A stretch of 20,000 nucleotides of DNA from the IMG/VR virus record IMGVR_UViG_3300016657_000021, positions 46,959-66,958 of that record, one strand, 5' to 3'. The position numbers were made by a program, and so were the translations under genes. The stretch comes from an uncultured virus (IMG/VR IMGVR_UViG_3300016657_000021). Lineage: Duplodnaviria > Heunggongvirae > Uroviricota > Caudoviricetes. Each line of letters opens with the position of its first letter. Within the stretch, counting starts at the first letter, position 1. Below are positions 1 through 20,000 of the stretch, one piece after another. The notes below the pieces were generated by a model that saw only the letters and a list, made by a program, of their open reading frames with translations, made no database searches and had not been told where the DNA came from.

Positions 1-2350
1 TCTCCGGAATCATGCGAGCCAGCATCTGCACGTTGCGCACCATAAACTGCACCAGCTCGTGCCCGGCTACTGCGAAATTCTGATGCAGCGACTTGACGAT
101 CTCGATCTCGTGCGGCTCCCAGTTCAGCACGTCGTTCATGATGAACTCCAGTACACGACGCAGTTCGCCTTCCGCAGCGTGCTTCTGCGCTCCGGTGAAG
201 TGGTCTACGACGTGCGTATTGGACGACATGATCGACATGCCTGCCCACGTTGACAGGTTCAGACGTTCCTTGTTGGTGCCGGACTCCATCCGTTCCTTGC
301 CCTTGCCTTCCGTCATGTCCAGCACGTACGCCGAAAACCACTCGAAGTCCTTGCGGTTCTTGGCCGTGATCTCGTCGGTGATGAGCGGCAGGCTTCGCAG
401 TAGGCCGAGGCGCTGCTGCATGGCGACAGCCGAGGTGCCTTTACTGGTGCGGTAGTGCACCGGATGCCCCCACACAGAAGCCGCAGCTTCCAGCGCCAGC
501 GTCTTACCAGTGCCGGAGTATGTCGAGCCGCAGTGCGCCGTTAGGCCGTTGATTCCTGTGAAGCGCATGAGCGGAGCGCCAGCACCGAGGAGCATCACCG
601 CAACGTGCTTGTAGTGTTTCTTTTTAATTAACAGGTTGATGAATTCCCGCCACGCGGCCAGCGTACCTGTCGGCTTAGTGTGGGCAACGATGTTCTCCAG
701 CCCCGGCATCGGCACGTCGAACTCGCCATCCGGGGTGTAAATCTTCCCGGCGAACACGAACGTATCGTCGGCCTGCCAGCCACACGCATCGGGAACCTTG
801 ACCGGAATTTTCTCGGTACTGATCTTCTCGACGCAGGCGCGTACGTAGTCGAACAGATTCTTGTCATTGCCCGAGCCGAACGCCGCGACGATGTTCTGGT
901 TGGCAAGGTGCTTGGTCGTTTCCTCTTTGCTGACAATGGACTTCTGCGGCAGAGTAATCTGCATGGCTTGGCCGTTACGGATCGCCGTCAGGTGGATCAG
1001 GTGCTCGCCGTGTACGTTCAAGATGTCGACCGGGAACAGGTCGTACGGCAGAAGTAGTATCTGGCGCTTGATCTTGTTGCCGTCTGCATCCTCATCGTCT
1101 CGCTCTTGGAAAACGCCGCCTTGCTTGCCGTAGGCATACCCGCGAGGCGGTTCCGGGCGCAGGATCTCCCGCGCCTTGTCTTCGACCGTTACCTCGATTG
1201 TCTTCTCGGCAACTTCAACCGCATACTCACGGCCAAGCGCGAGCGGGTTGGTGATCTTGCCCCAGTGCTTGCACGATGGGCAAACGCCGGGGTTCTCCGC
1301 ATCGAACTTGGTGCAGGGGTATGGCCCCTTGATCTCGCGCAGCTTGGTGCGCATCCGGTCTTCGCTGTACGGGTGCAGCTGCGTCAGCCACAGCACCGCC
1401 TTGTCGCCATCCTTGCACTTCTGAGCGATGGACATGTGTGCCCGCCAAAGCGGTTCCATGCCATCATCCTGCGCGTGCTCGACGTAGTGCTCCAGCTGGC
1501 CGCAGCCAGTTCCTTCCTTCGTGCGTTTGAAGATTTTCTTGTACGACGTTTCGGTGTTCTCGAACAGCTTGACCGCCGTGGCCGTGGTAGCCAGCGCGGT
1601 TGTGGTCGGACGGCTTCCCGGTAACTCGATGACATTGGCTGGCGGCAAAGGTTTGGACTCATAGGCTGTGCCTACCAGTTCCCGATTGACGATAGCTTTT
1701 ATGTCCTCGAAGTCGAACAGGTCGCCTTCGTTCATGAAACGCACGTTGGTCGTGCCGCGAACCTTTTTGCCGTCCTTCACGCCGTTGTTGATCGTGCCCG
1801 GAATGCGCAGCACACGGGCAGCGTCGCCCGTCACGTTCGGGTCGATCTGCAGCCCTTTGACGAAACACAGGCGCTTGAACTGTTCGGCCACAGGCTTCCA
1901 CTCGGAAACCGGAATGGCCTCCTTCAACACCCAGTATGCGTGCACACCGCCGCCTGAATGGACGTACCACGGCCTGCCCAACCCGGACAGTCCGACTTCC
2001 TCAGAGAAGCGCTCAATTGCCGCGAACCCGTCTTTCGGTGACGGGTATGCCTTCGTCTTGATTACGCCATCAGCGTTGGGGATGTCCTTCGTGTGGTTGC
2101 AGTCAACGTCAACGGCGATGCACTTAATCATATGTGCGTTCGCCGCCGTGCGCTTACCGCTCACCTGCATGGTGGCAAGTGAGAAGTATGTGTCGTAGCC
2201 CGATAGCTTGTACCGCTCGATAACCGCGTCCGCGTCTTGCAGCTTCTCCTTAAACTGGTGTTCTTTTTTCTTTGTTGTCAGTTCCACCACGCAGTAATAC
2301 CCGTTCCCTTCGGGTGGTAGAACCGCCGCCATAAAGTCGAGCGGGGTCAT
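1..2350 (-). CDS. Phage primase-helicase (N-terminal AEP/RepB-type primase, Cys-rich middle domain, C-terminal DUF927-type ATPase); 3' end runs off the window
   Basis: Not in the ORF track, consistent with no stop before the window edge. Hand translation from ATG 2350 gives MTPLDFMAAVLPPEGNGYYC..., the primase motifs IAVDVD, SGGGVHAYW and ARVLRIPGT, then GPYPC...CPSCKHWGKI, an in-frame Walker A SGTGKT (about 500-517) and a Walker B LITDE. Confidence 0.9.
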   Translation of the reverse strand, partial: MTPLDFMAAVLPPEGNGYYCVVELTTKKKEHQFKEKLQDADAVIERYKLSGYDTYFSLATMQVSGKRTAANAHMIKCIAVDVDCNHTKDIPNADGVIKTKAYPSPKDGFAAIERFSEEVGLSGLGRPWYVHSGGGVHAYWVLKEAIPVSEWKPVAEQFKRLCFVKGLQIDPNVTGDAARVLRIPGTINNGVKDGKKVRGTTNVRFMNEGDLFDFEDIKAIVNRELVGTAYESKPLPPANVIELPGSRPTTTALATTATAVKLFENTETSYKKIFKRTKEGTGCGQLEHYVEHAQDDGMEPLWRAHMSIAQKCKDGDKAVLWLTQLHPYSEDRMRTKLREIKGPYPCTKFDAENPGVCPSCKHWGKITNPLALGREYAVEVAEKTIEVTVEDKAREILRPEPPRGYAYGKQGGVFQERDDEDADGNKIKRQILLLPYDLFPVDILNVHGEHLIHLTAIRNGQAMQITLPQKSIVSKEETTKHLANQNIVAAFGSGNDKNLFDYVRACVEKISTEKIPVKVPDACGWQADDTFVFAGKIYTPDGEFDVPMPGLENIVAHTKPTGTLAAWREFINLLIKKKHYKHVAVMLLGAGAPLMRFTGINGLTAHCGSTYSGTGKTLALEAAASVWGHPVHYRTSKGTSAVAMQQRLGLLRSLPLITDEITAKNRKDFEWFSAYVLDMTEGKGKERMESGTNKERLNLSTWAGMSIMSSNTHVVDHFTGAQKHAAEGELRRVLEFIMNDVLNWEPHEIEIVKSLHQNFAVAGHELVQFMVRNVQMLARMIPE

Positions 2351-2359
2351 AGCAGTCCT

Positions 2360-2545
2360 TTAGAACAAGGGGAGTTGGCGCGGATCTCTGTATGGCGCGT
2401 AGCCGTGTTCATTTACTTCGCGGTCAAGGCGACGCACGAGTTCTTTCTGCCACTCGATGGGCAGCGACTTTCCTTGAAGCAGCGCGAGATCCGCATGCTG
2501 GATCAGCTCTTTCGTTGTCAGGCTTCCAGATTGTACAAATGACAT
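2360..2545 (-). CDS. Hypothetical phage protein (61 aa)
   Basis: ORF fills the gap between the HTH and primase genes; start moved to ATG 2545 behind GGAGAGAAAT. Confidence 0.7.
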   Translation of the reverse strand: MSFVQSGSLTTKELIQHADLALLQGKSLPIEWQKELVRRLDREVNEHGYAPYRDPRQLPLF

Positions 2546-2799
2546 ATTTCTCTCCATGCTTCGTCAGCGGTTTTCGATTTGGACATGATCTTCGTCAGCA
2601 GCTCTACACGCTCTTGGTAGCCGACAAACACTTCGGTCTGCCCGGTCATCCAATTATATACGGTCTGTCGTGTGACCCCGAGGGCTTTTGCGATCTTGGT
2701 CACTGGAAAGTCCAGATAGATCGCCCATCGTCCGAGCACTACGCCGGGGGTCTTTGGCGCGGCTGAGACGGCATCAATGATTTTTTGTGAGTAGGCCAT
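2518..2799 (-). CDS. Cro/XRE-like helix-turn-helix DNA-binding protein
   Basis: Motif VTKIAKALGVTRQTVYNWMTG is a typical HTH. Confidence 0.85.
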   Translation of the reverse strand: MAYSQKIIDAVSAAPKTPGVVLGRWAIYLDFPVTKIAKALGVTRQTVYNWMTGQTEVFVGYQERVELLTKIMSKSKTADEAWREICHLYNLEA

Positions 2800-2819
2800 G
2801 ATCGTGTGTGGTTAGGGGT

Positions 2820-2897
2820 GCGGGGTCACTGGCCTACGGAGCAAAGCCTGAAAGGATGCCAGCCCCCGCTGCCGGTGTTATGTGCGCCACCTCCGGC
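2820..2897 (-). ncRNA. Candidate structured RNA (two GC-rich hairpins) between tRNA-Gly and the HTH gene
   Basis: Minus strand GCCG-GAG-GTG...CAC-CGGC (2897-2871) and GCGGGG-GCTGGC...GCCAGT-GA-CCCCGC (2869-2820); no U-tract follows. Confidence 0.4.
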
Positions 2898-2906
2898 TGG
2901 GCTATT

Positions 2907-2982
2907 TGGAGCGGGTGATCGGTTTCGAACCGACGACATTCTGCTTGGAAGGCAGACGCTCTACCTGCTGAGCTACACCCGC
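2907..2982 (-). tRNA. tRNA-Gly (anticodon TCC) with encoded CCA
   Basis: 76 nt GCGGGTGTAGCTCAGCAGGTAGAGCGTCTGCCTTCCAAGCAGAATGTCGTCGGTTCGAAACCGATCACCCGCTCCA; acceptor stem GCGGGTG/CACCCGC, anticodon arm TCTGC-CTTCCAA-GCAGA, T-loop GTTCGAA. Confidence 0.97.
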
Positions 2983-2983
2983 G

Positions 2984-3793
2984 TTATTTCAAGTTGATAA
3001 ACGGAACTGCACCGCCAGCGCTCGTGACGGGCAGCTTGCCGTCCCACTTCTCGATGGCCTTCAGCTCAACATACTCCTTGCCGCCCTGCGCTGCGATTGC
3101 CTGCGCCTTGATGCGAATAGCATCGGCATCGCCCTGCGCTTCGACACGCTTGCGCTCTGCTTCAGCCTTCGCCAACTCGACTTCTTTTTGCTTTGCAGCA
3201 ATCTGGAAGTTGCGGTTTGCCGCCTCCTTGATCGCACGCTCCAGCGCCGGGTCGGTCACAAGGTTGCGTACATTAGCAGATCGGACGAAGAACCAGCCTT
3301 TTCCCACGGACGCGTCGAGGTCTTTCTGCAACAGGTCTACGATCTTCGCGGCGATGGCTGTGCGCTCCATATGCACCGTGTCGGAGCCGTACTCGCTGAT
3401 GACGTTGTAGATGGTTTCGCGTGCCTGACGGATGACGTAGTTGTTGCCGACGCGCACGCCTTCTTCGTGCGCGTACTCGGTTAAGTCTCCCGGCCAACGC
3501 GTGATGATGGCTGCGGCTTTGTTCGGGTCGATCTGGTAGAAGATGTCGATGTCGAGATCGGCAAGCGTGATCTTGTCTTTTGTCTGCGGCTTCATGTCTT
3601 GCAGCGACAGGCCGAGTTCTTTGGCGCTTACTTCGGTGACGCGCTTGAACATCGTGAAGTACACGCCCGGAGGCATGGTTTCGGTCTTCACTTGACCGAG
3701 GGTGGATTCCACACCGATGTTGCCGGTGTCGATCTGCGTACAGGCGGTGAGCGAAGTCACCATTGCCAATACTGCCCAAGTGCTTTTCTGCAT
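2984..3793 (-). CDS. SPFH/band 7 (prohibitin-like) domain lipoprotein
   Basis: Start moved to ATG 3793 behind AGGAGAAGCAA; signal peptide ending in lipobox LTA-C; C-terminal coiled coil (AEAERKRVEAQGDADAIRIKA) and IEKWDGKLP, typical of phage SPFH proteins. Confidence 0.9.
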   Translation of the reverse strand: MQKSTWAVLAMVTSLTACTQIDTGNIGVESTLGQVKTETMPPGVYFTMFKRVTEVSAKELGLSLQDMKPQTKDKITLADLDIDIFYQIDPNKAAAIITRWPGDLTEYAHEEGVRVGNNYVIRQARETIYNVISEYGSDTVHMERTAIAAKIVDLLQKDLDASVGKGWFFVRSANVRNLVTDPALERAIKEAANRNFQIAAKQKEVELAKAEAERKRVEAQGDADAIRIKAQAIAAQGGKEYVELKAIEKWDGKLPVTSAGGAVPFINLK

Positions 3794-3806
3794 TTGCTTC
3801 TCCTGT

Positions 3807-3998
3807 TTAAAGAATATTGATTGCGCGGTTGTAGAACATGACAAACAACGCGCCAGTGATGAGCGCCAGAATGATGCCGACTCCTGCTACGTGGCGCTTG
3901 GTGAACCGCTTGAACGTACGCTTATCGCGCTTCGCTGCATACGACCACACGAAGTAAAACGACAGCGAGAACAGCAGGAGCATTACGAAGTGCTTCAT
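3807..3998 (-). CDS. Small membrane protein (two hydrophobic segments)
   Basis: RBS GGAGAAGCA; segments FVMLLLFSLSFYFVW and VAGVGIILALITGALFVMF separated by a basic loop. Confidence 0.8.
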   Translation of the reverse strand: MKHFVMLLLFSLSFYFVWSYAAKRDKRTFKRFTKRHVAGVGIILALITGALFVMFYNRAINIL

Positions 3999-4016
3999 TG
4001 CTTCTCCGTTAAAGGT

Positions 4017-4077
4017 GGGGTACTCAGCTGGTTATCCTTACCCACAGTTAATAAAATTACCCGTGTGCCTTTCCCCC
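4017..4077 (-). ncRNA. Candidate structured RNA with a loop-E/sarcin-ricin-like internal loop and a three-way junction
   Basis: Minus strand GGGG-GAA-A-GGC...GCT-G-AGTA-CCCC closing stem enclosing hairpins CACGG-G-TAAT-TTT-ATTA-A-CTGTG and GGT-AAGGATA-ACC. Confidence 0.45.
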
Positions 4078-4086
4078 GTGACTCAC

Positions 4087-5073
4087 TTACTCTTCATCGT
4101 CCCAGTCAGCAACGATGTCGGCCAGTGCCGACTTCTTCTCCGGAACCGCGTTGGTCTTCACAGACTCTTTGCGAACTTCCGGCTCGCCGTCATCTTCAAC
4201 GACTTCAGCTTTGGCCTTCTTGGTGGCTTTCTTTTTCGTCTCAGCGACGGCAGCAGCTTCGTCTTCGTCGAATGCTTCAGCGACAGTCTGCTTCGCGGCT
4301 TTCGGTGCCGAACCTGTAAGGGCAGGTGCAGCGGCGGGCTTAGCGCCATCAACCTGCGCCGGAGTCATGACGATGGCCTTCTTTGCATCCGTCGTTTCAG
4401 CTTGACGCAGCACAATCTCGTACTCGTCATCGGTCAGCCAGCGCATCGGCTGGAAGAACAGCTTGGGGGCTTCTGCTGCGGTATCGAAGCGCATGCGGGT
4501 GACGATCTGCTCCGGGTTGATCGGCGGGGTCTGCGCGGCCAGATAGCGTGCAAACGCTTGCAGCGGGCGCTTGTCGCCTTCTTCCTTGCCGAAGATCGAC
4601 GTAGCAGGCAGCGTCAGCTGCATCACGTCACCGTCCGGGTTGTTCGCCAGCACCACAGCGAGGCGCTGCTGGTAGCGGCATGCACGGCTGTTTTTCTGGC
4701 CGGAACCTGCGACGTTCTGCGGGCAGCTCATGCAAGCGCTGGCTTGCGGGTTCTCGATGGATGCGTCCGGCTTCTCACCGTCGTTCGACCAGCAGTCCGG
4801 TGCAGTCGGGGTAGCATCGGCATCGTACTTCGCCATGTAGAACGTACGGGCGACTTTCGGCGCTGCCTTGACGATGATGACATCCAGATGGCGGTCATCA
4901 ATAGCGCCCACCTGCTCGCCGTTGGCGATGAGGCGGAACACACCACCCTTGATCGAAATGCGCTTGCTGTTGCTGCCGCCGCCGGTAAGGGCTTTTGCGG
5001 TATCCGACAGGGCGTTGTTGCGTGCGAATGCCGGGACGTTAGCGGAGGGGTTGAATACGGCTACGTTGCTCAT
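4087..5073 (-). CDS. Putative ssDNA-binding/annealing protein
   Basis: Start moved to ATG 5073 behind AAAGGAAAACACAAC; Cys cluster (DCWS...CMSCPQN...AC), Ala/Lys/Glu-rich linker and acidic tail DWDDEE; lies inside the replication module. Confidence 0.65.
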   Translation of the reverse strand: MSNVAVFNPSANVPAFARNNALSDTAKALTGGGSNSKRISIKGGVFRLIANGEQVGAIDDRHLDVIIVKAAPKVARTFYMAKYDADATPTAPDCWSNDGEKPDASIENPQASACMSCPQNVAGSGQKNSRACRYQQRLAVVLANNPDGDVMQLTLPATSIFGKEEGDKRPLQAFARYLAAQTPPINPEQIVTRMRFDTAAEAPKLFFQPMRWLTDDEYEIVLRQAETTDAKKAIVMTPAQVDGAKPAAAPALTGSAPKAAKQTVAEAFDEDEAAAVAETKKKATKKAKAEVVEDDGEPEVRKESVKTNAVPEKKSALADIVADWDDEE

Positions 5074-5089
5074 GTTGTGTTTTCCTTTG

Positions 5090-5368
5090 TTAAATAACGA
5101 TGTTCCAGTCTTCTGCCAGCATATCCGTTTGGCTGGCAAGCCATCCGGGAAGCATGGCGCGGCGACCTTCGGCGTTTACTGTCCACATGTCAATGTGCGG
5201 CAGAATTTCAGTTGCCAGCACACCCGCCTTGAAATAGGCGCTGCCTTCCGTAGTACTTACCATCGGTGTGCCGGGCACAAGAATCAACCACATGCCCTTA
5301 CCGTTCCATCCGGTTCGGGCAACTTTTTTGCCGTCTTTAAGAGCGGCAATGGCTTCTCCAAAGTTCAT
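5090..5368 (-). CDS. DUF2829 family protein (Thoeris anti-defence Tad2-like)
   Basis: Family signature MNFGEAIAALKDGKKVARTGWNGKGMWL...GWLASQTDMLAEDW. Confidence 0.85.
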   Translation of the reverse strand: MNFGEAIAALKDGKKVARTGWNGKGMWLILVPGTPMVSTTEGSAYFKAGVLATEILPHIDMWTVNAEGRRAMLPGWLASQTDMLAEDWNIVI

Positions 5369-5375
5369 ACAGTTC

Positions 5376-5789
5376 TCACTTGGTGGGTTTGGTGACGCGG
5401 ATTTCGAACTCGGTACGGGAGTTCATACCGGGCGGGACAAGCCCCGGATTTTCTTCAAGAAACTTTCCCATGTTGCCTTGGGCGATACGCTTCTCCAGCA
5501 AGTCCACGACTTCGTGCTCGATGATGAACTTCTTGAACGAGTCCCAGTCTTGCGTTTCGTAGCGGGTCTTGGTCATCAGCGTGACCGTACCGGACTCGGT
5601 ACGTACGGATGTGCTGCCCATAGCTCGCATGAGATCCTTCATCGCAAACTTGATCTCTTCCTGCTGCGCCTTGAGCGTCTCCACTTTCGTGTCGTACTCC
5701 TGCGTCAGCGTGTCGATCTGCATCTTGATCTTGCGATAGACCTTGGCGAGCTTGTCCAGCGGGATAGGTACTTCTACGCTATCGGACAC
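5376..5789 (-). CDS. Conserved phage replication-module protein, N-terminal coiled coil (possibly Gam-like)
   Basis: GTG start behind AGGAGAAGCAA; helical N-terminus, then SVRTESGTV, DWDSFKKFI and LLEKRI...VPPG. Function not certain. Confidence 0.65.
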   Translation of the reverse strand: MSDSVEVPIPLDKLAKVYRKIKMQIDTLTQEYDTKVETLKAQQEEIKFAMKDLMRAMGSTSVRTESGTVTLMTKTRYETQDWDSFKKFIIEHEVVDLLEKRIAQGNMGKFLEENPGLVPPGMNSRTEFEIRVTKPTK

Positions 5790-5809
5790 TTGCTTCTCCT
5801 ATTGGTTTT

Positions 5810-5853
5810 TGTCTAGGGTTTGACAGATTACTGCTGTTTTTTGACGTTTGCAA
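5810..5853 (-). promoter_or_regulatory. Sigma70-like promoter with overlapping imperfect palindrome (possible operator)
   Basis: Minus strand TTGCAA (5853-5848), 17 bp spacer, TAATCT (5830-5825), then TGTCAA-ACCC-TAGACA (5825-5810), in an AT-rich intergenic gap. Confidence 0.55.
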
Positions 5854-5862
5854 CCCCCTTTC

Positions 5863-6369
5863 TCAAATTTTTACTGCGTGCGTATGCAGCGCAGTTTCCG
5901 CTGCTTTTCTTGCGTCAATCGCCTCCTGCATGCTAGAAAAGCAACCGAGCAGCACTATGCGCCCCTCGTGCTGTATGCGAGCACGCCACTTTTTCATACG
6001 CTTGTTCCATCCAACGCCCTTAACCCCGGTGAGGCTGTTTGCGTATGCTTTCTTGTTTTGCTGGTTTTCACCGTGTGTAGCTTCGCGCAAGTTGTTAATA
6101 CGATTGTTACTTGGGTTACGGTCTATGTGGTCTAAAAACCCTGCGGGGGCTTCACCGTACACATATACCCACGCAATACGATGCAACTTGTAGTCTGCGC
6201 CGTCGATGCGTATGTACCAGTAGCCAGTGCTATGTCTCCAGCCTGCGACAGTTCCGGCACGACGTGTTCCTCGCGATACACGCCAAGTGAAGCACCCCGT
6301 TGAAGCGTCGTAGTGCAGCAGCTCGCGAATACGCTCGGCAGGCGGTAAGGGTGTTAGTTTGCGCGACAT
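5863..6369 (-). CDS. HNH homing endonuclease with C-terminal AP2 domain
   Basis: LHRIAW...LDHIDRNPSNNRINNLREAT..EN..N (HNH core) followed by TGVKGVGW...KWRARI...LLGCF...EAIDAR (AP2). Confidence 0.92.
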   Translation of the reverse strand: MSRKLTPLPPAERIRELLHYDASTGCFTWRVSRGTRRAGTVAGWRHSTGYWYIRIDGADYKLHRIAWVYVYGEAPAGFLDHIDRNPSNNRINNLREATHGENQQNKKAYANSLTGVKGVGWNKRMKKWRARIQHEGRIVLLGCFSSMQEAIDARKAAETALHTHAVKI

Positions 6370-6379
6370 ATGCGCCCTT

Positions 6380-7942
6380 TCACGATTTAATTTCGGTTTT
6401 GAACAGGTCTGTTAGCAAACCGTTATCAGATACCTTGCCTTCCAGCGCCTTGAACATGCGCTTTTCCACAGGGCTTCCCTGAATGTGCACGACCGTCACC
6501 TTGTCGGAATTCTGCCCCTTACGGTCAGCGCGAGCGATGCACTGGATATATTGCTCAACAGACATCAACGGGCCGTAGAACACCACCGTGTCAGCAGCTG
6601 TCAGCGTAATGCCGTGGGCGGTGGCCGCAGGCTGCATAACCAGCACACGCGGGTTTGGCGTGGTCTGGAAGCGCTGAATGATGTCCGCCCGTTTCGTGGC
6701 AGTAACATCGCCGTGAATCGCTTCGTTGGCTATGCCGTGCTTGGTCAGGTACGTCTGGATCGTGTCGATGGTGTTGCGGAACAGCGCGAACACAATAACC
6801 TTGCGTTCGGTTTCTTCCAGCACTTCGCTCAAGACAGACAGGCGCGGGGATGCGTCGAACTCGATCACTTCACCATCGTCTGTGTACGCAGCGCCTGCGG
6901 AAATCTGCAACAGCTTCGACACGCTTGCTGCCGCATTGACTGCGGAGATCGTCTCGCCTGCTGCCTGCACCAGCATCTTCTCTTTCAGCAGGTTGTAGTA
7001 CTTGGCCTGCTGTGGTGTCAGCGGAACCTCTCGCGTCATCGTGATGACTGGCGGCAAGTCGAGGCACTGGTCTTTGGTGAAGCGAATGGCCGGTTGCAGC
7101 GCTTCGTGCACAACCTGTACTGCGTTGGGCTTGGACTGCCACTTGAACTGCGTGGCCTTGTACATCACCTTGTCGCGCCATGCGGTGAAGAAGTTCGGCA
7201 CGCCCGTCGGGTTCACGAGCTTGGCAAGACCGTACGCATCAACAGGCGACTGCGATGCCGGCGTTCCCGTCATCATCCACAGATGCGTCTTCGGGCCAAT
7301 GATTGACTTCAGTGCCTTCCAGCGCTTGGTCGTGACCGTCTTGTACGCATTGGCTTCATCAACGATGATGAGATCAAACCGACCGTCGTTCTTCACCTCG
7401 TCTGCGATCAGGTTCAACCCGTCGTAGTTGGCGATGACAAACTCGTAGTCCTGCTGAACCATCTCGATGCGGCGACTAGCCTGCGCATGGTGCGCCACGA
7501 TAGCGGAACGATGAATGATGGAGCTGTTCAGGTCGTTCATCCACGCGCTGTGCATGATCGACAGCGGGCACAAGATAAGGCAACGGCGTACGTCGCCGCG
7601 CTGCATCAGGTAATCCGCCGCCCAAAGCGCCGAGAGGGTTTTGCCGGTGCCGGGTTCTGAAAAGACAAACGCTTTCTTGTGGAGCGTAAGGAACGAAGCA
7701 GTCTCAATTTGATGCGCCATCGGTTTGAACTTGCCGGGCCAAGCGTATCGTCTAACAATCGGAGAAGGGACGTTTTTAACGCCAAGGTTCTTGAGAACCC
7801 GCGCTTCGTCAAGCCCCCAATAAACCGCAACCTCTGCCGCTCCATCTGGGTACTCCTTTACGATCTTGTGCTTGGGAATAACACGGTATTTATCCGGGCT
7901 GCGCGTCCTGAACAGCAGCGCTTTGTCGTCGATGATTTGCAT
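6380..7942 (-). CDS. SNF2-type superfamily 2 DNA helicase
   Basis: Walker A EPGTGKT, motif II IIVDEA, motif III MTGTP, motif V HGITLTAA, motif VI QCIARADRKGQ. Confidence 0.93.
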   Translation of the reverse strand: MQIIDDKALLFRTRSPDKYRVIPKHKIVKEYPDGAAEVAVYWGLDEARVLKNLGVKNVPSPIVRRYAWPGKFKPMAHQIETASFLTLHKKAFVFSEPGTGKTLSALWAADYLMQRGDVRRCLILCPLSIMHSAWMNDLNSSIIHRSAIVAHHAQASRRIEMVQQDYEFVIANYDGLNLIADEVKNDGRFDLIIVDEANAYKTVTTKRWKALKSIIGPKTHLWMMTGTPASQSPVDAYGLAKLVNPTGVPNFFTAWRDKVMYKATQFKWQSKPNAVQVVHEALQPAIRFTKDQCLDLPPVITMTREVPLTPQQAKYYNLLKEKMLVQAAGETISAVNAAASVSKLLQISAGAAYTDDGEVIEFDASPRLSVLSEVLEETERKVIVFALFRNTIDTIQTYLTKHGIANEAIHGDVTATKRADIIQRFQTTPNPRVLVMQPAATAHGITLTAADTVVFYGPLMSVEQYIQCIARADRKGQNSDKVTVVHIQGSPVEKRMFKALEGKVSDNGLLTDLFKTEIKS

Positions 7943-7957
7943 TTGCTTCCCCGGTAT

Positions 7958-8194
7958 TTATTTCTTATCTCCACGGTTTGATTTAACGCTACGCACGCGC
8001 AGATTACTGCGTGCAGAAGTGCCGCCGTCTTTGAGCGCCAGCTTGTGATCGACATCCTTGCCGTCGCCTTTACTCACTGCGCCTTCCTTCTCCATGATGC
8101 GCCGCGCCTTCACACGTTCAGCGCGGTTCTTGATCTGCTCGGGTTTGCCGTGGTACTCGGCATACTCTTTTTTGTAGTCACGTTTGGTTGCCAT
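7958..8194 (-). CDS. Small HNH endonuclease (78 aa)
   Basis: Start moved to ATG 8194 behind GAGGAAAAC; DVDHKLALKDGG...SNLRVRSVKSNR. Confidence 0.85.
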   Translation of the reverse strand: MATKRDYKKEYAEYHGKPEQIKNRAERVKARRIMEKEGAVSKGDGKDVDHKLALKDGGTSARSNLRVRSVKSNRGDKK

Positions 8195-8201
8195 GTTTTC
8201 C

Positions 8202-8867
8202 TCAATGCCTCGGATGATTTTCACAAGAAGTGACCGGACACCAAGGGCACAGCGGTGACGGTCGCGGGTTCCATACTCCTGTTGCATGCGCTTGTTCGAT
8301 GCGGGCAATGCGCTCCCGGTAATCCCACCATGCGGGGTCAGAGTCTTCAACGGTATAGGAAGCCTTAACCATGTCGTTCTTGACCACGAACAGCAATGCT
8401 GCGTTTACTTTGCGGATGTGCGGGAAGTGAGCAAAGACCATCAGGGCCATGAGCTTCAGCTGCTCGCGATCCGGATACTTGTTGTTGCCGGTTTTGTAGT
8501 CCACCACCCACGCCGTCAGATTGTCATCGTCAACGATAAGCAAGTCGGCAATGCCTCGAACCCATGTGTCTTTCGCCCGCCAATCACACGGTCTCAGGTC
8601 AGAGGTTAGCGCCATCTTGTACTCGCAGAGCTTGCGCCCCGGTCGTGCGTTAAGCGCATCGAGCGTGTCTTTGACAAACGCAAACTGTTCGGGCAACTGC
8701 TTGCCATCACGGATGTATTCTTCAGCCGCTTTGTGTAGCTCGTTGCCGTACTTGGTCTGCTCTGTCTCTTGAAACGGAAACTTCTTCAGCACCCGCACTT
8801 CGTAGTACCTACGGGCACAGCCCTCGTAATCCTTGAGGGCTGTGTGACTCCACACTACTTTACTCAT
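8202..8867 (-). CDS. PD-(D/E)XK Cas4/RecB-like exonuclease
   Basis: GNELH, RGIADLL, VVDYKTG, QLKLMAL and a split Cys set (N-terminal C plus CPWC...C). Confidence 0.9.
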   Translation of the reverse strand: MSKVVWSHTALKDYEGCARRYYEVRVLKKFPFQETEQTKYGNELHKAAEEYIRDGKQLPEQFAFVKDTLDALNARPGRKLCEYKMALTSDLRPCDWRAKDTWVRGIADLLIVDDDNLTAWVVDYKTGNNKYPDREQLKLMALMVFAHFPHIRKVNAALLFVVKNDMVKASYTVEDSDPAWWDYRERIARIEQAHATGVWNPRPSPLCPWCPVTSCENHPRH

Positions 8868-9193
8868 TCAAACCTCGCAGACTTAACAGCGTTGTACAGG
8901 CGGCTGGCAAACTCGGTGACAAACGCTTCGTCTTCGTTGAGCCTGTGCCGCCCCATGTCGAACAGGATTGCATGCGTCAGCTCGTGCCAGAACGAGTCGC
9001 CCATCTGATCCTCAGTGAACTTGCGTCCGGTCTTGTTGCTGCGCTGCCCTATCTCGATCTTGCGTCGGTCGTAATGCACACGCGCCATGTCGCCGCGTTG
9101 GATCATCGTCTCTACTATGTCGATGGAGTACCGCTTCTTGCCGACGCGAATGCTTCGCGGTAGCTCCAACCTTCGTCGTGTTCTGTGGTTCAT
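8864..9193 (-). CDS. Small HExxH zincin-like protein (putative metallopeptidase)
   Basis: SFWHELTHAIL followed by DEAFV; RBS AAAGGAGAAGC; ATGA overlap with the next gene. Confidence 0.7.
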   Translation of the reverse strand: MNHRTRRRLELPRSIRVGKKRYSIDIVETMIQRGDMARVHYDRRKIEIGQRSNKTGRKFTEDQMGDSFWHELTHAILFDMGRHRLNEDEAFVTEFASRLYNAVKSARFE

Positions 9194-9202
9194 GCTTCTC
9201 CT

Positions 9203-12103
9203 TTACTTTTTAGCCAAGCCGTAGCGCTTGTGTACACCGCCTTCAACTGCCAGCGGAATGCCGGGCATGTACTTCGGTTCGACGATCATCTGTTCGAGGA
9301 TCCACTTACGCCCTTCTTCCGCTTGTTCTTCCGGCACCATCACGATTTGTTCGTCATGCACCGACCCGACAACAGGGTAGCGCTTGAACGTACGCAGCAT
9401 GCCGTCCGTCATGACGATGCGACTTGCCCCTTGAATCACGTTGTTTGTGATCTTTCCGGGGTATAGCTTCGTGTCGTCTTTGCCGTAGACGTACTGGTAC
9501 CTGCCGCGATCATCTTTTGTGCGGCGAAGGTTCGGGTAGCGCAAGCTCATGCCGTTCGGAAGCACAATCTCTTCCTTGCGGAACACAAGACATTTATACC
9601 TGAACTCCTCGCCGCCGTAAAGCGCTGTCTCCAGCAGCGTGCCGCACATCTCCCAGAACGTCGTGACCGGGTGCGCTGTCTCCCGGTAGATGTCAATGAT
9701 CTTCTTTGCTGCAACGCAATGAATCAGCAGTTCCTTGGTCGTGCAGGTGTGCGGGATGGCTTCCAGCTTCTTCACGTTCTCGTCCCAGTCAAGGAATTTC
9801 TCGACATATTGCCGAGTCACTCCGAGCTTCTTGGCGAACGCCATGTCATAGCGCACCGGAGGAGCGCCGAGGAAACCGACCAGCAGCTGCGCGGCGAAGC
9901 TCGCCCAGCCCAACCCATAACCGCAGTTGTGTACGATCAACGGGCCTTCACTGGTCAGAATTGTGTAGCGGTTTCTCGGCCCTGCATAAGCGAGATCGTA
10001 AGTCTGCATTCTCTGCTTCAAGGGTTGCAATGCGTCGGTTAAGCTGTTCGATTGCTCGTGCGCTATATGGGCGTTTGTTTTTCCCATTCTCACTGCGCGT
10101 GACGAAGCGAAGGTTGCCGGGAACATACCCACCGTTGTTGTCGATGCGATCAAGCTGCAGTTCCGGCGCATCAGATCCCGGTAGTGCAACGAGATACCGC
10201 AAGAATTCAGCGCGATCTGCGACCCATGCCGGGTGCACAGCAATTCCCCGGCCCCCATAATCGGGATACGTAGCACTGTCCGGGTTAGTGCAGCGGACAA
10301 TGATTGCGCTAATACGGTCAAGCAATCGGTCACGGTGCTCGCGATTTGGGCAAATAGCCGCGTACCCTGCAGCAACCATGCGTGTTTGCGTTGCTTTCTT
10401 TTTTGCGCAACCGTTGCAGCGTGTAGTTCTTCCTGCCCGCAGATTGGCACGCTCGACGAAACCCACCCACCCACATGAACAGCGCATTTGTGGTTGGTAA
10501 GCAAACCTGCCTTTCCATTCGGGGCCATGCGGTCGTCGTTCCCACCCGATACAGGTAAGTTCGCCAATGACAGCCCCGACTTCAAAAGGGAAGGGTTTGC
10601 TAGGGCCGCGCTCCATGCCACCCACCCACGTTCCGTCAGGATTTCGTGATCCGAAGTCGCGCTTATCCCGTATTGCGTAAGAACTTCTTTCTCGCCCTGT
10701 GGCACTAGCCCCTGATGCTTTACCCATGCTTCACCATCCCATACCATATCCGTAGCCTGAACCTGTACTATAGGTACCCAACCGCGCTGTGTCAACACCG
10801 GGGTGTCCGCACCGAAGCAGCCCAGCAGCGCCGACTTAGCCGACTGCCGTAGATCCGGGTGGCTGTCCTTGGTCATGCCGGGAATGTTGAACATCTGCGA
10901 GCCGAACTGCGCGTAGGCATCCTGCCCCGACCGGAAGATGTTCAGCAGGTCTTCGTAGTCCGACATCCACGCCAGCACACGCGGCTCAATCTGCGACAAG
11001 TCGCCAACCACCAGCACGTACCCGTCCGGAGCCATGATCGCCTTACGCAAAAACGACCCACGCTTTAAGTTCTGCATGTTGATGGCCGAACCCTTGGCGG
11101 CAGCATAGCGGCCCGTCGCCGCGCCGTAATACGACAGGGGCACAGGTAGCGTGCCCCGATGTGCGATGTCGAGGAAGCGCTGCGCACGCGTACGCTCGGA
11201 CGTTGACTTGACTTTCAGTCGCGCTTCGCAGAGTAGTGCGACATCTTCGTTTTCTCCGTTGAGGAGGGCTTGGAATAGCGCGTCGTTCTTTGCGAGGGCA
11301 AACGTCTGTTCACCAGTCGTTTTACTTGTCTTGAGCGGAGCTGCACAGCCCAAGGATTCCAGAAGAGCCGCAAACTGAGGGTTGCTAGATAGCATCGCAT
11401 CTGTAACACCAAGTCTTGCAAGTAAGCCTTCACGGATTTCCCTTTCTTCGTTGATTCCTTCGGCCAGCATCTCACGATCCAGCACCAGCTTTGGTTGGGT
11501 ATACATCTTCAGCGTCATGTCGATCAGACGCAGCTCGCTCAGCGGATACGGCGGGTAGCTCGTGCCGTCCGGCAGCGGCACCATGCCGTTCAAGCGCTTG
11601 AATATCTCCTCGCACAAGAACACATCGTGTCGGCAGTAGTCGGCCAGCTCTTGCTCGATATGGAACGGCAGTTCGTCAAGGTAGTTCTCGGACGATGCCA
11701 GCCCCTGCCCCTTGTCAGGAAGCTCGAAGTCTTGCGCCAGCTTCTTCAGACTGTTGCCTACTTCAACGCCTCGCAGCGCACGCCCCATAGAGAGCGTGTC
11801 GAAGATGAACGCCGGGTGCGCGTCGTAGTGCCACGCTAGTATGCACACGTCGAACTGCGCGTTCTGCGCGATGACGGCTGTACGGCTCCAGTCAATCGTC
11901 TGCACCCAGTCGTTCAGGTCTTTGCCGCGTACCCATATGGCCTTGCCGGGAGCGCCGAACTCTTTCCAACACAAGCCCCATGCCTTGAAGCGCGGGTCGC
12001 GCACATACTCTTCGTTCGTCTGACACGAGAAGCCAAGCTTTACGCCTCGCCCCCACGCCGTTTCTGCATCAATGACGATTATTCTGTCGTAAGGTTTACT
12101 CAT
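9203..12103 (-). CDS. polA: Family A DNA polymerase with 3'-5' exonuclease domain, interrupted by an intein (966-aa precursor, 668 aa after splicing)
   Basis: Exo motifs IDAET, NAQFD, YCRHD; polymerase motifs NMQNL, A (GDLSQIEPRV), B (RQSAKSALLG|CGYG, split by the intein) and C (SVHDE). Confidence 0.95.
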   Translation of the reverse strand: MSKPYDRIIVIDAETAWGRGVKLGFSCQTNEEYVRDPRFKAWGLCWKEFGAPGKAIWVRGKDLNDWVQTIDWSRTAVIAQNAQFDVCILAWHYDAHPAFIFDTLSMGRALRGVEVGNSLKKLAQDFELPDKGQGLASSENYLDELPFHIEQELADYCRHDVFLCEEIFKRLNGMVPLPDGTSYPPYPLSELRLIDMTLKMYTQPKLVLDREMLAEGINEEREIREGLLARLGVTDAMLSSNPQFAALLESLGCAAPLKTSKTTGEQTFALAKNDALFQALLNGENEDVALLCEARLKVKSTSERTRAQRFLDIAHRGTLPVPLSYYGAATGRYAAAKGSAINMQNLKRGSFLRKAIMAPDGYVLVVGDLSQIEPRVLAWMSDYEDLLNIFRSGQDAYAQFGSQMFNIPGMTKDSHPDLRQSAKSALLGCFGADTPVLTQRGWVPIVQVQATDMVWDGEAWVKHQGLVPQGEKEVLTQYGISATSDHEILTERGWVAWSAALANPSLLKSGLSLANLPVSGGNDDRMAPNGKAGLLTNHKCAVHVGGWVSSSVPICGQEELHAATVAQKRKQRKHAWLLQGTRLFAQIASTVTDCLTVLAQSLSAALTRTVLRIPIMGAGELLCTRHGSQIALNSCGISLHYRDLMRRNCSLIASTTTVGMFPATFASSRAVRMGKTNAHIAHEQSNSLTDALQPLKQRMQTYDLAYAGPRNRYTILTSEGPLIVHNCGYGLGWASFAAQLLVGFLGAPPVRYDMAFAKKLGVTRQYVEKFLDWDENVKKLEAIPHTCTTKELLIHCVAAKKIIDIYRETAHPVTTFWEMCGTLLETALYGGEEFRYKCLVFRKEEIVLPNGMSLRYPNLRRTKDDRGRYQYVYGKDDTKLYPGKITNNVIQGASRIVMTDGMLRTFKRYPVVGSVHDEQIVMVPEEQAEEGRKWILEQMIVEPKYMPGIPLAVEGGVHKRYGLAKK
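9926..10819 (-). mobile_element. Intein (298 aa, residues 429-726 of the polymerase precursor)
   Basis: Block A CFGADTPVLT, block B ISATSDHEIL (TxxH), block F TYDL...NRY, block G LIVHN followed by Cys+1; removal restores motif B KSALLG-CGYG. Confidence 0.95.
9948..10727 (-). CDS. HNH-like homing endonuclease nested out of frame inside the intein (alternative start ATG 10616)
   Basis: IGELT...CSCG...NLRAGRTTRCNGC, RCTNP...YPDYGGRGIAV...W, LDRIDNNGGYVPGNLRFVTRSEN..NKR; the same motifs occur in the free-standing genes at 12096-12572 and 13072-13683. Offset from the polymerase frame is 2 mod 3. Confidence 0.88.
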   Translation of the reverse strand: MGKASGASATGRERSSYAIRDKRDFGSRNPDGTWVGGMERGPSKPFPFEVGAVIGELTCIGWERRPHGPEWKGRFAYQPQMRCSCGWVGFVERANLRAGRTTRCNGCAKKKATQTRMVAAGYAAICPNREHRDRLLDRISAIIVRCTNPDSATYPDYGGRGIAVHPAWVADRAEFLRYLVALPGSDAPELQLDRIDNNGGYVPGNLRFVTRSENGKNKRPYSARAIEQLNRRIATLEAENADLRSRLCRAEKPLHNSDQ

Positions 12104-12572
12104 GTGTTTCTTTCAGAAAGTTGCGTACCAGTTCTTCACGTTCAGCAGACAGTTCGAACCATCGTGTATTGCCTCTGTCTTTTGCCCGCACTTGTTGAAT
12201 CATGTGTGCAGCGGTTGCACGTTTTACGCCGAGACGTTCGGCTAATAACCAGCTTTTGGTTTTTGCGTACGGTCTATTTCGTGCCTGCGTTTCGCGCGTA
12301 GCCCAACGGCAGTTAGACGGCGTATAGTTCTTGGCCGTGTTGATGCGGTCTAGCGTATGCTTGTCCGTTGGCCTTCTTCCCATGTCTTCAAGGAAGGCCG
12401 CAAAAGAACTTTCCCAACGCTTGCACACGCGAATGCCTTTACCACCGTAATACGCGTAGTCTCTTGCTTTCGGGTTATTGCACCGGTTCTTCATCATTTG
12501 CCACGACCGGTACTCTGGCGTGGCGATTCTCTTTCCGTCTACTAAACGGACTTCACCCATCGGCTTTTCCAT
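12096..12572 (-). CDS. Free-standing HNH-like homing endonuclease (YGGxGI / LDRI family)
   Basis: EYRSWQMMKNRCNNP...YYGGKGIRVCKRW...FLEDMG...TLDRINTAKNYTPSNCRWAT...QARNR; start placed at ATG 12572 behind GGGGAG (12560 also possible). Confidence 0.88.
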   Translation of the reverse strand: MEKPMGEVRLVDGKRIATPEYRSWQMMKNRCNNPKARDYAYYGGKGIRVCKRWESSFAAFLEDMGRRPTDKHTLDRINTAKNYTPSNCRWATRETQARNRPYAKTKSWLLAERLGVKRATAAHMIQQVRAKDRGNTRWFELSAEREELVRNFLKETHE

Positions 12573-12596
12573 AGGACTCCCCAATGTACTAGGAAG

Positions 12597-12824
12597 TCAT
12601 AGTGTACCACACCCTTTGCCACGTTTATTCTCCTTGTATTTTTTGTTGTGCAACATGTAGCAGGGCTTGCACCTGCTGGTGTGCTTAGCGCCAGTGCTAC
12701 GCTCGTAGAACTCGCTGTTTGGTTTCTCTTGCCCACAATCGCGGCATACCTTGTGCGTTGCCGGTGCAGGCTTTGCGTGTATCTTTGGCGCAGCAATGAA
12801 GTTGCTTACGATCTGATCCCACAT
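12597..12824 (-). CDS. Small zinc-finger protein
   Basis: KVCRDCGQEKPNSEFY...SRCKPC (CxxC...CxxC); start overlaps the upstream stop. Confidence 0.75.
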   Translation of the reverse strand: MWDQIVSNFIAAPKIHAKPAPATHKVCRDCGQEKPNSEFYERSTGAKHTSRCKPCYMLHNKKYKENKRGKGCGTL

Positions 12825-13093
12825 CAGTTCATCCTCTCCTTTGGTGGTGCGTCCTTGGTGATCGAAAACTCAAGGAACGCGGTGGTGCTCTGCGCTACTA
12901 TGTACGCGTCTTCTTCGTCGCAGTTCATTGTGAAGGTTTCGTCCATGCCGTTCGGATAGCTTATCGTCACGACAGCACGAGGGCCATCTTCCGTGTAGCA
13001 CTTCGACAGGTTTACAACCAGTGTCTTGAAGTGCTCACGGTCTTCTTCGTCCATCGCCTTGATGCGCTGCTCTAGCTCGTCTGCTTCAGACAT
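12824..13093 (-). CDS. Hypothetical acidic phage protein (89 aa)
   Basis: Start moved to ATG 13093 (MSEADEL) behind AAAGGACATCCG. Confidence 0.75.
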   Translation of the reverse strand: MSEADELEQRIKAMDEEDREHFKTLVVNLSKCYTEDGPRAVVTISYPNGMDETFTMNCDEEDAYIVAQSTTAFLEFSITKDAPPKERMN

Positions 13094-13683
13094 CGGATGT
13101 CCTTTCTTTTTGGTGTACCCAAAGCCCGTGCAACCGACCAACCAAGCTTGTTTAGTCTGTCGAACACAACGGATGGCGGTAAGCCCGCATTTCTAGCGGC
13201 CTGCGACATGCAAATACCTTTGTACTTTCGTGTTCGGCGGGTGTTGCGTGCTTGTTCCTCTAGTGGAACCCATCTACAGTTTGCTTTTGCGTACCCTTTA
13301 CGGCTATCTACGCGATCGAGCGAGTAGCCTTCCGGCGGATCCCCCATGTCCGCGTAAAAATTTTCGAATTTCTCCCACCGTTTAGCGACGCTAACTTGTG
13401 TATAGCATGTGTTTCTTTCTCTGTGCGTGTTGCGCACTCTTGCCCACATCCCTTTCCATTTTCGATACGCCGTCGTGTTTGTTGCCCCATGCGTTTTGTT
13501 TTTCATTGCGCGTTGTTCACGGCGCATACACCCGCAAGACTTAGTGTCTCCGCTGCGCAGGTCAACTTGTGCTTTCACCACTTTGTTGCCGCAGTCACAT
13601 ACGCACGCCCACGCAACACGTTTCGTGCCTTCAATTCTGCGTACGACCGTCAAGCGGCCAAAACGAGCACCCTGAAGTTCCAT
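13072..13683 (-). CDS. Free-standing HNH-like homing endonuclease with N-terminal Cys-rich domain
   Basis: GARFGRLTV...CVCDCG...LRSGDTKSCGC...FENFYADMG...SLDRVDSRKGYAKANCRW...QARN; RBS AAAGGAGG. Confidence 0.9.
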   Translation of the reverse strand: MELQGARFGRLTVVRRIEGTKRVAWACVCDCGNKVVKAQVDLRSGDTKSCGCMRREQRAMKNKTHGATNTTAYRKWKGMWARVRNTHRERNTCYTQVSVAKRWEKFENFYADMGDPPEGYSLDRVDSRKGYAKANCRWVPLEEQARNTRRTRKYKGICMSQAARNAGLPPSVVFDRLNKLGWSVARALGTPKRKDIRCLKQTS

Positions 13684-13981
13684 GTGTTTCCTCCTTTATC
13701 TTGCGCAGAGTGTCTTCCAAATCCGTTAGGTTGTCAATGTGTGCTAGAAAGACAACAGCGCCGGCGCGGAAAGCTCTACCGGCATTTCTCGTTTGCAAAA
13801 GAGTAGGCTTCTTCTTACCGTCCGCTTTGCACTCGATCCCTACAAATATCGAATTAACGCAGCACACAATGTCAAATATGCCCATCACACCCATACCGTT
13901 GCTTACCGGCATAAAGTAGTAGACGTCAAGCGTGTCCAGCAGCTTCTTCACCTTCTTCTTAACAAGTCCTTCCGGGGTCAT
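13631..13981 (-). CDS. VRR-NUC domain nuclease
   Basis: MTPEGLVKKKV...GIFDIV...FVGIECKADG.KKPTLLQ, a PD-(D/E)XK VRR-NUC pattern. Confidence 0.88.
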   Translation of the reverse strand: MTPEGLVKKKVKKLLDTLDVYYFMPVSNGMGVMGIFDIVCCVNSIFVGIECKADGKKKPTLLQTRNAGRAFRAGAVVFLAHIDNLTDLEDTLRKIKEETHGTSGCSFWPLDGRTQN

Positions 13982-14403
13982 GCGGCCACCTGCATCGTGT
14001 TGTCGTTAGCTTGCTCTCGCTCTTTACGCAGGCGCTCGCGTTTCGCACGCTGCTGCGCGTTCTCTTTCTCACGGTTCTTCGGGTTCATGCGCCGCAACCG
14101 GTTACGCTCTCTTTCAGGCAGGCGTGCGGGCTTCTCAGCGTCAACCTCCTTGCCCCATGCGTAGAACGGACGAAAGCGTTTGTGCGCATCGTCAACATCC
14201 CGCTTCCACATCTTGATGTAGATGCGCCGCTTCTCGTGCAGGTGCTTGATATATGCGCGTGCCTGTACCTCACACATGAACGTAGCGGCGGCAAGCTCTT
14301 TGGTCATGAGCGCGGTTTCGGACAACACTTCTTTGATGCGCTCGATACGCAGCTTCGATACGGGGCGTGTGAACCGTTTGCTCTTTGGCGTTTTCTTTTT
14401 CAT
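13978..14403 (-). CDS. Basic protein, probable winged-helix DNA-binding protein
   Basis: MTKELAAATFMCEVQARAYIKHLHEKRRIYI resembles a winged HTH; Arg/Lys-rich tail; ATGA overlaps at both ends. Confidence 0.65.
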   Translation of the reverse strand: MKKKTPKSKRFTRPVSKLRIERIKEVLSETALMTKELAAATFMCEVQARAYIKHLHEKRRIYIKMWKRDVDDAHKRFRPFYAWGKEVDAEKPARLPERERNRLRRMNPKNREKENAQQRAKRERLRKEREQANDNTMQVAA

Positions 14404-14606
14404 TCTTTCTCCTTTGCAAGCTCTCTGATTTCTTCGATTGAGTAGTTGGTGAAGTCGTATATTAACAAGATCAAGTGCGGGGTCAAATGCTTTCTGTCGG
14501 CACGCAGGTTCGTAATGGTGGCAGAAGAACAGCCGAGTTCACGCGCAAGATGGGCGTTGTTTTTCAGCCCGTAGTCTTTGATGATTTTGTCAAGTAACTT
14601 GTTCAT
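14400..14606 (-). CDS. XRE-like HTH protein (68 aa)
   Basis: Start moved to ATG 14606; LKNNAHLARELGCSSATITNLR. Confidence 0.8.
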   Translation of the reverse strand: MNKLLDKIIKDYGLKNNAHLARELGCSSATITNLRADRKHLTPHLILLIYDFTNYSIEEIRELAKEKE

Positions 14607-14800
14607 TTTGTCAGACGCTCCTTGAGTTCTTTCGGGATCTTTGGTTTCGGACACCATGCCAAACAGTCATCGCTCCACTGGCCGACGATCAGCACGCCGC
14701 CCGGATTCAACAGCAGCATGTTCACCCCTTTCGGGGGCGGGTCAACCAGTGGGTCACGGAAGTACAGCTCGTTAGTTGTCAGTTGCGTTGGGTCGCTCAT
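14603..14800 (-). CDS. Hypothetical phage protein (65 aa)
   Basis: Coupled ORF; PPKG.NMLL...GQW...AWCPKP pattern seen in small phage accessory proteins. Confidence 0.7.
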   Translation of the reverse strand: MSDPTQLTTNELYFRDPLVDPPPKGVNMLLLNPGGVLIVGQWSDDCLAWCPKPKIPKELKERLTK

Positions 14801-15014
14801 TTTTTAATGCCTCCTGTTGTTCGTCACGAATCCATTGCTCGGTTTCTGCTGCTTCCGCTTCTTGGTGTTTGATCCATACGGACTCCAGCAAATCTGCTGC
14901 TTGCTTCAGGGTGTGGATAAGCGCCTTGTCGTAGTCTTGGTCGAGCGCATCTGCGTAGCCGCTCAGCCGCGCTGCCGTTGTGTAGCCCTGTAGTGCGTGT
15001 GCGAAACTAATCAT
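14772..15014 (-). CDS. Hypothetical phage protein (80 aa)
   Basis: Start moved to ATG 15014 behind AAGGAGAAGAACAC; ATGA overlap with the upstream gene. Confidence 0.7.
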   Translation of the reverse strand: MISFAHALQGYTTAARLSGYADALDQDYDKALIHTLKQAADLLESVWIKHQEAEAAETEQWIRDEQQEALKNERPNATDN

Positions 15015-15583
15015 GTGTTCTTCTCCTTCAGCTTGGCTTCGATGAAGCGAATTGTGTCGCGCCAACCCCCTAATGCCAAAAATGCATCCCGCATTTCCTC
15101 ATCCGTCAGCCCTTGCCATTCGCGCTGTGGTGGGAGGGTGCTTGCAAGTCTTGCTAAAGCGTTTCGTAGCTGCGTCATATACCACGCAGCAATTTGTCCT
15201 GCTGACATATCCGGTTCATCTTCTGGCGCCATTGCAAGCTGAAAAGACTGATTTCCGATTGAAAAATAAATGTAGCTGTGTTTAACGAAAACATCCCACG
15301 CCACCGGCTCCGGCTTTTCTCCCTGTTGCGCGGTTTTCTCTACGCGCTGCGCGGTTTTCTCTACGCGCTGCGACGTTTTCTCTACGTCAGGCTGTTTTTC
15401 TGCGCAAACATCTACAGCGAGTCGGGCGCTGATAGCTTTGATAGAGATATCGGCAAAATCAATTGCTTGTGCGGATTCATACCATTCGATATTCCCGAGT
15501 AAGTACGCGATCTTTTGACGGCATTCCTGTAGCGCATCCAGCGCCGCCTGCAACTCGGCACGGGGGAGGGTTATGTTAGTCAT
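15011..15583 (-). CDS. Hypothetical mosaic phage protein with internal heptapeptide repeats
   Basis: RBS AAAGGAG; contains VEKTxQR x3, EPVAW and C-terminal WQGLTDEE...IEAKLKEKN segments. Confidence 0.75.
   Translation of the reverse strand: MTNITLPRAELQAALDALQECRQKIAYLLGNIEWYESAQAIDFADISIKAISARLAVDVCAEKQPDVEKTSQRVEKTAQRVEKTAQQGEKPEPVAWDVFVKHSYIYFSIGNQSFQLAMAPEDEPDMSAGQIAAWYMTQLRNALARLASTLPPQREWQGLTDEEMRDAFLALGGWRDTIRFIEAKLKEKNT
15327..15386. repeat. 21-bp in-frame tandem repeat, about 2.9 copies
   Basis: tgcgcggttttctctacgcgc at 15327-15347 and 15348-15368, partial variant at 15369-15386. Confidence 0.92.
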
Positions 15584-15783
15584 GTCTGCTCCTTTGCTTT
15601 TTTCTTATGGTTGTTTATTTCAGTCGCCCCCGCTTTAGATGCGGGCCACACATGCTGTCGCTGGTCAATCGTCAGGTCGTACCCAAAACGAACGGCATTA
15701 ATTAGCTGCGGTGTCATTGCCGTAAATTGCTTAGGGTTTGGTTGATCTGGGCAAATAGTGTAGGTGTACGGTAACTTAGCCAT
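15580..15783 (-). CDS. Hypothetical phage protein (67 aa)
   Basis: Start moved to ATG 15783 behind GGAGAAAACTA; ATGA overlap downstream. Confidence 0.7.
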   Translation of the reverse strand: MAKLPYTYTICPDQPNPKQFTAMTPQLINAVRFGYDLTIDQRQHVWPASKAGATEINNHKKKAKEQT

Positions 15784-15958
15784 TAGTTTTCTCCACAACG
15801 CAGGTTATGCGAACAGTTTTGTTTTGAATAAAGCCATACCTGCTGCATTGCTCTTGAACCTCTTTAAAGTGCCGATAGTCATCTCCAACGTGAATGACCC
15901 CAAAGATTGCAAAGATCAAACCTATCGTCATCAAAACGATATTCGCCAAGTCATCCAT
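15776..15958 (-). CDS. Small membrane protein (60 aa)
   Basis: RBS AAAGGAG; hydrophobic segment IVLMTIGLIFAIFGVI. Confidence 0.7.
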   Translation of the reverse strand: MDDLANIVLMTIGLIFAIFGVIHVGDDYRHFKEVQEQCSRYGFIQNKTVRITCVVEKTNG

Positions 15959-16187
15959 TGTTTTCTCCTTTAGCTTTGGCGAGTGCGGCTTTGGCGCGTT
16001 TAACCGGACACCATTGCTCGTCGCTTTCGCAGTCGTGGTCTTTGTGTTCTGTGTCCATCAACAGAAACCGCAAGGCATCCACCAACTCGGCATTCAGATT
16101 GTCTAACCGACGCAGTTCATTAGCGGCTCCATCGTTTAGTTCTGTTCCATCTTCAAGAACATCAGCGAACAACCTCGCTTTAGTCAT
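15951..16187 (-). CDS. Hypothetical phage protein, paralogue of 16417-16629
   Basis: AANELRRLDNLNAELVDAL...AALAKAK shared with 16417-16629. Confidence 0.75.
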   Translation of the reverse strand: MTKARLFADVLEDGTELNDGAANELRRLDNLNAELVDALRFLLMDTEHKDHDCESDEQWCPVKRAKAALAKAKGENNG

Positions 16188-16420
16188 TGCAGTTCTTCCC
16201 CTTCAGGCCGAAGTTCCATCGCGTAAATTGAGCGCGACCAGACGATATAGGTTTCCGGCAGCCCCGCATTGATTGCTGGTCGGCTGTCGAGAATTCTTTG
16301 CATACGCGCAACCTCTGCGTAAGCCCATTCAAGTTCTTCCGCTACCATCTGACGCGCAGAGATAGGCAAAGGGGTGCTGAGGTCGCGCAGTTGATTTAGT
16401 AGGTAATTTGGTTTGGTCAT
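16184..16420 (-). CDS. Hypothetical phage protein (78 aa)
   Basis: Start moved to ATG 16420 behind AAAGGAGCAGAC; ATGA overlaps at both ends. Confidence 0.7.
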   Translation of the reverse strand: MTKPNYLLNQLRDLSTPLPISARQMVAEELEWAYAEVARMQRILDSRPAINAGLPETYIVWSRSIYAMELRPEGEELQ

Positions 16421-16629
16421 GTCTGCTCCTTTGCTTTGGCGAGTGCGGCGCGGCATTTTTTAATATACGGATGGTCATCACTTAGCGCGGCTTCTAAAGC
16501 CAGCACCATTTCAGCATTCAGCGCATCCAACCGGCGAAGCTCGGCGGCTGCTTCTTTGTCCCACTTTGTTGACAGCACCATACGTTCAAGCTGGTCAGCA
16601 AGCCGCTGCGCTTTGGTTTGTTCAGTCAT
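16417..16629 (-). CDS. Hypothetical phage protein, paralogue of 15951-16187
   Basis: RBS GGAGG; AAAELRRLDALNAEMVLAL...AALAKAK. Confidence 0.75.
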   Translation of the reverse strand: MTEQTKAQRLADQLERMVLSTKWDKEAAAELRRLDALNAEMVLALEAALSDDHPYIKKCRAALAKAKEQT

Positions 16630-16775
16630 TTAGTCCTCCGTTTTCTGTTTGGCGAAGCAGCGCCGTAGCCGTCGCCGTAGCCNNNNNNNNNNNNNNNNNN
16701 NNNNNNNNNNNNNNNNNNNNNNNNNNNNCCGTAGCCGTAGCCGTCGCCGTCGCCGTAGCCGATTGGCTTAAACAT
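16626..16775 (-). CDS. Small Gly-Tyr/Gly-Asp repeat protein spanning the N gap
   Basis: Not in the track. MFKPIGYGDGDGYGYG[gap]GYGDGYGAASPNRKRRTK; TGATG overlap upstream and ATGA overlap downstream; frame is preserved across the 46 N. Confidence 0.7.
   Translation of the reverse strand: MFKPIGYGDGDGYGYXXXXXXXXXXXXXXXXGYGDGYGAASPNRKRRTK
16662..16760. repeat. Hexanucleotide microsatellite (GGCTAC/GGCGAC on the minus strand) containing a 46-N gap at 16683-16728
   Basis: gccgta and gccgtc units on both sides of the N run. Confidence 0.9.
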
Positions 16776-17173
16776 CACAGACCCCAGTCATCAGATACAG
16801 GGACGCAAAAAATCTCTGCGCCTTCTGGAATATCCACGCCGTTTGGTAACGGCTTAATGGTTACTTTCTTGTCTTTCGGATTAGCAATAACGCCATCAAA
16901 ACCGATGGACTCCCACCGGAACACCCACACAGCACGGGATAGTTTGATACGTCCGTTTTCTCGCGCTACATCGCCAGCAAAAATCCAGCCGCGATCTACC
17001 ACGATGACTGCACGAGTTCCGGCAATTGACTTTTGCGCCTGATCTGCGCGGATATATTCGACGTTGTTAATGGTGATGGTTTCGTTCATTTTGTTCTCCT
17101 GTTGATCGTTTTGCGGTGTGCATGTGTGAATCTCGGCGGGGTTGTTCTCCCCGCAGCGTGTGCATTTATTCAT
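16775..17173 (-). CDS. Phage protein resembling DUF6948 (second strong start at ATG 17089)
   Basis: VIVVDRGWIFAGDV...LSRAVWVFRW...G resembles the family usually found next to GYGDG repeats; AGGAGAACAAA precedes ATG 17089. Confidence 0.65.
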   Translation of the reverse strand: MNKCTRCGENNPAEIHTCTPQNDQQENKMNETITINNVEYIRADQAQKSIAGTRAVIVVDRGWIFAGDVARENGRIKLSRAVWVFRWESIGFDGVIANPKDKKVTIKPLPNGVDIPEGAEIFCVPVSDDWGL

Positions 17174-17384
17174 CGCATATCTCCAGTAGTTTTTTCTTTA
17201 ACCGTTCCAGATACCACAGCGCGTCAGCACCATCGGCCATACTCGATGCGAAGTATTCCTCGCCATCTTTGCCAAGCCCCACGACAACCACGCATTCCAG
17301 CTTGCCGACCGCGCTGGTCAGTACGCGATCAGGGTCAATGTCGAGGCGGGTTATTCCGCCGAAAGGTATTACGTTTTCACTCAT
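17166..17384 (-). CDS. Hypothetical phage protein
   Basis: NVIPFGGITRLDIDPDRVL...VVVGLGKDGEEYFASS...LWYLE; start at 17384 or 17390. Confidence 0.75.
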   Translation of the reverse strand: MSENVIPFGGITRLDIDPDRVLTSAVGKLECVVVVGLGKDGEEYFASSMADGADALWYLERLKKKLLEICDE

Positions 17385-17649
17385 CGTCATCCCCTAGTGC
17401 GCGGATAGCCTCAGCAAAACCCACTCCGACCAGCGCAACATTTGTCCCCATCGTTGCATCCTCACACACCTTCGCAGCACGTTCTCTCATTGCTGCGGCT
17501 CCGGATGCGTAGGCGAGGGCGGCGAAATCTGGCAGTGCGTCGATAATTGCTTCTCGGAAAAGCCTTTGCAGTTCGCTGGTCGGCGGTTCTGTCCCGATTG
17601 TTCCCGCTTCCAGCGCCCATGCCAGCACTTCATCGGTTGTTGGTTTCAT
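17377..17649 (-). CDS. Hypothetical phage protein (90 aa)
   Basis: RBS GAGGTG; FAALAY...MRERAAKVCE...AEAIRAL pattern typical of small phage accessory proteins. Confidence 0.75.
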   Translation of the reverse strand: MKPTTDEVLAWALEAGTIGTEPPTSELQRLFREAIIDALPDFAALAYASGAAAMRERAAKVCEDATMGTNVALVGVGFAEAIRALGDDDE

Positions 17650-17652
17650 CTC

Positions 17653-17739
17653 TCACCTCAACAAAAAGTACATATACGCAAGAATGCACAAAGGCATGAC
17701 GATCCACTGGCCTATGGCCTGAATAATCTCGACGGTCAT
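17653..17739 (-). CDS. Single-TM micropeptide (28 aa)
   Basis: Not in the track. MTVEIIQAIGQWIVMPLCILAYMYFLLR; GGAGG RBS, ATGA overlap, fills the gap exactly. Confidence 0.6.
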   Translation of the reverse strand: MTVEIIQAIGQWIVMPLCILAYMYFLLR

Positions 17740-18026
17740 TTCAGCACCTCCGCAGCTTTCAACTGGCCTGTCTCGCCGTCAAACGTAATGCGAATGTTTG
17801 GCTTTTTCAGTAAATCCATGAGCAAATAACCGTCGCTATCAAGGTACGCATTCCCACCAAAAACAACATCCGGCTTCGGCTCGGGCTTGATGCGGTACTG
17901 ACAACGAAGATTCCAACGAGGATCAGTACATGCGATCCACGCTTTATGGTCTACATGCCAAACTTCAATCTCCGCGCCGTCAGCCCATGCTTTAATAAGC
18001 TCTGCGTGTTTGTGTGGTTGTTTCAT
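17736..18026 (-). CDS. Hypothetical phage protein (96 aa)
   Basis: Start moved to ATG 18026 behind AAGGAGG; PHKHAELIKAWADGAEIE...W...YRIKPEPK. Confidence 0.8.
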   Translation of the reverse strand: MKQPHKHAELIKAWADGAEIEVWHVDHKAWIACTDPRWNLRCQYRIKPEPKPDVVFGGNAYLDSDGYLLMDLLKKPNIRITFDGETGQLKAAEVLK

Positions 18027-18343
18027 TTGCCTGCCTCCTTGTACGTTGCGATCATGTGGTCGAGCCAGCGATGGCGGTACTCCTGCATCAGCTTCGACTG
18101 TTTCAAGTACTTCTTCGGCACGTTGTGCTTCTCTTGCAGCCACCGACTGACGTACAGGTTCTCTCCTAATGCCTGCGTGATCTCTAAACGCACACCCGCT
18201 GCTCGAAGTCTGTCGTCTTTCGGCAAGTCACGTACCACCATAGCAATAGCTCCGCACACGCTGAGGCTCTTACCGCTTTCATACGGCTCCACTCCGTCCC
18301 ACAAGTAATTCTTGGCACGTTCTAGAATTTTGCTTGTCTTCAT
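18023..18343 (-). CDS. Hypothetical phage protein (106 aa)
   Basis: Start moved to ATG 18343 behind AAAGGGGAG; ATGA overlaps. Confidence 0.75.
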   Translation of the reverse strand: MKTSKILERAKNYLWDGVEPYESGKSLSVCGAIAMVVRDLPKDDRLRAAGVRLEITQALGENLYVSRWLQEKHNVPKKYLKQSKLMQEYRHRWLDHMIATYKEAGK

Positions 18344-18486
18344 TGCAGCTCCCCTTTCAATGTGTGTGCGATAAGTATGGCGATAGGCAGCATTGTGCCG
18401 AGCACCAGCATGAACGTGAGGAACCACATGGCGCAGCCCGTAGTGAACCGCGCCAGCCAATAGGCCGCGTTCTTGACAGGCATCAT
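18340..18486 (-). CDS. Small membrane protein (47-48 aa)
   Basis: Not in the track. MMPVKNAAYWLARFTTGCAMWFLTFMLVLGTMLPIAILIAHTLKGELQ; RBS AAAGGAG; ATGA overlap downstream. Confidence 0.65.
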   Translation of the reverse strand: MMPVKNAAYWLARFTTGCAMWFLTFMLVLGTMLPIAILIAHTLKGELQ

Positions 18487-18507
18487 TTCTCCTTTGTGGT
18501 TGTGGTA

Positions 18508-18933
18508 CTACTTGAACTCTTTGCCTTGCGCTGCGTGCCACGCGATAGAACGTGTAACTTCTTTGCTCTGCTCGAACATCTCTGCTGCGAGCTTGCGCTT
18601 AATCATCTCCTCTGTTTTCGCATCGTCCGCTGCCGCCTTCTCCGCTTGCGTGTCGATGTGCATCAGGAACAGCAGGCAGCACGCAGCATGCGCGAGGTGC
18701 GCCGCCCCGCTCTCCGGGTCTTTGGCTTGGCCTTGCTTCCACGCTTCGAGGTGTCGCATGGCTGCGTCGTAGTAGCGAGTGCGTGCATTCTCTACCTTCT
18801 GCCAGTTGTTGTCGCCGTAACGCTTAGCGCCGAACTCCAGCACATCGACCACCTGCGCCACAGTACCGGCAGGCAGCAACGACCAGCGCGGTTTGCTTGC
18901 GTCGAACTTCAGCCCTTTACTTTGGTCTTGCAT
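18508..18933 (-). CDS. dATP/dGTP diphosphohydrolase domain protein (DUF5664-like)
   Basis: Start moved to ATG 18933 behind AAGGGAG; GLKFDASKPRWSLLP...VLEFGAKRYGDNNW...YYDAAMRHL...DPESGAAHLAHAACCLLFL. Confidence 0.88.
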   Translation of the reverse strand: MQDQSKGLKFDASKPRWSLLPAGTVAQVVDVLEFGAKRYGDNNWQKVENARTRYYDAAMRHLEAWKQGQAKDPESGAAHLAHAACCLLFLMHIDTQAEKAAADDAKTEEMIKRKLAAEMFEQSKEVTRSIAWHAAQGKEFK

Positions 18934-19135
18934 TCGGATCTCCCTTGATGAGTTTGTGCATCTCGATGTAGGCATCCTTGCTGTGCTCATGCGAGTTCGC
19001 CCACACCATCTCGTACGCGATTTCGAACAATGAAACAAACTGGCGTAGCGCCTTGGCCGCTTCGTTATCTTCAGGGCCGCGAGCGTTATCGTCCAGATAC
19101 AGCGCCAGCTTCATTACCTCTTGCTTGTTTACCAC
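18917..19135 (-). CDS. Hypothetical phage protein (72 aa)
   Basis: GTG start behind GGAGAAGCATT. Confidence 0.7.
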   Translation of the reverse strand: MVNKQEVMKLALYLDDNARGPEDNEAAKALRQFVSLFEIAYEMVWANSHEHSKDAYIEMHKLIKGDPNARPK

Positions 19136-19299
19136 AATGCTTCTCCATATTCTTCCACCGTTGGTGCGGCGGGTTTGACTGCTTTCGGTTTCGGCTGGAC
19201 GATTAGCCGAAACCCCTCTTGCATTAATGACAAAGCAGCTGCCTTGGTATGAAACTTCCGCAGCAGATGCCCGTCATCATCGTACACCCAGTAGCGCAT
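19129..19299 (-). CDS. Hypothetical phage protein (56 aa)
   Basis: Not in the track. MRYWVYDDDGHLLRKFHTKAAALSLMQEGFRLIVQPKPKAVKPAAPTVEEYGEALW; TAATG overlap with the upstream stop. Confidence 0.65.
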   Translation of the reverse strand: MRYWVYDDDGHLLRKFHTKAAALSLMQEGFRLIVQPKPKAVKPAAPTVEEYGEALW

Positions 19300-19691
19300 T
19301 ACTTACACACACCCCACTGGTTGCTTCTCTTGCTTGCTTCCAGCGCTTCACCCAATACCTTTCCACGTTGTCTGTCAATGTTCGATTGCACGCGCAGCTC
19401 CTTAAGGTCTTTGTGCACACTTCCTGTTATTTTGCACGTTAGCGTAGCCATCCAGTCCAGCGTGCGTAGATCGTGTGTCTTGTCCGTGTCCCACAACCTG
19501 TCGGCCAAAGGCTTTAGATACTTGCCTACAAACGATTGAACTCTGAAGTTGTGCGCTGGCGGTTGGCGCAGGAGGCTTTTGTCGGGGGCGTGTATGCCAT
19601 ACGGTTTAAGCCAATAGTTCAGCATCCCCGTGGTCACGTCCTTTCGGAAAGCCTTGATGAGCATCGCATCGTATATGCGCTGTTTGTCCAT
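19299..19691 (-). CDS. Hypothetical phage protein (130 aa)
   Basis: RBS GGGAG; TAATG overlaps at both ends. Confidence 0.75.
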   Translation of the reverse strand: MDKQRIYDAMLIKAFRKDVTTGMLNYWLKPYGIHAPDKSLLRQPPAHNFRVQSFVGKYLKPLADRLWDTDKTHDLRTLDWMATLTCKITGSVHKDLKELRVQSNIDRQRGKVLGEALEASKRSNQWGVCK

Positions 19692-20000
19692 TACATTTCT
19701 CCCAGCATTGCCTTCAGCTTCTTGTACAGCTCGAAGGTTTGCGTAAACGACAACGTGGACAGCAGCTTGTCTGCGTCGAAAGTGTTGATAGTGAATTGCT
19801 CCGTAGCAAGGGCAGGGCGCACTGCCGGGGCAGGAGGCACGAACACAGGTGCAGCCGGTGTAGCTACAGCCTCGCCAATCTGTAGCCCTGCCAAGCCTTG
19901 CGCTTTTGCCTGCTTCACCTTCTTCATCTCCTGCCGCACAACAGCCGTGATCTTGTTCTTGGCACGCTTACGCTCCTTGCGTGCTTTCTCCAGCACAGCT
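19691..20000 (-). CDS. Hypothetical phage protein, 5' end probably outside the window
   Basis: Frame is open to the window edge; Lys/Ala/Pro-rich linker followed by a short C-terminal helical segment. Confidence 0.7.
   Translation of the reverse strand, partial: AVLEKARKERKRAKNKITAVVRQEMKKVKQAKAQGLAGLQIGEAVATPAAPVFVPPAPAVRPALATEQFTINTFDADKLLSTLSFTQTFELYKKLKAMLGEM

Follow-up and report, generated by a model that had tools for sequence, protein, structure and literature searches.

Several inteins and comparable insertions are known to harbor an endonuclease gene that is out of frame with, or separate from, the sequence around it. The accessible text of a 2015 report describes a large-terminase (terL) intein of a brucellaphage in which an HNH gene lies out of frame (Virol J 2015, PMC4422536), and that of a more recent preprint describes non-canonical inteins of actinobacteriophages that hold an endonuclease VII-like gene "in reading frame 3" and are proposed to have arisen when a free-standing endonuclease gene invaded an intein (Gosselin, Arsenault, Gogarten, bioRxiv 10.1101/2025.01.02.630785). 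A cyanobacterial dnaX intein holds a +2-frame LAGLIDADG endonuclease, for which the available portion of the report, which also cites Gorbalenya 1998, "Non-canonical inteins", proposes secondary invasion of a mini-intein (Phillips, DeSimone, Gogarten, bioRxiv 10.64898/2026.09.14.751524). In fractured genes, as outlined in the text available, split inteins are encoded with a free-standing endonuclease gene between their halves (Dassa et al. 2009, PMC2677866). ShiLan-type insertions in phage methylases contain a hidden out-of-frame HNH gene while the host frame stays open, and the accessible part of that paper likewise raises the question of how this gene is translated (Arsenault et al. 2025, PMC11855218).

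Here we analyzed a 20,000-nucleotide stretch of DNA from an uncultured virus of the Caudoviricetes (positions 46,959 to 66,958 of IMG/VR record IMGVR_UViG_3300016657_000021; hereafter the window), in which an initial annotation had proposed an endonuclease concealed in a second frame of a DNA polymerase intein. The features discussed are collected in Table 1.

Table 1. Coordinates of the polymerase, intein and nested-gene features within the window.
Feature	Position	Strand	Details
Family-A DNA polymerase (PolA) precursor ORF	9203..12103	(-)	966 aa, intein inside
Class-1 intein	9926..10819	(-)	298 codons, 894 nt, PolA motif B, AKSALLG / CGYG junction
N-terminal splicing domain	10550..10819	(-)	intein aa 1-90, PolA frame
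PolA-frame spacer	10034..10546	(-)	intein aa 92-262, open, unconserved, predicted disordered
C-terminal splicing domain	9926..10027	(-)	intein aa 265-298, blocks F/G, ends VHN
Nested ORF, putative homing endonuclease, HNH-like	9948..10727	(-)	259 aa, frame +2
Beta-beta-alpha (HNH-like) element	10077..10160	(-)	nested aa 190-217, LDRIDN...GNLRF..R.EN..N
Most likely nested start codon (ATG)	10725..10727	(-)	start conservation and onset of stop avoidance
Alternative downstream starts	10614..10625	(-)	GTG 10625, ATG 10616, near onset of conserved nested domain
Candidate sigma-70-like promoter	10767..10795	(-)	intein codons 9-18, TTGACA, 17 nt, TATAGT
Free-standing paralogue	12096..12584	(-)	162 aa, PHROG 3377 E 2.6e-40
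Free-standing paralogue	13072..13683	(-)	203 aa, PHROG 374 E 3.7e-50

The polymerase ORF, a gene of a lake phage, matches Pfam DNA_pol_A (E 4e-22) and PHROG 17 (E 2.5e-65) in profile searches, and no Rfam intron was found. The coordinates initially given for the intein proved exact, and its splicing blocks (CFGADT, TSDH, TYDL and VHN/C) are present. The insert begins with a Cys codon (10819..10817) and ends with an Asn codon (9928..9926) that is followed by the +1 Cys (9925..9923), thus providing both class-1 nucleophiles. Block B T-x-x-H, the block F Asp and the block G His-Asn are all found, and C1, T55, H58, D275, H297 and N298 are invariant in an alignment of 35 homologues; in one relative (L049) SN replaces HN at the C-terminal end. 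Structure prediction places the two ends of the intein in a HINT fold with pLDDT above 90 (91-98 for residues 1-90 and 97 for residues 265-298), and Foldseek retrieves the Ssp DnaB, gp41-1, Spl DnaX, Mtu RecA and Npu DnaE mini-inteins at probability 1.00 (best E 6e-4), while the N-terminal splicing domain also matches the Mtu RecA mini-intein by profile (E 1.9e-4). The roughly 170 residues of the spacer are modeled at pLDDT 30-46 with zero secondary structure, and alignments of homologues show no conservation of this segment when it is read in the PolA frame. The modeling thus supports the proposal that the middle of the intein is translated filler: the PolA-frame insert would be a mini-intein with a disordered linker, the linker being the mere out-of-frame reading of another gene. 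The PolA frame is open from end to end in the window, as expected of neither a fractured gene nor a split intein. Because the blocks are intact and the polymerase is probably essential for phage replication, the intein looks competent to splice.

The second gene lies on the same strand, shifted by 2 nt relative to the PolA frame, and is the complete ORF ending at 9948 that had been read from the letters. In the window alone, the PolA frame survives open in 8% of 2000 synonymous shuffles of the nested core, so that by itself this sequence is no more than suggestive; the case is carried by the relatives. Of the 80 best viral relatives (37-71% identity), 79 have both frames open, as do EBPR siphovirus 2, Pseudomonas phage MR14 and the Salmonella Jerseyvirus Ent1, and a comparison covering the frame offset found the same one in a further Salmonella Jerseyvirus, Ijeoma. 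Among 58 non-redundant relatives, which fall into only 8 lineages at 60% identity so that independent events are fewer than the counts suggest, no PolA-frame stop occurs in the nested core of any (58/58), where shuffles carry a mean of 2.6; the median fraction of shuffles that leave the PolA frame open is 1.9%, and the third frame of the core contains 9.2 stops on average. From alignment column 40 onward, the nested frame of these relatives is free of stops over about 12,500 aligned codons. A synonymous T that would create a nested-frame stop is used at 1429 of 7133 extein sites (20%) and at 74 of 302 intein sites before column 31, and then at 0 of 275 in columns 40-65 and 0 of 1300 in the core. 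Codon-position entropy across the 58 sequences follows the same division. Position 3 of the PolA frame is the most variable at 10817-10625 and 10007-9933, and position 3 of the nested frame at about 10600-10000. The double coding is therefore real and kept by selection, which is purifying and acts on the PolA frame at the intein ends and, in the middle, on the nested frame, as originally expected; this supports the earlier suspicion that the openness reflects selection.

These data leave very little probability to the idea that the nested ORF is a dying endonuclease relic, open by chance or through recent origin, within an ordinary mini-intein that has a long linker. The proportion of shuffles that stay open in the window would suit it, as would one relative (L047) whose nested ORF is broken by a nonsense codon and whose PolA frame is intact. 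Against it, the nested frame is free of stops in relatives down to 37% identity, its third position is the most variable all through the middle, and its protein alignment contains 29 invariant columns and yields a confident model. Still less probable is that two compensating indels, from assembly or sequencing, shifted an ordinary in-frame intein endonuclease. No evidence for this was found; the SS3e record shows that database sequences can carry indels in this region. Contigs of runs X2 and X3 span 9800-10950 with no gap, and pieces of X4, from another study, cover most of 10004-10950 without a difference; the sole indel pair (9898/9902, X4, depth 5) lies within the C-extein. Contigs from four runs and four studies agree gap-free over 9948..10727, although X1-X3 may be the source of the window DNA and are therefore not independent. 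Of 80 metagenomic relatives, 79 show the same +2 offset, as do EBPR siphovirus 2, MR14, Ent1 and Ijeoma, which were cultured or assembled, and the wobble pattern is one of long-term selection in each frame. With gap-free contigs and an offset common to relatives, the artefact is refuted in practice.

The assignment of the nested protein to HNH-like endonucleases stands in part. Its residues 81-224 match PHROG 374 "HNH endonuclease" (E 1.1e-30), and PHROGs 8790, 2081 and 3377 are matched as well, the latter two at about 2e-20; Pfam and NCBIfam HNH models gave no match to it, and no solved structure matches it by sequence. The model is well folded overall (pLDDT 80.6), with a zinc-ribbon-like CxC...CxxC region, a helical region, a beta-beta-alpha element and a long C-terminal helix; the first ~45 residues from ATG 10727 are predicted to be disordered and evolve under PolA-frame constraint. 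The beta-beta-alpha element is predicted to comprise strands 191-194 and 206-209 and helix 211-217, and D193, R194, N205, N214 and N217 are invariant in 35 nested homologues. Motifs of the HNH_3 type read D-H, with the catalytic His ending strand 1, and to our knowledge a general-base His is a feature of all HNH enzymes studied. The part of the assignment that does not hold concerns this residue: Arg194 occupies its place throughout the family, including both free-standing paralogues, and because Arg replaces the catalytic His, nuclease chemistry is not assured. The motif aligns weakly (E 0.027, probability 1.8%) to the LDHIDR...NL...EN segment of the canonical HNH protein encoded at 5863..6369, and the best structural rows for the nested model, both below significance, are PacI (VIA Z 5.5, rmsd 3.0, 83 aligned; Foldseek E 0.42) and Gme HNH (E 0.44). 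The two free-standing relatives noted at the outset are indeed present nearby; that at 12096..12584 is 36% identical to the nested protein, and that at 13072..13683 shares its N-terminal G.RFG.LT and Cys-cluster region.

The distribution of the intein bears on what this protein does. All of the 80 best N-extein relatives lack the intein and read RQSAKSALLG directly into CGYG (52) or AGYG (28). An extein tree of 15 intein-bearing and 61 intein-less rows requires at least 8 gains or losses, of which at least 5 are forced (starred branches), none of 500 shuffles gave a number as low, and intein-bearing and intein-less sister pairs have support of 97-100. Such scattered presence is consistent with mobility. 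A DNA-binding or domesticated non-nuclease, for instance a regulator or targeting partner, in an intein that persists by vertical descent and loss, would account for D193-R194 being invariant where HNH_3-type proteins show D-H, for the missing Pfam and NCBIfam HNH matches and the weak fold matches, and for a coiled-coil/bZIP-like C-terminal helix and a Tudor/CarD-like N-domain that resemble binding modules. We nevertheless consider it unlikely. The family resembles a homing endonuclease gene in its behavior, with three copies in this phage genome and matches in 858 phage records; it is repeatedly associated with inteins, at two PolA sites; the intein is scattered among near-identical exteins; and the Arg is common to the free-standing copies and thus not a sign of decay.

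Two start codons had been offered for the nested gene, and the upstream one is the better supported. At the ATG 10727 column, 56 of 58 relatives have a start codon (ATG 32, GTG 21, TTG 3), nested-frame stop avoidance begins there and not at 10616, and a C precedes the host Trp codon at this site in 1 of 57 sequences versus 34% in exteins. The proposed ATG 10616 fares poorly, its column being ATG in 2 of 58 and GTG in 30 of 58. GTG 10625, whose column likewise has a start codon in 56 of the 58, may serve instead, since the first ~45 residues are disordered and constrained by the PolA frame. A classical Shine-Dalgarno core precedes the nested start in only 12 of 58. At 39 nt upstream of the start lies a candidate promoter with 11 of 12 matches to the sigma-70 consensus, which may not be the preference of these hosts. 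A match of at least 9/12 stands at this fixed place in 44 of 58 relatives, against 2.3e-4 per extein position, and 7 of 8 lineages carry it; it is missing in 14 of 58, among them one whole lineage. The codons beneath it are biased accordingly: Leu9 is TTG in 40 of 58 (background 13%), Ile17 is ATA in 35 of 55 (13%), and the third base of codon 16 is T in 49 of 58 (14%). The nested gene thus appears to have its own promoter, held in splicing-domain codons by synonymous-codon bias. Programmed ribosomal frameshifting from the PolA frame, giving a fusion of N-extein, intein-N and HNH protein with no independent initiation, is very unlikely by comparison with these signals. The nested frame is open for ~35 codons upstream of its conserved domain, within the splicing domain, which would suit a shift site, but a -1 slippery heptamer occurs in this open stretch in only 3 of 58 relatives, the onset of openness coincides with a start codon in 56 of 58 and follows a conserved promoter-like element, and in one relative, L045, the nested ORF is present even though the PolA frame is closed. 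L045 is a fractured gene, in which an ORF for PolA-N and intein-N, an intact HNH-like ORF and an ORF for intein-C and PolA-C follow one another and the spacer holds 7 PolA-frame stops; it represents a natural intermediate between a contiguous and a split intein.

Taken as a whole, the locus is very probably a mini-intein overprinted by a separately expressed HNH-like homing gene. In the PolA frame, ~90 N-terminal and ~34 C-terminal residues would form the HINT fold around the unstructured spacer, and protein splicing would remove the whole insert and restore motif B (AKSALLG-CGYG). The nested protein would most likely be made alone, from the candidate promoter at 10795..10767 and ATG 10727, both written in codons of the N-terminal splicing domain, and would most likely cut or nick intein-less polymerase alleles, with repair copying the intein in. 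Splicing, the activity of the promoter, translation of the nested ORF on its own, and the nuclease activity and target of its product are inferred, and an origin by invasion of a mini-intein by an endonuclease gene is plausible. More tentatively, and with somewhat less than even confidence, we suggest that a full expression cassette (promoter, ~32-nt leader and start) is held in the splicing-domain codons by synonymous-site selection, such that ~130 nt serve the HINT fold, the promoter and the nested frame at once, and that the product belongs to a large uncharacterized HNH-like class able to function with Arg in the general-base His position.

Our findings point to a large and mostly unannotated lineage of phage polymerase inteins whose mobility gene is encoded in another frame. 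Such genes escape standard gene callers and surveys for in-frame endonucleases, and the inserts are mislabeled as mini-inteins lacking an endonuclease. The expression of hidden genes is the question raised by the 2025 papers, and an embedded promoter and start codon are the answer suggested here. Since the lineage includes culturable Salmonella and Pseudomonas phages, splicing, transcription and homing are directly testable, and if the cassette reading is true, the PolA lineage offers a ready system for studying the expression of hidden endonucleases and their possible role in homing.

The nearest relatives are the inteins of Jerseyvirus vB_SenS-Ent1 gp37 (HE775250), MR14 gp36c and EBPR siphovirus 2 gp51, which belong to the same family, occupy the same PolA site and hold the same HNH-like gene, again in frame +2 (39.5-46.2% identity), with the nested ATG at intein nt 92 and promoter-like hexamers in the same place (7-10/12). 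Their records label the insert plain polymerase or "intein encoding splicing domains", with no endonuclease, and our literature search, including the accessible part of PMC8425127, found no paper describing the nested gene in these inteins. Hamiltonella phage APSE-1 (NC_000935) has homologous intein ends in its P45 DNA polymerase and a nested P46, annotated "HNH endonuclease", of the same family as our nested protein (29% identity, E 6e-17), but its intein sits at another PolA site (after YGGKS, before CENI) and frame +1, rather than +2, carries its nested ORF. According to the available text, the actinophage inteins resemble ours in placing an endonuclease between the splicing blocks, on the same strand but in the third frame, with an in-frame middle that lacks recognizable structure, and differ in their actinophage hosts, their exteins (the sole polymerase named is Pol III alpha) and their nuclease family, whose catalytic core is aa 1-67; no promoter or start-site analysis was found in that text (10.1101/2025.01.02.630785). 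The dnaX intein, as far as the accessible account goes, shares the +2 ORF, frame-dependent selection and sporadic distribution, but resides in a cellular gene and encodes a LAGLIDADG enzyme (10.64898/2026.09.14.751524), and the brucellaphage intein, likened here by description in the available text, has a terminase and not a polymerase as host gene (PMC4422536). ShiLan-type inserts, as presented in the part available, lack splicing domains, whereas ours is a recognizable intein (PMC11855218). The fractured-gene layout, as the accessible text gives it, is matched exactly by L045; unlike it, the window and 79 of 80 relatives keep the PolA frame open, and the intein is therefore contiguous (PMC2677866). 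Out-of-frame intein endonucleases are thus already known from terL in 2015, actinophages in 2025, dnaX in 2026 and APSE-1 P45/P46; what is added here is the start at ATG 10727, the sigma-70-like promoter sequence, the Arg in place of the catalytic His and the fractured relative.

The DNA polymerase of this virus carries in its motif B an intein that is dual-coded, such that the splicing element is read in the polymerase frame and an HNH-like protein is encoded by the same nucleotides in a frame shifted by two bases; the arrangement is real, selected and widespread. The initial annotation had described an intein with an out-of-frame endonuclease, and its coordinates, splicing motifs and nested motifs are all present in the sequence where it placed them. 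The source record (66,958 bp, with direct terminal repeats) is rated 100% complete, and the window, its bases 46959-66958, includes a replication module; near-identical DNA is contained in freshwater metagenome runs from several studies. A 116-aa ORF at 13631-13981 on the minus strand, which overlaps the start of the second free-standing HNH-like gene by ~50 nt, matches the central part of PHROG 93 "endonuclease" (E 2e-9), a family that also gave a weak match to the intein region. Positions 16683-16728 of the window are a run of 46 N. An Rfam scan of 9000-12700 returned no intron or other RNA family, its sole row being a chance hit.

Features of the polymerase locus in the window and of the fractured polymerase gene of locus L045, a relative
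Sequence	Feature	Coordinates	Strand	Details
Window	Primase/helicase			Replication module
Window	Helicase			
Window	Exonuclease			
Window	Canonical HNH_3-type gene	5863..6369		Motif LDHIDR
Window	Family-A DNA polymerase ORF	9203..12103	minus	966 codons
Window	Intein	10819..9926	minus	Polymerase codons 429-726; starts CFGADT, TSDH inside, TYDL...VHN at end, then Cys
Window	Nested ORF	9948..10727	minus	Polymerase strand, two-base shift; 259 aa
Window	HNH-like small gene, free-standing	12096..12584		
Window	HNH-like small gene, free-standing	13072..13683		
L045	PolA-N and intein-N ORF	1209..2834		
L045	Intact HNH-like ORF	2702..3454		
L045	Intein-C and PolA-C ORF	3354..4091		Same frame as first ORF

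The dual-coded intein is not an artefact. Paired indels, which the initial annotation had wished to see excluded, were sought in Logan contigs of four runs from four studies (X1 to X4) over 9800-10950, and none lies inside the intein. The contigs of X2 and X3 span the region with no gaps, that of X1 is identical to the window over 9800-10764, and that of X4 is without difference across most of 10004-10950, though X1-X3 are possibly the source of the window DNA and so perhaps not independent of it. The sole indel pair in these contigs, at 9898/9902 and a depth of 5, falls in the C-extein, the polymerase part that follows the intein. A DNA search of a phage collection with the polymerase gene gave no match, and relatives came from a protein search, in which EBPR siphovirus 2, Pseudomonas phage MR14 and Salmonella Jerseyviruses gave the best matches, all within DNA polymerase genes. 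Relative to the polymerase frame as annotated, the match lies two bases out of register in EBPR siphovirus 2, MR14, Ent1 and Ijeoma, and a frame-by-frame scan of the first three found an open frame of 248-264 codons at the match. A scan of IMG/VR gave 389 relatives. In 79 of the best 80 of these, two of the 79 being loci cut by contig ends, an open frame of 361-1308 codons, set one base after the nested one, runs through the entire nested ORF; the intein ends are visible in that open polymerase frame.

Selection on the two frames was evaluated on inteins extracted from 69 of 81 entries (80 loci and the window) in which simple patterns located both ends; L018, L035, L042, L043, L044, L045, L049, L068, L075, L080, L082 and L083 were left out as loci that were cut or that the pattern missed. 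Removal of nine exact duplicates, with L019 (a longer insert) and L047 (a nested stop) set aside, left 58 sequences. In a codon-preserving alignment of these, variability among codon positions is highest at the third base of the polymerase frame in 10817-10625 and 10007-9933 and at the third base of the nested frame from ~10600 to 10000, which matches the initial expectation of selection on the nested frame in the middle and on the intein frame at the ends. Nested-frame stops occupy 74 of 1741 codons in alignment columns 0-31 and 4 of 522 in columns 31-40, then none of 1450 in columns 40-65 and none of about 11,000 from column 65 to the stop, compared to 3.8% in the same frame of the exteins. 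A second count was restricted to sites at which T would be synonymous for the polymerase but would make a stop in the nested frame. T is found at 1429 of 7133 such sites in exteins (20%) and at 74 of 302 in the intein before column 31, and at 0 of 275 in columns 40-65 (55 expected) and 0 of 1300 in the core (260 expected). The polymerase frame has no stop in the nested core in any of the 58 sequences, where a mean of 2.6 is obtained when synonymous codons are permuted within each sequence; shuffles leave this frame open in 8% of cases for the window (median over the 58 sequences, 1.9%), and the third frame of the core holds 9.2 stops on average. In the locus set aside for its nested stop (L047:2850-3625), the polymerase frame is intact and a single nonsense codon, at 3187, interrupts the nested frame; the endonuclease may be decaying there.

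The nested gene is probably expressed from an embedded promoter-like element and a start at ATG 10727, as judged from conservation among the relatives. Of the two starts initially offered, ATG 10727 is the one favored: stop avoidance sets in at its position, alignment column 31, and 56 of 58 sequences have a start codon in this column (ATG 32, GTG 21, TTG 3). The column derives from a conserved intein Trp codon, and the base before that codon is C in 1 of 57 sequences, compared to 34% before the Trp codons of exteins; the column of GTG 10625 has a like bias (C in 2/58). The other candidate, ATG 10616 with an upstream GGTGG, was rejected as a conserved start because its column is ATG in just 2 of 58 (GTG in 30). 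A strict Shine-Dalgarno core precedes ATG 10727 in only 12 of 58, and we therefore claim no ribosome-binding site. The promoter-like element, TTGACA, 17 nt and TATAGT, emerged from a consensus scan at 10795..10767 of the minus strand and matches at 11 of 12 positions. When the relatives are scored at the same fixed position (intein nt 24), 44 of 58 reach 9/12 or more with the key A and T present, 37 reach 10/12 or more and 4 are perfect, against a background of 25 in 109,345 extein positions. The hexamers are preserved through an unusual use of synonymous codons: 40 of 58 sequences have TTG for Leu9 (13% among extein Leu codons), 35 of 55 have ATA for Ile17 (background 13%), and 49 of 58 have T as the last base of codon 16 (background 14%). 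The element occurs in seven of eight lineages (60% identity clusters). Its score is 9-10/12 in MR14, Ent1 and Ijeoma, where the ATG lies at intein nt 92, and 7 in EBPR siphovirus 2. This suggests that the element would serve as the promoter of the nested gene. Programmed frameshifting into the nested frame, a further possible route to the product, was rejected, as slippery heptamers are present in only 3 of 58 relatives.

The polymerase-frame product was modeled with a 35-sequence alignment. Its ends are predicted with pLDDT of 91-98 (aa 1-90) and 97 (aa 265-298), and aa 92-262 have pLDDT of 30-46 and no secondary structure. Foldseek matched the model with a probability of 1.00 to the solved mini-inteins Ssp DnaB, gp41-1, Spl DnaX, Mtu RecA and Npu DnaE, and the intein sequence profile matched the Mtu RecA mini-intein (E 1.9e-4).

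The nested protein matches PHROG 374 "HNH endonuclease" (E 1.1e-30) and the related PHROGs 8790, 2081 and 3377; neither Pfam nor NCBIfam assigned it to a family, their only output being coiled-coil-like noise at aa 224-252, and its profile found no relative by sequence among solved structures. In its model (mean pLDDT 80.6, disorder limited to aa 1-25), a small beta domain is built around the cluster CxC...CxxC, in which C83, C85, C104 and C107 are invariant among 35 homologues; it is followed by a helical region, then by a beta-beta-alpha element (aa 191-217) and a long helix (aa 223-251) at the C terminus. Foldseek of the model against the PDB gave no match at E <= 0.001, the top rows being the HNH enzymes PacI and Gme HNH at an E of about 0.4, below significance; VIA-align returned middling Z scores for PacI (5.5) and a CarD/Tudor-like fold (5.3, aa 43-102). 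The nested motif LDRIDN...GNLRF..R.EN..N aligns weakly with LDHIDR...NL...EN of the canonical HNH gene, and on this alignment Arg194 therefore occupies the position of the catalytic His of HNH enzymes; Arg is present in 35 of 35 nested homologues and in both free-standing paralogues. Because Arg stands in place of His, we term the protein HNH-like and infer, rather than assert, that it is a nuclease. The C-terminal helix (window 9975-10061, minus strand), which has a weak Pfam bZIP/coiled-coil-like score in 11-14 of 35 homologues, may serve in dimerization; nested-frame selection still acts on it although it comes near intein block F. Two metagenomic proteins of ~445 aa, P0089 and P0095, join an N-terminal HNH-like module to a ThyX (PF02511) thymidylate synthase body, with no intein evident.

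The mobility of the intein was gauged from its distribution among the exteins, which is sporadic, as a mobile element would give. It is absent from all 80 of the best N-extein relatives (67-78% identity), in which RQSAKSALLG is followed directly by CGYG (52) or AGYG (28). The residue equal to the intein's +1 Cys is thus Cys in 52 and Ala in 28 of these intein-less polymerases (L086-L165), and the nearest exteins to the window's polymerase are Ala alleles, which could not support splicing unless the flank were co-converted. For a tree of 500 extein residues, 16 intein-bearing and 74 intein-less rows were reduced by duplicate removal to 15 and 61 polymerases, six intein-less loci having been too short. 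The tree requires at least eight gains or losses, and starred branches force at least five. Support is 97-100 where intein-bearing rows stand beside intein-less ones (L006 with L120, L016 with L151, L017 with L158 and L160), and the closest exteins to the window's own on the tree are without intein.

Several relatives depart from the contiguous arrangement. The polymerase gene of L045 (1209-4091) is fractured into three separate ORFs, with seven polymerase-frame stops in the spacer between 2832 and 3339, and looks like a natural split intein, to which the contiguous dual-coded form would be either ancestor or descendant. In Salmonella phage SS3e (L084, NC_006940, 904-4004) the annotation splits the polymerase into two ORFs and places an "HNH endonuclease" ORF between them, each of the three in its own frame. 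On read-through, the intein N-terminal domain continues in frame into HNH-like sequence; compared with Ent1 this implies two indels, which may be either a true variant or a sequencing mistake in an old record. The P45 polymerase of APSE-1 (L166, NC_000935, 828-3809) has a homologous intein at another PolA site (after ...YGGKS), with a gene of the same HNH-like family, annotated as P46 inside P45, but in frame +1 rather than +2. One intein family and one nuclease family are therefore found in two frame relations.

In the literature searched, we found no paper describing the nested gene of the PolA motif-B lineage, and the APSE papers found mention the intein only. The ShiLan paper (PMC11855218) reports hidden HNH genes without an intein and raises the question of their translation, and the fractured form, the split intein, was described by Dassa et al. 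2009 (PMC2677866). Out-of-frame intein endonucleases are already known: a brucellaphage terminase intein of this kind was published in 2015 (PMC4422536), actinophage examples have been described (bioRxiv 2025, 10.1101/2025.01.02.630785), and so has a cyanobacterial dnaX intein (bioRxiv 2026, 10.64898/2026.09.14.751524), in a preprint that credits Gorbalenya 1998. To these, the PolA intein adds a further case.
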